DNA of 64,000 nt from a virus (IMGVR_UViG_3300031993_000024:1-64000), one strand, 5' to 3'; positions 1 through 64,000 are shown, counted from the first letter of the stretch. The notes: generated by a model not told the origin, from the sequence alone. Numbers and translations: made by a program.

Positions 1-258
1 ATTAACTTCATCAAGAAAATATTCGATATTATAGTCAGTAACCGGTTCGAATATATTCTCTATAAGGTATTTCACATTTTGGTTCTTGTGCGAATATTGG
101 ATATAAGGTATGTCCAAATACCGCCTGCCGTCCTCTTTATCTGTTATAACAAAAACATAAGTCCTTTCAGAATTGGCGTAATTACTCGGAAATTCAAACC
201 TGCCCTTAACATAGAACAAGCTTTCAAGAAATTCTTTAAATGTCAACAATGCCTTCAT
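1..258 (-). CDS. partial CDS running off the window start; N-terminus MKALLTFKEFLES... (CTS-like leader)
   Basis: Reverse complement of 256-258 is ATG, preceded by AAGGAG. My translation (MKALLTFKEFLESLFYVKGRFEFPSNYANSERTYVFVITDKEDGRRYLDIPYIQYSHKNQNVKYLIENIFEPVTDYNIEYFLDEVN) stays open to position 1. It is absent from the ORF track only because no stop lies inside the window. Confidence 0.45.
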   Translation of the reverse strand, partial: MKALLTFKEFLESLFYVKGRFEFPSNYANSERTYVFVITDKEDGRRYLDIPYIQYSHKNQNVKYLIENIFEPVTDYNIEYFLDEVN

Positions 259-299
259 CTCCTTATGTCATTACGTTATTATTTATGGTTATTGAAAAA

Positions 300-335
300 A
301 TATCCCGAAAACTAAGCAAGCCTTCGGGATATTTT
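300..335 (-). terminator. hairpin terminator downstream of the 360..1121 gene
   Basis: ATCCCGAA(n13)TTCGGGAT inverted repeat followed by a T-run on the minus strand, lying between the stop at 360 and the next minus-strand start at 258. Confidence 0.5.
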
Positions 336-359
336 TAGAACTATCTGATAATCAGTAAA

Positions 360-1121
360 TTATATACCTTTTAGGTCACCAGATTGCTTCATAGCAACTG
401 CCATATTGCCTTGCAGCAAGCCTATAAGGTTTATTTTTGAGAATGTACCGCTTACGAATGTCTTCATAATGTCATACATTTTATCTACTGTTTCCTTGTC
501 AGGATTTACCGTCAAGAAGATTGAATCTTCAGGGACAAGGCTTTCAAGTGCAGCTATATTGAAGCCTTCAAGCTCGGAAAGCAAAGACTTGAAGCAAGCG
601 ACATACAGCTCAGTAGGAACACCTGTCTTCCGGCTGCGTACTTTTATTTCAGCGATAAGCCAATCCATATTGTCAGCAGATATATTGTTTTCCCTTGCGA
701 AATCAAGTATCTCTGTCCTGAACTCACTTATATCCGGTACGATTGTTTTCCTGATTATAGAAGGAGTTTTTGGGTCGCTCAACTTGTTAAACAATGAATC
801 AAGGTTTTCATATACATTCTTATTGCCTATGGTCTTCGCAAATTCAAGTTCATCAATGCTGTTGCCTTCATCCAAAAACGGACTTTCCTTTACAATACGG
901 GAAAGCTTTACGACTCTGTTCTGTCCCTTAGAAAATGTACCGTTCCTTCCAAGAAGAATTGTTTCTGCCTCTTCTTCACTTGAAGCAATGCAGGTATCCT
1001 TAAAGTCGCTTATAATATCTCCCTTATTGTCATAAACAACAAAATGACCGGTATACGTTTCTTGCGAATCGAAGTCACTTGACTCTTTGATAAACTGCTT
1101 GTAAGTCTTTAACTTTTCCAT
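360..1121 (-). CDS. hypothetical protein with CTS-like N-terminal leader MEKLKTYKQFIKES
   Basis: 253-aa ORF. Its first 14 residues match the leaders of the 36263-44702 cluster; the body is unrelated to them. Confidence 0.75.
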   Translation of the reverse strand: MEKLKTYKQFIKESSDFDSQETYTGHFVVYDNKGDIISDFKDTCIASSEEEAETILLGRNGTFSKGQNRVVKLSRIVKESPFLDEGNSIDELEFAKTIGNKNVYENLDSLFNKLSDPKTPSIIRKTIVPDISEFRTEILDFARENNISADNMDWLIAEIKVRSRKTGVPTELYVACFKSLLSELEGFNIAALESLVPEDSIFLTVNPDKETVDKMYDIMKTFVSGTFSKINLIGLLQGNMAVAMKQSGDLKGI

Positions 1122-1125
1122 GATT

Positions 1126-3045
1126 TTATTTTATTAGGGTCAACATATTTTTATAACTTCTCTCATCGAAGAAAACTTCAAGGAAAGAATCAGATGTTTC
1201 AAGCCTTATGATTGCCGCAAAATCTTTGTTGTCAAACTGGACGTCTGCCTCAGGCGACAACTTGAAGAATTTGGTAGAGCCTGATTTATCGGTATATTGA
1301 AGCGTGGTGTTTCCACTGTCTTCGCCAAGCGTAACATCACCTTCGCTTGCCGAATTTTCCTTCCATTCAGACGAATAGTCTATGGCACCAATAATCTTGT
1401 AAATGCCGTTAGGGTCGTCAGCCTTGAACGCGTCTTTTATTTCAGAGAACTTGACTGTTGTACTTGGTTCGATGTCTGTCATCGCTTTCTCCAACACAAA
1501 ACCATATTTAGGGCTGCAGTCGAATGTCTCGAATCCGCCTGACGTCAATTCAGAACCTTCTACAAACATTCTGTATTCGTTGAATGTCATCAGATGTCCT
1601 TCTTCGACAATCTTGAACGGTTTCTCCTTGCCTATCGTCATTTCAATCTTTTTGTTCTTGAACTGTGTCCTAAGAGCTTCAAGAGCGTCATGAGCGACAA
1701 GCTTCGCTGCGTCGGAACCAAATCCGCGCAAGTCGTCATAATTGATATATACGAATTTACGCGGCCTGTTTTGGTTGTCGCCTGGAAGCGTGTAGTAGAA
1801 TCTCAGCATTATGATGTTGTCCATCGTGTAGTTCCTGAAATTCTGGTCGACTGACATCTGGAACAATGCCTTGTCAAGGTCGTTCGCCTTCTGTTTCGGA
1901 GTCTCTTCTTTCTTGAAGTAGCTCTTTATCTTCTTATACGTGTCATGGGTGATTTGCATATAGAAGTCGTCGTCTTCGATAAAGATGTAATACAAATCTT
2001 TGTCATAGTCGGACCAGATTATACGCTCTCCTTCTTTGTTATAGAATACAAGGCGAAGCATCTCGCTTGTCTTCGGCGTGTCGACGATGTCCTTGAATTC
2101 CTGCGGAGAAAGCTGCTCAGGGTCGCAAAGCCTTTCGACTGCCTCAGAAGATATGTCATTATATTTGCAGTAGTTCTTCGCTTTCTTAGCCCATTCATCT
2201 TTATCAAGGCTATCGAGATATACTCTGATTCTTGTAGGGTCTTGCGATATGTCGTCTATCTCCGATTTCGTCAGAGGTTTCTTTCTCGAGCCGTATTCCC
2301 TTGTAACGACATCGATAAAGACGTCGTCAGGCATGTTCTTAAGCAAGTCGTCAGCCTGTTGCTGCGTAAGCATTTTCTTACGGCAGTAGGCATTCCAGTT
2401 AGAATTCCAATCTGAATAAGGGTCCATCATATACTGGTTCTTCATTTCAGGATTCTTCAGGAAGTCCTGCACCGTCACACGTCCTTTGTCCTTAAGCTCG
2501 CGGTACCTCTTGTTGAAGTCACAGTGCTGGAACATGAAGTTCGTTATATGGACAAGCTTTATGCCGTTGCTCTTCGCCTTGTGCGTCATCACTCCTGTCT
2601 TTGTCACGGCGTTCACGCCTCTCTCTATGATTTTCCTCAATGCGGCATTGTCGCCCTCGTCGACAGCTTCAAGCTCTTCGACATCGAAACGCTCTATCTC
2701 TTTGCCGGTTTCAAGTTCATAGACAAGGAAATCTTTTCCGTCTTCTTTCTTTTCGGAATCAACTATGTCGAAGCCGACAACAGAATTGACGTTTATTCCC
2801 TTGTTCGTGCCTTCGCCTGACCCGTCAATGATTGCGTATGATATGTAACAGCCTTGTACGCCAAAACGAACTTTCACATTCGGATTCTTAAGCATCCTTA
2901 AAAGGTCGTTGACATTCTTTACCTCCTTTTTCTGCCCGTCGGCATCTATGTAATAAGGAGGATTTTCTGCCTGTTCTGTCTCCTGCACTTCGGCCTCGAT
3001 TTCCTCGACGCCTTCGCGGAGCATTCTAAAATTTCTTTTTCCCAT
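1126..3045 (-). CDS. hypothetical protein, 639 aa
   Basis: Long ORF tightly packed with its neighbours. No Walker A or other motif recognised. Sits next to the DnaA-domain gene and the putative origin region. Confidence 0.7.
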   Translation of the reverse strand: MGKRNFRMLREGVEEIEAEVQETEQAENPPYYIDADGQKKEVKNVNDLLRMLKNPNVKVRFGVQGCYISYAIIDGSGEGTNKGINVNSVVGFDIVDSEKKEDGKDFLVYELETGKEIERFDVEELEAVDEGDNAALRKIIERGVNAVTKTGVMTHKAKSNGIKLVHITNFMFQHCDFNKRYRELKDKGRVTVQDFLKNPEMKNQYMMDPYSDWNSNWNAYCRKKMLTQQQADDLLKNMPDDVFIDVVTREYGSRKKPLTKSEIDDISQDPTRIRVYLDSLDKDEWAKKAKNYCKYNDISSEAVERLCDPEQLSPQEFKDIVDTPKTSEMLRLVFYNKEGERIIWSDYDKDLYYIFIEDDDFYMQITHDTYKKIKSYFKKEETPKQKANDLDKALFQMSVDQNFRNYTMDNIIMLRFYYTLPGDNQNRPRKFVYINYDDLRGFGSDAAKLVAHDALEALRTQFKNKKIEMTIGKEKPFKIVEEGHLMTFNEYRMFVEGSELTSGGFETFDCSPKYGFVLEKAMTDIEPSTTVKFSEIKDAFKADDPNGIYKIIGAIDYSSEWKENSASEGDVTLGEDSGNTTLQYTDKSGSTKFFKLSPEADVQFDNKDFAAIIRLETSDSFLEVFFDERSYKNMLTLIK

Positions 3046-3047
3046 TT

Positions 3048-3557
3048 CTAAGATATTTTTATTCCTACCTTATTTATGGTTTCCGGATTTCCTCTGTCCT
3101 GAAGAATCTTCGCGACTTCCTTCTTCACCATCTCAATCTCATCGATGAGGGTGCGGCTGACCTTGTCCTTGTCGTACATGTCGTATGCCTGGCGTACTAC
3201 CCTTGAATAATAGCAGACACTTGAATGGTCTACCCTGAGGGCGTCGCTGCACTCGTACAGCGTCATACTCGAGGTTTCCCTGAGAATATATCCGGCAATG
3301 GTCTTGCAGCGGACGAACTGCGCCGACCTGAGGCCGCATAGAAATTTGTCCCTTGATATTCCGAGTATCCTTTCTGTCGCCGTGAAAACCACGTCGGCAT
3401 AATCCCCGCCGTACATCTGCCGCACTATCGTCTTCGCTGACTGCTCCTTCATAGAGCGCTTCATCCTTTTAATAAGAGTCTTTTTCTTTTCCAAGTTGCT
3501 CCTCAATGAAATCACTTCATCGATGAGCTCTTCTTTCGTCATCTTTTCTAACTTCAT
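3048..3557 (-). CDS. DnaA C-terminal (domain IV) helix-turn-helix-like DNA-binding protein
   Basis: CKTIAGYILRETSSMTLYECSDALRVDHSSVCYYSRVV aligns to the DnaA domain IV consensus (ARQIAMYLAREVT..SLPEIG..FGGRDHTTVMHA). Confidence 0.6.
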   Translation of the reverse strand: MKLEKMTKEELIDEVISLRSNLEKKKTLIKRMKRSMKEQSAKTIVRQMYGGDYADVVFTATERILGISRDKFLCGLRSAQFVRCKTIAGYILRETSSMTLYECSDALRVDHSSVCYYSRVVRQAYDMYDKDKVSRTLIDEIEMVKKEVAKILQDRGNPETINKVGIKIS

Positions 3558-3744
3558 CCCAACAAATTTTCTTTTTCTATTTATGTTTAACCCAACATAT
3601 AAAAAACAACGTTTCCAACAGAATTATTAACAACATCTGATGTTTACCTACTAAGGCTTTCGTAAGAAATTGAAATAAAAAGTGTTAAGCCTTCAGGCAA
3701 ACAGTCAGTCAGAAGACATCCTCCAATGACTAATTATTGAATTC

Positions 3745-3950
3745 GTATCCGTATATACATCACACGACGACACAGACGCGACCGTGGACGTACATCACCC
3801 ACGTATATGACGCACGTGCATATATGGCATACATGACGTACGTCACACGCAGGCACGGACGTTACACGGATATACGTGCATAAACACAGGCGAACGCACA
3901 ACGCACTTACGTGCATAATGCGTTCGGGCACGTCATACACGTGCCCAAGC
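3745..3950. promoter_or_regulatory. GC-rich block of ACGT-core palindromes and iterons in the strand-switch region; putative origin or regulatory region
   Basis: About 50% GC in a ~35% GC genome. Repeated (C)ACGTGCATA occurs three times. Palindromes include GACGTACGTC, GCACGTGC and CACGTG twice. There is also a perfect hairpin, GGGCACG-tcataca-CGTGCCC. The block lies between divergent gene blocks. Confidence 0.35.
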
Positions 3951-4158
3951 CAAAAAAAAATTAAGAATTCTTTAAGTATTTCTTAGTATTATTTCCTGGT
4001 ATATAATAGAGTTTCATTCGTGAAATCACTACGGTTTTCAGAATTGGGGAAAAGAACAAAAATAGATAAAAATCAGATATGAAAAAATAAAATTGGAAAA
4101 AATTTCAGAAAAATATAAAATTTTTTAGGAAAACGTGTACAACTTAAAAAAATAATAC

Positions 4159-4166
4159 TATATTTG
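4159..4166 (+). promoter_or_regulatory. TAtaTTTG -7 element (Bacteroidota sigma-A type) upstream of a putative small RNA
   Basis: TATATTTG matches the Bacteroides TAnnTTTG -7 consensus. Confidence 0.3.
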
Positions 4167-4171
4167 TAACT

Positions 4172-4248
4172 GTAATTTTCATTGGAACCCAAGCTCTTGG
4201 GTAACGAATTCTCTGGGTCCCTGTTGAAAAACAGGGATTTTTTTTTGA
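4172..4248 (+). ncRNA. candidate ~75-nt small RNA (two hairpins plus an intrinsic terminator)
   Basis: Non-coding stretch. It has hairpin CCCAAG-ctc-TTGGG, then hairpin CCCTGTT-gaaaa-AACAGGG followed by T9, and a TAnnTTTG motif just upstream. Confidence 0.3.
4219..4248 (+). terminator. rho-independent terminator
   Basis: CCCTGTTgaaaaAACAGGG followed by TTTTTTTTT. Confidence 0.6.
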
Positions 4249-4312
4249 TAGAAAGCATACAACTTAAATTTTTTTGGCTTTTATTTGCACTTAGAGAATT
4301 TAATTCTAACGA

Positions 4313-5170
4313 ATGAAAATTAGAAACAGCAATATTAACTTACTGAAAGACAGAACTGAGAGAATGTGCATAGCTCTCGTATCTATACTTGTCAAGAAAG
4401 GATATACATCGATACCATATACCTCGTACAAAGGAAAACAAGGAAAAAAGAATTCGAACAAATACAACGTCTCGGGAAGGAACTACAAGAAAATATCGAC
4501 AATCATTCAATCATCTTACAACGCCGCAAGGAAATGGACTGACAACTGCATAACGAAAGGATACATCGAAGACACAGGCGACAAACTATTGATACACAGC
4601 GTAAGCAGCAAACACGACGACAGATGCTTTAAGATTTGCGAAGACTTGAAAGACAATGAACTGACACTGACACTCGTAGAAAAGGAACTATCATATTTCA
4701 TCATCACGAATCCCATACGCAAGAAGCAACACATCAAAGACTTACTACAACAGCGAGAACAAGTAAAAGATATAAAGACCCTCAAAAAAATTGATTCAAG
4801 ACTGAAGGCATACGGTGTTGATAGCAAAGAATATAAGGATACTGGCATAACGCTTAACAAGCTCGCGTCGGAATCAGGCATGGCGAAAAGCACCGTAGTA
4901 AGGTACATTAAGTACGGCCAAAAAAAAAATCGGCTCGAAGTAAGACGAAACGTAATCAGCACATATACACAAGGAAATAAGGCAGCCGTCGAGAGTGACA
5001 AGATAGATTGTCAGTTACTCGGCGGCTATACTTTTGGATACGTTAACAAAGGCGTGACAGTACTTATCAGGATGTTTGCGAATACATATTGCATACCTCA
5101 CGCCGGAGACGACGCACCCAGCAGAAATCATTTGACGACAGCTTATAGAAACAGGATAGCATACTGCTAA
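4313..5170 (+). CDS. hypothetical protein with a possible HTH (ITLNKLASESGMAKSTVVRYIKYG)
   Basis: 285-aa ORF, the first plus-strand gene after the strand switch. Confidence 0.65.
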   Translation: MKIRNSNINLLKDRTERMCIALVSILVKKGYTSIPYTSYKGKQGKKNSNKYNVSGRNYKKISTIIQSSYNAARKWTDNCITKGYIEDTGDKLLIHSVSSKHDDRCFKICEDLKDNELTLTLVEKELSYFIITNPIRKKQHIKDLLQQREQVKDIKTLKKIDSRLKAYGVDSKEYKDTGITLNKLASESGMAKSTVVRYIKYGQKKNRLEVRRNVISTYTQGNKAAVESDKIDCQLLGGYTFGYVNKGVTVLIRMFANTYCIPHAGDDAPSRNHLTTAYRNRIAYC

Positions 5171-5192
5171 AATTGGAAGTATGTCGTAAATC

Positions 5193-5207
5193 GTTGTTTT
5201 TTATATA
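5193..5207 (+). promoter_or_regulatory. conserved GTTGTTTTTTATATA motif (copy 1 of 7)
   Basis: Exact match to the 15-nt core found before seven gene starts. Confidence 0.35.
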
Positions 5208-5265
5208 GAATTCTTTAGTTTGTAGGTAGTTCACAGAAATGACATAAATAAAAGAAACTGATATT

Positions 5266-5859
5266 ATGCAGACTCGACTTTTTATTTTAAGGGTAATGGT
5301 GGCCGCGCTTTTCGTGGCATTCGTAATAAGTTTTTTCGGATACTTTAATTATAGGAACGAATCCGAAAGGCTTGCAGTGAATATCAAGGGAATATTGTCG
5401 CAGTATGATTCGTTAAAGGACGAGACAATAGCCCTGAATTATACCATAAGCGAACTGAAGAACAGCGAGCAGTCATTGTATGACAGCATCAAGGCGATGG
5501 CGAAAAATAACGGCATAAAGATTAAGACAATAGAGAAAATAGTTTACAGGGATGCCGGTTTCGTCAAGCGAGACACCATATACATAAGCGGTTTGGAAAG
5601 CTGTGTCATAGATACGTGCATAGGCGACGAGTGGTATAAGCTCTGCATAAACGGAGACGCCGGATATTTTCAGACTGAGGTTTCTGCGAAAAGCGAACTG
5701 TATATAGTATGGTACGGCAAGAAGGAAACAATCTATCCAAAACGGATTTGGCCGTTATGCCTGTTCCAGAGAAAGCATACTGTCATACACGTGAATGCAG
5801 ATGAGAAGAATCCGTACATCAATACGAATAACATGAAGGTAATCGAACTCGAAAAATAA
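5266..5859 (+). CDS. hypothetical membrane-anchored protein (N-terminal transmembrane helix)
   Basis: 197-aa ORF with a hydrophobic N-terminus, LFILRVMVAALFVAFVISFFGYF. Confidence 0.65.
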   Translation: MQTRLFILRVMVAALFVAFVISFFGYFNYRNESERLAVNIKGILSQYDSLKDETIALNYTISELKNSEQSLYDSIKAMAKNNGIKIKTIEKIVYRDAGFVKRDTIYISGLESCVIDTCIGDEWYKLCINGDAGYFQTEVSAKSELYIVWYGKKETIYPKRIWPLCLFQRKHTVIHVNADEKNPYINTNNMKVIELEK

Positions 5860-5872
5860 AAACAGATAGAAA

Positions 5873-6370
5873 ATGGTTGAATCTATAAAGAAAGCGTTCA
5901 GGGTATATCGTACATATAATACTGTACGCAGAATTTGGAAACGCGCAGAAGGGAGCCTTGCAAAATATGGTTTCGAGATGCTTCCTGACGGAAGAATAAT
6001 GAGGGAGTGTACTGTGGCTATAAACATAGCGACTGCCAAAAACCGTGTTCCTTATATGAAGGAGGTAGTCACAAGGTCGTATGAGGAGAATATCAACACT
6101 CTCGCAGCCGTGCTGAAAGTCGTAAAGCTTGACGAGTATGTGGATGTTACTTATGACAACCTGTATTTTCTCATGCTCGACGAGAATGACAAGGATTATG
6201 ACGACAATACCATTATAGCAAGATATGATATGGTCTTCGTTCCTAATTCCGATTATGAACCTGACTGGGAATCATACCTGACTTACGCACTTATGAAGAG
6301 AATAATCAGATGCTCGATAGCAGGCGTAAGTATTTTGGCGGTAATTCTGCTGCTCATAAATATATTGTAA
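5873..6370 (+). CDS. hypothetical protein with a C-terminal transmembrane anchor
   Basis: 165-aa ORF ending IAGVSILAVILLLINIL. Confidence 0.6.
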   Translation: MVESIKKAFRVYRTYNTVRRIWKRAEGSLAKYGFEMLPDGRIMRECTVAINIATAKNRVPYMKEVVTRSYEENINTLAAVLKVVKLDEYVDVTYDNLYFLMLDENDKDYDDNTIIARYDMVFVPNSDYEPDWESYLTYALMKRIIRCSIAGVSILAVILLLINIL

Positions 6371-6387
6371 AAATATCATTTTAGAGA

Positions 6388-8085
6388 ATGGCAGGATTTA
6401 TTAACAGAGGTATAGGTACCGGAATGTACGGAGGCCAAGTGACATTGCGTAAGAAGCTCGCGAATGTCAGGTTTACCGGCAGGGCCTATTCGCCTGACAA
6501 TATGACATCGCTTTCGCAGGTAATATCTGTTCCGCAGAACAGCTGGCACCGCGCTGAAGGCATTGGAGGTTCGCAGCCTGCAAGTTATTCAGTACAGAGG
6601 GAGACTTGTAGGAAATACGCCGCAGAAGACGACATAGACAAAATACTTGATATTGTTTGTGACGAGAGTATTTGTTCGACAGAGCAAGACCGTGATTTCG
6701 CATATATAGAATCAACGGCTGACAAGATTTCTGAAAAAGTGAAGGAGAAACTGCCTGAATACTTTATGAAGTTCAGGTATCTCTACGGCCTTATGAATAC
6801 AGATGATGTCTGGAGGCTTTTCAGGAGATGGATTGTCGATGGCAAGCTTGCATACCGTATAATATATGACGAAAAACAGAAAAACATAATTGACTTTGTA
6901 GAGCTTGACCCAGCGAATGTCGAAAAGATATGTGACAAAGACGGCAAGATACTGTATAAGGTCAGCACTAATGACTTAACGACGGGGAATGTCATAAACC
7001 TTACGTTGACTGAGCAGGAGATTGTTATCATATCTTATTCAGATGAAGATAACGACCTCAGCTATGTTTCAAGGCTTATACGTTCATTCAATACATTGAG
7101 GATTATGGAATCGACGAGAATTATATTCTCTGTCGTCAACTCCTCTTTGAAAATGAATTATGTCGTACCTGTCGGAGCGGTGTCGCCACAAAAGGGAAAG
7201 CAACGACTCGCGCAAGTTGCAGCAGACCAGGCTGAGCAAGTTGACTTCAACTGGTCGACAGGCGAGATAAAGACCAACGGACATCCGATGTTGCCGTTCT
7301 ATAAGCAGATGTTCTTCGCCATGACTGAAGGCAGCAAGCCTGAAGTTTCGGTCTTGAGCAATAACGGTGGACCAGACTTGTCGAATATACAGCCGTTGAC
7401 GTATTTCGCCGATAAGTTCCACGATATAACGAAAGTACCTCTTGCAAGGTTTGACAGACAGGCTGGTGCCCAATATACGATGAACGTCGAAGGAATACAT
7501 AGGGAAGAAATCAGGTTCAGCAGGTTTATAGCAAGGCTTCGGAATATTTACCAGATGCTTTTTATCAAGCCTATCTATATTCAGATTTGTCTTGACAACG
7601 AAATAAAGGATGACATTTCTTTCCTTGCATCTTTGCACCTCGTATACCAGTCAGACTCAGTCTATCTTCAAATTAAGAAGCTTACAATCATACAGCAGAA
7701 TATCAATGCTATTTCAGGTATTCTTAATTCGATACAGGTAACTGACGAACAAGGAAACCAAACACCATATTTCGACCCTGACTTCTTAATGAAGAAATTC
7801 TCGTTGTTCACGCCTGCAGAGCTTGAAGAAAATGAGAGGATTAAGAAGGAGAAAGCTAAGAAACGTAAAGAAGAGGCAGAAAAGGCTGCTACTGAGCAAC
7901 AACCTTCTATGGGAGGTGATATGGGCGGTGGTGGAATGGATATGGGAGGTGGCGATATGGGAGGTGGCGATATGGGAGGCGGCATGGACATGGGCGGCGG
8001 AGGCGATATGGGAGGCAGCATGGACATGAGCGGCGGAGCTCCTGAAACCGGCGGCGCTCCAGAAGGCGGTGAACCTGCAGTTTAA
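6388..8085 (+). CDS. portal protein (T4 gp20-like) with a Gly/Asp/Met-repeat C-terminal tail
   Basis: FRRWIVDGKLAYRII matches T4 gp20 FRRWYVDSRIFFHKII. PLARFDRQAGAQYTMNVEGIHREEIRFSRFIARL matches gp20 [35 protein letters not shown]. Size and synteny with the protease and MCP genes also fit. Confidence 0.85.
   Translation: MAGFINRGIGTGMYGGQVTLRKKLANVRFTGRAYSPDNMTSLSQVISVPQNSWHRAEGIGGSQPASYSVQRETCRKYAAEDDIDKILDIVCDESICSTEQDRDFAYIESTADKISEKVKEKLPEYFMKFRYLYGLMNTDDVWRLFRRWIVDGKLAYRIIYDEKQKNIIDFVELDPANVEKICDKDGKILYKVSTNDLTTGNVINLTLTEQEIVIISYSDEDNDLSYVSRLIRSFNTLRIMESTRIIFSVVNSSLKMNYVVPVGAVSPQKGKQRLAQVAADQAEQVDFNWSTGEIKTNGHPMLPFYKQMFFAMTEGSKPEVSVLSNNGGPDLSNIQPLTYFADKFHDITKVPLARFDRQAGAQYTMNVEGIHREEIRFSRFIARLRNIYQMLFIKPIYIQICLDNEIKDDISFLASLHLVYQSDSVYLQIKKLTIIQQNINAISGILNSIQVTDEQGNQTPYFDPDFLMKKFSLFTPAELEENERIKKEKAKKRKEEAEKAATEQQPSMGGDMGGGGMDMGGGDMGGGDMGGGMDMGGGGDMGGSMDMSGGAPETGGAPEGGEPAV
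7909..8042 (+). repeat. in-frame (GGDMGGG/MDMGGG) low-complexity repeat encoding the portal C-terminal tail
   Basis: MGGDMGGGGMDMGGGDMGGGDMGGGMDMGGGGDMGGSMDMSGG; a locally GC-rich repeated ATGGGAGGTGGCGAT unit. Confidence 0.8.
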
Positions 8086-8104
8086 TGTTTAAAAAGATAA
8101 AGCG

Positions 8105-8530
8105 ATGGAAGATTTTATAAAGATAGAACCGAAAGACAGTCTGAAAGTATCACGTGAAAAAATTAACAGAAATTTCAAGATAGTCAAAGAAGGAGTCGGA
8201 GCATTAAATACGAAGAGCATTCAGAAAAAGTATTATAATGCAACTATCGGACTTGAAGTCGGTTATTATTATGATTTAGGCGAAATCAGTGATGAGTTTC
8301 CACGACTGCCGAATACTATGACATCCGACGGCGACAGCCTTAAAGTCATAGAAGGTGAATTCACGTCAGCCAGAAGTATTTCTATGCCTTCGTCAACGAC
8401 AGATGTGTCAAGCATACCTGACAGTTCTCAGATTTTCTGGGCTTACATAAACTGTACGTCTGTGGACTCAGGCAGATATTATTTCAGAGTTTTCAACAAT
8501 AAAGGCATTGTCGTAAAATTTAGTTCTTAA
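8105..8530 (+). CDS. hypothetical protein
   Basis: 141-aa ORF immediately after the portal gene. Confidence 0.6.
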   Translation: MEDFIKIEPKDSLKVSREKINRNFKIVKEGVGALNTKSIQKKYYNATIGLEVGYYYDLGEISDEFPRLPNTMTSDGDSLKVIEGEFTSARSISMPSSTTDVSSIPDSSQIFWAYINCTSVDSGRYYFRVFNNKGIVVKFSS

Positions 8531-8565
8531 GCAACTAAGAAGAATACCTGTAAATGATGACATAT

Positions 8566-8598
8566 CCAGCCGACAGAAATTTGCCGGCTGGTTTTTTT
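8566..8598 (+). terminator. rho-independent terminator
   Basis: CCAGCCG-acagaaatttg-CGGCTGG followed by TTTTTTT. Confidence 0.6.
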
Positions 8599-8605
8599 AT
8601 AAATA
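8598..8605 (+). promoter_or_regulatory. TATAAATA (T4 late-promoter-type -10)
   Basis: Exact TATAAATA 17 nt upstream of the 8622 ATG. Confidence 0.4.
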
Positions 8606-8621
8606 GAAAAAGACAGTTCAA

Positions 8622-10916
8622 ATGCAGATAGATAAGCTTTTATTTTTCGATAAAATCGGAAAGCCATATAATTTCAGGTATGATGAGAACGAAGGTATCT
8701 ATAAAGGTATTATCGTTTTCAAGAAGGTTTCTGTTGAGCTGTATGGTACTGAGACTATAAGGATTACTGAACTTATTGACGGAATACCCGTGTATCCGAT
8801 GTCGGAATCCGGGAATCAAGAATTCCTTGCGCTTTACTGGGACCCCGTGAATAAGTACGTCGACGAATTCGGCATACTTGAATATCCGAGGGATGAATTT
8901 ATAACAGAGACGTCTGCATTAAAATTTACGCCTCAAGACGGACCGGATGTCACCGATATTATAAGGTCGTCGAAAATAGAAAAGTATATAAAGCTTGCTG
9001 AGACATCTGAAGAGTCTGATGACGAACTGACGGATGCCGATATAAGGACTCTCGACATCGACATCTGCTTTTCAGCCGACGAAAGATATTTGTCCAAGAC
9101 TTTTATGAGAACCCTTTATATCGACATTATAGATATTAAGGGTAAGAGAAAACATCTTGCAGAAATAACGATGTATGCTGAGGCAGTCTATGAGGACGAA
9201 CGCCTTGCCGTGCTTTGTAAGAATTTCGGGTATGACGTAAAAACGTCTGATTCGCAGATATTCGCGGAATCAAACATACACGAACCGATTTATGATAGGA
9301 TTCTTATTAACCGTAAGCGAAAGGAAATGCTTCTTGAAGGTCCTGACATATACCGTAGAACTGGTTCGTATTCAAGCCTTATCAAAGCCATAAAATTCTA
9401 CGGCTACGATATGAGGATTTATGAGTATTGGTATGACTTGCATACCGGGAAGAAATTGCAAGTAAAATATCCAGGCTCGATACAACTGCCTTCTCTTGAT
9501 TACAAGAAATCAAGTTACATATCGCTTGCCTATGATATTACAAAGGCTCTTAACGACATAAGCCCTGACGGAAATCCTGAAATCAAGGAGGTGTTCAAAT
9601 ACTCCATAGAGGACGCTAATATAAAACTTGGCCTGCTTAAAGACAAGCTCAATAATAAGTTTATGCCGGTAAGCAGCAGGATTTATGACATAACTGGCGA
9701 GACAATTTATTTCACGACAGCGACTCTTAATAATGTTATACAGAAAAGCAGATTCGATGACATTCTTGCAGGCGACGGCTTCGCATATACAAATGTCCTG
9801 ACAAATGACGTGTTCATAACGTCCGACCTTATGTTTAACAAATACCTTGAATCATTATCTAAAGAGGAGCAGCCAATGACTCCTGCTGAAACGGTTGATG
9901 CGTTCATATCATTTGATAAAAACCACGACTATATAGATAACGAAAGCTTCGAAGATTCTGAAAGCTCAGAAGTTATTGAGATGTCAGGTAAGTGTATATG
10001 TGAATTCATACCGTCAGGCAGCATTGCGATAGGTGACAAGAATGTGCCAATATCAGCATATTCAGACGATTTGACGATAGGAGACCTTGATACCGGTGAA
10101 AAATATAGAAGGATAGTATGGAAGGCTGTTCATGAAGAGCAGGATGAAGAGATAACTATTGAAGGAACTTATGACGAAGTCTGTAAGGTATTGTTTAGGT
10201 TCAGGTATACAGGAAATTATACTGTCACCTGTTGCTATTATGACGCTTGCAATAATATGGGTATGACTAAGCCGGTCACCATATATGTACGGCCTCTGCA
10301 GATAGAGCTTAACGGATTCTATTACGACGCGAGAGAAAATCCTAACGCCGGAATGTATTCTGACGAGCAAAAGAAGACAGTCGTCGAATTTATCAGTAAG
10401 CTTAAAGAATATATTATGAGTCATGATGTCGAGGAATCAGATATGGACATGTATTACCCGTATTTCTATGACAATCTTGGTACGCTGTTGTTTTCGACCA
10501 CTGATAATATAAGTTATGACGTATCGACCCATTGCGAGGATTCTGAGTCATCTGAAACGGTATATGACATATTCGACAGGCTGAGGTATGTTTGGAACGG
10601 TGTTACCGTCAGGCCATATACGTGGATAGTGATGTCATGCAATATAACGAGGATAACAGGCATAAAGGATATAAAATGGTCTGTCACGAAAGACGGAGAA
10701 CTTGTTTATACGTCAGACAGAGATTATTTGTACTTCTTATATAAAGATGCTGGAAACTATACCGTGGGAATTACGATAACTGATAGGAACGACAACACTT
10801 ATAATAGTATCGAGTCTCTCATAAAAGTCAGGAATGACGAAGACCAGGAAACAGTGAAAAATAATTTAATGCTTAAAAAACTTGAAATTACCGGCAAAAT
10901 GTTGTTTATTATATAA
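8622..10916 (+). CDS. hypothetical large protein, probably structural
   Basis: 764-aa ORF preceded by TATAAATA. No motif recognised. Confidence 0.7.
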   Translation: MQIDKLLFFDKIGKPYNFRYDENEGIYKGIIVFKKVSVELYGTETIRITELIDGIPVYPMSESGNQEFLALYWDPVNKYVDEFGILEYPRDEFITETSALKFTPQDGPDVTDIIRSSKIEKYIKLAETSEESDDELTDADIRTLDIDICFSADERYLSKTFMRTLYIDIIDIKGKRKHLAEITMYAEAVYEDERLAVLCKNFGYDVKTSDSQIFAESNIHEPIYDRILINRKRKEMLLEGPDIYRRTGSYSSLIKAIKFYGYDMRIYEYWYDLHTGKKLQVKYPGSIQLPSLDYKKSSYISLAYDITKALNDISPDGNPEIKEVFKYSIEDANIKLGLLKDKLNNKFMPVSSRIYDITGETIYFTTATLNNVIQKSRFDDILAGDGFAYTNVLTNDVFITSDLMFNKYLESLSKEEQPMTPAETVDAFISFDKNHDYIDNESFEDSESSEVIEMSGKCICEFIPSGSIAIGDKNVPISAYSDDLTIGDLDTGEKYRRIVWKAVHEEQDEEITIEGTYDEVCKVLFRFRYTGNYTVTCCYYDACNNMGMTKPVTIYVRPLQIELNGFYYDARENPNAGMYSDEQKKTVVEFISKLKEYIMSHDVEESDMDMYYPYFYDNLGTLLFSTTDNISYDVSTHCEDSESSETVYDIFDRLRYVWNGVTVRPYTWIVMSCNITRITGIKDIKWSVTKDGELVYTSDRDYLYFLYKDAGNYTVGITITDRNDNTYNSIESLIKVRNDEDQETVKNNLMLKKLEITGKMLFII

Positions 10917-10940
10917 AAACAAAACGGTAAACAAAACAAG

Positions 10941-11573
10941 ATGAGAGCAAGTAAAAATCTGAGGCGTACTCTTTTTAAGAAATACTGGAAACAAATTGTC
11001 AAAGATTCTGACTTCCAATATGTGTCTTCTGTTGCTATATCTGGATATTTGATTTCTTTCAGTATCAAGATGAATGAAGACAGACAAACTTATGATTTCG
11101 TTAAGTGCGACGTCAGAAAGTTTATGAGTGACAACAGTACAAATAATGGGAAACGCCGTATTCAGAATGAGCCTGAATTGATTGATAGCTATCAATGTAA
11201 GAAAGGTTCTAAAGAGTTTGCTAAAATGAAAGCAAGTCTTTCAAAATTATACGGATTTCCCAAAGAAGATTTGAGCACTACTATAAATTCAAGTGTAAAA
11301 AATTTTATCGAAGCTATCGAGAAACAAGTAAGGCTTGAATTGTTTGAAATCGTATCTGCTAAGATAAAGGATTCTTTCAAGCAGGCTTTGCAGAAAGTTG
11401 TCGATGACTATGAGCTTAAAATCCTTATACAAAAGGACTGGATGGACGCTGATGAAGGTTCTCGAGAAATCAGAATTTTTGACAGGACAAATTTTATGGA
11501 CTTGGGAACGATGTATTCCGATGACTTATTTAAGAGTCTCGATTCAGGAATTAAAATTTCAGTTGATTTGTAA
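10941..11573 (+). CDS. hypothetical protein
   Basis: 210-aa ORF. Confidence 0.6.
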   Translation: MRASKNLRRTLFKKYWKQIVKDSDFQYVSSVAISGYLISFSIKMNEDRQTYDFVKCDVRKFMSDNSTNNGKRRIQNEPELIDSYQCKKGSKEFAKMKASLSKLYGFPKEDLSTTINSSVKNFIEAIEKQVRLELFEIVSAKIKDSFKQALQKVVDDYELKILIQKDWMDADEGSREIRIFDRTNFMDLGTMYSDDLFKSLDSGIKISVDL

Positions 11574-11605
11574 ACTATTAAAATAACAAATAAAACAGTT
11601 TTAAA

Positions 11606-12415
11606 ATGAAGAAAGTATTATTGCTTTTTGCAGTCGTTGCGACAATGTTCGCAAGCTGCGCCAGAGTGGATTCCTCAGAGGTTGGAATCAAGTTTAAAAA
11701 ATTCAGCCTTACCGAGCAAGGTGAGTTAAGTGCGACAACGTGTACAGGCTGGACGTGGTATAACCCGTTTACCACATCCGTGTATACTTATCCGGTTGTG
11801 GTACAACAAAAGGATTACGATTCGTTAAAAATTATGACAAAAGACGCTGCCATCTTTACGATGGACCCGTATCTGTCATATAAATTGAATCGAGCAAAGG
11901 CTATAGATGTATTCAAAACGTATCGTGCAAAATTGGGTGTTATTGAAGATGGCTATATCAAGACTTGCATTTATGATGCTTACAGAATATGTGCGAATAG
12001 ATACACGTCAGACGAACTTATGAGCAATCGAGCGACTTTTGAGAATGACGTCAGAATTATGCTTGATTCATCCCTTGCAAGTGAAGGATTTGATATAAAA
12101 GAGTTTACATCACAGATAATTCCGCCAAAAAGTTTGTCTGCAATGATTGATGCGAAGAATGCTGCTGTACAATCTGCACTTAAGGCAGAGAACCAAGTAA
12201 AAGAAGCAGAGGCTAATGCAAAGATTGCTGTCGCGAAAGCACGAGGATATGCGGATTCACTGAAGGCAATGGCTGATGGAGAAGCTTATTATAACCGTAC
12301 AGTAGCTAATTCCCTGACGCCTACTCTTGTACAGCAGTATGCCTTGGAAAAATGGGATGGAAAGCTTCCGGTTACGAATGCAGGCAATACTATCCCGTTC
12401 CTGAACATAAAATAA
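11606..12415 (+). CDS. SPFH/band-7 (prohibitin/HflC-like) lipoprotein
   Basis: Signal peptide plus lipobox (LLFAVVATMFASC). An Ala/Glu-rich helix (AKNAAVQSALKAENQVKEAEANAKIAVAKARGYADSLKAMADGEA) is followed by ALEKWDGKLP, typical of SPFH proteins. Confidence 0.55.
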   Translation: MKKVLLLFAVVATMFASCARVDSSEVGIKFKKFSLTEQGELSATTCTGWTWYNPFTTSVYTYPVVVQQKDYDSLKIMTKDAAIFTMDPYLSYKLNRAKAIDVFKTYRAKLGVIEDGYIKTCIYDAYRICANRYTSDELMSNRATFENDVRIMLDSSLASEGFDIKEFTSQIIPPKSLSAMIDAKNAAVQSALKAENQVKEAEANAKIAVAKARGYADSLKAMADGEAYYNRTVANSLTPTLVQQYALEKWDGKLPVTNAGNTIPFLNIK

Positions 12416-12436
12416 AAACTAATTACATTTTACCTT

Positions 12437-12475
12437 CAAAGCCTATGCAAGAACAGTGTAGGCTTTGAATTTTTG
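12437..12475 (+). terminator. rho-independent terminator
   Basis: CAAAGCCT-(15 nt)-AGGCTTTG followed by AATTTTTG. Confidence 0.6.
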
Positions 12476-12532
12476 TAACAGTGAATCTGTTAAATCAATT
12501 CGATTCAGAGTAGTTCTTAAAAATTTAAAAAG

Positions 12533-13138
12533 ATGGATAGAAAGGAAATAACGGAATATGAGGCAGGATGCCTCGTTAATAAATGGCAGATATTGTCAGA
12601 AGAATTCAAGCCTGAAGACAAAAGCAATATCATAGTCGCTGAAAGGAATGAAAAGAATCCGTACGTTAATTATTATACGTATGACGATGTCGACTGCGAT
12701 GAGCTTATGGAACAGTATAAAGGCGTGCCTGTTATGTGGGCATACCTGAAGCGTGAACTGAACAGACTCGACCCATTAGGCATAAAGAACGTGAATTTCA
12801 CGGTAGGAAAGCCTGATGACGAAAGGTGGAAGATGTGGGAAGAACAACGCCTTACAAGGGGATTTGACGACACCGAGCTTTGGAATCTTGATATGACTAT
12901 TCTCGAATTCATAAAGCCAAGGCTGAAGGCATTCAAGGAACAAACTGATTCCATGCCTGGAGGTTCCGAATTTAAGACTCTTGATGAATGGAGGGCTGAG
13001 ATAGATAAAATGATATATTGGATAGAAAACAAGACAAATGATGAAAGAGTCATTTATGAGAAAAGCCCAAAAAATAAAGAGAAATATGAAGAGGGAAAAC
13101 AAGCTTTTATAAAATATTTTAATTTTCTTTGGTGGTAA
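12533..13138 (+). CDS. hypothetical protein
   Basis: 201-aa ORF. Confidence 0.6.
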   Translation: MDRKEITEYEAGCLVNKWQILSEEFKPEDKSNIIVAERNEKNPYVNYYTYDDVDCDELMEQYKGVPVMWAYLKRELNRLDPLGIKNVNFTVGKPDDERWKMWEEQRLTRGFDDTELWNLDMTILEFIKPRLKAFKEQTDSMPGGSEFKTLDEWRAEIDKMIYWIENKTNDERVIYEKSPKNKEKYEEGKQAFIKYFNFLWW

Positions 13139-13156
13139 ATTTAAACATGATGTAAT

Positions 13157-13456
13157 ATGAATGAATTAGTTATTCTTATTCCGATGGTGCTGAATTTCAT
13201 TATTTGGTTTCTGCACTTAAACGCGACACATGCAATGTCTATAACAAAATTATTAGGGCTTATCCTGTGCTCGATAATCCCTATCGTGAATATCTTTACG
13301 ATAATCCTTTACATCATTTTCCAATCGATTGCGACAGCGACAAAGGAGAAGGACAGTAATTACGATGATTCAGGCATAGTTCTTGGTATATACAAAAACT
13401 TCGACCCTGAAACTATAAGTGGCAAAATTCTTATTTACTTAACCAAGAATAGATAG
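13157..13456 (+). CDS. small membrane protein (two predicted transmembrane helices)
   Basis: 99-aa ORF with two hydrophobic segments. Confidence 0.5.
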   Translation: MNELVILIPMVLNFIIWFLHLNATHAMSITKLLGLILCSIIPIVNIFTIILYIIFQSIATATKEKDSNYDDSGIVLGIYKNFDPETISGKILIYLTKNR

Positions 13457-13467
13457 AACTTAGAGTT

Positions 13468-14118
13468 ATGGACAGTAAGGAAATTTACGAGGTATTGCGC
13501 AGCTATTGCTCTGACAAGCGACCTCAGCTTTCAAGGTTTATAGTCATAGATGACACAGTTTATGTGTCTGACAGCTATTGTATGCTTGTAATGCCTGTCG
13601 AATACCTGAAATCAAAGGGATTTGACATTACGAAAGGGTTTGATACGAAACCAGATGACAGCACGCCTAAATTCAAAGCAGTTCCAAGTACGGCGGCAAA
13701 GGACACTGAGTATGTGACTGCGACAATAGAAGAGGTACACAATATCTCAAAGCAGTTTATTGAAGGTGAACACTCATGTCCGGAATGTGGTGGGGCAGGA
13801 ACCGTTACCTATTGGTACAAGGGCAAGCATAGTGACTGGTATGACGAGAAAGAGCTTGAATGTCCAGTATGCAAAGGTACAAGGGAGACATTCAGGAATT
13901 ATCTCTGTGAAATCTTTAAAGACATTCATGTCGATATGCAATGGTTCACGAGACTATACAACCTTATGAAGGTCTTCAGTAAGGATACTGTCAATATCTA
14001 CATGACATCTGATACGACTCTTAGATTCGATTTAGGCGAATTTTATATTATATGGGCGAAGAAAATTGTACTCGACCCAGACCCTGATATGAAAGAGTAT
14101 AAATTAAAACAAGAATAA
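13468..14118 (+). CDS. zinc-ribbon protein with two CxxCxGxG motifs
   Basis: CPECGGAG and CPVCKGTR resemble the DnaJ cysteine-rich-domain motif. Confidence 0.6.
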   Translation: MDSKEIYEVLRSYCSDKRPQLSRFIVIDDTVYVSDSYCMLVMPVEYLKSKGFDITKGFDTKPDDSTPKFKAVPSTAAKDTEYVTATIEEVHNISKQFIEGEHSCPECGGAGTVTYWYKGKHSDWYDEKELECPVCKGTRETFRNYLCEIFKDIHVDMQWFTRLYNLMKVFSKDTVNIYMTSDTTLRFDLGEFYIIWAKKIVLDPDPDMKEYKLKQE

Positions 14119-14136
14119 TTTTTAAGCAATATAATT

Positions 14137-14592
14137 ATGGAAGGAATATTTGAAGAAACAGTGAACAACTTGAAGATAGGAAATCTTCAGCAGATTAACG
14201 AAAGCTTGTTAAATTTGTCAGTAGACAATGCCCTAAAGCAGTATGTCTATTTCAAGAAAATGGAAAAGTATGCACAGGAGGCAATGCTCAGATTAAAAGA
14301 TGCAGCCATTAAAGAGGCTTCTGTAAATCTCAAAGGGAAGAAAGATTTTCCATATAATGATACAGTCGTGACTGTACGAAAGGCGGTCACAAAGTATAAA
14401 TATGACGTTTCAACCGAATGGCGTGAGGCGAAACATGTCTGTGAAGAGGCTGACCTCGCAAGAAAGGTGATTGAAGATAAGTTGAAGATTGCAACTGAAG
14501 AATTTCCGTATGTAAGCAAAATTACTGGAGAAATTATTTCGGAATGCCCTAAGGAGCCTTCAGAAGATACGATAGTCATAAAACTTTTGTAA
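14137..14592 (+). CDS. hypothetical protein
   Basis: 151-aa ORF. Its stop is adjacent to the next start. Confidence 0.6.
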   Translation: MEGIFEETVNNLKIGNLQQINESLLNLSVDNALKQYVYFKKMEKYAQEAMLRLKDAAIKEASVNLKGKKDFPYNDTVVTVRKAVTKYKYDVSTEWREAKHVCEEADLARKVIEDKLKIATEEFPYVSKITGEIISECPKEPSEDTIVIKLL

Positions 14593-14593
14593 G

Positions 14594-14950
14594 ATGGCAT
14601 ACATAGACAATAAAAAATATACTGAAGCTATCATAGAAAGCCAGAAAGCCGGCAAGGTTACCGATGAACTCGTAAAGTACTTTCAGATACATATCAAGCA
14701 TCTGAATATGAGAAACCGGAATAATAACCCAGAAGAGGCGAAGGACTATGAGCAATATGCTATGCTTGAACTTCTTAAGATGTACAAGAAGTTTGACGCA
14801 GAGAAAGGGAATGCTTTTTCATTCTTTACGAACCAGATTGTGTTTTCCCTTAATGCCGCTTATAACCAATACCATAAGAAAGGCGTTGAATTCATATCGA
14901 CATCTTATATAGATGAGGATGGTAATATCAAGGATAATTTCAGTATATAG
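14594..14950 (+). CDS. gp55-like late sigma factor (sigma-70 region-2-like only)
   Basis: KFDAEKGNAFSFFTNQIVFSLNAAYNQYHKK resembles sigma region 2 ([22 protein letters not shown]) and T4 gp55 [28 protein letters not shown]. Small size with no region 4, as in gp55. Confidence 0.5.
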   Translation: MAYIDNKKYTEAIIESQKAGKVTDELVKYFQIHIKHLNMRNRNNNPEEAKDYEQYAMLELLKMYKKFDAEKGNAFSFFTNQIVFSLNAAYNQYHKKGVEFISTSYIDEDGNIKDNFSI

Positions 14951-15087
14951 GCCTATGGGATGCAACTGTAGAAGAATAACGGATTTAGGTAAAAAGATAG
15001 GTAATATGGTTTTCCAAAAATGGAAAGAAGCCTGTCAAGAAACCAAGAAAAAGACAGAAGTCATAAATAGAAAAAGGATTATAGACG

Positions 15088-15375
15088 ATGGACACAAGAA
15101 AAGTTTATGACATGAGGGTATGGAATTACCGCGATTTCAAGTCTGTGATAGACAAGAGTCGTCAGACAGACTTGACGAAAAACCGTGGGTATGACGTATC
15201 TGGAAAGGGTATACTTAACAAATGTGTCAGCAAGTATCTGTACAGGGAGTCGAGATTCTCGATGTTTCTGATGTATGTCGATAAAATGATGGTGCATTTT
15301 ATTAACAGCATAAAAAGGATACAGTTCTATAATAACTTTTCAATGAAAGAAGATGATACATCTCTAAATATATGA
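15088..15375 (+). CDS. hypothetical protein
   Basis: 95-aa ORF; weak call. Confidence 0.35.
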   Translation: MDTRKVYDMRVWNYRDFKSVIDKSRQTDLTKNRGYDVSGKGILNKCVSKYLYRESRFSMFLMYVDKMMVHFINSIKRIQFYNNFSMKEDDTSLNI

Positions 15376-15380
15376 CTGTT

Positions 15381-15420
15381 TTTGTTTTTGTTTTGAGTTT
15401 TGTTTTGTTATTTTGTTTTG
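15381..15420. repeat. (TTTTG)n-like simple repeat
   Basis: TTTTTGTTTTTGTTTTGAGTTTTGTTTTGTTATTTTGTTTTGG. Confidence 0.7.
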
Positions 15421-15422
15421 GG

Positions 15423-15460
15423 ACAGCCGCGTGAGGATTCCGTGGCTGTTTTTATTTTTG
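15423..15460 (+). terminator. rho-independent terminator
   Basis: ACAGCCGCG-tgaggattc-CGTGGCTGT followed by TTTTTATTTTTG. Confidence 0.55.
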
Positions 15461-15501
15461 CCGTCGTCCATAAATATAATGAATAACAAAAATTTTCAAA
15501 G

Positions 15502-16923
15502 ATGTCAGATTTCTATAAGTTGACTGATTCGATACTCGTCGAATATGTAAAATATAATGAGGTGAAAGATGAGCCTCTCGCTGTTAAATACCCTGAAGTT
15601 TCTGGTAATTACTTGTCTTTAAGCGAAGGTGTCTGTGTCGTAAAGGACGGACGCTATTATAACAGGAGGTATATATTTTCTGATAATTTTCAGGATACGT
15701 TTAATGACATGATGACGAACGTGTCTATGTCTAATACCATTATGTCAACGAAGATTAACGGAGGTAAATTCATAGACCCTAATTTTAACGGAGAGCCTTG
15801 TTATCTTGATATTGACAACAAGTTTACGCCGACAGCTGACATGGTATATCATTCGAGCGAGAGGATGTACTATGATACAGTGACATTGTATTTTACAAGG
15901 AGCGGACTGAATCTCTCTGCATATAAAGGATATGTTCTTGAGATACGTAATGTAACTACGTCAGAAGAAAATGATGTCATACTCGCATCCATAAGACTTG
16001 ATGCAGACACGAGGTATATTTTGTGTCCGAAGCCTGAAGTCATTGACGGTAAATTATACGTTAAGAAGATAGTCTTACGAATACCAAGCGTTGCCTACAT
16101 AGCAGAGGACCCTGACATAGAGTCGTTCAGGAATGCCTGCACGGTAAATGACTTGAATAATTCTTATAATAAGATTTCACTTATAGGCATTACGAATAAG
16201 ATTGTTTCTGACGGAATATTTATGACCTATGACACTGAAGTCATAACTGCTGCAAATGTCGTAACAAAAACAATATCGGACATAGGGCTTGACGTAAAGC
16301 CTTCTGGCTTCGGTGAATATTTTGAGATAAACACACTCGTAAATGACGGCAGGTCTCAGTTAAGCGATTTGTTCAGAAGCAAATATGACAGTTTCGTTCT
16401 TGATTATGAGATAACTCTTAAAGAGCATTATATCGCTGAAAGGACATACGACGTCGATTCTTTGGAAACAAGCAGAGTAAATGTCATAAAGCATTTCGAC
16501 ATCGGGGACGTTAGTGACGAGACAGAGGAGTGTGATGAACAAATTACTTACAGACCGGTGCTGAAGACGCATAATACCGTAAGTTTTGACATAAACGTCG
16601 CCCTGAAGATTACGTCTGTTTCAGACGGCAGCATTTATACATACAATGCCTCTTGCTCATACGGTACAGGCGAAGGCGAAAACGTGTCGAATTACGGTAA
16701 GAGGATAAAGGCATATATAAGCAGCTCGGCAAACCTACTTTCAGTCAATGTCTATAATAAGCGTGATAAGTCAGATGAGATGAAGCCTGTTCTTCAAAAC
16801 AGTTCTGTCACGTCTATAAACAGGAAAGCGACTACTGTGGAAATAGCGTCTTTCATAGAAACTGCTGATATTCAAGTATCCGTTTCTGACGTGAATGTTT
16901 CTGACATAACTTTAAATGACTAA
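15502..16923 (+). CDS. hypothetical protein, probably structural
   Basis: 473-aa ORF within the structural block. Confidence 0.7.
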   Translation: MSDFYKLTDSILVEYVKYNEVKDEPLAVKYPEVSGNYLSLSEGVCVVKDGRYYNRRYIFSDNFQDTFNDMMTNVSMSNTIMSTKINGGKFIDPNFNGEPCYLDIDNKFTPTADMVYHSSERMYYDTVTLYFTRSGLNLSAYKGYVLEIRNVTTSEENDVILASIRLDADTRYILCPKPEVIDGKLYVKKIVLRIPSVAYIAEDPDIESFRNACTVNDLNNSYNKISLIGITNKIVSDGIFMTYDTEVITAANVVTKTISDIGLDVKPSGFGEYFEINTLVNDGRSQLSDLFRSKYDSFVLDYEITLKEHYIAERTYDVDSLETSRVNVIKHFDIGDVSDETEECDEQITYRPVLKTHNTVSFDINVALKITSVSDGSIYTYNASCSYGTGEGENVSNYGKRIKAYISSSANLLSVNVYNKRDKSDEMKPVLQNSSVTSINRKATTVEIASFIETADIQVSVSDVNVSDITLND

Positions 16924-16925
16924 TC

Positions 16926-18158
16926 ATGAAGATTCCTGACACCTTAAAGGATATGATATGTATGGGCAACCAATGCCTTATGATTATAGAAGCGTTGGAA
17001 AAGCAGCGCATAAAGATACCTGAGAATCCAGTCGTAATCGTAACGAAGCTGACAGATGAGATGACAGCTGAACTCGGTGCCATGAAAGAAGAACTCGCTG
17101 CGATAGCTGAACAACAGGCGAAACTTGCTGCTGAGAAGGCGGCAGCACAGACTTTGTCGGCGGCGAAGACTTTTTATACAAGTGTCCAAGAGGCGAAAAC
17201 CGTGGAAGAAAGAAAACAGCTTAGCGCGAAAGAAGCTTTGAAAGGTTCCCTTACACGTGAAAAGAACAGGATACAGAAGGAATTCAATGAGAGAAAAGAT
17301 GAATTCGAGGAACAGATTAACGACCTTAAAGAAAATTACAGGCTAAATCTTGAAAGCTTTGAGACATATATCAAAGAAGTAACAGTCGGATATTTGACAG
17401 AAGGCGGCTACGGCCATAAGTTCGTATATAAGAGGTGTGCTGAAATGGAAGACATCATGCAAGAGTATATGGAGCCTGCCCTTAATGACCTTGCGACTGA
17501 AATCGTGAACGGTATTACTGAGAGCGCCGCGCCTGCTGTGCTTGGTTCCGCCGTCGACAACGTCATTTATAAGATATGCCTTATTGTTGACCATATCATA
17601 AAAATAGCGAAATATATAAAAGAGATTTCTGGATATATCAAGTCTCTACGCGATATTATGGAGGAACTGAGAATTCCGGAATTCAGTACCATACCTGACA
17701 GGATAACTGCTTTGGATGCAAGCTCGATTATTTCTTTCGTGCCTGACAATTCGCTCGGTAATGCCGTAAGCAAATATGACGACCAACTGTCGCAGTCGAG
17801 GGATAAATTTGCGTCTGCACGGAAGTCGATAGCCGACAATATGCAGAAGAATTACAGCTGCATAGACGATAAGAGGAAAATGTATGCAAGGTACTATTAT
17901 AATATAGAAGAGGACGGAGCAAGCGTGTATGCTGCAGATATTTATAGGAAGACCGGCGAAGGCAACAGTGATAAGGATTATATTTTCCTATACCATATAG
18001 ACTATCCTGCTATGGATATGATGGAGATACTTGCCATGGGTGCTGACGAAACTGAGAAGATAAAGAAGGAGACTGAATCAGGTAAGCAGAAATCAACTAC
18101 GAAGACGAATTTGAAGGTGAAAGTGACGTCATCCGGTAAAGTTTATATTTCAGAGTAA
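16926..18158 (+). CDS. hypothetical protein with an Ala-rich coiled-coil N-terminal region
   Basis: 410-aa ORF. Confidence 0.65.
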   Translation: MKIPDTLKDMICMGNQCLMIIEALEKQRIKIPENPVVIVTKLTDEMTAELGAMKEELAAIAEQQAKLAAEKAAAQTLSAAKTFYTSVQEAKTVEERKQLSAKEALKGSLTREKNRIQKEFNERKDEFEEQINDLKENYRLNLESFETYIKEVTVGYLTEGGYGHKFVYKRCAEMEDIMQEYMEPALNDLATEIVNGITESAAPAVLGSAVDNVIYKICLIVDHIIKIAKYIKEISGYIKSLRDIMEELRIPEFSTIPDRITALDASSIISFVPDNSLGNAVSKYDDQLSQSRDKFASARKSIADNMQKNYSCIDDKRKMYARYYYNIEEDGASVYAADIYRKTGEGNSDKDYIFLYHIDYPAMDMMEILAMGADETEKIKKETESGKQKSTTKTNLKVKVTSSGKVYISE

Positions 18159-18201
18159 TTTTCAAAACAATAAATATATAAAACTTAAATTAGATAGGCA
18201 A

Positions 18202-19224
18202 ATGGGAAAAAAATTTTTTGAGGCCTATATGACGGCTAAAAAGTCAGGTTGCAATATGGAAGATTTTTCCAATGTCAACAATACTTTTTTCAAAGGCAAG
18301 ATTTCCTTTATGGAATATGCAAAGCTTATGAACAGAATTGAAAATAAGAAATTCTTTTACCTAAGTGAATGCGCGGCAGCCCTTGAAGAACATCCAATAG
18401 ATGAAATAACATTTGAAGTACCTCAGATGACTGTTGTTGACGGTGATGAGAATACAGCGACAAACCCTATGATTTCTGTTGTTAACGGGAGCAATGAGGA
18501 ATTCGCGACAATCAAGGTTACCGGCACAAGCATAGAGGTAAAGCTTAATTCGATACCTACGATGCAGGACCAACAGGAGATAGTAAGCGATATAGACGTA
18601 TGGCTACAGAACTATATCTATTCGCGCTATCCTGAAACTGTCATAGAAAGGGATACAGATATACATGGAAACTTTACGTACAGGATTAAGCAAGACGCCA
18701 TAGAAAACGCTGGACCTATTCAAATGCCTTCTGGCGGCGATAACGGATTTTCAGGCGTGCGTAATGGTTCCGGTGATGCAATAGTAGGACAGAAGAAACC
18801 TGTCGTACCTGAAGAAGAAAGTGAATCGAGCGAAACTGTTATTGTAACATTCGGTGAAAGCAACGAGCCTCTGCTTGCCACCAAGGAACAGTTCATGAAA
18901 TACAGGTTTGCTCAGAAAGACGGCAAATATAATATGCTTGACTATCCTAACGTAGTGAAGACATATTTCGGCGGTACGCCTATAACACAAGATGAGTATC
19001 TTGACATAATCAGCAGATATAACGACTACCTTGTGAAATATCAAGATGTAACAGAAGGCGTGCTCGGCGCGATAGCCGGCGGCGTGCTCGGTATAACTAT
19101 CGGTCCTTCAATAGGAAAGGCTGTTGCGAGCGCGTTCGGATGTACGAAAGGTCCTTTCTACGAATTCTTGACATCAAGGGCGTTTACAACAATTCTTGGA
19201 GCTTATATAGGTGGCAAGAAATAA
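18202..19224 (+). CDS. hypothetical protein; shares a 20-aa motif with the MCP and has a Gly-zipper hydrophobic C-terminus
   Basis: 340-aa ORF. PIQMPSGGDNGFSGVRNGSGDAI matches AIQFPNGGENGFSGVRNGSADAI in the gp23-like protein. C-terminus is GVLGAIAGGVLGITIGPSIGKAVASAFG. Confidence 0.65.
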   Translation: MGKKFFEAYMTAKKSGCNMEDFSNVNNTFFKGKISFMEYAKLMNRIENKKFFYLSECAAALEEHPIDEITFEVPQMTVVDGDENTATNPMISVVNGSNEEFATIKVTGTSIEVKLNSIPTMQDQQEIVSDIDVWLQNYIYSRYPETVIERDTDIHGNFTYRIKQDAIENAGPIQMPSGGDNGFSGVRNGSGDAIVGQKKPVVPEEESESSETVIVTFGESNEPLLATKEQFMKYRFAQKDGKYNMLDYPNVVKTYFGGTPITQDEYLDIISRYNDYLVKYQDVTEGVLGAIAGGVLGITIGPSIGKAVASAFGCTKGPFYEFLTSRAFTTILGAYIGGKK

Positions 19225-19227
19225 AAT

Positions 19228-19235
19228 TATAAATA
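19228..19235 (+). promoter_or_regulatory. TATAAATA late-type promoter
   Basis: Exact T4 late -10 consensus, 29 nt upstream of the tail tube ATG. Confidence 0.45.
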
Positions 19236-19263
19236 GAATAGTAATACTTAATAATATAAAGCT

Positions 19264-19830
19264 ATGGGATTACATCATTTTAGGAACAGCACAGCAGCTG
19301 TCAAAAAATACGAACCGGTTGTAACGTCGTATTCAGATATAAACTTGATTCTTCCGCCTGCATTGACGAAGAACGAGCTTTTTATAGAGCACGTTCAACA
19401 GATAGACGGTCTTGATAACTTGTATCCGACTATTCCGACGATTAACCAGCAATACTACCAATCGACGAGAACGTATGCAGGTATGCCTACAACGACAAAC
19501 GTAGACCTTACCGTTACGATGACTCAGAACTTGGACAATACTCACGTCAACTACATATATAATACGGTTATGGAATGGTACCGTCTTATCTATGATGAAA
19601 AAACAGCTCAAAAGAGTTTGAAGGTTGATTATTGCGGTAGTGGTCTTATCACTCAGTATGACCGTGATGATTCAATTTGGCGTGAATTGATATTGTCTAT
19701 GTGTTACGTTACCGGTCAGCCTACAGGTCTTGGCGGTATCAATACTGTTCCTGATAATAATGCCGCTACTCTTCAATTCCATTTGATGGTTGACGTTGCC
19801 GAAATACGTACGAGAGGTATCGATTTCTAA
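19264..19830 (+). CDS. tail tube protein (T4 gp19 family)
   Basis: NVDLTVTMTQNLDNTHVNYIYNTVMEW matches gp19 INVAGDRTFDDWTVTVMNDEAHDARQKFVDW. C-terminal ATLQFHLMVDVAE matches EIQTFEVTLALDYWE. Size (188 aa) fits. Confidence 0.7.
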   Translation: MGLHHFRNSTAAVKKYEPVVTSYSDINLILPPALTKNELFIEHVQQIDGLDNLYPTIPTINQQYYQSTRTYAGMPTTTNVDLTVTMTQNLDNTHVNYIYNTVMEWYRLIYDEKTAQKSLKVDYCGSGLITQYDRDDSIWRELILSMCYVTGQPTGLGGINTVPDNNAATLQFHLMVDVAEIRTRGIDF

Positions 19831-19841
19831 TATAATTAGGA

Positions 19842-20744
19842 ATGGAGCAAAAAAATAGGTTTTCACGGTCGGAAAGAGACAGCAAAGTTTTATGTAAAAA
19901 ACTTACTGGTTTCTGTGAAATTGATGGTATTGAATATGTTATGGTCTGTCTGCCATTGTCGCAGTCAGACCATTCTTCTTCGGACGCTGCTAAGAAAGGT
20001 AAAGAAGAAGGTGATATTATGTCATTTCTTATCAAACGTGAAGCTTTTGCTAATAGTAAAAACTTGACAAGAGACGAGCTGTTTTACAGGATAAACCGTC
20101 TTGCTGGCAGGTCCAAAGCCGGTGAAGCAATTACGCCTATTGAGATTATATCTGTTGACGATGTATTTCGTACGAATTATTCTGATATAGATATTATACA
20201 TCTTAGAACAGCTCCTGACTCTTTGCAGGCTAATATAGAAGTTAAAGAAACTTTTGATAATGGAGAAGCAGAATTTCCTTTAAGATATTCTACACAAAAT
20301 ACGGAAGAATCCGAAGATAGTCCTTTTGATTTAGTTGTACGTCATGCTATGAATAAAGGACAGTTTATTAAATGGAGATTTGTTATAGGTATCAGTGGAA
20401 ATAAAATAAGTGCATACTTTTGTAGTAGACATTTCTGGAATAAAGTTATAGAATTCTGGAATAACGGCTATAAACATGCTGACAAGTATAATAAGAATCA
20501 GTATTATAAAAGTTTTCATGTAGGAGAATCAGATTTAGAATCAATATCTAAATATGATAAATGTATTATAACAGATACGACTGAATATAAGAAAGACGGT
20601 CCTGGTATCGTAGATTATAATAATGACTCACTTCTTTCATTACGTGAATTCATAGCGAGAAAAATGCTTGACAATAAAGTTTTATTCAGCTGCTGCGAAG
20701 GATTATCATTAGGTTCTTTTAAGGACTTTTCTCTAAAATTATAA
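19842..20744 (+). CDS. hypothetical protein between the tube and sheath genes
   Basis: 300-aa ORF; very AT-rich codon usage. The true start may lie downstream. Confidence 0.5.
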   Translation: MEQKNRFSRSERDSKVLCKKLTGFCEIDGIEYVMVCLPLSQSDHSSSDAAKKGKEEGDIMSFLIKREAFANSKNLTRDELFYRINRLAGRSKAGEAITPIEIISVDDVFRTNYSDIDIIHLRTAPDSLQANIEVKETFDNGEAEFPLRYSTQNTEESEDSPFDLVVRHAMNKGQFIKWRFVIGISGNKISAYFCSRHFWNKVIEFWNNGYKHADKYNKNQYYKSFHVGESDLESISKYDKCIITDTTEYKKDGPGIVDYNNDSLLSLREFIARKMLDNKVLFSCCEGLSLGSFKDFSLKL

Positions 20745-20747
20745 ATA
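20740..20747 (+). promoter_or_regulatory. TATAAATA late-type promoter
   Basis: Exact TATAAATA 30 nt upstream of the sheath ATG. Confidence 0.45.
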
Positions 20748-20776
20748 GAATTAGAATAACATAAAATTTTAATAAC

Positions 20777-23341
20777 ATGGCAATAGATTCATCTTTAAAG
20801 CATAATTCTGCCGGAGTTTACACTCTTATTATAGATAAGAGCCAGCAGTCTAACGACATGCCAGTTAGTCCTACGAGACAAAGGTTGCTAATAGGCTTTT
20901 CTAAGCAAGGTCCTGTTAACAGGCCTGTACAAGTCAATAATTATACGGACTTCGTAAAGATGTTCGGTGACATTGACAGAAGTCTTGAGAAGTCAGGTAG
21001 CTATTTTCACAGAATGGCTAAAATGGCATTGAATACAAGTTCAATACTTGTTCTTAATCTTTTGAAGACAGAAGAAAGTAAAGACAGGGTTCCTAACGCA
21101 GGCATATCTGTTGCTTCTGATGTGGCAAACAATAATATAATGTCATTGCCATTATCTGGATGCTATGACACTTCAGTATTCTGGATTCCTGATGCTGAAA
21201 CTTATGGTTATACTGTATCTAAGTATTTCGACCCTCAAGAGGTAAAACCTCAGATATTGAACTTCGTAAATATCAATAAGAAACCTGTAAGTATACTTGT
21301 AAAGAGGTCTTCTGAATACAACCGTATGGGTTATAACATGACAGTTAAGGACTGGTATGGTGATGAAGAAATTCCTTCATACCTTAACCCAACTTCTATT
21401 GTATCTGATTACTTCGTAGATGTTTATATCGTTCAAGGTGATTTCGGCCCGAAATGCGAGATTAAGCCAGAACCTACAGGAACTCAGTTTGATGACGGAA
21501 CAGCATGCCAGACAGAAAAAAGCATTCCTGTGGAAAAAGATAAACAATATTACAGATTTACCTCAGACATCACATACCAAAACTATTTCGATGAAAATGG
21601 TTTCAAAGCTGACAAACTTCAAGATTTCTTGAAGATTCAGTCTGTAAAAGTTCTTGCCACTTATACTGGCTGTCTTATTCCTAATTTCGTGAATAAGCTT
21701 GGTATCAATGTCTGGATACAAAAACTTATCAATGACGATACGAACTATACAGGTGTTATCTGCTATGAAAATACTGAATTGGTAGAGAATGCTGAAACTA
21801 AGTCTGGATATGACAATCAAGATATTATTGATGAAAAGATAGACATTATCGGCCATAAACTTGTACAGAAGCTCCTTGACCCTGAATCTGAAATAGAAGA
21901 TTCTGAAGGAATAGAGGTCAGTATGTTGTCATACTCTGGTAAAGTATCTGCATACGGTGAAAGTAATGGCTTGTATAGGAAAGTAAAAGCATATACGAAT
22001 GAAAGCCTTAATCCTAATGAAATCTATGTTGATAAAGATGAAAACATTAAGGCAGGCGATTATTTTGTATCGGATGTTGCTGTCGGCAGGTTGACAAGAG
22101 TATATAATGTTGAAATGGTAGAGACTTCTGTTGAGGAAAGCTCAGAGGCTGTATTCAAAAAAGTCATTTGCTATGATTCATTGCCTTTCATTGATGATGA
22201 GAGCAACGTATGTGTAGCTAAACAAGTTGATGATGCTGTAAAGAGCTATCAATGGATATGCCTTAACGGATTCAAGCTTGAAGCTCGACACATGCCTGGT
22301 ATCGGTGAACAGCAAGAACCTTTTGCTGTTGAGAAACAACAAGAGAATATTCTTTCTATTCTTGAAGAAAACTATGACAGGGATGATGTTAACAAACCGG
22401 AATACAGTTTGTTCAAATCGCTTGTGGATAAACGCATCTTACAGTTCAGGTATCTTGTCGATACATTCGGTAACGGTATTAGTCCTGAATCTAAGAAAGT
22501 GTTTACAGAGATTTGTCAAAAGAGACTTTCTCTTGCGATTATAAACGGACCTTCTGTAAAAGAGTTTAAGTCTGCTGAAAAACCAGGACCTGTGTTCCGA
22601 GGCAAGAACGGAATCGTTTCTGCAGAATACATTTCTAAGGGAGGTAATCCTAACATCCCTTCTCAGTTCAAGTATTCTTTACCTAAAGAAGAGCAGGGTG
22701 CTTCATTCGGCGGTTACTTCTATCCTTATGTAAAGATACTCGATAACTCTATAGAAAAATTCGTTCCGCCTTCAGCAGCTGTTTCGAATCTTTTCTATAA
22801 GAAAGGTGATTTCCCTTGGTACTTGGTAGCAGGTACTGAACTTGGTGTTCTCGGTGACGGCGTTAAAGGTGTTGAGTCTACGATAACTGATGACAACCGC
22901 GATTGGCTTGAACCATTCGGATTCAACAGTATCGTGAAGATAGACAACTATGAGGCAGTTATTTACGGTAACGTTACTGCTAAACAGTCTCCAAAGTCTT
23001 CATTGAGTTCTTTGCACTGTACTGATACTTTGATATATATCGTTCTCAGTATAGAAAGCATTTTGCAGAAATACATATTCGGTGTATATCATAACGATGA
23101 CAATACCCGTCGCGAAATCAAGAGTATCGTCGATTCTTTCCTTGAAGACATAAAGAGAGCAGGTGGTATCTATGACTTCAGTACAGTAATGAACAAATCG
23201 AATAACACCAATGAAGTCATTGATGCAAACTCTGGCGTTATCGATGTCGGATTGGAACTTGCTAAAGGTCTTGAGAAAATTACTCAAAGAGCAACTATCT
23301 ACAAGACTGGTGTAATATCTACATTGTCATTTGGCGAATAA
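20777..23341 (+). CDS. tail sheath protein (T4 gp18-like)
   Basis: N-terminal SAGVYTLIIDKS...LLIGFSKQGPVNRPVQVNNYTDFVKMFGD follows the gp18 pattern SPGIELKET...GKFQWGPAFQIKQVTNEVDLVNTFGQ. 854 aa; synteny with the tube gene. Confidence 0.8.
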   Translation: MAIDSSLKHNSAGVYTLIIDKSQQSNDMPVSPTRQRLLIGFSKQGPVNRPVQVNNYTDFVKMFGDIDRSLEKSGSYFHRMAKMALNTSSILVLNLLKTEESKDRVPNAGISVASDVANNNIMSLPLSGCYDTSVFWIPDAETYGYTVSKYFDPQEVKPQILNFVNINKKPVSILVKRSSEYNRMGYNMTVKDWYGDEEIPSYLNPTSIVSDYFVDVYIVQGDFGPKCEIKPEPTGTQFDDGTACQTEKSIPVEKDKQYYRFTSDITYQNYFDENGFKADKLQDFLKIQSVKVLATYTGCLIPNFVNKLGINVWIQKLINDDTNYTGVICYENTELVENAETKSGYDNQDIIDEKIDIIGHKLVQKLLDPESEIEDSEGIEVSMLSYSGKVSAYGESNGLYRKVKAYTNESLNPNEIYVDKDENIKAGDYFVSDVAVGRLTRVYNVEMVETSVEESSEAVFKKVICYDSLPFIDDESNVCVAKQVDDAVKSYQWICLNGFKLEARHMPGIGEQQEPFAVEKQQENILSILEENYDRDDVNKPEYSLFKSLVDKRILQFRYLVDTFGNGISPESKKVFTEICQKRLSLAIINGPSVKEFKSAEKPGPVFRGKNGIVSAEYISKGGNPNIPSQFKYSLPKEEQGASFGGYFYPYVKILDNSIEKFVPPSAAVSNLFYKKGDFPWYLVAGTELGVLGDGVKGVESTITDDNRDWLEPFGFNSIVKIDNYEAVIYGNVTAKQSPKSSLSSLHCTDTLIYIVLSIESILQKYIFGVYHNDDNTRREIKSIVDSFLEDIKRAGGIYDFSTVMNKSNNTNEVIDANSGVIDVGLELAKGLEKITQRATIYKTGVISTLSFGE

Positions 23342-23721
23342 TGGGATTAAGGGATTTCAACATATTGCCTCCTAATTATTTGGTGACTGAAGATAATTCA
23401 GCTGTTGAGATTAACTCCGAAATCGCGGAGTTAATCCAACAGATGAATGTTCTGTTTTTTACAAATAGAGGTGAATTGCTGAATATGCCTGATTACGGAT
23501 GCAATCTGAGCGACTACCTGTTTAAGACAAATTATAATGAAGATATGGTCGAGGCTGACATCAACGACCAGATGAAACGTTTTGTAAATACGACTGAAAA
23601 TGTCACATACGAACTGTCGGTAAAATTTCTGACATGGGAAAAAGAAGTGTGTATGGAAGTGGATGTCGACATCAAAAACCTGAAAACTAATGAAGGTACG
23701 GTGATGAGGTATTACGCATAA
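23341..23721 (+). CDS. gp25-like baseplate wedge protein (GPW/gp25 family)
   Basis: EIAELIQQMNVLFFTNRGELLNMPDYGCNLSDYLFK aligns to T4 gp25 SIKNSLLGIITTRKGSRPFDPEFGCDLSDQLFE. Confidence 0.8.
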   Translation: MGLRDFNILPPNYLVTEDNSAVEINSEIAELIQQMNVLFFTNRGELLNMPDYGCNLSDYLFKTNYNEDMVEADINDQMKRFVNTTENVTYELSVKFLTWEKEVCMEVDVDIKNLKTNEGTVMRYYA

Positions 23722-23774
23722 TTTTTTAGGAATTTTCAAAAAAAATAAATATATAAGAAAAACTTATAATAACA

Positions 23775-25730
23775 ATGGAAAATAAGAAATATATCGTTGA
23801 GAGTTTAAGTGACGGTGTCTGCTCAAGTTCTGCGGACGGCGGCGATATTGTTCTTGAAGGATGCTTCACGACATTTAACGTGAAGAATCGTAACAACAGG
23901 ATATATGACTCTAAGAATTTCCTTGAGAAGCTTGATGCTCTTACGGAAAAGATTAAGAATCATGACCTTCTCGGTGAGCTTGAACATCCCGCTAATATGA
24001 GGTATGTGTCTTATCAGAACGTTTCTCACATAGTTGAAAGTCTAAGCTATGACCAAAAGACAGATTCTATAAAGGGTCGTATCAAATTATTAAATACTCC
24101 TTCAGGAAGAATCGCGAAGACTCTTATAGAAAATAAAGTGCCTCTTCATATATCTTCAAGGGCTATCGGTACTTTGACACCTGACAATCATGTCGTTGTC
24201 GAAGAACTTATAACTTATGACCTTGTTGCTGAACCAGGTTTTGAGAATGCAGTTCTCCATGCAGTTAACGAAAGCAAGGGCGCGGGTTCTGACGCTCTTA
24301 TAAATGCCGTTAATGCTTTGAGTTCACAGAAGAATGCCAAAATGAAGAGCCGTGTAATACTCGAGTCTTTCGATGGCGCCGATTTGTACGAATTGCAGGA
24401 TGAAGGTCAGAAAGAACCTGAAAGCGGAAATGAAAAACCGAAAATAGACGGCAAGTCTATTATAGGTGAATTCCGTAAGGCGCTCGGTATGAATCCTGGC
24501 AAAATGGACATAACAGTCGACAGCGATATGGGTATCTGTTCTGTTGAATCAAATTCTGATACAGCAATAGTTAATTTCGTAAACGACCATGTTGAGGTTG
24601 AATTCGGAAAGAATGTAACAGGTGAATTCACAGGCATAATCAATAACGCTGTTGAACAATGTCTGAACAATATTGGTGCGAACATTACTGACGGTCCAAC
24701 CGTACAAGACGGAAAGACATATTTCTTTGTAAGTGGAATCAACTTTAATAATTATTATATGGAACAGAAGTTAGGCAACCCTCAAGATGTCGTAACAAGA
24801 CGCGACATGGATAAATACACTAAGTATTTGTCTGAATACTTGAATAAATTGAAAAAAGGTGTCGTTACAAGCGAAGACGTAGAAAAGTATACTGCATATC
24901 TTTCTGAACATCTTGCAGCTATGAATAAAAACGTAGTTACAAGTGATGCTATGGAAAAATATACAGGCTATCTGTCAGAACATCTTAAAAAGATGAATAA
25001 AGACGTTGTCACATCAAAGGATATGGAACGTTATACAGCATATTTGTCTGAACATCTTGAAAAGAACACGGTAACGGCTGAAATGCTTGAAGGATATACA
25101 AAATATCTTTCTGAAAGTTTCGATAAGGTTCTTCAGAAGAACAAGCAGCTTAATGAAAAAATTGAGATGCTTCAGAAGTATACAGAATATATCTCTGAGT
25201 CTCAGACTAAAATCAACAAAAAGCTTAGCGGTAAAATGCAGAGCATAGTTGAAGCTGCTGACAAATCTATAGAAGACATCAAGATGATGGTTGAAGGTAA
25301 ACAGCGCAGTACTGAAGACACTCAACTTCAAAACCTTGTGGAATCTGTAAATTCTATTGCTTCGTCTATTAAGGATACAAACAACAAGATGGAACAACAG
25401 AGTCAAGCCATAAATGAACAGAAATCTGTTACAGAGGCAGAAAAACTTATTCAATTTATGCCTGACTACTTGAAAGAATCTTGGAGCGCTCTTTCTGACA
25501 ACCGTAAGAAAGAAATCCTTAACGAAAGCAAATTGTATATTATCGGCAGTGTAGACGCAGCTGTTCGTTTCTGGAAGACAAGGAATCTTACGGAAAGCGT
25601 AAGCAGTCAAGATACGAAAAAATATCTTTCGGAATCTTTGAGGAATCAGAACAGGAACGTCCGTAATGAAGGAAAAGTACAGGCTTCTGTCGCTGAAGAG
25701 ATAAAAAGACGTTTGAAATACGGATTCTAA
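23775..25730 (+). CDS. prohead core protease (T4 gp21 family) fused to a coiled-coil scaffold-like C-terminal half
   Basis: N-terminal region (EGCFTTFNVKNRNNRIYD...GELEHP...HISSRAIG) fits the gp21/U9 serine protease His and Ser motifs. The C-terminal ~400 aa is helical and repetitive. 651 aa. Confidence 0.7.
   Translation: MENKKYIVESLSDGVCSSSADGGDIVLEGCFTTFNVKNRNNRIYDSKNFLEKLDALTEKIKNHDLLGELEHPANMRYVSYQNVSHIVESLSYDQKTDSIKGRIKLLNTPSGRIAKTLIENKVPLHISSRAIGTLTPDNHVVVEELITYDLVAEPGFENAVLHAVNESKGAGSDALINAVNALSSQKNAKMKSRVILESFDGADLYELQDEGQKEPESGNEKPKIDGKSIIGEFRKALGMNPGKMDITVDSDMGICSVESNSDTAIVNFVNDHVEVEFGKNVTGEFTGIINNAVEQCLNNIGANITDGPTVQDGKTYFFVSGINFNNYYMEQKLGNPQDVVTRRDMDKYTKYLSEYLNKLKKGVVTSEDVEKYTAYLSEHLAAMNKNVVTSDAMEKYTGYLSEHLKKMNKDVVTSKDMERYTAYLSEHLEKNTVTAEMLEGYTKYLSESFDKVLQKNKQLNEKIEMLQKYTEYISESQTKINKKLSGKMQSIVEAADKSIEDIKMMVEGKQRSTEDTQLQNLVESVNSIASSIKDTNNKMEQQSQAINEQKSVTEAEKLIQFMPDYLKESWSALSDNRKKEILNESKLYIIGSVDAAVRFWKTRNLTESVSSQDTKKYLSESLRNQNRNVRNEGKVQASVAEEIKRRLKYGF
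24804..25125 (+). repeat. about 4.5 in-frame tandem repeats (~72 nt, 24 aa: KYTxYLSEHLxxMNKxVVTSxDME) inside the scaffold region
   Basis: KYTKYLSEYLNKLKKGVVTSEDVE, then KYTAYLSEHLAAMNKNVVTSDAME, KYTGYLSEHLKKMNKDVVTSKDME, RYTAYLSEHLEKNTVTAEMLEG, YTKYLSESF. Confidence 0.8.
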
Positions 25731-25750
25731 AATGAGGAAATTTAGAAAAA

Positions 25751-25758
25751 TATAAATA
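25751..25758 (+). promoter_or_regulatory. TATAAATA late-type promoter upstream of the MCP gene
   Basis: Exact TATAAATA, about 80 nt before the ATG. Confidence 0.35.
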
Positions 25759-25838
25759 TAAAAGCTAACGCTTCGGAGCAAGAAAGAAAGGAACTTATTC
25801 CGGTGTTGTGAATTGTTTCAAAAGTGTAACTTAAAAAT

Positions 25839-27536
25839 TTGATAGAAATGGAAATCAATAGTGTAAAAGCCCTTCAGGATTGGGGCAAGGTGATTGAAGA
25901 ATCAACCGGAATAAAAGACCCTGTAAAAGTTGCTTGGATGTCTAAAGTTTGCGCTATCCAAGATAACGACGATAAAATGAAACCAATTTTGGAATCTGCT
26001 TTCTGGGGACCAACATTGAATCCGTCAATGACTATGCAAGGCGCTGGCGCAATTCAATTCCCTAATGGTGGTGAAAATGGTTTCTCTGGTGTACGTAACG
26101 GTTCAGCAGATGCAATCGCTTCAAGTGTAGCTATCGCAATGCAAGCAGCTGCTCAAACAATCGCTCTTGACTTGTTGGCAGTTGTACCGGTATCAGCTCC
26201 TCAAGGTCAATATCGTTTCTACGATACTGTTTACGAAGGTGGCCGTATCAATGGTGACTTGCGTACTTACGACAAAGATGGTAATGTAAGCTACAAATTT
26301 ACAAATGCAGTTGCTGACCCATTGCTTGTTGAAGTTGTTGAAGCTTCTGAAGAAGGTGCAGAATTATTGAAGAAAGTTATCGAAGCTGAAGGTTCTGAAG
26401 CTCCTGTTATTGAACAAGGTGATTTCAAATTGACATTCGTTGAACTTGGCTTCATCTCTGGTAAACCAATCTTCTTAGTTGAAAGAAAAGACGCTAAACC
26501 GGGTGAATTCAATGCACGTCGTTTCAATGGCGCTCAAACTCTTGCAGAAGCATTCGAAGGTATCTTCGTATTCGGTCAAGTAAATACGAAAGAAAATCAC
26601 ATCACTGCATTCACAGGTCGTGACTTCTATGAAAACTCAGTAGAAAAAACTGGTTCAAAGAATCCTTACGACAACAATTTCGGTGTAGAACCATTCGAAC
26701 GTGAAGAAGGAGAAGCTACTACAGTTAACTTCTTGGGTGCTAAACGTACTTCTTTCGATTACAAAGTAAGAACTTACCAAGTTGGTTTCTCAGCTACTTG
26801 GGAACAAATCGAAGATGCACAGGCTGACGGTCAAGACATCATCGCTCAAATCGAAGGTGATGCTCTTAACGAATTGTCTCAATCTACTAACAAGTACATC
26901 TTAACTAAGATGTGGGAATTGGCTGGCAAACATGCTGACCGTCTTGAAGACAGAGGCGAAGTATTGAACACTTACTTCAAATCAGTTGCAGATGCTGACG
27001 AAGACATTCCTGCTGCTTACAAAGATTACAAACAAGTAGTTGTTGACAACGGTGGTGAAACTTCGTTGACACTTCAAGCACGTGTAATGCGTAAATTGTT
27101 GTATGCTGCTAACATCATCTCTCACGATTCTCGTTTGTCAGGTGGTAAATTCTTCGCTATCGGTTCTACTCAGTTCGTAACTGCAGTACAATCTGTAGCA
27201 GGTCTTACTCAAATCACTTTGCCTAACAACGTTCAATCTGTAGCTGATGCTCCTAATCCAATTGGACAGGTAAGCAACATTACATTGTACCAAGACCCGA
27301 ACCTTCCTGTAAACTATACAGGCGTTTTGGTTGGTCGTATCACTAAACCTAATGACCCAGGTTTGATTTTCTTACCATACATTATGGCTAAGAAAGTAAC
27401 TACGACAGCAACTGCGACATTCGCATACGCTGGTGCAATGAAATCTCGTTTCGCACTTCTTGCTGCTGGTCACTATCCAGATTTGCAATACTTGCGTTTC
27501 GATATGGCATTTAGCCCATCAATCGAACTTGTGTAA
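25839..27536 (+). CDS. major capsid protein (T4 gp23-like)
   Basis: AAQTIALDLLAVVPVSAPQGQYRFYDTVYEG aligns to gp23 AIPNLIAFDICGVQPMNSPTGQVFALRAVYG. GGENGFSGVRNGSADAI matches gp23* N-terminal GGDHGYNATNIAAGQTSGA. An I-L-E|S site at residue 52 is consistent with propeptide removal. Confidence 0.9.
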   Translation: MIEMEINSVKALQDWGKVIEESTGIKDPVKVAWMSKVCAIQDNDDKMKPILESAFWGPTLNPSMTMQGAGAIQFPNGGENGFSGVRNGSADAIASSVAIAMQAAAQTIALDLLAVVPVSAPQGQYRFYDTVYEGGRINGDLRTYDKDGNVSYKFTNAVADPLLVEVVEASEEGAELLKKVIEAEGSEAPVIEQGDFKLTFVELGFISGKPIFLVERKDAKPGEFNARRFNGAQTLAEAFEGIFVFGQVNTKENHITAFTGRDFYENSVEKTGSKNPYDNNFGVEPFEREEGEATTVNFLGAKRTSFDYKVRTYQVGFSATWEQIEDAQADGQDIIAQIEGDALNELSQSTNKYILTKMWELAGKHADRLEDRGEVLNTYFKSVADADEDIPAAYKDYKQVVVDNGGETSLTLQARVMRKLLYAANIISHDSRLSGGKFFAIGSTQFVTAVQSVAGLTQITLPNNVQSVADAPNPIGQVSNITLYQDPNLPVNYTGVLVGRITKPNDPGLIFLPYIMAKKVTTTATATFAYAGAMKSRFALLAAGHYPDLQYLRFDMAFSPSIELV

Positions 27537-27560
27537 TCTAACACAGTTAGAAACAACCAA

Positions 27561-27595
27561 GAAGGTCTTCCGTAAAAAGAAGACCTTCTTTTTTA
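27561..27595 (+). terminator. strong rho-independent terminator after the MCP gene
   Basis: GAAGGTCTTC-cgtaaaaa-GAAGACCTTC followed by TTTTTT. Confidence 0.75.
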
Positions 27596-27614
27596 TTGTG
27601 GTTTCTTGTAAAAT

Positions 27615-27629
27615 GTTGTTTTTTATATA
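27615..27629 (+). promoter_or_regulatory. GTTGTTTTTTATATA motif (copy 2)
   Basis: Exact 15-nt motif; the ATG at 27664 lies 35 nt downstream. Confidence 0.35.
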
Positions 27630-27663
27630 CAAACAAGTACAAACAACTAAAAACAAAACAAAA

Positions 27664-28149
27664 ATGGAAACAAGTATTTTTAAGACAGGCAGAACATTTG
27701 AGTATTCAATTGTTGAATTGAATGGAAATCCAAAGGAAATAGAAAACGTATTGGGTATACGTATTGGTGAGACTGGTTCCCTTCCTTTAATAGAGGCATT
27801 ATTGGAAGGACCTATTTATGCTATTCTGCAGACAGAAAAATGGGTGAATGTCTTCGGTAAGGAACAACAGAAAAAGACAATATTCGGAATAGATGTCTGG
27901 GATGCTTTAAAATGTCCACCATTTATAAGATGGGATATATGTAACCATCCTGTTATAGAAGGCTGTTGCGATACGATTGCATACGGACATTCAGGCGATG
28001 ACTTTGGATATGGAGGATTTATGAATGTTGTCGCATATACCAAAAAAGAAGGTGCTGAGAAAATGCTTCAATGGATAAAGCAAGTTGATGAAAGACAAGA
28101 GAAGCTTACAAATTTATATAATACTGGAATGACTATCAATGCAATATAG
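27664..28149 (+). CDS. hypothetical protein (N-terminus METSIFKTGRTFEY)
   Basis: The track ORF 27460..28149 overlaps the MCP gene 3' end. The ATG at 27664 follows the terminator and promoter motif and is the likely true start. Confidence 0.6.
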   Translation: METSIFKTGRTFEYSIVELNGNPKEIENVLGIRIGETGSLPLIEALLEGPIYAILQTEKWVNVFGKEQQKKTIFGIDVWDALKCPPFIRWDICNHPVIEGCCDTIAYGHSGDDFGYGGFMNVVAYTKKEGAEKMLQWIKQVDERQEKLTNLYNTGMTINAI

Positions 28150-28199
28150 AATGTTGCTTTTATTACAAACAAGTACAAACAAATAAAAACAAAACAAAA

Positions 28200-28418
28200 A
28201 TGGTAACAAGAATTTTTAAGACGGATAGAGCATGTATTTCTAAGTCTAACAAAAAAAGTATTTTTGTGGGTGGAGTTGGATTTATAATCTGTGTATTAAG
28301 TATTTTTATTACATTTGCAGTTATAGCTTTTATAACTATTGGAAATGCGCAAAATTGTAGTAATCAATGTAAGAATATACAATGCAAGCATGCTGAGATG
28401 GTAAACTGTAATCAATAG
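28200..28418 (+). CDS. small membrane protein (N-terminus MVTRIFKTDR, paralogous to the 27664 N-terminus)
   Basis: 72-aa ORF. Its upstream 60 nt duplicate those at 27607-27665. A transmembrane segment FIICVLSIFITFAVIAFITI is present. Confidence 0.45.
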   Translation: MVTRIFKTDRACISKSNKKSIFVGGVGFIICVLSIFITFAVIAFITIGNAQNCSNQCKNIQCKHAEMVNCNQ

Positions 28419-28445
28419 AGTCTACACAGTTAGAAATAACCAAAG

Positions 28446-28476
28446 AAGGTCTTCCGTAAAAAGAAGACCTTTTATG
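28446..28476 (+). terminator. second copy of the GAAGGTCTTC hairpin terminator
   Basis: AGAAGGTCTTCcgtaaaaaGAAGACCTTTTA; a near-duplicate of the 27537-27600 module. Confidence 0.5.
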
Positions 28477-28491
28477 GATTTCTGGTAAAAC

Positions 28492-28506
28492 GTTGTTTTT
28501 TATATA
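28492..28506 (+). promoter_or_regulatory. GTTGTTTTTTATATA motif (copy 3)
   Basis: Exact motif 18 nt upstream of the ATG at 28524. Confidence 0.35.
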
Positions 28507-28523
28507 AAAACAAAATTGCAGTT

Positions 28524-28826
28524 ATGGCAGCAGCATTAACATTTGCTATCATTTTAGTCACAATCGTACTTTTGCTGACTGACAGAGTCTTTAAAAGAAA
28601 TGTGGCTATCAATTTATCAATTGAAACCGCTAAATCAGTAACTACTGAAGATGACATCAAAGCTCTCGAAGCTACATTTTCAGACTTGAAGAGGTATGCT
28701 TATAGCGATGAAGAGTATGACACTGCGGTCAAAATGCTCTATGATGTCGCAAACAAAAGCATAAAGAGAGCAGAACTTCAGAAACTGAAAGACATTTATT
28801 TTTCCAATTTGATGAGAAAATACTAA
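28524..28826 (+). CDS. small membrane protein
   Basis: 100-aa ORF with an N-terminal transmembrane helix, AAALTFAIILVTIVLLL. Confidence 0.5.
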   Translation: MAAALTFAIILVTIVLLLTDRVFKRNVAINLSIETAKSVTTEDDIKALEATFSDLKRYAYSDEEYDTAVKMLYDVANKSIKRAELQKLKDIYFSNLMRKY

Positions 28827-28843
28827 AATACTATCAATACAAT

Positions 28844-29038
28844 ATGGGATTTTTTGATTTATTCAGGAGAAAGAAAAAATTTGACTTGCGCAAAGCCTGT
28901 GTGGAGGTTTACGGTGATGAATTCGGACAAATATATGACAAGCTCAGTAGCGGCGAGCCAGTCGCTGGATTTATAGAAACATGCGCAATAATCGATATGA
29001 TAGAGAAAGTACGCAGCCAACATGAAGACGAAAAATAA
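28844..29038 (+). CDS. hypothetical small protein
   Basis: 64-aa ORF. Confidence 0.4.
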   Translation: MGFFDLFRRKKKFDLRKACVEVYGDEFGQIYDKLSSGEPVAGFIETCAIIDMIEKVRSQHEDEK

Positions 29039-29049
29039 ATTTTATAATT

Positions 29050-29262
29050 ATGGATAACGAAGAAATCAAGCAATTCATAGTGAAAAATGTAAAATACGAA
29101 GAGCATTTATCCGATATTGTCTGTCAGATTAAGGATGAAGACTTTCAAGCGAAAATTCAAAATGTTTTGAAATATCTTGATTGCGACGCGTATAATGAGA
29201 GCGCTCGTGAGGGATTCAGGATATTCGCAAGGCATCTTCTTGAAGTAATTAAAAAGAAATGA
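29050..29262 (+). CDS. hypothetical small protein
   Basis: 70-aa ORF. Confidence 0.4.
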   Translation: MDNEEIKQFIVKNVKYEEHLSDIVCQIKDEDFQAKIQNVLKYLDCDAYNESAREGFRIFARHLLEVIKKK

Positions 29263-29337
29263 CGCGATTTCGTTAAATCTGGGACATTTTTACTCAATAG
29301 CAAGTAATTTAATTACATTTGTTAAAATAATCAAATA

Positions 29338-29568
29338 ATGGCGAGAAAATTAGTATTGTACAAGGGTGACGACAAACACCCTGAAAACGTGAAGAGCTGG
29401 CTCTCAAGATACGGAGCCGAAGATGTCGACAAGTATGAGTATAAACCGGATACTTATTACTTCGTTCAAAACAGGAAAGTCAGATATATCCCGGAATACA
29501 TGCTTAATATGCTGAAGGAGTATATCGACTATACTGTGATGCGTCCGAGGAAAGCAATTTTTTCTTAA
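29338..29568 (+). CDS. hypothetical small protein
   Basis: 76-aa ORF. Confidence 0.45.
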   Translation: MARKLVLYKGDDKHPENVKSWLSRYGAEDVDKYEYKPDTYYFVQNRKVRYIPEYMLNMLKEYIDYTVMRPRKAIFS

Positions 29569-29632
29569 GTCCTTACTATGAATGGTTTTCAGGAATTCCA
29601 TAAATATAAAGGTAATTTAAAACTTTATAAAG

Positions 29633-31135
29633 ATGGAAAATAATTCTGGAAAACAAACGCAGGTAAAAGAGCAAGGCAACATAGTCGATTTGGCTATGCA
29701 GATGTTCGCAGGCGGCATTGAAAAGAATGTAGCGGAAATCGCTTTGAAAAACATGCAGTATGACAAGGCAGTCATCAATGATGTCCTTGAAAAAGTATGG
29801 GGCAAGAGCGACCATTTTCGCAAGTATTACAACCAAAGGATTCAGCAGTTCGGAAGCTTTAACGAGAAACTGAGAGACACGTTGCAAAAGGATTCCAATC
29901 TATTTGCTGCGAAAGCTCTTGAAACATTAGGCTTCTTGGAAGGTTTGTATCCGATGTCAAAAATCGAGAACAACAGTCTCTTACTTTACGAAGCTGCTCC
30001 ACAATTCGCAGCGAAGCTTATGGAGTACAGTCAGTCTGTTGAGGTCGTTAACGACTATATTCAGGAGGTACGTAAGCTGATAACTTCCGACATTTATGCC
30101 GTTGAAGCTATGAGGGTTATGGCAGGTTGCCGTAAATACGCAAACAGTCCTCTTTATTCCGAATTTGTTGAACGACTTTGCTCTGAGATAGAAGACAATA
30201 TCGGACGTAATGACGATGAAAGGAAACCTCTTGACAAGATTCTTGAAGGGTACGGACAGTTGCCGATAGTAAAGAAATATCTTGAAAAAATCAATCCGGC
30301 GCCTGTTGAATGTAACAGGAAACCAATGGACAGATATGTTCTCCCTGTTATGGTGAAGGAAAACGGGGATATTCTTTTTGGTATCAAGGATAAGTTGTAT
30401 GTACTCGAGAAAGCGAACGAATTCATACACGAGACACAGTTGAAATACCACGAGCCATCAAGCAACAGAACGATAAGGTTCGGTACCGTGCTTGAAGGCA
30501 TAGGCATGTTTAAGAATGAAGGTACAAAGCTTTCATATTATAACAATGTCATAACAGTCGGTGTCAACGGCATGTTTTCAATCAATGAGGCTGAATATTC
30601 AGATTTGTCCGGATATGTTCTTTCAGAGGCTGTAAGGCGTGCATCCCTTCTTTCTGATGTCAAGTTTGACGTAAGGCGTATGTCTGAGTTCATAGAAAAC
30701 AGGATGTTCATAAAAGACATATCTGACGTATGCAAGACTGAGATGTTCGCAAACGACGTCAATTCGAATGTAGCTATATTCCTTGAAGGCAAATACAACA
30801 GGAACAAGTATTGCGTGTTCTATGTCAGTGAGGGCAAGTCGATGTTGAAAGACTACAAAGACCTCAACGAGGCGGTAAGCGATATGTCTAAATGGACGTC
30901 GCTTGACGTGAAGACTATGATGCGTGAAAGACTTATAGACTACAACAGCAAGTCTGTAACGAACGAAATGAAGAAAATGATTTATGACCATGACCTTGAA
31001 ATACTTGAAAACCTTATGAATGTTACAGACGGTCTCAATCCTAAGGATAAAGGTCAGAAGCAGAAGCTTGACGAAGTTCGTGCATTGATTGCAGACTATA
31101 CAAATAAAATTCGTGAAAAGAAAGAAAATATCTAA
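29633..31135 (+). CDS. hypothetical protein (500 aa), probably structural
   Basis: Long ORF preceded by CATAAATATA; no motif recognised. Confidence 0.7.
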   Translation: MENNSGKQTQVKEQGNIVDLAMQMFAGGIEKNVAEIALKNMQYDKAVINDVLEKVWGKSDHFRKYYNQRIQQFGSFNEKLRDTLQKDSNLFAAKALETLGFLEGLYPMSKIENNSLLLYEAAPQFAAKLMEYSQSVEVVNDYIQEVRKLITSDIYAVEAMRVMAGCRKYANSPLYSEFVERLCSEIEDNIGRNDDERKPLDKILEGYGQLPIVKKYLEKINPAPVECNRKPMDRYVLPVMVKENGDILFGIKDKLYVLEKANEFIHETQLKYHEPSSNRTIRFGTVLEGIGMFKNEGTKLSYYNNVITVGVNGMFSINEAEYSDLSGYVLSEAVRRASLLSDVKFDVRRMSEFIENRMFIKDISDVCKTEMFANDVNSNVAIFLEGKYNRNKYCVFYVSEGKSMLKDYKDLNEAVSDMSKWTSLDVKTMMRERLIDYNSKSVTNEMKKMIYDHDLEILENLMNVTDGLNPKDKGQKQKLDEVRALIADYTNKIREKKENI

Positions 31136-31137
31136 TT

Positions 31138-31743
31138 ATGCCATTCTTAACAGGTTCAAATAACAGGTTCAAATTTTTGTTCCCAGCGTCGTTTGTGCCG
31201 GAAAGTATAGCTAAGAGATATGCTCCACTGATTAAGAGACTCCCTGACTATCCCGTAGATAATGTCAGGGATTTTCTTAATCTGGCAATTCAAGGCGTGC
31301 AGATTCCGCTCGGCATACAGCAGACACCGGTAACGCAGGGAGACCAAGGCTCGAGGGTACAAAGGCAATACAGAGGCAATGTAAGTATCCACGGACTTTC
31401 CGAAGGAACGATGACAGTATCTATGAAACTTGATGAAGGATACCTCGTATTTTTCATAATGGCTGACATCTGTTACTATTACTATTCACATTTCGGCGAG
31501 AAATATCTGCCTGAGGCTTTTTATCTTACGTTCCTTGATAACAGGAACCTTGAATTGTACAGGCTGAAATTTTCTGAAGTTCTGTTTACACAGGTAGGCC
31601 AGCCGCCGCAGCTTGACTATTCAAGTAAAGCAATAGATATGCAGAAAATAGACTGCACATTTGCAGTAAAGAAAATAAAATTCGTTCTTGAGAACGAAGA
31701 ATATGAAATACCTTCGGAATACGAAAAAGATTACGTTTTCTAA
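31138..31743 (+). CDS. tail-tube-family paralog (gp19/gp48/gp54-like)
   Basis: NRFKFLFP...AIQGVQIPLGIQQTPV...QRQYRGNVSIHGLSEGTMTVSMKLDEGYLVFFIMAD parallels gp19 RPNLFQVEI...FQCKATALPAGIVEKIPV...NRKINVAGDRTFDDWTVTVMNDEAHDARQKFVDWQ. Confidence 0.55.
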   Translation: MPFLTGSNNRFKFLFPASFVPESIAKRYAPLIKRLPDYPVDNVRDFLNLAIQGVQIPLGIQQTPVTQGDQGSRVQRQYRGNVSIHGLSEGTMTVSMKLDEGYLVFFIMADICYYYYSHFGEKYLPEAFYLTFLDNRNLELYRLKFSEVLFTQVGQPPQLDYSSKAIDMQKIDCTFAVKKIKFVLENEEYEIPSEYEKDYVF

Positions 31744-31757
31744 ATTGATTAGATAAA

Positions 31758-32726
31758 ATGAAATACAGGTCAAAGATTCTCATTAAGGATAAACAGAGGA
31801 AACAGGTAATACCAGCAAACAATAAGTTTGCAGTTGTGGCACGGAAAGGTAATACTGACAAGACAATGCCTATTAGGAAGTCAGCATTGCCGACAAACAT
31901 AGTTGACCCTAAACCTGAAGCAGTTCCTGTACTTGATGAAAGACAGGAATTTATCCAATGGTGTAAAGGCAAATATGACCTAAAGAATCCCAAGACGATA
32001 CAAGATAAGCTACAATGGCTTAAGCTTAACGATTTGTCGGAACTGAAAACGAGATGTGCCGATAAGATTCTTTTGCACGAATACTGTAAAGAAAAATTGG
32101 GAAAGGATATATGTATACCGATTCTGAAGGTATTTGACGGTAAGAACATTGATTTAGAAGGCCTTCCGAAGAGCTTCGTTCTGAAATGCAACCATGGCAG
32201 CGGAATGAACATTATAGTAAAGGATGAATCCAAACTTGACTATACAGAAGCCGTAAATAAATTATCGTCATGGCTTGATTCAGATTTTGCAGTCAAGAAC
32301 CATTATGAATGGCATTATCACGATATAGTCAGGAAAGCTTACGCCGAAAAGTATATGTTTGACTCGAAGCAGAAGGAATCGTTATATGATTACAAATTTT
32401 GGTGCTTTAACGGCGAGCCTAAACTGTACACGATAAATGCGGGACACGGGCATGGAGACATATTGTATTTCGATATGGATGACAACGTATGTAATTTTTA
32501 CGGGATACAGTATGACTTGAAGGATTTTGCAAAGCCGAAAAGTTTCGAGAAGATGAAAGAGATAGCAAAGATTCTTTCAAGTGACTTCAAATTTGTACGT
32601 GTCGACCTTTATGAGATTAAGGGTAAAATTTATTTAGGCGAGCTTACTTTCGCTCCAGGTTCTGGAATGTTTAGATATAAGAATAAGGAAGACGAAATAA
32701 TGGTAGGAGATATGTTGAAACTTTAA
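31758..32726 (+). CDS. ATP-grasp amidoligase-like protein (TupA-like ATP-grasp) with a shared 45-aa N-terminal module
   Basis: FVLKCNHGSGMNIIVKD...KFWCFNGEPKLYT...RVDLYEIKGKIYLGELTFAPGSG fits the TupA-like ATP-grasp family. Its N-terminus MKYRSKILIK...NNKFAVVARKGNTDKTMPIRKSALPTNI is paralogous to that of 33435. Confidence 0.6.
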   Translation: MKYRSKILIKDKQRKQVIPANNKFAVVARKGNTDKTMPIRKSALPTNIVDPKPEAVPVLDERQEFIQWCKGKYDLKNPKTIQDKLQWLKLNDLSELKTRCADKILLHEYCKEKLGKDICIPILKVFDGKNIDLEGLPKSFVLKCNHGSGMNIIVKDESKLDYTEAVNKLSSWLDSDFAVKNHYEWHYHDIVRKAYAEKYMFDSKQKESLYDYKFWCFNGEPKLYTINAGHGHGDILYFDMDDNVCNFYGIQYDLKDFAKPKSFEKMKEIAKILSSDFKFVRVDLYEIKGKIYLGELTFAPGSGMFRYKNKEDEIMVGDMLKL

Positions 32727-32741
32727 TAAGTCATATAAGCT

Positions 32742-33383
32742 ATGATTATAGTATCATTTACATCTTGGAAAGACAGAATAGAAAATGTACCAGCTGTCTG
32801 CAATTCGATTTTGAATCAATCATTAAAAGCTGACAGTGTAGAATTGAACTTATCAACGGATGAGTTTCCAAATAAAGAAAATGAATTACCAGGTGATGTG
32901 ATAAAATTAGTATCTGACGGACTACTTAAAATAAACTGGGTGAAGGAAAACACGAAATCTTTCAAAAAGTTTATACCTGTTCTTAAAAAATATTATGGGC
33001 AAGAATACCTTTTGCTTACAATAGACGATGATTTGCTATACGGCAGCGACTATATAAAAATGATGGTCTCTGAAGTTAAAGGTTGTGATGTATTTTGTCC
33101 CAATTCAGGCTTGGTAGGCAATAGAGCGATTTATAGGTCAAGTATATTTGATTCTTCATTTTGGGAAAAATTGCCAAATGATATAATTGCTACTGGCGTA
33201 GATGACACCTATATAAGGTTTTATCTCAATTATAAAAAAGCAAAACTTAAATTTAAGTTTAATCAAAGTATAAGAGACCAGATAAAAATATATAATTCTG
33301 TAAATCCTTTATGTAATTTTTATAGGAAAGATAATAGGGTTGATATTGCTGTAAATCTTTCAAGGAGACTTTGGCAAATATAA
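32742..33383 (+). CDS. putative glycosyltransferase-like protein
   Basis: MIIVSFTSWKDRIENV...LLLTIDDDLLY fits a GT-A-like N-terminus with a DxD motif. Sits in the sugar-enzyme neighbourhood. Confidence 0.4.
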   Translation: MIIVSFTSWKDRIENVPAVCNSILNQSLKADSVELNLSTDEFPNKENELPGDVIKLVSDGLLKINWVKENTKSFKKFIPVLKKYYGQEYLLLTIDDDLLYGSDYIKMMVSEVKGCDVFCPNSGLVGNRAIYRSSIFDSSFWEKLPNDIIATGVDDTYIRFYLNYKKAKLKFKFNQSIRDQIKIYNSVNPLCNFYRKDNRVDIAVNLSRRLWQI

Positions 33384-33434
33384 ATATAAAGATATACACA
33401 ATAATTGTTAATTCATTAAATACCAAGATTTTAA

Positions 33435-35183
33435 ATGAAATACAGGGCAAAGATACTTATTAAGAAAAGTCCGCAGAAACCGGTGATGCCAGTAAATAAA
33501 AAGTTTGCTGTTGTATCACAAAAAGGTAATTCTGGTAAGGCGATGCCTATCAGAAAATCATTACTGCCGATAAACATACGTAATCCAAAACTTGATTGGA
33601 ATAATGATGAGATTACACCAAAAATTATAGAGGCTTTTGAAAATCTTGAAATCTGGAAATATAAAAAGCCTAAGAAGAAATATCCTTACGCCAAGAAGAA
33701 AATCCATCTCATTCATTGGTGGTTTAAAGACAGGTCAAACCTTGTATTAAGCGATTTAGAGAAATTTCATTTTTCAATGTTGTGGCTTGCGGACTTCGAT
33801 AATAAGTTTGACGAGATACATTTCAATGTCGCGCTTGATAACGATACCAAGGAGGCAAGAGACTTTATAACAAAATCAATCAAAGAGCTTACCAAGAACG
33901 GGAAAGCCGATGTTAAAATAGAATTCAGAAAGAATAGCAAGAATACAGGTGAATTTGAAACCTGGGTAAAAATGCTGGACTTCGTTAGCAAGGCTGACAG
34001 CATAATTTTCTATTCTCATTTCAAAGGAGCTAAGTATAATGACGCCTCTAAGATACTCGACATAAAATACTGGTGTTACTTGATGTACCAAGGCTGTCTG
34101 ATGGACGGATGGGATTCTGCTCTTAAGACCCTTGAAGATAATTATTCCTATGGAGCGATAAGTTCATGCGCAAAGAGCGGACCGTTTAAGAAAGATGTCG
34201 ATATGATAAGGAACAGCTTGGAGGCTGACGGCATCAAAAATGACGGAATACATTATACAGGCACGTTCTATTTTTGGAATGGTGAGATGTGCAAGAAATA
34301 TTTTGCAAAGAATAATATCAAGCTGACTAAAAATAAATTGCTTGGTATAAAAGGAATAAGAATGAATTTCTTAAGCGAGACACTTTCTTCTAATTTGACG
34401 GGGAATGCGAGGACTTACTTCGGTGACAGGTCTGACGCCGGTATTACCAATATGTATAAAATGTATACCTACAACAAGTACGGCAAATACATAGAAAAGT
34501 TCAGGAATCTTTATAAGGATAATAACAGGAGCAAAAATATCTGTTACACCGTCATAATAAACGGGTATGACGACCTGAAGAATCCGCAGGTTATTTCACC
34601 GGCATGCAGGTATATCTGTTTTTCTGATGACAATCTGAAAAGCTATGTCTGGGAAATACATAAAATACCTGACGAGCTTAAGACGGTTGATGCTAAGAAA
34701 CAGTCAAGGATAATAAAGGTAATGCCTCAGAAGTATTTGCCTGAACACGAGTGGTCTATGTATATCGACGGCAACATAACCATCAATACCGACCCAGTCA
34801 AGTTCATATCGGATGTGTGTGATAACAACATATTCAGTATACCGCTTCATTTCAAGAGGACTTGTCTATATGATGAAGGCGATGTTGTAACAAGTTTCAG
34901 TATTGATAGTAAAGACGTCGTAAGCGCTCAAATGAAGAGATACCGCGATGAAGGATTTCCTCAAAATTACGGCTTGAATGAGAATAATCTTTTAGTTCGT
35001 AAGAATGACAAAGCTGTCAATAAAGTAAATGAAATGTGGGCGAACGAGATTCTTAAAGGTTCTTACAGGGACCAGCTGTCGCTGAGATATTGCTTATGGA
35101 AGCTTGATTTCGAGATAAACAACCTTCCAGCGACGATAGTCCGACAATCGAAGTATTTTACGTATAACCAGCATAAGAAATAA
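33435..35183 (+). CDS. multidomain protein: shared N-terminal module plus a putative glycosyltransferase-like C-terminal domain
   Basis: N-terminus MKYRAKILIK...NKKFAVVSQKGNSGKAMPIRKSLLPINI is paralogous to 31758. C-terminal ICYTVIINGYDDLKNP...ICFSDDNLK resembles GT-A (DUF616-type) proteins. Confidence 0.65.
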   Translation: MKYRAKILIKKSPQKPVMPVNKKFAVVSQKGNSGKAMPIRKSLLPINIRNPKLDWNNDEITPKIIEAFENLEIWKYKKPKKKYPYAKKKIHLIHWWFKDRSNLVLSDLEKFHFSMLWLADFDNKFDEIHFNVALDNDTKEARDFITKSIKELTKNGKADVKIEFRKNSKNTGEFETWVKMLDFVSKADSIIFYSHFKGAKYNDASKILDIKYWCYLMYQGCLMDGWDSALKTLEDNYSYGAISSCAKSGPFKKDVDMIRNSLEADGIKNDGIHYTGTFYFWNGEMCKKYFAKNNIKLTKNKLLGIKGIRMNFLSETLSSNLTGNARTYFGDRSDAGITNMYKMYTYNKYGKYIEKFRNLYKDNNRSKNICYTVIINGYDDLKNPQVISPACRYICFSDDNLKSYVWEIHKIPDELKTVDAKKQSRIIKVMPQKYLPEHEWSMYIDGNITINTDPVKFISDVCDNNIFSIPLHFKRTCLYDEGDVVTSFSIDSKDVVSAQMKRYRDEGFPQNYGLNENNLLVRKNDKAVNKVNEMWANEILKGSYRDQLSLRYCLWKLDFEINNLPATIVRQSKYFTYNQHKK

Positions 35184-36208
35184 TGGACGTTGTATTTGTA
35201 ACAGGCGCTGCCGGATTTATAGGCTCTAATGTTGTCAAAAGACTGCTTGACATAGGAAATGTCTATGTTATCGGTATAGACAACATGAATGATTATTATG
35301 ACGTAAGCCTTAAAGAATACAGGTTGGACCAGATAAAATCATTACATAGCGAAAACTTTCGGTTTATAAAGTCTGATATATCTAACAGGGATTATGTCTT
35401 TTCACTATTCGAGGAATACAAGCCGGACATCGTAATCAATCTTGCCGCTCAAGCTGGGGTAAGGTACAGTATAACGAATCCAGACGCCTATATGAACAGC
35501 AATGTCATCGGATTCTATAACATACTCGAAGCCTGTCGTAAATATCCTGTAACGCATCTGATATATGCTTCTTCAAGTTCGGTTTACGGCGGAAATACAA
35601 AGACTCCGTTTTCTGAGTCTGACAAGGTTGACGGACCTGTCAGCCTATATGCTGCTACCAAAAAGAGTAACGAGTTGTTCGCTCATACATACAGCAAGCT
35701 ATACGGAATACCTACGACAGGGTTAAGGTTCTTTACCGTCTACGGACCTGCAGGCAGGCCTGATATGGCTTACTTCAGTTTTACCGACAATCTTCTCAAA
35801 GGCAAGAGCATAAAAGTGTTTAATAACGGAAACTGTGTGAGGGATTTCACCTATATCGATGACATAACGGACGGCATTATGAGTATTGTCTATCGCGGAC
35901 ATATATCTGCCGATAAATCGAATGGAATACCTTACAACATATATAATATTGGAAGAGGACGTCCGGAAAACCTTATTGATTTCATATCAATATTATATCA
36001 GGAGCTTAGGGATTTCGGAATGCTGCCAGAAAACTACAAGCTGGATGAACATCTTGAATTTGTAGAGATGCAGCCTGGCGACGTGCCTGTCACGTATTCT
36101 GATACCTCAAAGCTTGGCCATGACTATCAATATTTCCCTAAAACTGATTTACGGGAAGGCCTGCATAAATTTGTTGAATGGTACAAGGAATATTATAAAC
36201 AGGCGTAA
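35183..36208 (+). CDS. NAD-dependent sugar-nucleotide epimerase (UDP-glucuronate 4-epimerase-like short-chain dehydrogenase/reductase)
   Basis: VTGAAGFIGSNV Rossmann motif, then YAATKKSNE, the YxxxK of short-chain dehydrogenases. FTVYGPAGRPDMAYFSF matches the UDP-GlcA 4-epimerase signature FTVYGPWGRPDMA. Confidence 0.85.
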   Translation: MDVVFVTGAAGFIGSNVVKRLLDIGNVYVIGIDNMNDYYDVSLKEYRLDQIKSLHSENFRFIKSDISNRDYVFSLFEEYKPDIVINLAAQAGVRYSITNPDAYMNSNVIGFYNILEACRKYPVTHLIYASSSSVYGGNTKTPFSESDKVDGPVSLYAATKKSNELFAHTYSKLYGIPTTGLRFFTVYGPAGRPDMAYFSFTDNLLKGKSIKVFNNGNCVRDFTYIDDITDGIMSIVYRGHISADKSNGIPYNIYNIGRGRPENLIDFISILYQELRDFGMLPENYKLDEHLEFVEMQPGDVPVTYSDTSKLGHDYQYFPKTDLREGLHKFVEWYKEYYKQA

Positions 36209-36235
36209 ACTGATAAAACTATAAATTGTAGATAT

Positions 36236-36249
36236 TGTTTTTTATATAA
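36236..36249 (+). promoter_or_regulatory. TTGTTTTTTATATA motif (copy 4), part of a 50-bp cassette shared with 37225-37274
   Basis: GTAGATATTGTTTTTTATATAAAAGCTTAAAAGATATGGAAAAATTAAAG; near-identical at 37225. Confidence 0.4.
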
Positions 36250-36262
36250 AAGCTTAAAAGAT

Positions 36263-37111
36263 ATGGAAAAATTAAAGACATTCAAAAGCTTCATCAAAGA
36301 AAGTATTGATTTGAATGCTTTCAGAAAAAATAATGGAAAGTACTATCCTGAAGATAGAGATGAATTGAAATTGCTTATGGAAGCTCTTATAGAGGAGAGA
36401 GGTTTTGAAGGTGACTTTAATGATATTGACACATCAAGGATTACTGATATGAGCCATTTATTTGCATTTGCCAGAAGTTTTAATGGTGATATATCACAAT
36501 GGGATACAAGTAATGTGACGAACATGCGAAGAATGTTCAGTAGTGCAGAAAAGTTCAATCAATCTATTGAAAACTGGGAGGTTTCAAATGTAAAAGATAT
36601 GGGAATGATGTTTATGTCTGCAAAAAGTTTCAATCAACCTATTGGAAACTGGAATGTATCAAATGTAGAGGATATGGGAAGTATGTTTAGTGCTGCAGAA
36701 AAGTTCAACCAATCTATTGAAAACTGGGATGTCTCAAATGTCAAAATTATGAGAAGTATGTTTAGTGCTGCAAAAAGCTTCAATCAGCCAATTGGAAACT
36801 GGAATATTTCAAATGCCTATTATATGCCTTTTATGTTCCATAGAGCAGAGAAGTTCAATCAACCAATTGAAAACTGGGATGTCTCAAATGTAAAAAATAT
36901 GAGAAGCATGTTTAGTTTTGCAAAATGTTTTAATCAGCCAATTGGAAACTGGGATGTTTCAAATGTAGAAGATATGGAAGCTATGTTTCATTATACTGAA
37001 TCTTTCAACCAAGATATTTCAAATTGGAATGTTTCGAAAGAAGTAATATGCAGGGATATGTTCGTTAATTGTCCAATCAAGCAGGAATATAAACCTGATA
37101 TAAAACAATAA
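36263..37111 (+). CDS. CTS-like leader (MEKLKTFKSFIKES) plus DUF285/BspA-like repeat protein
   Basis: Leader, then ~9 repeats of FNQxIxNWxVSNVxxMxxMF, matching the DUF285 mycoplasma-type repeat. Confidence 0.8.
   Translation: MEKLKTFKSFIKESIDLNAFRKNNGKYYPEDRDELKLLMEALIEERGFEGDFNDIDTSRITDMSHLFAFARSFNGDISQWDTSNVTNMRRMFSSAEKFNQSIENWEVSNVKDMGMMFMSAKSFNQPIGNWNVSNVEDMGSMFSAAEKFNQSIENWDVSNVKIMRSMFSAAKSFNQPIGNWNISNAYYMPFMFHRAEKFNQPIENWDVSNVKNMRSMFSFAKCFNQPIGNWDVSNVEDMEAMFHYTESFNQDISNWNVSKEVICRDMFVNCPIKQEYKPDIKQ
36470..37060 (+). repeat. in-frame ~75-78-nt tandem repeats encoding DUF285-type repeats
   Basis: FNQSIENWEVSNVKDMGMMFMSAKS, then FNQPIGNWNVSNVEDMGSMFSAAEK, and so on. Confidence 0.75.
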
Positions 37112-37232
37112 AGTAAGACAATATGAAAAGAGAACGTCAGAGTGAAATTCTTTGACACTTTCTTTTTATCGAGTAGCTTCGCATAGAATCTGAATATAAA
37201 TAACCGGGAAAACCATAAATAGATTGTGGATA

Positions 37233-37245
37233 TTGTTTTTATATA
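37233..37245 (+). promoter_or_regulatory. TTGTTTTTATATA motif (copy 5; T5 variant)
   Basis: Part of the duplicated 50-bp cassette. Confidence 0.4.
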
Positions 37246-37259
37246 AAAGCTTAAAAGAT

Positions 37260-37802
37260 ATGGAAAAATTAAAGTCTTATAAACAGTTAATTGCAGAATC
37301 AGATGATGCCGGAAGATTCTTGAAAGCTGATACAAGTGTAATAAGCGATTCCATTTATGAGTCTTTCTTTGAAAAGCCATTTCAAGGGGAAGAAAGAACG
37401 CTTGAAGATTTGTATGCTGTATCTAAGACATCCGACAAGTATAAAGGTCTTAGATTAAAAGAAATATCCAAGATTGAAACTGATATACAAATAATTCAGG
37501 CTATAGATAAATGGGTTGAGAAGAAAAACGTTCGTGATTATACTTTCCTGAAGAGAATTGGGCAAGGTTCGATGATAAACACGAAACTATATTCATCTAA
37601 AAATACGCATTGGGGCGGCATGGCGACAGTCGACCTTATGAATGGTATCGCGAAACATGTCATTTACGATTACTCCGAGACCATAGAAGGAGAAGCAATC
37701 GAAGGCTTCATGAAGATAGAGTATAATGATGATATGCTTGCGATATACCAGCAGTATGACAACCATACTGTAGGCAAGTATCATATCTATGTAAAACTGT
37801 AG
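37260..37802 (+). CDS. hypothetical protein with CTS-like leader MEKLKSYKQLIAES
   Basis: The track ORF 37224 starts at a non-ATG codon. The ATG at 37260 sits inside the conserved cassette. Confidence 0.7.
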   Translation: MEKLKSYKQLIAESDDAGRFLKADTSVISDSIYESFFEKPFQGEERTLEDLYAVSKTSDKYKGLRLKEISKIETDIQIIQAIDKWVEKKNVRDYTFLKRIGQGSMINTKLYSSKNTHWGGMATVDLMNGIAKHVIYDYSETIEGEAIEGFMKIEYNDDMLAIYQQYDNHTVGKYHIYVKL

Positions 37803-37807
37803 GCGAC

Positions 37808-38278
37808 ATGAGTAAGGGATTGCTGACATATAGCAAGTTCTTAAAAGAGTCCGTAAGTCTTGACGACTTGACGAACCTCATCATTGAATGGGAACCTAAA
37901 TGGAAGGTATCTGTTGAGGAATATGATGAGAAGATGCGTAAGCTGAATAATACTGAATACTTGTTTGACCTTTCAAAATATACAGTAGACACAGATAAGG
38001 CTCGTTTAATTATTTGGATAGGTTCAAGAAAATCTGATGGCGTTATAGTCATAGACGCAAGGGCAAGGCTTAAAGATGAAAGCTTTTATAGTTCTGAACT
38101 GCCTGGTTCGAGGACGAATGCCGAAAGAGAGGTCATGAAAAAAATGATGAATGACAATACCTTACTTACAGCGATAACCGAATTTATTAACAAAAAGTAT
38201 CATACGAGGATTGCTGCTCTTGCCGTTAAGAACCGTATAACGATGTCAAACTGGCTTGGTGCCGAAACTGAAATATAA
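37808..38278 (+). CDS. hypothetical protein with a degenerate CTS-like leader MSKGLLTYSKFLKES
   Basis: 156-aa ORF. Confidence 0.65.
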   Translation: MSKGLLTYSKFLKESVSLDDLTNLIIEWEPKWKVSVEEYDEKMRKLNNTEYLFDLSKYTVDTDKARLIIWIGSRKSDGVIVIDARARLKDESFYSSELPGSRTNAEREVMKKMMNDNTLLTAITEFINKKYHTRIAALAVKNRITMSNWLGAETEI

Positions 38279-38279
38279 T

Positions 38280-38753
38280 ATGGAAAAATTAAAGACTTTC
38301 AAAAGTTTTATCAATGAAGCTATTTCTGGCTGGGATAACGAAATCAATGATTATGTTGTCAAAAAAGATAGTAGAAAACGCGAACGAGGATATATATTCG
38401 TACCGAATGGTGAAGAATTATACAAGCGCGAATTTAGAGCACCTCAAATAGCTTGGGGTTTCGAAGACTACCACGTATCTTCTTGGGATAAAGTCAGACT
38501 GAGAAAAGAAGGTTACAGCGACGAACAGATTGAGCTTATAGATAAATATCTCGGTCTATGGACTTCATATCGAAGCACTTATGCTGTCGTAAGTAAGACA
38601 TCGTTAAGACAATCTGAGAAACTGACAGGAATCGCTACTCCAGACAAAGATGTCTATGTAACATACGAGGTAGGTGCTGTCGGAATATATCAGAAACGTT
38701 ACTATGACTTAGAAAAATTTGCGACCTTTGTAAAGAATCATTGTAAAAAATAA
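38280..38753 (+). CDS. hypothetical protein with CTS-like leader MEKLKTFKSFINEA
   Basis: The track ORF starts at TTG 38256, overlapping the previous gene. The ATG at 38280 begins the conserved leader. Confidence 0.65.
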   Translation: MEKLKTFKSFINEAISGWDNEINDYVVKKDSRKRERGYIFVPNGEELYKREFRAPQIAWGFEDYHVSSWDKVRLRKEGYSDEQIELIDKYLGLWTSYRSTYAVVSKTSLRQSEKLTGIATPDKDVYVTYEVGAVGIYQKRYYDLEKFATFVKNHCKK

Positions 38754-38798
38754 AAGAACAGAATTAAAACATTTTTATCTAAAAACTTGAGAAAGATT

Positions 38799-40706
38799 AT
38801 GGAACACTTAAAGACATTCAAACAATTTTATGAATCAAGGGAAGAGGACCTTGAACTGTACAATAAGGCGAAAGACGCATACTATAATGGCAACCCCATT
38901 ATGGGCGACGCTGAATTTGATGAACTCGAAAGAAAGCTTGGTCTTGAAAATCAGGGCTATATAGGTACACATCATTCTGATAATTATACCGTAAAACATC
39001 CGATAAAAATGGGAAGCCTTTCGAAAATACAGATAAAAGAAGGTTCAGACGGTCAAACCCATTTTGACTCATATATCGATACCCTTAACAAGTATTTCCA
39101 AAATGTTCCGGACGATGGAATCATTGAGGTAACTCCAAAATTCGATGGATGTTCTTTTGAGGTTGTGTTCGATGACGAAGGAAATGTTGAAGGAATATCG
39201 ACAAGAGGCGATGGTGAATACGGTACGGATGTAAGCCACTGGCTGAGTCCTTATGTAGACGAAATACCTTACAAGGAATTCCTGCAGAAAGGCAAGAAGC
39301 TCGTGGTAAGGGGAGAAGCTCTTATAAGCTTTAATGACTTTAACGCAGGCTATCAGGATAAATTCGCGAATACAAGGGCGTTTGTTGCTGGCATGTTCGG
39401 TCAGAAATGGGACGGAAAACAGGAACAGCTTGATATAAGGAAAGATTTGTCAATAGTTGTGTATGACTTCAGGCTTGTATCTCCGTCAGGCTCATATCAA
39501 TGGGTTGACTATAATACGGTTCCTGGCTATGACGTATGCGCATACAATGTGCTTACCTTTAAGAAATCAGAACTCAGTCCTATGGAATTCGCGAGGATTT
39601 ACGAAGAAATGGAGAAAGTTCGTAAGGATTACAAATTCCCTCTTGACGGTTTCGTGTTGAAACCAGAAGTGAAATACCGCAAGACGGAAGATGTTCAGCG
39701 TCCGAGCGACTGCGTCGCAATCAAATACAAACCAAGTATCCTCGAGACAGAAATCACGGAGATAGAATGGAATGTTGGAAAGACAGGAGAACTTTTCCCG
39801 AAGGCTGTGTTCAAGACAATAAAGATGGACGGAAAGAACATCAACAAGGCGTCATTGCATAACTACGGATATGTTAAGGACAATAACGTCGGAGTTGGTT
39901 CCATCATTAAGATTTCGCTTGCCGGCGATATAATTCCTTTCGTGTATGAAATCGTAAGAGACGGAGGCGACAATATGGCTCCTACCGAGAATGTGACCGT
40001 TAAAGGACCTCATCTTATGATTGACTTGTCTGCTGAAGAAAAAGTTGTCATAAAGGTAATAGCAGGCGCTGAGGCGATAAACATCAGAAATTTCAAAGAG
40101 GCGACGATACGTAAGATTATGCCTGAGTTCTTTACAAGCGAGGATGTAAAAATCGAGAATGTCCTTGACTTTATGAAAGATGAATCAATCGCTTTTATGA
40201 AGGAACGTTTCGGAACAGGGACATCGATAATGAATATCGTAAACGCTCTTACTGAAAGACGTAAGACTTTGACGCTTAATGAAATCATACTTGCCCTGCA
40301 GTTCCGTCTGTGCGGTAAGGTCGCTGCCGATGTCTGTGCCAAGTTTATCAAGGGCGACAAGTCAAATCATCTCATAGGCGTGCCTGGTGAAGTCAAGAGA
40401 TGGCTTCTTGATGAGAATTCTCAGGAATACCAGACTATTATGGGGTATGCGAATTTGTTCAAAGTTAATATGGCTCCGGAAGCGGCCGCTGCGTCGACGG
40501 CGATACCTGTGATTATGACAGGAAGTCCGAAAGAATTCGGATATGTTACCAAGGCAGCTTTCCTTGCCGCACATCCTGAATATATAGAGACATCTGACTG
40601 GAAGCAATGTAAAATCCTGTTTACGGACGATATGTCTTCGACATCCGGAAAAATGAAGAAAGCTGCCGCTCTTGGAGTTGAGGTGAAAACATACGGGGAA
40701 GCATAA
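38799..40706 (+). CDS. ligA: NAD-dependent DNA ligase (LigA-like domains Ia, NTase, OB, HhH, BRCT) preceded by CTS-like leader MEHLKTFKQFYES
   Basis: YYNGNPIMGDAEFDEL fits domain Ia. KMGSLSKI fits LigA PMLSLDNAF. TPKFDGCSF is the KxDG motif; STRGDGEYGTDVS fits ATRGDGTTGEDIT; FANTRAFVAGMFGQ fits motif IV NPRNAAAGSLRQ. LAGDIIPFVYEIV marks the OB end. HhH-like and BRCT-like regions (AIPVIMTGS...LGVEV) are present. Confidence 0.85.
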   Translation: MEHLKTFKQFYESREEDLELYNKAKDAYYNGNPIMGDAEFDELERKLGLENQGYIGTHHSDNYTVKHPIKMGSLSKIQIKEGSDGQTHFDSYIDTLNKYFQNVPDDGIIEVTPKFDGCSFEVVFDDEGNVEGISTRGDGEYGTDVSHWLSPYVDEIPYKEFLQKGKKLVVRGEALISFNDFNAGYQDKFANTRAFVAGMFGQKWDGKQEQLDIRKDLSIVVYDFRLVSPSGSYQWVDYNTVPGYDVCAYNVLTFKKSELSPMEFARIYEEMEKVRKDYKFPLDGFVLKPEVKYRKTEDVQRPSDCVAIKYKPSILETEITEIEWNVGKTGELFPKAVFKTIKMDGKNINKASLHNYGYVKDNNVGVGSIIKISLAGDIIPFVYEIVRDGGDNMAPTENVTVKGPHLMIDLSAEEKVVIKVIAGAEAINIRNFKEATIRKIMPEFFTSEDVKIENVLDFMKDESIAFMKERFGTGTSIMNIVNALTERRKTLTLNEIILALQFRLCGKVAADVCAKFIKGDKSNHLIGVPGEVKRWLLDENSQEYQTIMGYANLFKVNMAPEAAAASTAIPVIMTGSPKEFGYVTKAAFLAAHPEYIETSDWKQCKILFTDDMSSTSGKMKKAAALGVEVKTYGEA

Positions 40707-40724
40707 CATAAAATTTATAAGGAC

Positions 40725-41420
40725 ATGAAAAAATTAAAGACATATAATCAGTTCCTTAAAGAAGGAAAAGGCATACGTAAAGAATATGACAGCAGCCTTG
40801 AAAATATGATGGATGAATACGGAAGTGATTCCTATGGTTCTGTCATAACAAAAGAGGTCGAGGAACTGCAGACAATGCTGAAGGACAAAAATCTTTTGGA
40901 GCCTGTCGATAAAGTTGTGTCTGTAATGTTATACCCTGAACAAGATTGGCATCCGATATATGCGATGATACGTCTTGAAAACGGCTTGCAGTACGTAACG
41001 ACAATTATAAATGTAGCCGATAAAAGCAAACTAAGACTGATGTCTGACGAGATGTATAAGATATTGCTTGAATGGCTTCAGAATGTCATAGATGAAGACA
41101 AGAAGAAAAAATCAAGTATGAAGTCAATGCCTGAAATCAAGGATTTGCTGCCTGAATATCTGAATATCGTCAGTAGATTTGTTGAAATGTTTAATATAGG
41201 CAGAGCCAAGTATGAAGCTAAGATATATAAGACAGACTCGATTCTTATTACATATAACGGAAGATATAATGGGGTTCTCATATTCTCCAAAACTGAGTAT
41301 GCCTATAATATCGAAGTACATGCTGTTACTGGCGGATTTTATGATACTGATTATTTGTATGATGAATCCAGCAAAGTTATTAAAGATGCCGTTAATTACA
41401 TTTTAAAACAACAACTATGA
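40725..41420 (+). CDS. hypothetical protein with CTS-like leader MKKLKTYNQFLKEG
   Basis: 231-aa ORF. Confidence 0.7.
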   Translation: MKKLKTYNQFLKEGKGIRKEYDSSLENMMDEYGSDSYGSVITKEVEELQTMLKDKNLLEPVDKVVSVMLYPEQDWHPIYAMIRLENGLQYVTTIINVADKSKLRLMSDEMYKILLEWLQNVIDEDKKKKSSMKSMPEIKDLLPEYLNIVSRFVEMFNIGRAKYEAKIYKTDSILITYNGRYNGVLIFSKTEYAYNIEVHAVTGGFYDTDYLYDESSKVIKDAVNYILKQQL

Positions 41421-42136
41421 TTATGAAAATAAATGACAGAAATATGAAAGATATTCTCGGCGAGCTTAGTAAGGTCGTATCTGATGCGATAGGTCTTGAG
41501 AATATCGTTGGTTACTATACGAAGAAAACATACAGCTTCAAGTCAGATGTCCTGACGATTACTTTGTCTTATCACGAAGACCCTCAACGGGAATATTATG
41601 ATTTGAAGCAAATCAAGTCTGACGCGTATAATGCCGCTCAGAGTATATTTGGAGTATTTGCTCTGCAAGATTATAAAGAGCAAGCTGATGTTACGAAAGA
41701 TGAGATGTACGTCAATATCATCTTCAAGTTTACTGTCGACGAACTTGAAAAGGTGAAAGTCGTATATGACAGGCTTTTTACCGAGGGTAGCTCAAAGCTA
41801 CTTACTTACAGCCAGTTTATCAATGAGAGTTCTAAGAATGGTGTAGAGCTTGGTAACTATGAATTCGCGTATAGATGCGATGAAGAGGAGAATGCCGACG
41901 AGCTTATGGAAATAACTCATTATGACGAATTTGCGAATAATGACTACAGCATACAGGATGATTATTTCGGTTCTACAGTTAAAATCGTCAATACCGATGA
42001 GATGCTTCCACATTTATTCGGCAACAAGCCTGAAGAGTCAGAGATAGAATACTGTGCTTTGAATACCGTTTTGAACATAGCATTCATACTTGATAAATCT
42101 GGCTATCATTGGATTTATGAACTACTCACAAACTAA
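41417..42136 (+). CDS. hypothetical protein (no leader); its 3' end overlaps the tnpB stop by 15 nt
   Basis: 239-aa ORF; the last codons may be IS-derived. Confidence 0.55.
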   Translation: MIMKINDRNMKDILGELSKVVSDAIGLENIVGYYTKKTYSFKSDVLTITLSYHEDPQREYYDLKQIKSDAYNAAQSIFGVFALQDYKEQADVTKDEMYVNIIFKFTVDELEKVKVVYDRLFTEGSSKLLTYSQFINESSKNGVELGNYEFAYRCDEEENADELMEITHYDEFANNDYSIQDDYFGSTVKIVNTDEMLPHLFGNKPEESEIEYCALNTVLNIAFILDKSGYHWIYELLTN

Positions 42137-43318
42137 AGATTTGTGGGCTTCAGGCTTCGCAGACAATTGCTTGCAAGCAAGTCTTACATCGTCTCCACCT
42201 GTGTAATCGACAGTCCCTGCCGATAGAGTTGTTAATCCTTCTCTAAGGATATTGATAGCAGCATTTAAGTCCCTATTGTGGTGTTTACCACATTTAGGAC
42301 AAGTCCATTCTCGTACACACAAGTCTTTGATAGATTGATTGATATATCCACAGTCACTACAAGTCTGTGAGCTTGGAAAATATCTGTTAATCTTCACTAA
42401 AGTCTTGTCTTCCCTTTCACACTTGTATTCAAGATAGTTTACGAATGTTCCCCAACTGACATCAGCAATATGCTTTGCAAGTTTATGGTTCTTAATCATT
42501 CCTTTTACGTTAAGGTTCTCACAACAGATTATGTCATAGTTTCTGACAAGTTCTGTTGATACCTTGTGTAATACATCATTTCTTGAATTTGAAATTTTCT
42601 TATGAATCTTGACAACTTTTCTTCTTTGGTTTTCAAAAGAACGGCTGTCTTTTTGCTTACGAGAAAGATGCCTCTGTGCTTTACTTAATTTTCTTTCATA
42701 TTTCTTTGTATATCTATGATTTTTGTAAACTTTTCCATCTGACGTAATAACAAAGTCTTTTAATCCTAAATCAATTCCGACAGATTTATTAGATTTTTGT
42801 ATTGGTTCATATAACTGTTCTGTAAGAATAGCAACATAATATTTTCCATCGCAATCTTTAGATACTGTCATAGAACGTACATTCCCTGATATTTCTTGAT
42901 GTTTCTTTATTTTTATATTAGACTTGAATTTTGGTAATGATATAGAATTGCCAACAACAGAACAAAATTGTGGCACTACAAAAGAGTTTCTGTCTTTCCT
43001 TGATTTGAATCTTGGAAACTTCGCATTTCCTCTAAAGAAGTTAAGATATGCAGATTCAAGATGTCTCAAACTATGTTGTAAGGTTTGACTGTTAATCTCA
43101 TTTAACCAGACAAATTCTTCATGCTTCTTTAATAGAGTTAGTTTCTTAGCTTGGTCATAGTAATTATCAGACTTTTGTGTAGCTTTATATTGCTCCATAC
43201 GTTCGTTGAGAAAATAATTATAGACGAAGCGAGTGCATCCAAAATACTTACCTAACAACTCTACTTGTTCCGTATTTGGATACATTCTAAACTTATATGT
43301 CTTATAAATCGTTTTCAC
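42122..43318 (-). CDS. tnpB: TnpB (IS605 OrfB-family RNA-guided nuclease)
   Basis: HTH-like N-terminus, RuvC-I SVGIDLGLKDFV, zinc finger CSDCG...CPKCG, and RuvC-III NRDLNAAINIL. 398 aa. Confidence 0.95.
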   Translation of the reverse strand: MKTIYKTYKFRMYPNTEQVELLGKYFGCTRFVYNYFLNERMEQYKATQKSDNYYDQAKKLTLLKKHEEFVWLNEINSQTLQHSLRHLESAYLNFFRGNAKFPRFKSRKDRNSFVVPQFCSVVGNSISLPKFKSNIKIKKHQEISGNVRSMTVSKDCDGKYYVAILTEQLYEPIQKSNKSVGIDLGLKDFVITSDGKVYKNHRYTKKYERKLSKAQRHLSRKQKDSRSFENQRRKVVKIHKKISNSRNDVLHKVSTELVRNYDIICCENLNVKGMIKNHKLAKHIADVSWGTFVNYLEYKCEREDKTLVKINRYFPSSQTCSDCGYINQSIKDLCVREWTCPKCGKHHNRDLNAAINILREGLTTLSAGTVDYTGGDDVRLACKQLSAKPEAHKSLVCE

Positions 43319-43469
43319 AGTAACTATAACTTTCTATATTTATAAATTTACAAAAAACTTTTATTTTTGTAAAATTATTCTAAATAATTATACTTCAAAA
43401 AACAGGCACAAATATTACTTGAGATGTCATTTAATATTTGTTTGTAAATACAGAAAACAATTATTACAA

Positions 43470-43726
43470 TACAGACCGGATATAGTCGTAAAACAATTGT
43501 TTCAAAAATTTTACAAACTTCTGATTTCGATATTGATGTTATGGAGATAGACAAAGGCAATATACATCTTCTTATATCATATCCACCAAATATTTCAGTC
43601 ACTTCGATTGTAAGAAAACTCAAACAAGATAGTGTCCATTATCTGTGTTTGAATTATTACAACTTTCTTAAAAAAGAATTTTGGAAAGAACATACATTTT
43701 GGAGTGATGGATACTTTGTTCTATAG
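43470..43726 (+). pseudogene. tnpA: TnpA (IS200 Y1 transposase) remnant lacking its N-terminal ~60 aa
   Basis: FDIDVMEIDKGNIHLLISYPPNISVTSIVRKLKQDSVHYL...FWSDGYFV matches the TnpA C-terminal half. The HUH motif is degenerate (NIH); the catalytic Tyr is present. The frame opens only at 43448. Confidence 0.7.
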
Positions 43727-43768
43727 GTAAAGCAAATCAAGATACTATTAGAAAATATATAAAGAATC

Positions 43769-43911
43769 TGGGAAAAAGAAGTGTGTATGGAAGTAGATGT
43801 CGACATAAAAAATCTGAAAACTAATGAAGGTACGGTAATGAGGTATTACGCATAATTTTTTTAGGAATTTTCAAAAAAAATAAATATATAAGAAAAACTT
43901 ATAATAACAAA
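43769..43911 (+). repeat. 142-bp direct repeat of 23634-23775 (gp25-like 3' end plus downstream promoter region), ~96% identical
   Basis: Within the 84-nt coding part there are 4 differences, all synonymous third positions. In the non-coding part there is a single 1-nt indel. The copy's reading frame is closed 3 codons upstream. Confidence 0.85.
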
Positions 43912-43985
43912 GGTTAGTACGATTCATTCCAAAGGCTAAAGACCTTAGGATTTTCTTGCTAAAAATTATATAAAACTGATTACTT

Positions 43986-44702
43986 ATGGGAAAGTTAATG
44001 ACATATAAGCAGTTCATGGAGAATAAAACCATGAAACAAGTTAACGAAGGAGCAGGTGCAGGATATACCATAGAAGGCATTATACGAAATATCAATCTTG
44101 GAGAAAATGCGAAATTCAAGAAAGTAAATGATGATACTTTCATTATAAATGGTGACATCACCTGCAATGTCGAAGTCACTAAGGCTGCATCTTACGAATA
44201 TGGCGGAGATGATAAGATATTTAACGAATATAATGCTGCCGCCAAAATTTCGAATCTGGAAATCCAGGTATATGATATGGACAAGGGCAGTAAAGAAGAG
44301 ATAAAAGAAGACCTTAAACAGGCTGAGTTCAAATTCAAATGCCTTTACGGTGCAGGTTGGGTACATAGCAAGTTTGGAGGCGACTTAAAACTTAGCGATG
44401 TCGATACTAACGACTGGTCTAATTCGCAAATCATAAACGGCGAACTGCAGATAGAAGATGAGAAGCTTTGTAATTTTGTCGATAGAGTGGTACGTGGTGA
44501 TAATACATACACCGCATATACGATAAGATGTAACGGAGACCTTATTGAACAGGAATTCAAGACTGAGAAAGAAGCAATCGAATATGCTAAGAAGAACCTT
44601 GAACCTGGAGAGAATATCTGTAAGATACTTATGGATACCGATTATGAGGACATAGAAGGTGAAATAATCAGCAGAGATTCTAATATAGTGTACGAATTCT
44701 AA
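43986..44702 (+). CDS. hypothetical protein with CTS-like leader MGKLMTYKQFMENK
   Basis: 238-aa ORF preceded by ATTATATAAAA. Confidence 0.7.
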   Translation: MGKLMTYKQFMENKTMKQVNEGAGAGYTIEGIIRNINLGENAKFKKVNDDTFIINGDITCNVEVTKAASYEYGGDDKIFNEYNAAAKISNLEIQVYDMDKGSKEEIKEDLKQAEFKFKCLYGAGWVHSKFGGDLKLSDVDTNDWSNSQIINGELQIEDEKLCNFVDRVVRGDNTYTAYTIRCNGDLIEQEFKTEKEAIEYAKKNLEPGENICKILMDTDYEDIEGEIISRDSNIVYEF

Positions 44703-44727
44703 ATTCCATACTGTATATGAACGGAAG

Positions 44728-44760
44728 GCGTCAGGATTAAATTCTTGACGCTTTCTTTTT
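44728..44760 (+). terminator. rho-independent terminator
   Basis: GGCGTCAGG-attaaatt-CTTGACGC followed by TTTCTTTTT. Confidence 0.55.
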
Positions 44761-44765
44761 CTAAC

Positions 44766-44780
44766 GTTGTTTTTTATATA
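44766..44780 (+). promoter_or_regulatory. GTTGTTTTTTATATA motif (copy 6)
   Basis: Exact motif 21 nt upstream of the ATG at 44801. Confidence 0.4.
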
Positions 44781-44800
44781 AAACTAAAATAGAATATTTA

Positions 44801-45862
44801 ATGAGTAAAGTTTGGATACTTGGAGACACTCATCTTGGATACAAGAATGATGATGAAAGGCATTTACAGAAAATGACGGAATATCTTGAAGCCGTCATAG
44901 ACAAGATTAACAATGAATCTTCTGAAGGAGACATATTTGTCCAGCTTGGCGATTTGCTTGACAGGAGAATGAACGTCGGTACAATCGTGTTGGAAACCGT
45001 CATCAGGCTTTTTAAGAAACTAAAAGTTGACACATATATCATTGTCGGGAATCATGACACCAGGAAAAATGACGAGCACGACATCATATCTACGTCTTTT
45101 CTTGAATACGTCTCACCTAAGATACATATTATAAGAGACATTACGGAAATGAGCATTAGCGGCAAAAAGGCCTTATTCGTGCCGTATTATACTCCAGATG
45201 TCGCGAAAGAGAAACTGCAGAGCTATGAAGGTTCATTCGATTATATGTTTTCACATCTTGATTTCTGCGGTCTGAAAATGAACAAGTATTCAGTATCTGA
45301 CACAAAGCTTATGAAAGAGGATGCGAAAGCTGGTATCATATTCAACGGACATATACACCTTTTCCAAAAGAAAGACAATATAATAAATGTCGGCTCCGCA
45401 TACGAGCTTACCGCTGCGGATGAAGGGAATTCGAAAAACCTTTTGATGCTTGACACTTCGACAAACAAAGTGGCTGCATTCAAAAATAATATGTCGCCGA
45501 GGTTTATAACTGTTCCTTACAACGACATCCAGAACATAAGCAAGTCTGTCCTTGCGAATAACAACATTATTCTTGAGGTCAAATGTTCGGAGATGACTAA
45601 GACCGACCCGCGCCTGATAGCGGAAGTAAACAAAGAAGCTTACAGTATGAGAACTGTCATTACAGGTGGAAAGGTCGTACTCGACAGCGAAAGCGGGAAT
45701 ACAGATACAGATTCCGAAACCATGACCATAGGAAACCAGAATTTTGATGACAAGGTAGACGCTTATATGGCAAACCTTATTGAACAAGACCTGTATTCAA
45801 AACAGGATGTTGAGGTTATAGGCAAGATATTTAAGAAAGTCTATAGCAATGTCGCACATTAG
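44801..45862 (+). CDS. SbcD/Mre11-family recombination nuclease subunit (T4 gp47-like calcineurin-type phosphoesterase)
   Basis: KVWILGDTHLGYK matches gp47 KILNLGDWHLGVK. VQLGDLLDRR...YIIVGNHD matches IQYGDIFDVR...HTIVGNHD. An acidic Ser/Asp-rich region near the C-terminus also matches gp47. Confidence 0.7.
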   Translation: MSKVWILGDTHLGYKNDDERHLQKMTEYLEAVIDKINNESSEGDIFVQLGDLLDRRMNVGTIVLETVIRLFKKLKVDTYIIVGNHDTRKNDEHDIISTSFLEYVSPKIHIIRDITEMSISGKKALFVPYYTPDVAKEKLQSYEGSFDYMFSHLDFCGLKMNKYSVSDTKLMKEDAKAGIIFNGHIHLFQKKDNIINVGSAYELTAADEGNSKNLLMLDTSTNKVAAFKNNMSPRFITVPYNDIQNISKSVLANNNIILEVKCSEMTKTDPRLIAEVNKEAYSMRTVITGGKVVLDSESGNTDTDSETMTIGNQNFDDKVDAYMANLIEQDLYSKQDVEVIGKIFKKVYSNVAH

Positions 45863-46533
45863 ACCTTTATTTTTTTCTTCATGGAATTTGGACCGATAGG
45901 CATGAAAGGTACGCCTGTTGGTCCTTGAGTCGTACCATGGGTATGCTTATTGAAAATATCCATCACTTCATTCGCGGTTATAAGCCTTTCACTTCCGCCG
46001 TTTATGACAACGTTATCCGAATTGATGAGGAGCTTCTTTGAATTTATCTCAATACTGCTTTTATCCATTTTTATGAATGACTTCCCTATTTCTATGGAAA
46101 GGTCTCCATCATTGGACAACACTATCCTTTTGCCGTCCTTACAGGAAGATTCTATAACAAGTCCGGTTTCGTCCGTGTAATAGATTCCAACTGTTGTTCC
46201 TGATTTCAGTTTACGGTACAGTAGCACGTTCGCATCGAGGTAATTCTTATTCTCAAGAAGGTCGGTCTTGACATCTTTATCGACTTTAAGCATACTCTCA
46301 TAGAGATACGTATATTCATTCACTTTATATAATATAACGACATCTCCGACATCAGGAATCGAGAAAGACGACTTATCATTACCTATGAGCCTGACGCACC
46401 ATGGCAGACTGTCGTCATTTATAATATAATCGCCAGATTTATCCTTTTCTTCTTGCTTTGAAAAGATACGACATTTTATTTTTCCTTCATATTCTGGGTC
46501 GAAATTATCGACAACTTTACCTAAAAGTCTCAT
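45859..46533 (-). CDS. possible baseplate spike/hub OB-fold protein (gpV/gp5-like)
   Basis: C-terminal ...VINGGSERLITANEVMDIFNKHTHGTTQGPTGVPFMPIG is reminiscent of spike proteins. It is the only minus-strand gene in the region and overlaps the gp47-like stop by 4 nt. Confidence 0.4.
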   Translation of the reverse strand: MRLLGKVVDNFDPEYEGKIKCRIFSKQEEKDKSGDYIINDDSLPWCVRLIGNDKSSFSIPDVGDVVILYKVNEYTYLYESMLKVDKDVKTDLLENKNYLDANVLLYRKLKSGTTVGIYYTDETGLVIESSCKDGKRIVLSNDGDLSIEIGKSFIKMDKSSIEINSKKLLINSDNVVINGGSERLITANEVMDIFNKHTHGTTQGPTGVPFMPIGPNSMKKKIKV

Positions 46534-46621
46534 TTCTCTACTATTTTTATATATTTATAAATGATTGAAAATCAGGGCTTGAGAAAAAAATTTTCAAAAA
46601 AATTGAAAATTTTTAACAGTT

Positions 46622-46655
46622 TTTGTTAAAAATTAAAAATAATGTGTTATATTTG
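46622..46655 (+). promoter_or_regulatory. Bacteroidota sigma-A-type promoter (TTTG-N22-TATATTTG) embedded in the inverted repeat TTTTTAACA/TGTTAAAAA
   Basis: TTTG at 46622-46625 and TATATTTG at 46648-46655. The same architecture recurs at 57594-57627. Confidence 0.45.
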
Positions 46656-46818
46656 TCAAAACAAATTTAATTAAAACTCTTAAAAAATTATCGTTATGGC
46701 AAAGAAAAACAGAAAACCAGAAACATTCGGATGTCCGAAAGAATTTGAAGGCTATCAAAGATTACTTAACGCCTTATTCAAGTAAACCCAAAGTACAACA
46801 ATTCTAAATCTTACTACT

Positions 46819-47400
46819 ATGTTACCTACTTATCAATTACAGCAACTTATCAAGAAAGCGACTGAAAACAGAGAAAATTACGCAGTAAACGACCCTACTC
46901 GTTATATGGAGCTTGTCTCACAATGTGCGTTCCGTTATGCCAACAAGTATCCAAGAATTCCATTTGAAGATATTTTCGGATATGGCATGATAGGACTTAC
47001 TAATGCCTGCAAGCGTTTTGATGGAGACGAATTCGCTCGTCTTGCTTATTACAAGACATACATTGAAGGAGAAATTCGTCACGGTATCACAACTGAGCTG
47101 AACTATGTTCACCAGGCTGTAAACAATATGCAGAAAGAAGAAACGACGATTATCTCTATGACCAGCGGCGGAATTGATAAGGAATACGAACGTGATGACA
47201 GAATGATTACGGTCGAGAGATACTTGTCAGGCAACAACAGCCTGAAAATCGAGGAAATCGCGATTCTTAAACGCGAGCTCAAGTTTACTGATACCCTGAA
47301 AAGTGACATCTGCCGTGAATTCAGGCTTGACAGCAAAGGTTATCAAGTATGCCTTGACAATGCAATCAAAACTATGCGCAAGGAACTTGTTTACGCCTGA
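46819..47400 (+). CDS. sigma-70-family (ECF-sized) sigma factor
   Basis: Region 2: GYGMIGLTNACKRFD...ARLAYYKTYIEGEIRHGI. Region 4 HTH: IAILKRELKFTDTLKSDICREFRLDSKGYQVCLDNAIKTMRKEL. 193 aa. Confidence 0.7.
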   Translation: MLPTYQLQQLIKKATENRENYAVNDPTRYMELVSQCAFRYANKYPRIPFEDIFGYGMIGLTNACKRFDGDEFARLAYYKTYIEGEIRHGITTELNYVHQAVNNMQKEETTIISMTSGGIDKEYERDDRMITVERYLSGNNSLKIEEIAILKRELKFTDTLKSDICREFRLDSKGYQVCLDNAIKTMRKELVYA

Positions 47401-47440
47401 TAATTATAGATAAGACAATAACAGAACAAAACTTACAGCT

Positions 47441-48064
47441 ATGGAAATCCTTGTTAAGAAGCACTTGTTTCATACCCAACTTATATTTGGGGAATACAAT
47501 AAGAGTGAAAACACTGTCAGTGCCAAGTATGTTACGGAGAGAGCATTCGACACGTATCATTTAGTAAAGTCGTCAAGCGTTTACTATGTTGAGGACAAAG
47601 ACATCTTGCGGGAATTCAATGTTCCTGGTCTGTTCGAACAGTTTGAAGACATGCTCGATACCATCAATAAGGCGAAGAAGTTCCTGGAAAGTCTCGATTA
47701 TAAAGGCAGGCTTGATGACGACCAACGTAAGATTGATTACTTCATCTCTTACAGTGAAAACAATTATACGTCGAATACGAAAAAGTATTATATGGTTGTC
47801 GATAATGTACATCGTACCTGTTCATGCTTTGACATGGACGTGTTTGGATTCAAGCTGTATAATATGAAGCATACCTTCAATGTAAAGGGTTCTTATGCCG
47901 AAATATCTATGGATGATTTTCAGAAAGTTTTCGGGACGGATTACAAAAGATTCTGGAAGACAATTGAAAAGTATAATGAGGCTGTTACATTCCTTTTGGA
48001 ATTCGTAAGGGTTTCATTAAATCTTGGAATATGGTACAGCTTACCTAAAAACTTATCATTATGA
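47441..48064 (+). CDS. hypothetical protein
   Basis: 207-aa ORF. Confidence 0.6.
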   Translation: MEILVKKHLFHTQLIFGEYNKSENTVSAKYVTERAFDTYHLVKSSSVYYVEDKDILREFNVPGLFEQFEDMLDTINKAKKFLESLDYKGRLDDDQRKIDYFISYSENNYTSNTKKYYMVVDNVHRTCSCFDMDVFGFKLYNMKHTFNVKGSYAEISMDDFQKVFGTDYKRFWKTIEKYNEAVTFLLEFVRVSLNLGIWYSLPKNLSL

Positions 48065-48324
48065 AAACGATTATGACAGTCATAGTACCTCATTCTTGTT
48101 TCTATGGCAAGCATGCGCATACAAAGGGAAATAGGTCTGCGGAACAGGTATCTGTAAAATGCGACTCTTGCAAGTGTACATTTTATGCTGAAGTGAAAAA
48201 GGGAGAACCAATGCCTACTGTGTGCGAATGGTGCCAGAAATCAAGTCTGGAACAGGGATTGACAATGTTCTTTATTATGTTGCCAATATTGATTATAGTT
48301 TATGTCGCTATTAAAGTAAGATAG
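48061..48324 (+). CDS. small zinc-ribbon protein with a C-terminal transmembrane helix
   Basis: CDSCKCTF...CEWCQK plus MFFIMLPILIIVYVAI. It has the same architecture as 49292. Confidence 0.5.
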   Translation: MKTIMTVIVPHSCFYGKHAHTKGNRSAEQVSVKCDSCKCTFYAEVKKGEPMPTVCEWCQKSSLEQGLTMFFIMLPILIIVYVAIKVR

Positions 48325-48479
48325 TTATGGAAAAGATTTTATTATTATGCGAAGCTTTCGAATGGCTAAACAAACATCTGCCTTATAAAGGCGGATATAC
48401 GAATTATATGAACGAATTAAAGATGAGAGGATTCGCATTGGATGCTCCTTCAAGTATTAACAAATAAAAAATAAAAGCT

Positions 48480-48728
48480 ATGAAAACTACAGAGAAAGCA
48501 GTTATCCTCGGCGGATTCAAACAATTCAATCCAAGCATTGAACCTGAAGGAAAGTTGTTCGCCTATATATCAGATGACAGCAAATTGTGCATAGGGAAAC
48601 TTATGAAGGATGAACAAACATGGTGGCTTGAAGATATGTTAACCGGCAAGAAAAGATTCCCATATACGTCACAAGTTCTTCTTCTTGAAGATTTGACGAT
48701 AAGGGATGTGACTATAAAGATAGAATAA
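48480..48728 (+). CDS. hypothetical small protein
   Basis: 82-aa ORF. Confidence 0.45.
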   Translation: MKTTEKAVILGGFKQFNPSIEPEGKLFAYISDDSKLCIGKLMKDEQTWWLEDMLTGKKRFPYTSQVLLLEDLTIRDVTIKIE

Positions 48729-48776
48729 AATCAGATGGTTATAGGAAAACATAATGTCAAATAAAAAATAAGAATT

Positions 48777-49001
48777 ATGGCACCAGAAGAAAAACAGCTT
48801 TTATTTAAGGACCTCGTAATCAGGGTATCAGGCACAATGGCAGGCAACATAAATGGGATGGGCGAATATGATAGAAAACCTATTTCCAATCACTTCGACT
48901 GCCGTAGTTTGATTCCAGTTGAGTCTGTTATTAGAGGCAGTGAGGAAAAAGAACAGCTAATTAAAGACCTCTGCGCGAGGTTACCGTATAGATTAAGTTA
49001 A
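48777..49001 (+). CDS. hypothetical small protein
   Basis: 74-aa ORF. Its upstream 45 nt are duplicated before 49049. Confidence 0.45.
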   Translation: MAPEEKQLLFKDLVIRVSGTMAGNINGMGEYDRKPISNHFDCRSLIPVESVIRGSEEKEQLIKDLCARLPYRLS

Positions 49002-49048
49002 ATTCAGACGGTTATAGAAAACATAATGTCAAATAAAAAATAAGAATT

Positions 49049-49273
49049 ATGGAACAGAGAATTAAAGAGCTTAATAAAGAAATCAGAAATCTCAAGCATG
49101 CAAGAAGTGCTTTGAAAATTATAAAGTATGGTACTTGGGGCGGACAGCCTCGTTCTGCTAAAAATGAAAAAACTATTATGAACGACATAGAAAGCCTCGA
49201 CCGAAAATATGTGAATGAAATCAATGAGCATCAGCATGAAATTGAGGAAATCAAAAATAAAATGAATCATTAA
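49049..49273 (+). CDS. hypothetical small coiled-coil protein
   Basis: 74-aa ORF with the same duplicated upstream element. Confidence 0.45.
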   Translation: MEQRIKELNKEIRNLKHARSALKIIKYGTWGGQPRSAKNEKTIMNDIESLDRKYVNEINEHQHEIEEIKNKMNH

Positions 49274-49291
49274 ACCTTAATTATTAGAGCT

Positions 49292-49558
49292 ATGTATCCA
49301 GCAATTTATTCATCGTCAATGACGGGAGCAAGAACAAGTGTAGCCAATCATCACAGCCTTCCATGCAAAACGAAGGAATGTACATTTGTATGTGATTCTT
49401 GTCATCGAGAATTCCACAAGGAAATCTCTATCGAAAAAGATTGTCCTACTGTTTGTACAACTTGTAGCGGAGAAGATACAATTATAGTAATAGCTTTTAT
49501 AATTGGCCTGTTATGTTGCGTAGCTGCTATAATTATTAACCGAAAAAAAATTAAATAA
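49292..49558 (+). CDS. small Cys-rich zinc-ribbon protein with a C-terminal transmembrane helix
   Basis: CKTKECTFVCDSCH...CPTVCTTCSG plus IIVIAFIIGLLCCVAAIII. Confidence 0.5.
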   Translation: MYPAIYSSSMTGARTSVANHHSLPCKTKECTFVCDSCHREFHKEISIEKDCPTVCTTCSGEDTIIVIAFIIGLLCCVAAIIINRKKIK

Positions 49559-49719
49559 TAAGACTATGACACAAGAGGAAAAATGGATATTATAACCTAC
49601 AACCAGCCTATTCTTGACGACTGGAAAATCGAACATCATTTTGATTTCAGAGGACTTATAGAAAAGGGACTCGCTCTTGAAGCTCCTGATGGAATGTACG
49701 ATATTAAAAAATAGTAGCT

Positions 49720-50412
49720 ATGAAAAAGAATAAATTGACACAAATAAAAAACAAATCTATTAAGTCGTTTGTAGACATGGTATGTGACACAGAGCATATT
49801 GATAAGGCAGTTACTGAACTTAACAACATGCTCGCTTCAGGATGCGATAAGTCTGAAATCGTTACGAAGATGAAGGACCTTAATGACTCTGGAAAGAAAA
49901 GCATAGACTTCTATTTCGACAGAGACCTTTTCATTGCCGGCGTAGAAACTTTTGACGACGTCTTTAAGGTATTCGAACCGTGTGAACTCGTATTTGAAAA
50001 GAATGAAGACATAGTCGAGCACATGGGCATAGTCATAAGACTTTCTGATAAAGGAAAGTATAATCTGGAACTTGCCGAATTTTGCCGTGAGCTCCATCTT
50101 AAGGATATTGGAGACCTTTCCGATGGCTATCACACATTCAATGAGCTCTATGAGCAAAGACGTATTCTGTTCCAGACAATAGTAAAAGTTTATAAGGACA
50201 GAGCATGGAAGTCCAAGAGGCATGAAGACGGCAAGCAATGTTTTGACGGCAATTGGTTCATAGTCGGAATAGATACGCCTGAAGGCTCTTATACGTATCA
50301 TTATGAGATGAAGTATTTCGACGACTTCGACTGCGAGGAGCTTGAAAACGGCAAACATTGGGACGGTCATACTGACAAAGATGTCACGAGATTGCTGAGT
50401 CTTGTAAAATAG
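49720..50412 (+). CDS. hypothetical protein
   Basis: 230-aa ORF. Confidence 0.6.
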   Translation: MKKNKLTQIKNKSIKSFVDMVCDTEHIDKAVTELNNMLASGCDKSEIVTKMKDLNDSGKKSIDFYFDRDLFIAGVETFDDVFKVFEPCELVFEKNEDIVEHMGIVIRLSDKGKYNLELAEFCRELHLKDIGDLSDGYHTFNELYEQRRILFQTIVKVYKDRAWKSKRHEDGKQCFDGNWFIVGIDTPEGSYTYHYEMKYFDDFDCEELENGKHWDGHTDKDVTRLLSLVK

Positions 50413-50439
50413 GTTGTTTATTATATTAAAAAACAGAAA

Positions 50440-51579
50440 ATGGAAACAATATCAGGAAGCTTTGAAGAAAAGAAAGAGTTATGCGATTCAATAACTCTGA
50501 ACGATGTCATCGAATACCTTGAAGGCACTATTTGCGAAGTGCATATTATGACGGTAAACGATGATAAAAAGACATTGTCAGGAGTGTTCAGTCGTCCTAA
50601 GCTCGTCATATTTAATAAAGAAGACTACGATTACGCTCGTACATGTCATAATACATATATCGAGCCCAGCAACAACTACCTTAATGAAATCACTGAAGGC
50701 AGCCAAATATTGAAAGACGTCTATCAATTAAGCAATAATCAGATTCGTAAAAGCCGGAATAAAAAGAAGGCAGTCAAAATGTTGTTTAATTTGACGCATA
50801 ATCATTTGTTTTTCCACATGTATGATAACAAGTACATTCATATAGAAAAAGTCTTTAAACGAGATAAAAACGCGTTTAAACACGATTTATTAGGCAAGCT
50901 TACTGAAACTTCTGAAAAAATAGAGAGACTTAAAAAATATATCAAGGCATTGGAGTATAAGAAGTATAGACTTACGAATTATGTCAGCAGCCATGACAAA
51001 ATTTATGGGTCTGATTCTATAACTGTCATATATGCGAATGCGGATGACACCGACACCGAACTGCTTAAAGGAATCTGGAAGGATTTGAAGAATGTCAACG
51101 TTATAGAAATTACGAAGAATTCCGAAAATTACGAAAGTATCGTCGATAAAGCGATTATGGAAGAGAAGGGAACCCTAATCTTCGCCGGGCATGGAACGCC
51201 ATACGGGTTGCTGCACCCTAACTTTGCAAGTAACCAGTATCTCCTGCACGAAAATAACAAATACCTTATCAAAGCAAGCAAGGTTATTTGCATCTGGTGC
51301 TATGCCTCTGAATTTGTAAAGAATTACAACATATTTAACAGCTTCAGTACATCTATGTACATATCGAATATAGATGAAGCTTACGACTACAATATGTACA
51401 ATGAATCAAGTCGGGCCATACAGAAGATAACTGAAGATTTCTGCGCTGACGTCAATAATCTGCTTAAGAACAAGGTCGACCTTAAAGAATGGCATGACAT
51501 CATAGTTCAAAAAACAGACACTAACAGCCAGATTGATACTTTTAACAGAACAAATACATTCATAAACATAAGAAATTAA
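50440..51579 (+). CDS. hypothetical protein; possible caspase/CHAT-like His-Cys dyad
   Basis: SITVIYANAD ... LIFAGHGTPYG ... KVICIWCYASE resembles the strand/His/Cys arrangement of caspase-fold proteases. Weak. Confidence 0.6.
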   Translation: METISGSFEEKKELCDSITLNDVIEYLEGTICEVHIMTVNDDKKTLSGVFSRPKLVIFNKEDYDYARTCHNTYIEPSNNYLNEITEGSQILKDVYQLSNNQIRKSRNKKKAVKMLFNLTHNHLFFHMYDNKYIHIEKVFKRDKNAFKHDLLGKLTETSEKIERLKKYIKALEYKKYRLTNYVSSHDKIYGSDSITVIYANADDTDTELLKGIWKDLKNVNVIEITKNSENYESIVDKAIMEEKGTLIFAGHGTPYGLLHPNFASNQYLLHENNKYLIKASKVICIWCYASEFVKNYNIFNSFSTSMYISNIDEAYDYNMYNESSRAIQKITEDFCADVNNLLKNKVDLKEWHDIIVQKTDTNSQIDTFNRTNTFINIRN

Positions 51580-51665
51580 CGTCTGTAACTTATTGATTAT
51601 CAATATCAACTGAAAATAATTTGAAAATTTTTAACAAAAAATGTTAAAAATGAAAAATATCAGCT

Positions 51666-51673
51666 TATATTTG
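51666..51673 (+). promoter_or_regulatory. TATATTTG -7 element within a TTTTTAACA/TGTTAAAAA inverted-repeat promoter region
   Basis: This is the third copy of the conserved early-promoter architecture. Confidence 0.35.
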
Positions 51674-51707
51674 TCAAAACAAAATTGATAAACAAAACTT
51701 AAGCATT

Positions 51708-52577
51708 ATGGAAACAATAGGATTCGGAGGTACATATTACACGTTATGGTATGTATACAAAAAAGACGGGTATGTTCATTACGACTATGTTAAAAACATA
51801 TCGACTGACGAAGAGAAGGCTAAAAGACTTTATCCTAAAGCAGACATCGATATGAGTCTTAAAGGCAGCCACAGCTTTACAAGAAAAATAGAAGACCCCC
51901 TTGAGAATGACTGCTTCGAAGGAGGTATGTATAAAGGTACGAAATTTGAAGATTGTCACGATGACAGCTATATGTTGTGGTGGTATAACAATGGAGGTAG
52001 TTGCGATTGTCTTAGACAGGTTTTGGAAAGCCGTGGATATAAGTTTTATGATGGTAGAATGATGACTGAAGAAGAATATACAAAGTTTGCTCAGCGTGAC
52101 AAAACCCGTGAAGATGAAGCTTTTAATATCAACAAGGCGCTTGAAAAATCTTTACCGTTCACTTGCTCGTCATCAGACCGAGTAAGATACAATAATGACG
52201 GCTATCCGTTATCTGACAGCTGCAAACTTGTCCTTGATAGGATAAATGATATTAACATTGAGTATACGAATGTTACACTTGTGTTTGAGGAGTATAAGGA
52301 AACACTTTACAGCATTCTGCCATGCCGTAACGGAAAGGGCGTTGTTGTAAGGAATAAGAATATCGAAGTGACGGATTATATTGTTATGACACGAACATTT
52401 CTTAACAGCGTTTCTTATTTTATAATAGTAAATGATTTTAGGATTATTAAGGATAAAGTGACAAAAAGCGAATCAGAAGATGAGATGCTTACATCAGAGG
52501 ACTTAAAGGAGTCTGCTATGAAATGTGCTGAAGCTGAAAGATGTTTCGGAATCTTGAAGGAGGTACTGTCACTTTGA
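51708..52577 (+). CDS. hypothetical protein
   Basis: 289-aa ORF. Confidence 0.65.
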   Translation: METIGFGGTYYTLWYVYKKDGYVHYDYVKNISTDEEKAKRLYPKADIDMSLKGSHSFTRKIEDPLENDCFEGGMYKGTKFEDCHDDSYMLWWYNNGGSCDCLRQVLESRGYKFYDGRMMTEEEYTKFAQRDKTREDEAFNINKALEKSLPFTCSSSDRVRYNNDGYPLSDSCKLVLDRINDINIEYTNVTLVFEEYKETLYSILPCRNGKGVVVRNKNIEVTDYIVMTRTFLNSVSYFIIVNDFRIIKDKVTKSESEDEMLTSEDLKESAMKCAEAERCFGILKEVLSL

Positions 52578-52679
52578 AAGACAATGTCTATACAGTAGTT
52601 GATGAAAGAAGTCACGGCCCTTGGTTTGGACAAGGTCCTGGGACAAGGAACAGAACGACTAAATATTTAAAAACTTGGT
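52541..52679 (+). CDS. small overlapping ORF encoding a conserved C-terminal module (MFRNLEGGTVTLKDNVYTVVDERSHGPWFGQGPGTRNRTTKYLKTW)
   Basis: Not in the track (46 aa). It is frame +2 relative to the end of 51708. The same module ends ORF 53555..53944 and occurs again at 52960-53073. Confidence 0.3.
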
Positions 52680-52685
52680 AAAATT

Positions 52686-52880
52686 ATGAAGGCAAAAGAA
52701 CTTGCAGAAGAATTATTAAAACACCCTGATTTTGATGTTGAATTTATAGCATGGGAAAATATTACAAACGGAGAAAGTGAAGGTGGATTCTATCCTTACT
52801 TATCTCGATTTGATAATATTGAATTGGGTGACATAGGACATTCAGATAAAGTAATTGTTCTTACTGGGAAAGAATGTTAA
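52686..52880 (+). CDS. hypothetical small protein
   Basis: 64-aa ORF. Confidence 0.45.
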   Translation: MKAKELAEELLKHPDFDVEFIAWENITNGESEGGFYPYLSRFDNIELGDIGHSDKVIVLTGKEC

Positions 52881-52906
52881 AAACAAATAAAACTATAAAA
52901 TTATGA

Positions 52907-53073
52907 TAACAGAAGATTATGTTTCTTACAAAGTAGCAAGATTGCTACAAGAAAGGGGGTTTGATTGGAAATATCTATACTGTTGTTGATGTAAGGTCAC
53001 ACGGAAACGATATGTTGTGGAAATGCGGTCCTGGAACAAGGAACAGAACGACTAAATATCTGAAAGTATGGTA
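52907..53073 (+). pseudogene. frameshifted chimeric remnant: paralog-family-A N-terminus fused out of frame to the ...YTVVDxRSHG...RNRTTKYLKVW C-terminal module
   Basis: MITEDYVSYKVARLLQERGFDWKYLYCC then a stop. In the +1 frame the sequence continues GNIYTVVDVRSHGNDMLWKCGPGTRNRTTKYLKVW and then a stop. Confidence 0.4.
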
Positions 53074-53108
53074 ATTATAACAAAACAATACAAATATTAA
53101 GTAGAGCC

Positions 53109-53558
53109 ATGGAGAATTTGATTAGAAAAGAGCTTATCGACGATATGTTTGAAACTTACGAGGATTTCGGCATTACAAAAGAAATTGCCGCCTCTGTAAT
53201 AGATAAAACATTATCCGATGACGATTACAAAGCCAAAAGCATAAAGAAAGAAGCAGATATTTCTCGAGACATGTTGTTTGGAAAATCCGTTGCTGATACC
53301 TGTACTTACTTAAAATCGCTTGAGGCGAAATATGGCAAAGGCACGGTTGAAGAAAAATGGAGCGGTTATGAAGATAATTATTTTGTCTATGAATACGATT
53401 CCATTGAAGATAAAGACGACATATATTTAAGATTGCGCAAGGTCGTGAAAGGAGCTGTCGTAAGAAAAAAAGAAATAATGAAAGATGAGAAGGATAGATT
53501 AGATAAGATAGCGAGACTTGAAAGCGAGTTAGCAATTTTAAAGAAGAAAAAATTATGA
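53109..53558 (+). CDS. hypothetical protein
   Basis: 149-aa ORF. Confidence 0.6.
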   Translation: MENLIRKELIDDMFETYEDFGITKEIAASVIDKTLSDDDYKAKSIKKEADISRDMLFGKSVADTCTYLKSLEAKYGKGTVEEKWSGYEDNYFVYEYDSIEDKDDIYLRLRKVVKGAVVRKKEIMKDEKDRLDKIARLESELAILKKKKL

Positions 53559-53944
53559 GAGGTATAGAATATCATCGAATGCCAAGAATTGTCCATAGGG
53601 ACAACAAGCACTATGTCAACCAAGGACATAAGTGGAATGACACCATTGGCATAACAGTAAGGGTCCCGTCATTGAAGAGAAACAAAAAGGTGTGGAACAA
53701 TTTCTATAACCTGTTTCCATACATAAATGACTTTCTTATGTCGAACGGCAGCCGTGGGTTTCTGTTCGGGCAGAAGGTGATAAGTGTCACATTGAAAGAC
53801 AATGTATATACGGTTGTAGACGAGAGAATCCATGGGAAGCCTAACAAAAGTTTTTTGGCCTGGTACTGGAGTGACTGGACTCCTTTTTATGACTATATTA
53901 CTGAACCAAGAAGACGTACTACGAAATTTTTGAAGGTGTGGTAA
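53555..53944 (+). CDS. hypothetical protein ending in the conserved VTLKDNVYTVVDER...RRRTTKFLKVW module
   Basis: 129-aa ORF. Confidence 0.6.
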   Translation: MRGIEYHRMPRIVHRDNKHYVNQGHKWNDTIGITVRVPSLKRNKKVWNNFYNLFPYINDFLMSNGSRGFLFGQKVISVTLKDNVYTVVDERIHGKPNKSFLAWYWSDWTPFYDYITEPRRRTTKFLKVW

Positions 53945-53978
53945 CTAAATTGAATTATAAGACAAATAGAATATAATT

Positions 53979-54452
53979 ATGGTAGAAGGATTTTCAAAAG
54001 AAAGACACATAGCTTCTATAGAAGAAGCTAAGACAGTCAAAAAGCTTATTATTGAAAGAGGGAAAGAGATAGTGTCAAAAGTCCCAGAAGGTATTGACAT
54101 CGGAGTTAAGAAATGTGACCAAGTCTATGCCGACGACTATTATGTTTCTTTCGAAGATATGTTTGAATATTCTAAAGAGGATTCTAAAGAAGATAGGGAG
54201 AAGTATTGCAAATTCTACATCAGTGAGCGCATCCCTTGTCGTTATGCAGACGACAGGAAAGTCAGTATCAAGTTTCCTATTGACACATTGTATTCCGATA
54301 CGGCTCTTGAAAAGTTCTTCAAAAAGCTCGTAGAAGAGAAAGAAGCAGCTGTTGCAGAGGAGAAAAAAGCAAAAGAAGCAGCTGAAGCCGCAAAAGAAGC
54401 AAAAGAAAGAGAAGAGTACGAAAGACTAAAGACAAAATTTGAAGGAAAATAG
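53979..54452 (+). CDS. hypothetical protein, member of a 3-copy domain family (..EGIDI.VK...FPID.LYSD.ALE..)
   Basis: It shares a domain with the C-terminal half of 55448 and with 56201. Confidence 0.6.
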   Translation: MVEGFSKERHIASIEEAKTVKKLIIERGKEIVSKVPEGIDIGVKKCDQVYADDYYVSFEDMFEYSKEDSKEDREKYCKFYISERIPCRYADDRKVSIKFPIDTLYSDTALEKFFKKLVEEKEAAVAEEKKAKEAAEAAKEAKEREEYERLKTKFEGK

Positions 54453-54656
54453 TTATGGCAAAGGATGAATGCGTAATATTATTGGAAAAGTTTATTGAGG
54501 AAATAAAGGCAATGGATACCGACAAGGAGGTATTTATAGCTATTGAAGATAGCATTGGTGATATTAGTTGCTATCCCAATTGATAAGTTCATGGTCATGG
54601 AGGGTAGGGTCGGTATTTATATAACAAATTGGCGTGAGAATTAAGGATGAATAGTT

Positions 54657-55160
54657 ATGAGTACAAGAAATTACTTTTACAACATTCTGAAACAGGAATG
54701 GGAGAAATGTCTTGAAACAAGTTATTCCAAGATACAGGAGGAGTATGAGTATGTTGGAGATTTTATAGAAAAGAATCTTCATTTGACGAAGCTTAATTCA
54801 GAAGTTGCAATAGGAGCAGTGTTTGAAGCAGACAAAAAGGGATATGCAAAGAAATTGTTCTTAGACATACCGCCAGCAGAACGTACAGATACGTCATACT
54901 ATGTCTTTGACAAAGAAAACTTTGAAAAAGTTATAGAATGTCACAAGGAGCTCATCAAAGAGGTGTTTGAGTCTGACTACCTGCTTGACAAGGACCGTAG
55001 AGAATATATGAAGACAATGCTTCTTGCATCTTCACCATCTGACAATCCTAACCCGCTATTGAGTTGTTCTTGGACTTCCATAGAAGACTTGTTTGAGCTG
55101 TACTATATGTACAAGATAACGAACTGGGAAAAGGAGATGATATTGGTTAGTGTATCATAA
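54657..55160 (+). CDS. hypothetical protein
   Basis: 167-aa ORF. Confidence 0.55.
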   Translation: MSTRNYFYNILKQEWEKCLETSYSKIQEEYEYVGDFIEKNLHLTKLNSEVAIGAVFEADKKGYAKKLFLDIPPAERTDTSYYVFDKENFEKVIECHKELIKEVFESDYLLDKDRREYMKTMLLASSPSDNPNPLLSCSWTSIEDLFELYYMYKITNWEKEMILVSVS

Positions 55161-55235
55161 AAATAATAAACCATAATAAAAAGAAGATAATCATGACAAA
55201 AGGAGAGATGTTACAGCAATATGTAAAAAATAATT

Positions 55236-55427
55236 ATGATGTTATTCAAAAATCGTATAAAGGAAGCAATGCAAAAAGGAGCACATAGAATTTATGTCGG
55301 CAAGGAGTCTTTTGCCACAGATTTCAAGCCAGATTGGGTATGCCTTGATGAAACGAAGGATAGACTTGAAGAGGATGGTTTTGAATTTCATGCTTCATCA
55401 TACGATGAATGGGAAATTACCTGGTAA
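55236..55427 (+). CDS. hypothetical small protein
   Basis: 63-aa ORF. Confidence 0.4.
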   Translation: MMLFKNRIKEAMQKGAHRIYVGKESFATDFKPDWVCLDETKDRLEEDGFEFHASSYDEWEITW

Positions 55428-55447
55428 AATTTTAATATAATACTGAT

Positions 55448-56197
55448 ATGAAAACTTATACAAAACAAGACATAATCAATGCAATGAAGAAATTGCATCC
55501 ATGCCCTTTCTGCGGTACTGTTCCGAAAATCATCATAACTGACGACGAAGGTAATCCGAGAAATACCGACTATCTTAATGATACGTGGTCTGGCATAGCA
55601 TTCGGTATAAGGCATGATGTCGTAAAAGAGTGTCCGATTTCATTTGACAGCGAGGACGACGCAGATTGCATACCTATGGGAAACCGTCTCTACGACACGC
55701 CTGACGTGCTTGTGGAAACATGGAATTCTGCAATTCAGAATACAAAAGAACGAACTTCTGAAGGAAAGCTGACGAAGGAAAGACATCTTGCTCTCATAAA
55801 GGAGAAAGACCGTGTTGAAGAGCTTATTATTAAAAGATGTAAAGAGATTATCAGAAAGGCACCTGAAGGAATCGATGTCAAAGTAAAGCCGAACGGCATT
55901 ATTTGTGTTGAATTCATTGATGAGGCTTCCATAAACGGGAACCGTACATTCCACATAGAAGAAGAGACTACTTTCCGAGGAGAAAGCGAAACGAGATACA
56001 GTATCCCCTTTCCGATAGATGCACTATATTCTGATGAAGCACTTGACGAATACTATAGCAGGCTTGTAAAAGAAAAAGAAGAGGAGGAATGCCGCAAGAA
56101 AGCTATAGAAGAGAAGCGTAAGGCTACACAGGAGAAAAGGGAAAGAGCTCAGTACGAACGGCTAAAGGCAAAATATGGTAAAAGTGAAAATAAGTAA
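55448..56197 (+). CDS. Lar-like zinc-ribbon (restriction alleviation family) N-terminal domain fused to a family domain shared with 53979 and 56201
   Basis: LHPCPFCGTVPKI...VKECP resembles the Lar family LKPCPFCGG motif. The C-terminal half parallels 53979 (KERH..EGIDV.VK...FPIDALYSDEALD). Confidence 0.55.
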   Translation: MKTYTKQDIINAMKKLHPCPFCGTVPKIIITDDEGNPRNTDYLNDTWSGIAFGIRHDVVKECPISFDSEDDADCIPMGNRLYDTPDVLVETWNSAIQNTKERTSEGKLTKERHLALIKEKDRVEELIIKRCKEIIRKAPEGIDVKVKPNGIICVEFIDEASINGNRTFHIEEETTFRGESETRYSIPFPIDALYSDEALDEYYSRLVKEKEEEECRKKAIEEKRKATQEKRERAQYERLKAKYGKSENK

Positions 56198-56200
56198 GTT

Positions 56201-56560
56201 ATGGATGTAAAAGGATTGACAAAGGAACGTGTCGAGGCATTCCTGGAAGAAAGGAGTAAGCTGAATGCGAAATTTTGCACCAGAGGCCTCGAAATAATTA
56301 AGAAAACAAAATCTGCAGGAATTGATATAAGAGTCTCCAGTTGTGACGAAATCAAGCTCTATGAGCATATATTCTCGATAATTTCTGGAAGAATAGAAAG
56401 TATTGGTTTTCCGATTGGTGCCTTATATTCCGATGAGATACTCGATAAGTTCATAGAATTTATGAAAGAAAAGAAACAACACTCAGAAAGGATTCAGCAG
56501 CTGAAAGGATTTCTGAAAGAAGTTAAGAAAGGTAAAACAGATAAAAAAGATAGACAATGA
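56201..56560 (+). CDS. hypothetical protein, third member of the EGIDI/FPIxALYSDE family
   Basis: 119-aa ORF with GIDIRVSS...FPIGALYSDEILD. Confidence 0.55.
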   Translation: MDVKGLTKERVEAFLEERSKLNAKFCTRGLEIIKKTKSAGIDIRVSSCDEIKLYEHIFSIISGRIESIGFPIGALYSDEILDKFIEFMKEKKQHSERIQQLKGFLKEVKKGKTDKKDRQ

Positions 56561-56739
56561 AAACAGGATTATTGATTATGGTATTAGGACTTGCATTATT
56601 TTTAGGAGGGATGCTTGTAAAGTTTGTAGCTCCGGTGTCGCTATTGCTTTATATGGCAGGACTTATAGCAAGCGGCTGGCTTATTGCGAAATTATATGGT
56701 AAGCTTGTAGACATTATTGACAAAGATTCGAATAATTAG
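56557..56739 (+). CDS. small membrane protein with two transmembrane helices (holin-like topology)
   Basis: 60-aa ORF with two hydrophobic helices and a charged C-terminus. Confidence 0.45.
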   Translation: MKTGLLIMVLGLALFLGGMLVKFVAPVSLLLYMAGLIASGWLIAKLYGKLVDIIDKDSNN

Positions 56740-57187
56740 AAAATTTAAGGACATGAAGAATTTACTACAGAATTTACAGCCGAATGATTATGTAAGCAGC
56801 GGCAAGAGCTGCGGAAACATACCTATACAGGTGAAGGGTGTAAGCGATGACAAAATAGAGTTCAGACACAGTGTAGCCTATAACCGCGATGAAAAGAAAT
56901 GGGAAAGAGTGAAGAGGGATTCCGCGGTGCACCTCAATGATTCAGATGATGATGACATCGAGTACTTTCCTATAACGGAAAAGTTCGTAAGAGACAACTG
57001 TCAGATAGACAGGTTTATGCTTTTCTGCGACGTGATAGTTAACGGGAAGGTACTTGGAACCTTGTCTGACGGCAAGCTGACGACATCGATAGGCTGCGCC
57101 GACATTACAATAAATTATGTTCACGAATTCCAGCATATTCTTCGAGACGTTGGATTTATCCAAGAAGCTGACAATATAAAAATATAA
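56717..57187 (+). CDS. hypothetical protein
   Basis: 156-aa ORF. Confidence 0.55.
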   Translation: MTKIRIIRKFKDMKNLLQNLQPNDYVSSGKSCGNIPIQVKGVSDDKIEFRHSVAYNRDEKKWERVKRDSAVHLNDSDDDDIEYFPITEKFVRDNCQIDRFMLFCDVIVNGKVLGTLSDGKLTTSIGCADITINYVHEFQHILRDVGFIQEADNIKI

Positions 57188-57190
57188 GTT

Positions 57191-57550
57191 ATGAGCCCGA
57201 AATTATTGATGATAGGAGACTGGGTTCAGATGAAAAACTCTGGACGACCTCATCAGATTACGATGTATCAAGAACTTGATGGAGTTCTGACAATGGATTT
57301 TTTATTTTTGCCGCTGACTGGAAACATTCTTGAAATTAACGGATTCCAGAATATGGGCAGATACTTACTATTGCCTACGGAACATTTCGTATTGCAATGG
57401 TCGCCGTATAGCCATTATCTTGAAGTAAGCATTATTGGGGACACACTCAAAACCAAGTACGCGTGGTTCAAATGCGAATATGTCCACGAGCTTCAACATC
57501 TTTTGAAATTGTTTAAAGTTGAATTGATTATTAAAATTTTAAATAGCTGA
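57191..57550 (+). CDS. hypothetical protein
   Basis: 119-aa ORF. Confidence 0.55.
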   Translation: MSPKLLMIGDWVQMKNSGRPHQITMYQELDGVLTMDFLFLPLTGNILEINGFQNMGRYLLLPTEHFVLQWSPYSHYLEVSIIGDTLKTKYAWFKCEYVHELQHLLKLFKVELIIKILNS

Positions 57551-57593
57551 TAATCAATACAATTCAAAAAATAATCAAAAATATTTAACATTT

Positions 57594-57627
57594 TTTGTTA
57601 AAAATGTAAATTCCTGTATTATATTTG
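57594..57627 (+). promoter_or_regulatory. Bacteroidota sigma-A-type promoter (TTTG-N22-TATATTTG) with the TTTAACA/TGTTAAAAA inverted repeat
   Basis: TTTG at 57594-57597 and TATATTTG at 57620-57627. Confidence 0.45.
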
Positions 57628-57667
57628 TTGAGTCAAAACAATTCAAAACTTAAACTTAAGTAAAATT

Positions 57668-57895
57668 ATGGGAACATCGAAACTTGTGACACTGAATAAA
57701 ATTCTTACAAAGGAACAACAAGAAACAGTGATGCTTTTTATTGAAGATAAAGCATGGAAAAGAAGACACTTCGAAAGTGAAGACTTGCTTGAATATATTT
57801 ATAAAACAGGCTTAAACCTTGACAGAGCTTATTATCTAATAGGAGCTTGTCTCGGTTTTGAATACATTGAAAGTCTTCTAAATACAGGAAAATAA
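57668..57895 (+). CDS. hypothetical small protein
   Basis: 75-aa ORF downstream of a host-type promoter. Confidence 0.5.
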   Translation: MGTSKLVTLNKILTKEQQETVMLFIEDKAWKRRHFESEDLLEYIYKTGLNLDRAYYLIGACLGFEYIESLLNTGK

Positions 57896-57919
57896 TTACT
57901 TATTATCTTAAATTTATTA

Positions 57920-59230
57920 GTGATGATAGAACTTAAAGGAAAATATGCTACTGCGAAAATCTTCGCTGAAACCGTAGAAGAAGGAGTATACCAGCAGGTT
58001 TATGATATTATCAACTGTAGAGCGTTTGCTGGGCAGAAAGTTGCCTGTATGCCTGACGTACATGTCGGCGCATCTGGTCCTTGTGGGCTTGTGGCGACTA
58101 TCGGAGACTATGTATGCCCAGAACATATAGGCGTCGACATAGGTTGCAGCATTTCTATGCTTGTGCTTGACAAGTGTCTGCCTGATGACAAGTATGCTGA
58201 TTTCGAACATAAGGTTAAGACCCAGATACCGTTCGGTATGAATATCCACAACAAGACAATCTTCGATGAGAAAGATTTCTACAAATATCTTACAAAGGCT
58301 TTTTGCGTTTATAAGAACCGCTGGCCTGAAATGCTTTCTGGATTACCTGAGGTCGTCAGCGAGAAATGGGTTATCGAACAACTTAAACGCCTTAATATGG
58401 ACCCAGCTGTTTTCTATCATTCGATAGGGACTGTCGGAGGTGGAAACCACTTTATCGAATATGGCGAGACGGAGGATAAGAAACATTCCGGGGTGACGCT
58501 TCATTTCGGTTCAAGGAATTTCGGCGTAAAGGTATGCAAATACTGGATGTCGAAAACGATTACGCCGTATCCTAAGCAGAAAATGAAGGAGCTTGTGAAT
58601 AAATTCAAAGATGAATACAAGTCAAGCCATAAAGATATGTCTGAATTTAAGAACGTCCTTTCGGAATATCAGGAATCCATTATGAAGAATCACATAACAG
58701 GATACCTTACTGGAGAGAATCTTAAAGGCTATCTTATGGATATGTGTTTCGCACAGATGTACGCTGCATACAACCATAAGATTACGGGAGACATAATTGC
58801 CGGCATATTGAACAAATATGGAATCAAGGTGACTGAAGTTGTCAAGACAACCCATAATTATATAGACCTTAATGACCATGTCCTCAGGAAGTCTGCAATA
58901 TCTGCTTATAAAGGCATAAAGATTCTTGTACCCTTTAATATGAGGGACGGTGTTGCGGTATGTGTCGGAAAGGAAAACGGCGAATGGCTGAATTCCTGCT
59001 CGCACGGAGCAGGACGTAGGATGTCGAGGTCGCAAGCGAAAAGAGAGGTTTCTATGTCTGATTTCAAGGAATCTATGAAGGGAGTCTATTCGACGACAGT
59101 ATGCGAAGGAACTCTTGACGAGTCGCCTCAGGCTTATAAGGATACTCAGGAGATAAAGGACCTCATCACTGAAACATGTGACATCTTATATGTCGTGAAA
59201 TCAAAGATAAACATAAAGGCTGTGGAATAA
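57920..59230 (+). CDS. rtcB: RtcB-family RNA ligase
   Basis: ACMPDVHVGASGPCG...VGVDIGCS matches RtcB VMPDVHLGKGS...GVDIGCG. GGGNHFIE and NSCSHGAGRRMSR match CSCSHGAGRVMSR. 436 aa. Confidence 0.95.
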   Translation: MMIELKGKYATAKIFAETVEEGVYQQVYDIINCRAFAGQKVACMPDVHVGASGPCGLVATIGDYVCPEHIGVDIGCSISMLVLDKCLPDDKYADFEHKVKTQIPFGMNIHNKTIFDEKDFYKYLTKAFCVYKNRWPEMLSGLPEVVSEKWVIEQLKRLNMDPAVFYHSIGTVGGGNHFIEYGETEDKKHSGVTLHFGSRNFGVKVCKYWMSKTITPYPKQKMKELVNKFKDEYKSSHKDMSEFKNVLSEYQESIMKNHITGYLTGENLKGYLMDMCFAQMYAAYNHKITGDIIAGILNKYGIKVTEVVKTTHNYIDLNDHVLRKSAISAYKGIKILVPFNMRDGVAVCVGKENGEWLNSCSHGAGRRMSRSQAKREVSMSDFKESMKGVYSTTVCEGTLDESPQAYKDTQEIKDLITETCDILYVVKSKINIKAVE

Positions 59231-59232
59231 AC

Positions 59233-59247
59233 GTTGTTTTTTATATA
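59233..59247 (+). promoter_or_regulatory. GTTGTTTTTTATATA motif (copy 7)
   Basis: Exact motif. It is followed by the AAAATGGAAACAAGT start module, also seen at 27661. Confidence 0.35.
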
Positions 59248-59287
59248 AAAATAAGATTGTGTTAAACTATTAAAATAAAATGTTAAA

Positions 59288-59554
59288 ATGGAAACAAGTC
59301 ATAATTGGTACATCTGAGGCAAGAAGAAATGCGGAGAGTTAATTAAAGAAGAACTCGTAAAAAGAGGTGCAGATATTGTTCCTTCAAAATATAACTACGA
59401 AAATCCGCATAATATATTTTACGTTGTTTGCGGTGTCGTTCACCAAACTTTTCATCTTGACCTTATGGGTTATCGTATCGCACTACATTGGGAAGAAGTT
59501 AAAATTGAAGATACGAATATAAAAGCTCATGTTCAAGAAGAGAAAGAACATTGA
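59288..59554 (+). pseudogene. ORF interrupted by one in-frame TGA after codon 9 (METSHNWYI*GKKKCGELIKEELVKRGADIV...EKEH)
   Basis: Single frame 59288-59554. It carries the conserved promoter/start module but an internal TGA at 59315-59317. Confidence 0.35.
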
Positions 59555-59601
59555 TTAAAGATAGTTGTATCGTAATAAGTAATTCAGAAAAACATAAGAC
59601 T

Positions 59602-60204
59602 ATGTTAGGAACATTAACAACAAGCGAGGAGCTTATGAAGAGCCTCCTTGATACGGAAGAAAAAATCAGGAAAGATTCCGGTTTCCCAGATTATGATGTG
59701 AGGAAACTCGATATGCCTTGGGTGTTGGAGCAGAGCGAATTCAACGAGTTCCATCCATGTGAAGGCGTGTACATTGGATATGACGGGAATTTTCCAAGTT
59801 ATGCGTTTGACCAGACAAGGGACCTTGAACAAGGTTTCTGGTGGAGCTTTAAAGAAATGGAATATTTCGAAAGGCCTACGAAAGACAATCCTCATGCCGG
59901 CATGAAAAAGAATGAGGAATACCTTGGTACAGCTTACGGCCTTTGTGACAACGTCGAGCAGGCGAAGAAATACCTGAAGAAATTTATTAACCACAAGTCC
60001 AAGGTATTCGTCATCTGGATGTATCCGATTTTCCATCATCCGGAGAATGCTGGACAGTGGGGAGGATTCAGGCCTCATAAGAATGGCGAGTATATCGGTA
60101 AGTATAAGAAAATCATAGAAGGCTGTGAATACTTCGACGACTGTGTGTTTCCTAAAGACTTTCAAGGGTATATCTTCGGATTCCACGCTGTAAGGATACA
60201 ATAA
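59602..60204 (+). CDS. hypothetical protein
   Basis: The track ORF begins at TTG 59551. The first ATG is 59602 (MLGTLTTSEEL...); the start is uncertain. Confidence 0.5.
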   Translation: MLGTLTTSEELMKSLLDTEEKIRKDSGFPDYDVRKLDMPWVLEQSEFNEFHPCEGVYIGYDGNFPSYAFDQTRDLEQGFWWSFKEMEYFERPTKDNPHAGMKKNEEYLGTAYGLCDNVEQAKKYLKKFINHKSKVFVIWMYPIFHHPENAGQWGGFRPHKNGEYIGKYKKIIEGCEYFDDCVFPKDFQGYIFGFHAVRIQ

Positions 60205-60220
60205 CTAAAATAATAAGCTT

Positions 60221-60454
60221 ATGGAAAAGAAATTTGAAGAAATGACGGTGGAAGAACGCCGTAAAGTCTATGACGAGACTCTTGAAGATATTTACGGATG
60301 CTGTGACCCTTGGAAAGATTCTTTCGGAGAAATGGACGGAATTTGTCCGGAATGCGGCCGTGCAACATCTGGTGGCAGCTGCGTCTGCGGATGTAACTAT
60401 TCACCTGTTGCATGTGATGAGTGCGGTGCAAGACCTTGTGACCTAAGTTGTTAA
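60221..60454 (+). CDS. small Cys-rich (12 Cys in 77 aa) protein, locally GC-rich
   Basis: CCDPW...CPECGRATSGGSCVCGCNYSPVACDECGARPCDLSC. Confidence 0.5.
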   Translation: MEKKFEEMTVEERRKVYDETLEDIYGCCDPWKDSFGEMDGICPECGRATSGGSCVCGCNYSPVACDECGARPCDLSC

Positions 60455-60471
60455 CATAAATTACAAAAGAT

Positions 60472-60822
60472 ATGTTCTGTGAAGATGACGAACTTATGAA
60501 TCTGAAAGATGAAATTCTGTTGACACTTTCAAGAAATGGCAAGCTTCCGACTGACATTGCCTATGCGGAGATATGGGAGACATATACTTCTGATGAAGAC
60601 GAAGAACGCTATATTTCCCTTATACCGAATTATAGCTATGCAGAATATGAGGAGTTCTTAAAAAACGTCAATTTCGAGTATGATAACGATTACGGGAAGC
60701 AATATGTACAAGGTTATATCGTTATGAATGACGGTACATGGTTTGAAAGAGATGACTATGACGGAAGAGAATGGTGGAAGTTCAAGAAGAAACCGGAATT
60801 CAAAGCAGGAAATAAAAGATAA
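60472..60822 (+). CDS. hypothetical protein
   Basis: 116-aa ORF. Confidence 0.5.
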   Translation: MFCEDDELMNLKDEILLTLSRNGKLPTDIAYAEIWETYTSDEDEERYISLIPNYSYAEYEEFLKNVNFEYDNDYGKQYVQGYIVMNDGTWFERDDYDGREWWKFKKKPEFKAGNKR

Positions 60823-60827
60823 GAATT

Positions 60828-61010
60828 ATGAAAAGAGATTTTGTTTTTGTAGTGTTAGTGACAACTTTCGGCAAATATCAACGGACATATTTCCCGGAAG
60901 TCCATGTAGAGGCGGCATTCATGTCAGAGATAGATGCTGTCAGATTTTGTGATGACTGGAATATTCATAATGAGTCAGAGGCGACATATCAAAGAGTAGA
61001 ACTTAACTGA
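60828..61010 (+). CDS. hypothetical small protein
   Basis: 60-aa ORF with an N-terminal hydrophobic segment. Confidence 0.35.
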   Translation: MKRDFVFVVLVTTFGKYQRTYFPEVHVEAAFMSEIDAVRFCDDWNIHNESEATYQRVELN

Positions 61011-61043
61011 TATTATGGCTTAATTCATAAAAATAATTTAGGC

Positions 61044-61736
61044 ATGAAAACAAAGAAGACAGAGAAAACGTTTAAGAAGCTTGTCAAGAATGACATCCTA
61101 TACCATTGGGTATTCGAAAGAGATACTTACGGATGGCAAATAAAGAAAAAGAGAGCAGTCATTATTGATAAAATTGATGCTGTAAGAGAAAAATACAATA
61201 TATGGTTACGTATTCAGGATACAGAAGGTTCTTGCTATCGTGTTGACAAAAAAGACATGAATGAGAGCTTTTGTGCTTGGACATCGATAAATGAATGCCT
61301 CTGTGCCTTTTCGACATATAATATCAAAGGTAGTGATGTTTTCCAAAAGGCACTGACAATTGTAACGACGTATAATAAAAGGGTTGAGGTCGACTACGGC
61401 ATACAAGATATAGAGTCAAGACTTGACGAAATAGACAGAGAAGCTGCTGACGCAAAATTAGAAGGATATGATGATTCCGAAGATTTAGAGGACATAAGTT
61501 CTGATGAAGTTTCTGGAAAACTGATACATCAACTTTCTGATTCACTACAGTGCGACAAGCAGCCTAATTCGACATCTCTGCTTATAAAGAAGGTTAAGGA
61601 AATTACGTCGTTGGCAAATCTTGATATTCCTGATGACTGCATAGGCGGTACGCCTGACGCAAGCAGGAATCTTAAGAAATATACTGAGATAAGAATCGCT
61701 CTTAATGATTTGATGGAAAAAATTGATGAGATATGA
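61044..61736 (+). CDS. hypothetical protein
   Basis: 230-aa ORF. Confidence 0.6.
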   Translation: MKTKKTEKTFKKLVKNDILYHWVFERDTYGWQIKKKRAVIIDKIDAVREKYNIWLRIQDTEGSCYRVDKKDMNESFCAWTSINECLCAFSTYNIKGSDVFQKALTIVTTYNKRVEVDYGIQDIESRLDEIDREAADAKLEGYDDSEDLEDISSDEVSGKLIHQLSDSLQCDKQPNSTSLLIKKVKEITSLANLDIPDDCIGGTPDASRNLKKYTEIRIALNDLMEKIDEI

Positions 61737-62287
61737 CAATGTCTATTAGAACAGCTGAAGAAAAGAACATCAAAAATACAGACAAAAATAAAATGTCTGA
61801 AATTTTTGAAAAAGATTATGTCGAGAATCAAGTTCTTGAAAGGTCGTTATTGCCTATGATGAACGAAAAGACATTGCAGGCGATATTAAGAGCGAATGCA
61901 GGTGAAGATAACACAAAGAGAGTCAGCTTCGAGCTTGCTCGCCTTCTGAAAATAAAGTTTTTCCACGAAAAAGAAAACGCTTATTACATACATTGGAACA
62001 ACAACTATAATGAATTAAAGGCAGAAGACATCGAATTATGCGACTGGAACGGCAATAATGAAAACTTTTATTCCGCACCCACTTATCTTGAAGTAGGTAT
62101 CTGGTTGTTTATAAAGCATAAAATCTTTGTTTTTATGAACACTGTCCATGAGAAGATGCGTGATGTCAACGCCTACCAACCGAATATTATAGTGAAAAGC
62201 GGAAAGCCATATAGCTTCGAATTCTATGAGGATAAATGTGATGCCTATGAGGTCGCTTTCAAGTATTGTTTAACTAAACTTTTATGA
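61733..62287 (+). CDS. hypothetical protein; C-terminus ...SAPTYLEVGIWL...AFKYCLTKLL is related to the 62904/63628 family
   Basis: 184-aa ORF with the same CLTKLL-stop ending as 62904. Confidence 0.55.
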   Translation: MTMSIRTAEEKNIKNTDKNKMSEIFEKDYVENQVLERSLLPMMNEKTLQAILRANAGEDNTKRVSFELARLLKIKFFHEKENAYYIHWNNNYNELKAEDIELCDWNGNNENFYSAPTYLEVGIWLFIKHKIFVFMNTVHEKMRDVNAYQPNIIVKSGKPYSFEFYEDKCDAYEVAFKYCLTKLL

Positions 62288-62790
62288 TTATGGAAAACAC
62301 AAAGAATTTACAAGAAACTATCGAGTTGAAAACCGATATTCCTGAAGGATACGAAATAGATAGAGAGAATAGCACGTTTGAATGTATTAAGCTCAAACGG
62401 ATTAGAAACAGGTGGAGAGATACCGTAAGTAAGTTAAATGGATTCACCATATGCGGCTTCGGAGGAATAGAGGCTACTGGCGCTGTCAGCACGAAGGGAT
62501 GTGGTGGACATGGTATATTCGCTACGGAGAAGATAGCAAAGTCAGCACTTGCAATGGCTCAAATCAGTCAGATAATGGCAAATGACAATAGGTTTGGAGG
62601 TGTTATTACTGATAAGGAGTGGGAAGACGATGATGTTGATAAATACGTGATTGTACGCTCAAATAATAAAATAGAAGTGTTTAAGTATTGGACTCGCTAT
62701 TATTTCCTTGCATTTCGTACGCTTGAACAATGTAATTTGTTCCTCGAAGAAAACGAAGATTTGGTTAAAGATTACTTTATGATTGATTAG
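62284..62790 (+). CDS. hypothetical protein
   Basis: 168-aa ORF. Confidence 0.55.
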   Translation: MIMENTKNLQETIELKTDIPEGYEIDRENSTFECIKLKRIRNRWRDTVSKLNGFTICGFGGIEATGAVSTKGCGGHGIFATEKIAKSALAMAQISQIMANDNRFGGVITDKEWEDDDVDKYVIVRSNNKIEVFKYWTRYYFLAFRTLEQCNLFLEENEDLVKDYFMID

Positions 62791-62903
62791 TTATTATGTG
62801 TTTAATAATATTGTTAATCGGATTTTTAGTCGGAGCGGCATACGACATATATTCCGACTGGGACGATGATAGAGGTGATTTATAACAAATAAAGATTGTA
62901 GTT

Positions 62904-63311
62904 ATGGTTGAAGAAGATTATGTATCATTTAAGGTCGCTAACCTGCTTAAAGAAAAAGGATTTGACGGAACTTGCTATGCTTGCTACGAATATTTCGAGT
63001 CAGGTGTGACTTTGTATCGAGGATGGCCTTTTGAATATAAAGGCACACCCGTCAAGAATTCGCAAGACAGAATAAAATGCCCGACGCTTCAAATGGCAAT
63101 GAAGTGGTTGAGGGAAGAAAAGCATATCTACATACAGATAATGCTTGATTCTTTTGCTTGTGGAGGACATTCAGGGTATTATGTCGTCTTACAAAAAACA
63201 GATTCTGACTATGAGAGCATGCTCTCTGATTTCGTAGAAGCTGTCTTTTATGAAACTTATAAGGAGGCTGCTATGGAAGCCATCAAAATTTGCTTAACCA
63301 AACTTTTATAA
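62904..63311 (+). CDS. paralog-family-A protein (N-terminus MVEEDYVSFKVANLLKEKGFD; ...CPTLQMAMKWL...ICLTKLL)
   Basis: 135-aa ORF. Confidence 0.6.
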   Translation: MVEEDYVSFKVANLLKEKGFDGTCYACYEYFESGVTLYRGWPFEYKGTPVKNSQDRIKCPTLQMAMKWLREEKHIYIQIMLDSFACGGHSGYYVVLQKTDSDYESMLSDFVEAVFYETYKEAAMEAIKICLTKLL

Positions 63312-63313
63312 TT

Positions 63314-63631
63314 ATGGGAGACGACAGAAAATATGTTGGATACGAGACGGCCGTGTGGCTGAAGGCGAATGGGTTCTGCGAGCCCGTGTCCGCATTATGG
63401 ATAGGTGACGCGGAAAGCCACTACCTCAACTGCGAGGAAATCAAGACGGACGACTACAACGGAGGCGGAACGGAGCTGTTCTCAGCGCCTGAGATTCAAG
63501 TTGCAATGAAGTGGTGCTTAGACAAGTTCGGAGAGTTCTATCATGTGCCGAAGGAGTTCATCGACTACTTCTGGGAAGAACATTATAAAGTGAATGCAAT
63601 TGAGAATAAAAAAATGAGGAATAAGATATGA
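63314..63631 (+). CDS. GC-rich paralog of family A (MGDDRKYVGYETAVWLKANGF...SAPEIQVAMKWC)
   Basis: ATG at 63314 just after the previous stop. About 55% GC locally, against ~35% in the sister copies. Confidence 0.5.
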   Translation: MGDDRKYVGYETAVWLKANGFCEPVSALWIGDAESHYLNCEEIKTDDYNGGGTELFSAPEIQVAMKWCLDKFGEFYHVPKEFIDYFWEEHYKVNAIENKKMRNKI

Positions 63632-64000
63632 AAGAAGATTACGTAAGCTTCGAAATTGCGAAGCTGCTAAAAGAAAATGGATTTGATTGGAAATGCTTAG
63701 ATTGGTATTCGACGAAAGGGAATTTATATTACTATGCTGATTCTTTTGAAAAAGACCTTGACGGTATAGATGAATTATGCTCAGCACCAACACTTCAAGT
63801 GTCAATGAAGTGGCTGAGAGAAGTTAAAAACATCATTATTACAATGGACTATGACGAGTATGAGTTATCGAATAATAAAAAAGCAGCTGGATATTCTTAT
63901 GCTATTCAAAAACAAAGTAATCCATCAGAATTTTTTAAAATCGGTCATGCTGTTTATGATACCTATGAAGCAGCTTGTGAAGCAGCAATTAAAGATTGTG
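63628..64000 (+). CDS. paralog-family-A protein, 3'-partial at the window end (MKEDYVSFEIAKLLKENGFD...SAPTLQVSMKWL...)
   Basis: Open to the end of the window. Its start overlaps the previous stop (ATGA). Confidence 0.6.
   Translation, partial: MKEDYVSFEIAKLLKENGFDWKCLDWYSTKGNLYYYADSFEKDLDGIDELCSAPTLQVSMKWLREVKNIIITMDYDEYELSNNKKAAGYSYAIQKQSNPSEFFKIGHAVYDTYEAACEAAIKDC

Follow-up and report, generated by a model that had tools for sequence, protein, structure and literature searches.

Two copies of a gp25-protease segment

The window, meaning the whole 64-kb stretch of phage DNA analysed here, carries two copies of a segment that in its source position joins the 3' end of a gp25-like baseplate gene to the spacer in front of a prohead protease gene. 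The features concerned are as follows.

23341-23721: gp25-like baseplate gene (Pfam GPW_gp25).
23635-23775, plus strand: copy A, the source, comprising the last 28 gp25 codons, TAA and the 54-nt intergenic region.
23775-25730: prohead protease gene (Peptidase_S77).
43769-43909, plus strand: copy B, a 141-nt insert inside an insertion sequence (IS); the A at 43910 is shared microhomology.
43769-43855: gp25 remnant of copy B.
43856-43909: putative promoter part of copy B.

Copy A reaches the base before the protease ATG and includes the whole 54-nt spacer. The copies match over 141 nt at 96.5% identity, far beyond chance, and are the sole long dispersed repeat of their kind in the window, with a longest exact repeat of 54 nt (23722-23775, equal to 43857-43910). 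A sequence-only reading of the window had reported this duplicate; it is real and 141 nt long, its coordinates having been off by one, as copy A starts at 23635 and copy B ends at 43909/43910. Alignment of the copies gives exactly the differences reported earlier, namely four substitutions (23661/43795 G>A, 23673/43807 C>A, 23679/43813 C>T and 23703/43837 G>A) and one additional T in copy B, in a T-run at 43862. All four substitutions are synonymous third-position changes in the gp25 frame, and each replaces a G or C in copy A by an A or T in copy B. The gp25 frame of copy B is closed by a TAA three codons upstream, again as described before. The probability that four random substitutions in the block would all be synonymous is 1.7e-4, rising to 3.2e-3 if only G/C>A/T changes are considered and to 6e-3 if these are confined to the coding part as well. 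That the 54-nt promoter part is free of substitutions carries no significance alone ((87/141)^4 = 0.15).

The source of the window is a metagenome assembly, and the window is identical to ENA contig ERZ27257203 k141_1795869 (238,631 bp). This origin speaks for a collapsed or chimeric assembly or for sequencing errors, which the earlier reading had named as its refuting case. However, 5 positions distinguish the copies, each copy has flanks of its own, and the independent Logan assembly SRR9008933 yields contigs 100% identical to the window. One of these stops at 23751 (repeat start + 29) and another begins at 43881 (repeat end - 29), relative to the 54-nt exact repeat. Both breaks thus lie k-1 = 30 nt into the exact repeat, the overhang that a genuine repeat leaves in a k=31 graph, and the second contig spans the junction of the block with the left end of the IS. 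A consistent break is seen in a third sample, SRR8543131 (strain 97.7% identical), whose gp25 contig stops at 23733 = 23704 + 29; we infer that this strain has copy B too, with the last G/A difference and without the additional T. An artefact can therefore be discounted almost completely.

Copy B interrupts an IS605-type element

Copy B lies between two phage ORFs, in a region occupied by an IS with the following parts.

41417-42136, plus strand: upstream phage ORF; the right end of the IS provides its final 5 codons and stop (ELLTN*).
42118-43966, minus strand: IS200/IS605-family element with divergent tnpA and tnpB, 1849 bp including the insert.
42122-43318, minus strand: tnpB, 398 aa, apparently intact.
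42125-42147: right-end subterminal hairpin, minus-strand loop TCTTTAG, with the tnpB stop codon in the loop.
43337-43344, minus strand: TATAAATA box without mismatch, 18 nt ahead of the GTG start of tnpB.
43400-43768, plus strand: tnpA pseudogene (Y1/HUH transposase), its 3' end cut by the insert after ...RKYIKN.
43910-43917, plus strand: displaced last tnpA codons, C-AA GGT TAG (Gln-Gly-stop) with the insert removed.
43928-43950: left-end subterminal hairpin, TCCAAAGG-CTAAAGA-CCTTAGGA on the plus strand, then TTTTCTT.
43986-44702, plus strand: downstream phage ORF of 238 aa, which the captured promoter presumably serves.

The block had been placed next to the IS, immediately after its end. 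Comparison with L022, an unrelated 164-kb viral contig that carries a related IS (81% nt identity), corrects this. Window positions 43768 down to 42118 correspond to L022 2526-4201 and positions 43964 down to 43910 to L022 2470-2525, so that 43910 and 43768 match the neighbouring L022 positions 2525 and 2526 and the block is absent from L022. As both flanks of the block are IS sequence and contiguous in L022, the block lies inside the element and not beside it. These boundaries rest on BLAST HSPs and manual reading, used in place of a MAFFT alignment that was misleading across the insert. The block sits 57 nt from the left end of the IS, within the tnpA codon equivalent to Gln131, and its junctions have 0-1 nt of microhomology, a single A on the right side and no shared base on the left. 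When 43769-43909 is removed, the tnpA frame closes as ...RKYIKNQG*, and the corresponding L022 sequence, GAGAATCAAGGTTAG, translates to ...YIENQG*. The alternative suggestion of a promoter duplication carried along by the IS came closer, the block being internal, formally cargo of the element, and equipped with a late-type box. More generally, a short repeat beside an IS may be internal cargo, and comparison with an intact copy of the element settles this at once.

The right end of the IS, at 42118, is firm: its terminus (...GTAGTTCA / ...TCTTTAGTTTGTGRGTAGTTCA) is common to 7 copies from different loci, with flanks that diverge directly after it. The left end lies at ~43966, uncertain by a few bases. 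Removal of 42118-43966 restores ...CAT TGG ATT TAT ATA TAA (HWIYI*) at the end of the upstream ORF, equal in length to the HWIYK*/HWIYE* of relatives. The empty site restored in this way is plausible and shows no evident target duplication, as far as a left boundary uncertain by a few bases allows, and three left flanks (TTATA, TATTG and TTTTA, or TRTAA under another boundary) yield no firm motif. Both end hairpins have the loop TCTTTAG on the minus strand, kept in L001 and L022, and terminal inverted repeats are absent. Together with the TnpB domains and a Y1 (HUH) TnpA, present as a pseudogene only, these traits identify the element, by all features tested other than the target motif, as an ordinary IS605-type IS on sequence criteria.

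TnpB contains the Pfam domains HTH_OrfB_IS605, OrfB_IS605 and Cas12f1-like_TNB and matches ISDra2 TnpB (8h1j/8exa) over its full length (E = 1e-88). The catalytic-type motifs GIDLG, CCENLN and HNRDLNAA and both CxxC pairs are kept in the ISDra2 alignment, as expected of a TnpB with RuvC and zinc-finger domains, and tnpB accordingly looks intact at the sequence level. The open tnpA fragment still scores as Y1_Tnp (Pfam, E = 1.7e-12), whereas the gene as a whole has at least 2 frameshifts and the HUH motif GNIH, not DHIH. Beyond a TAG at 43724 the next frame reads GKANQDTIRKYIKN, exactly up to 43768. Frame-corrected TnpA aligns to residues 18-131 of ISHp608 TnpA, the codon split by the insert corresponding to Gln131, 4 residues past Tyr127. 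In ISHp608 TnpA we take Gln131 to be a metal ligand and Tyr127 the nucleophile. Insertion of the block, by splitting and removing the residue aligned with Gln131, should alone disable the transposase, and tnpA is, judged by its sequence, dead.

In the closest relatives of the IS, tnpA is likewise lost (L001, L096 and L097) or frameshifted (L022), and tnpB is open in all. At the position of the TATAAATA box of tnpB, the copies from Paludibacteraceae (L096 and L097) have a Bacteroidota -7 box, TAAATTTG. This suggests that the nuclease gene of the IS has come under phage late-type transcription. Related copies occur in other large phage contigs and in Paludibacteraceae MAGs; the closest outside phage contigs come from rumen Paludibacteraceae MAGs, with TnpB 90% and 86% identical and no tnpA. 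The capsid protein of the phage has at most 24-31% identity to its matches, from huge uncultured phages and Lak megaphages, and capsid matches are mostly to Bacteroidota phages. Together with the Paludibacteraceae IS copies, they indicate a rumen Bacteroidales host.

Two further observations concern the ends of the element. The IS stops just 4 nt past the tnpB stop codon (42118-42147), which means that any omega-RNA scaffold must lie wholly within the tnpB ORF. A solo 22-nt relic of the right-end terminus of this IS family, TCTTTAGTTTGTAGGTAGTTCA, is found at 5212-5233 on the plus strand (0.01 chance matches expected). A GTTGTTTTTTATATA promoter-like motif adjoins it on the upstream side, and the CATAAATA box in front of gene 5266 begins 10 nt further on. 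It suggests an earlier IS copy that has been almost wholly deleted. A search with a 61-aa tnpA fragment, chosen to reach copy B in other assemblies, matched no record.

The insertion site in IS-free relatives

Three IS-free relatives (L093, L094 and L095) are ~90% identical to the window in this region. In each, the homologue of ORF 43986 directly follows the homologue of ORF 41417, 16-50 nt apart, and the upstream ORF ends in HWIYE* or HWIYK*. A T4-late-type box overlaps the upstream stop codon where the window has the IS, and the native box position is lost in the window. The L093 box, TATAAATA, ends 17 nt before ATGGGAAAG, and in the other two the AATAAATA box is separated from the ATG by 20 nt. 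For the window lineage, reconstruction of the site before insertion gives TATATATA, one mismatch from the box, so that the ancestral box of this lineage was perhaps not working.

The sequence-only reading had interpreted the block as a mosaic junction at the conserved gp25-end/promoter sequence, with the genes from 43986 onward imported together with it, and proposed a search for relatives with that gene order. The synonymous-only differences and the general mosaicism of the strains would suit such an import; however, both flanks of the block are IS sequence, contiguous in L022, and in all three IS-free relatives the ORF-43986 homologue stands behind the ORF-41417 homologue, not behind gp25, which makes this junction hardly credible.

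The IS is fixed in several samples, being found at the same site in 5 of them: a 99%-identical protein (P0009) carries the ELLTN* tail, and its contigs from SRR8543131, JGI 3300037512 and SRR11060108 run into tnpB. A strong terminator (14 bp) at 44723-44756 right after ORF 43986, followed by a gene with its own promoter-like motif, indicates that the unit served by any promoter in front of ORF 43986 is one gene.

The region just upstream has peculiarities of its own. Four consecutive genes (36239, 37236, 38256 and 40701) have near-identical 5' ends (ATGGAAAAATTAAAGAC..., with MEKLKTFKSFI-like N-termini) and look like a small paralogous family. ORF 36263-37111 contains a 75-nt unit repeated six times in tandem (36458-37038, copies 67-81% identical), which implies a 25-residue protein repeat. 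In L093 a single 111-aa ORF replaces the two ORFs preceding the IS site.

A late-type promoter box in the block

Each copy of the block contains the core of a box resembling the late promoters of T4.

23745-23751, plus strand: ATAAATA core in copy A, part of AATTTTCAAAAAAAATAAATATATAAG and 23 nt ahead of the protease ATG.
43880-43886, plus strand: ATAAATA core in copy B, directed out of the IS and 99 nt ahead of the ORF 43986 ATG.

The box of the block is AATAAATA, identical to TATAAATA at 7 of 8 positions. ATAAATA occurs 30 times in the window, with 17 occurrences intergenic (8.9% of the sequence), compared with 9.3 +/- 3.1 in composition-matched shuffles. Ten intergenic cores lie 15-38 nt upstream of a same-strand ATG, and the genes behind them include 18202, 19264 (tail-tube-like), the protease, 29633 and 45859 (baseplate-hub-like), which gives a TATAAATA-like box a short distance upstream of structural genes, as in T4-type phages. 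In a 61%-identical relative (L091), counted by hand from the alignment, TATAAATA stands at the same 23-nt spacing from the protease and the rest of the spacer has diverged. Upstream of 18202, a near-identical extended motif, AATTTTCAAAA..AATAAATATATAA, is common with the block. From these comparisons the promoter probably resides in the last ~35 nt of the block only, the gp25 codons being hitch-hikers. ORF 43986 has no core within 98 nt of its ATG, and its single one is that of copy B at -99.

Scans of the block gave no terminator and no plus-strand sigma70-like site, the sigma70 scan being uninformative for a Bacteroidota phage. RNA structure in the block is not significant (fold z -1.0 and -0.03), and Rfam, queried with the block and with an invariant stretch around copy A described below, returned no family, the sole hit, rli24, being at chance level (25.9 bits against a gathering score of 100). 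An RNA explanation of the block and the invariant stretch (fold z -1.6, -1.0 and -0.03) was accordingly dropped.

Other regulatory features were seen in the window. ORF 46819-47400 (plus strand, 193 aa) has a weak PHROG match to RNA polymerase sigma factors (E = 1.3e-8) and is a candidate, by this similarity, for the late sigma factor of TATAAATA-type boxes. A second repeated motif, CGTTGTTTTTTATATA(A/G)AA, is found at 27559-27640, 28443-28515 and 44723-44790, and also near 3586 (minus strand), 5179, 10887, 36239, 37236 and 59219. In several cases a G+C-rich hairpin and a T-run stand immediately before it, and these composites resemble the PeSL cassettes of T4-type phages.

Probable allelic origin of the synonymous differences

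Four further gp25 alleles (99.2%, 98.7%, 97.7% and 94.7% nt identity, measured against the window over the loci compared) all have the copy-A states and are identical to copy A across the block, so that none of the five gp25 alleles sampled shows the B states. Mosaicism of the strains, by contrast with a donor allele, can be demonstrated directly. Relative to L087/L088, 57 of 86 differences fall within 1 kb (21341-22340) of the sheath gene (20777-23341), a divergence of ~5.7% as against ~0.5% elsewhere, which clearly marks a recombination import in the tail sheath gene and shows that such patches are frequent here. This mosaicism, taken with a probability of about 0.003-0.006 for the synonymous-only pattern, makes it likely that the differences between the copies are those between two coding gp25 alleles, and disfavours neutral decay of copy B in place. 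The copies are best explained as descendants of different gp25 alleles in a recombining, mosaic population. Copy B may have been taken from an allele outside those sampled, perhaps at a time when another phage harboured the IS, or copy A may have been overwritten later, copy B keeping the older allele. The earlier inference that the differences arose in sequence still under coding constraint is supported as far as the p-values and the mosaicism go; a donor allele was not found.

The donor search covered the block and any synonymous variant of the gp25 C-terminus, with exact and degenerate (back-translated) queries against IMG/VR and JGI metagenome contigs, and gave 0 matches, a weak negative given that these collections are evidently without this phage. 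ORF 43986 and the protease likewise drew no relatives from IMG/VR, and an INPHARED megablast of both copy regions gave no match. A donor allele would be recognised by GGAAGTAGATGTCGACATAAAAAATCTG preceded by gp25 sequence (...TTTCTGACA) and not by IS sequence. Purely synonymous differences between a coding and a non-coding copy could be a useful marker of allele exchange in uncultured phage populations.

Around copy A, 243 nt (23630-23872) have no variable site in the window and the four strains, the last variable sites being 23629 and 23873. About 8 differences would be expected here for the 94.7% strain, and both flanks vary. The left edge of this stretch lies 6 nt from that of the duplicated block. 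Either its nucleotide sequence is constrained, or it is a recombination patch that these strains have recently come to share.

Two further ideas were set aside. Excision through the short direct repeats flanking copy A (ACATGGGAAAA / ACAATGGAAAA) found no supporting evidence, and functional homologous recombination between the copies would delete 20 kb of essential head genes.

A proposed replacement promoter and its alternatives

We hypothesize, with moderate confidence and from sequence comparison, that the block is a replacement late promoter captured inside the IS by illegitimate recombination and feeding ORF 43986. An IS605-family element would have inserted between ORF 41417 and ORF 43986 of a ~238-kb rumen Bacteroidales jumbo phage, landing on a short spacer that in the IS-free relatives contains both the stop of the upstream ORF and the T4-type late box of the ORF-43986 homologue. 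Later, the 141-nt piece with the gp25 3' end and the prohead protease promoter would have been copied into the IS, 57 nt from its left end, by illegitimate recombination with 0-1 nt of microhomology and in the orientation that fires outward. Its AATAAATA at -99 would give ORF 43986 a new late promoter, read through the weakened left-end hairpin, with the 84 coding bases as a hitch-hiker. By removing the TnpA residue aligned with Gln131, the insertion would also have frozen the element, after which tnpA decayed and tnpB stayed intact.

Compared with known IS-borne outward promoters, the block has the position and the orientation; promoter activity and read-through of the hairpin are predictions, as is any selective benefit. 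The left-end hairpin of the window is weakened by an A.A mismatch (-6.2 kcal/mol, z -0.25), whereas that of L022 has a perfect 8-bp stem (-17.8 kcal/mol, z -4.5) followed by UUUUCUC and is a strong terminator-like structure in this outward direction. L022 is a small natural control: there the IS lies 5 nt upstream of an intact AATAAATA box of an amidase gene, 19 nt before the amidase ATG, and has no insert. Several findings count against a replacement promoter. The leader is 99 nt long, compared with 15-38 nt for other boxes; the left-end hairpin and U-run stand between promoter and ORF 43986 and may still terminate; a residual TATATAAAAC beside the left end could itself have promoter activity; and read-through from upstream across the IS into ORF 43986 is possible. 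The 84 nt of useless coding sequence, moreover, have the look of random capture. Neither an IS-bearing strain without the block nor a donor allele with the B states was found, so that the order of events and the origin of the block are not directly documented.

The look of random capture leads to the strongest competitor, in which a break in the decaying, functionally unconstrained interior of the IS was repaired with a functionless filler from the phage DNA pool. The junction microhomology of just 0-1 nt, the useless coding share of the block (84 of 141 nt), the pseudogene state of tnpA in any case and the statistically unremarkable conservation of the 54-nt promoter part (0.15) all fit such a repair. 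However, it turns into coincidences the outward orientation, the late box, its like-for-like match with the box of the IS-free relatives, the weakened hairpin and the persistence across strains, and we regard it as possible though rather unlikely.

Doubtful, and less probable than such a filler, is an origin elsewhere, in which the block entered the IS in a related phage, from the gp25/protease junction of that phage, and arrived either by transposition, with TnpA provided in trans, or through recombination that brought in the entire IS region. A promoter role would be compatible with this history. It would explain why the differences are synonymous only, given p = 0.003-0.006 against neutral decay in situ, and why the B states are missing from the five sampled gp25 alleles; the block also lies between the left and right ends, where it would be mobilised with the element, and related IS copies do exist in other large phage contigs and Paludibacteraceae MAGs. 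Yet the loaded element, having lost the residue aligned with TnpA Gln131, would be immobile by itself, and neither another IS copy with the block nor a donor phage was found.

A more speculative extension gives the IS remnant a role of its own. The omega-RNA guide position corresponds to the minus-strand flank 3' of the right end, 42093-42117 (TAAATCCAATGATAGCC...). The sequence there agrees with the unoccupied site of L093 in 17/17 bases, and with those of L094 and L095 for 14 bases up to the first mismatch, which in principle makes IS-free relatives possible targets of TnpB. Remnant and promoter might then form a co-adapted unit kept by the phage, in which TnpB cuts IS-free competitors in co-infection and drives conversion to the IS allele; we consider this homing role improbable on present grounds. 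If true, promoter capture would be the compensatory step that makes permanent carriage of an RNA-guided weapon cost-free.

Very improbable is that copy B is still coding, through a 22-codon micro-ORF at 43787-43855 (MEVDVDIKNLKTNEGTVMRYYA*, the gp25 C-terminal strand) under purifying selection. It has an in-frame ATG, and all four changes are synonymous; however, no promoter or start context was identified upstream, the frame is very short, and the allelic origin explains the pattern equally well. To our knowledge, there is no precedent for so short a micro-ORF of this kind.

A replacement promoter, our preferred reading, would make this locus a stepwise case of a virus genome absorbing a selfish element, in which a promoter is hit, a replacement is captured, the transposase dies and the nuclease survives. 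If both the promoter role and TnpB activity are true, it would also show that in nature a phage can stabilise the locus of an RNA-guided nuclease.

Comparison with known systems

The late promoters of T4 have the sequence TATAAATA and depend on gp55. The boxes described here are likewise A/T-rich 8-mers of the same consensus, shortly upstream of structural-gene starts and with no -35 evident. They differ in that the block box, AATAAATA, matches at 7/8 positions, the host belongs to the Bacteroidota and a gp55 homologue is hinted at by the weak sigma-factor match of ORF 46819.

PeSL cassettes of T4-type phages, as outlined in PMC2839356, combine a sigma70-like early promoter with a terminator stem-loop. 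Many dispersed copies exist in hyperplastic regions, and these recombine homologously (PMC2839356, PMC4122927). The block is similar in being repeated promoter-bearing DNA in a T4-like genome, tied to a genome rearrangement. Unlike PeSLs, it has two copies in 64 kb, a late-type box, a coding remnant and no stem-loop, and was inserted illegitimately. Classification of the block as a PeSL cassette was rejected, as it lacks a stem-loop and a sigma70-like promoter, has two copies and joins unrelated IS sequence with 0-1 nt of microhomology. The likeness to PeSLs is greater in the other motif family of the window (hairpin and GTTGTTTTTTATATA).

With IS605, ISHp608 and ISDra2 the element has in common divergent tnpA and tnpB, end hairpins with the same loop, no inverted repeats, a TnpB close to that of ISDra2 and, as far as the left boundary allows, no evident target duplication. 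It departs from them in its multiply broken tnpA, with a phage-derived insert in the codon aligned with Gln131, in a right end 4 nt past the tnpB stop and in a tnpB with a phage late-type box.

Promoters directed outward from an IS are known, and so is compensation for the polar effects of IS insertion. As in those cases, the promoter lies in the IS near one end and faces a gene cut off from its own promoter. Unlike them, the block is not native to the IS and forms no hybrid -35/-10 promoter; it is a secondary capture of 141 nt of phage DNA with a piece of a structural gene attached, and the host genome is that of a jumbo phage, not of a bacterium. The locus is a variant of this known theme and not a new system. 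Its unusual part is the secondary capture, within an IS, of a phage promoter of the same class as the one that the IS displaced.
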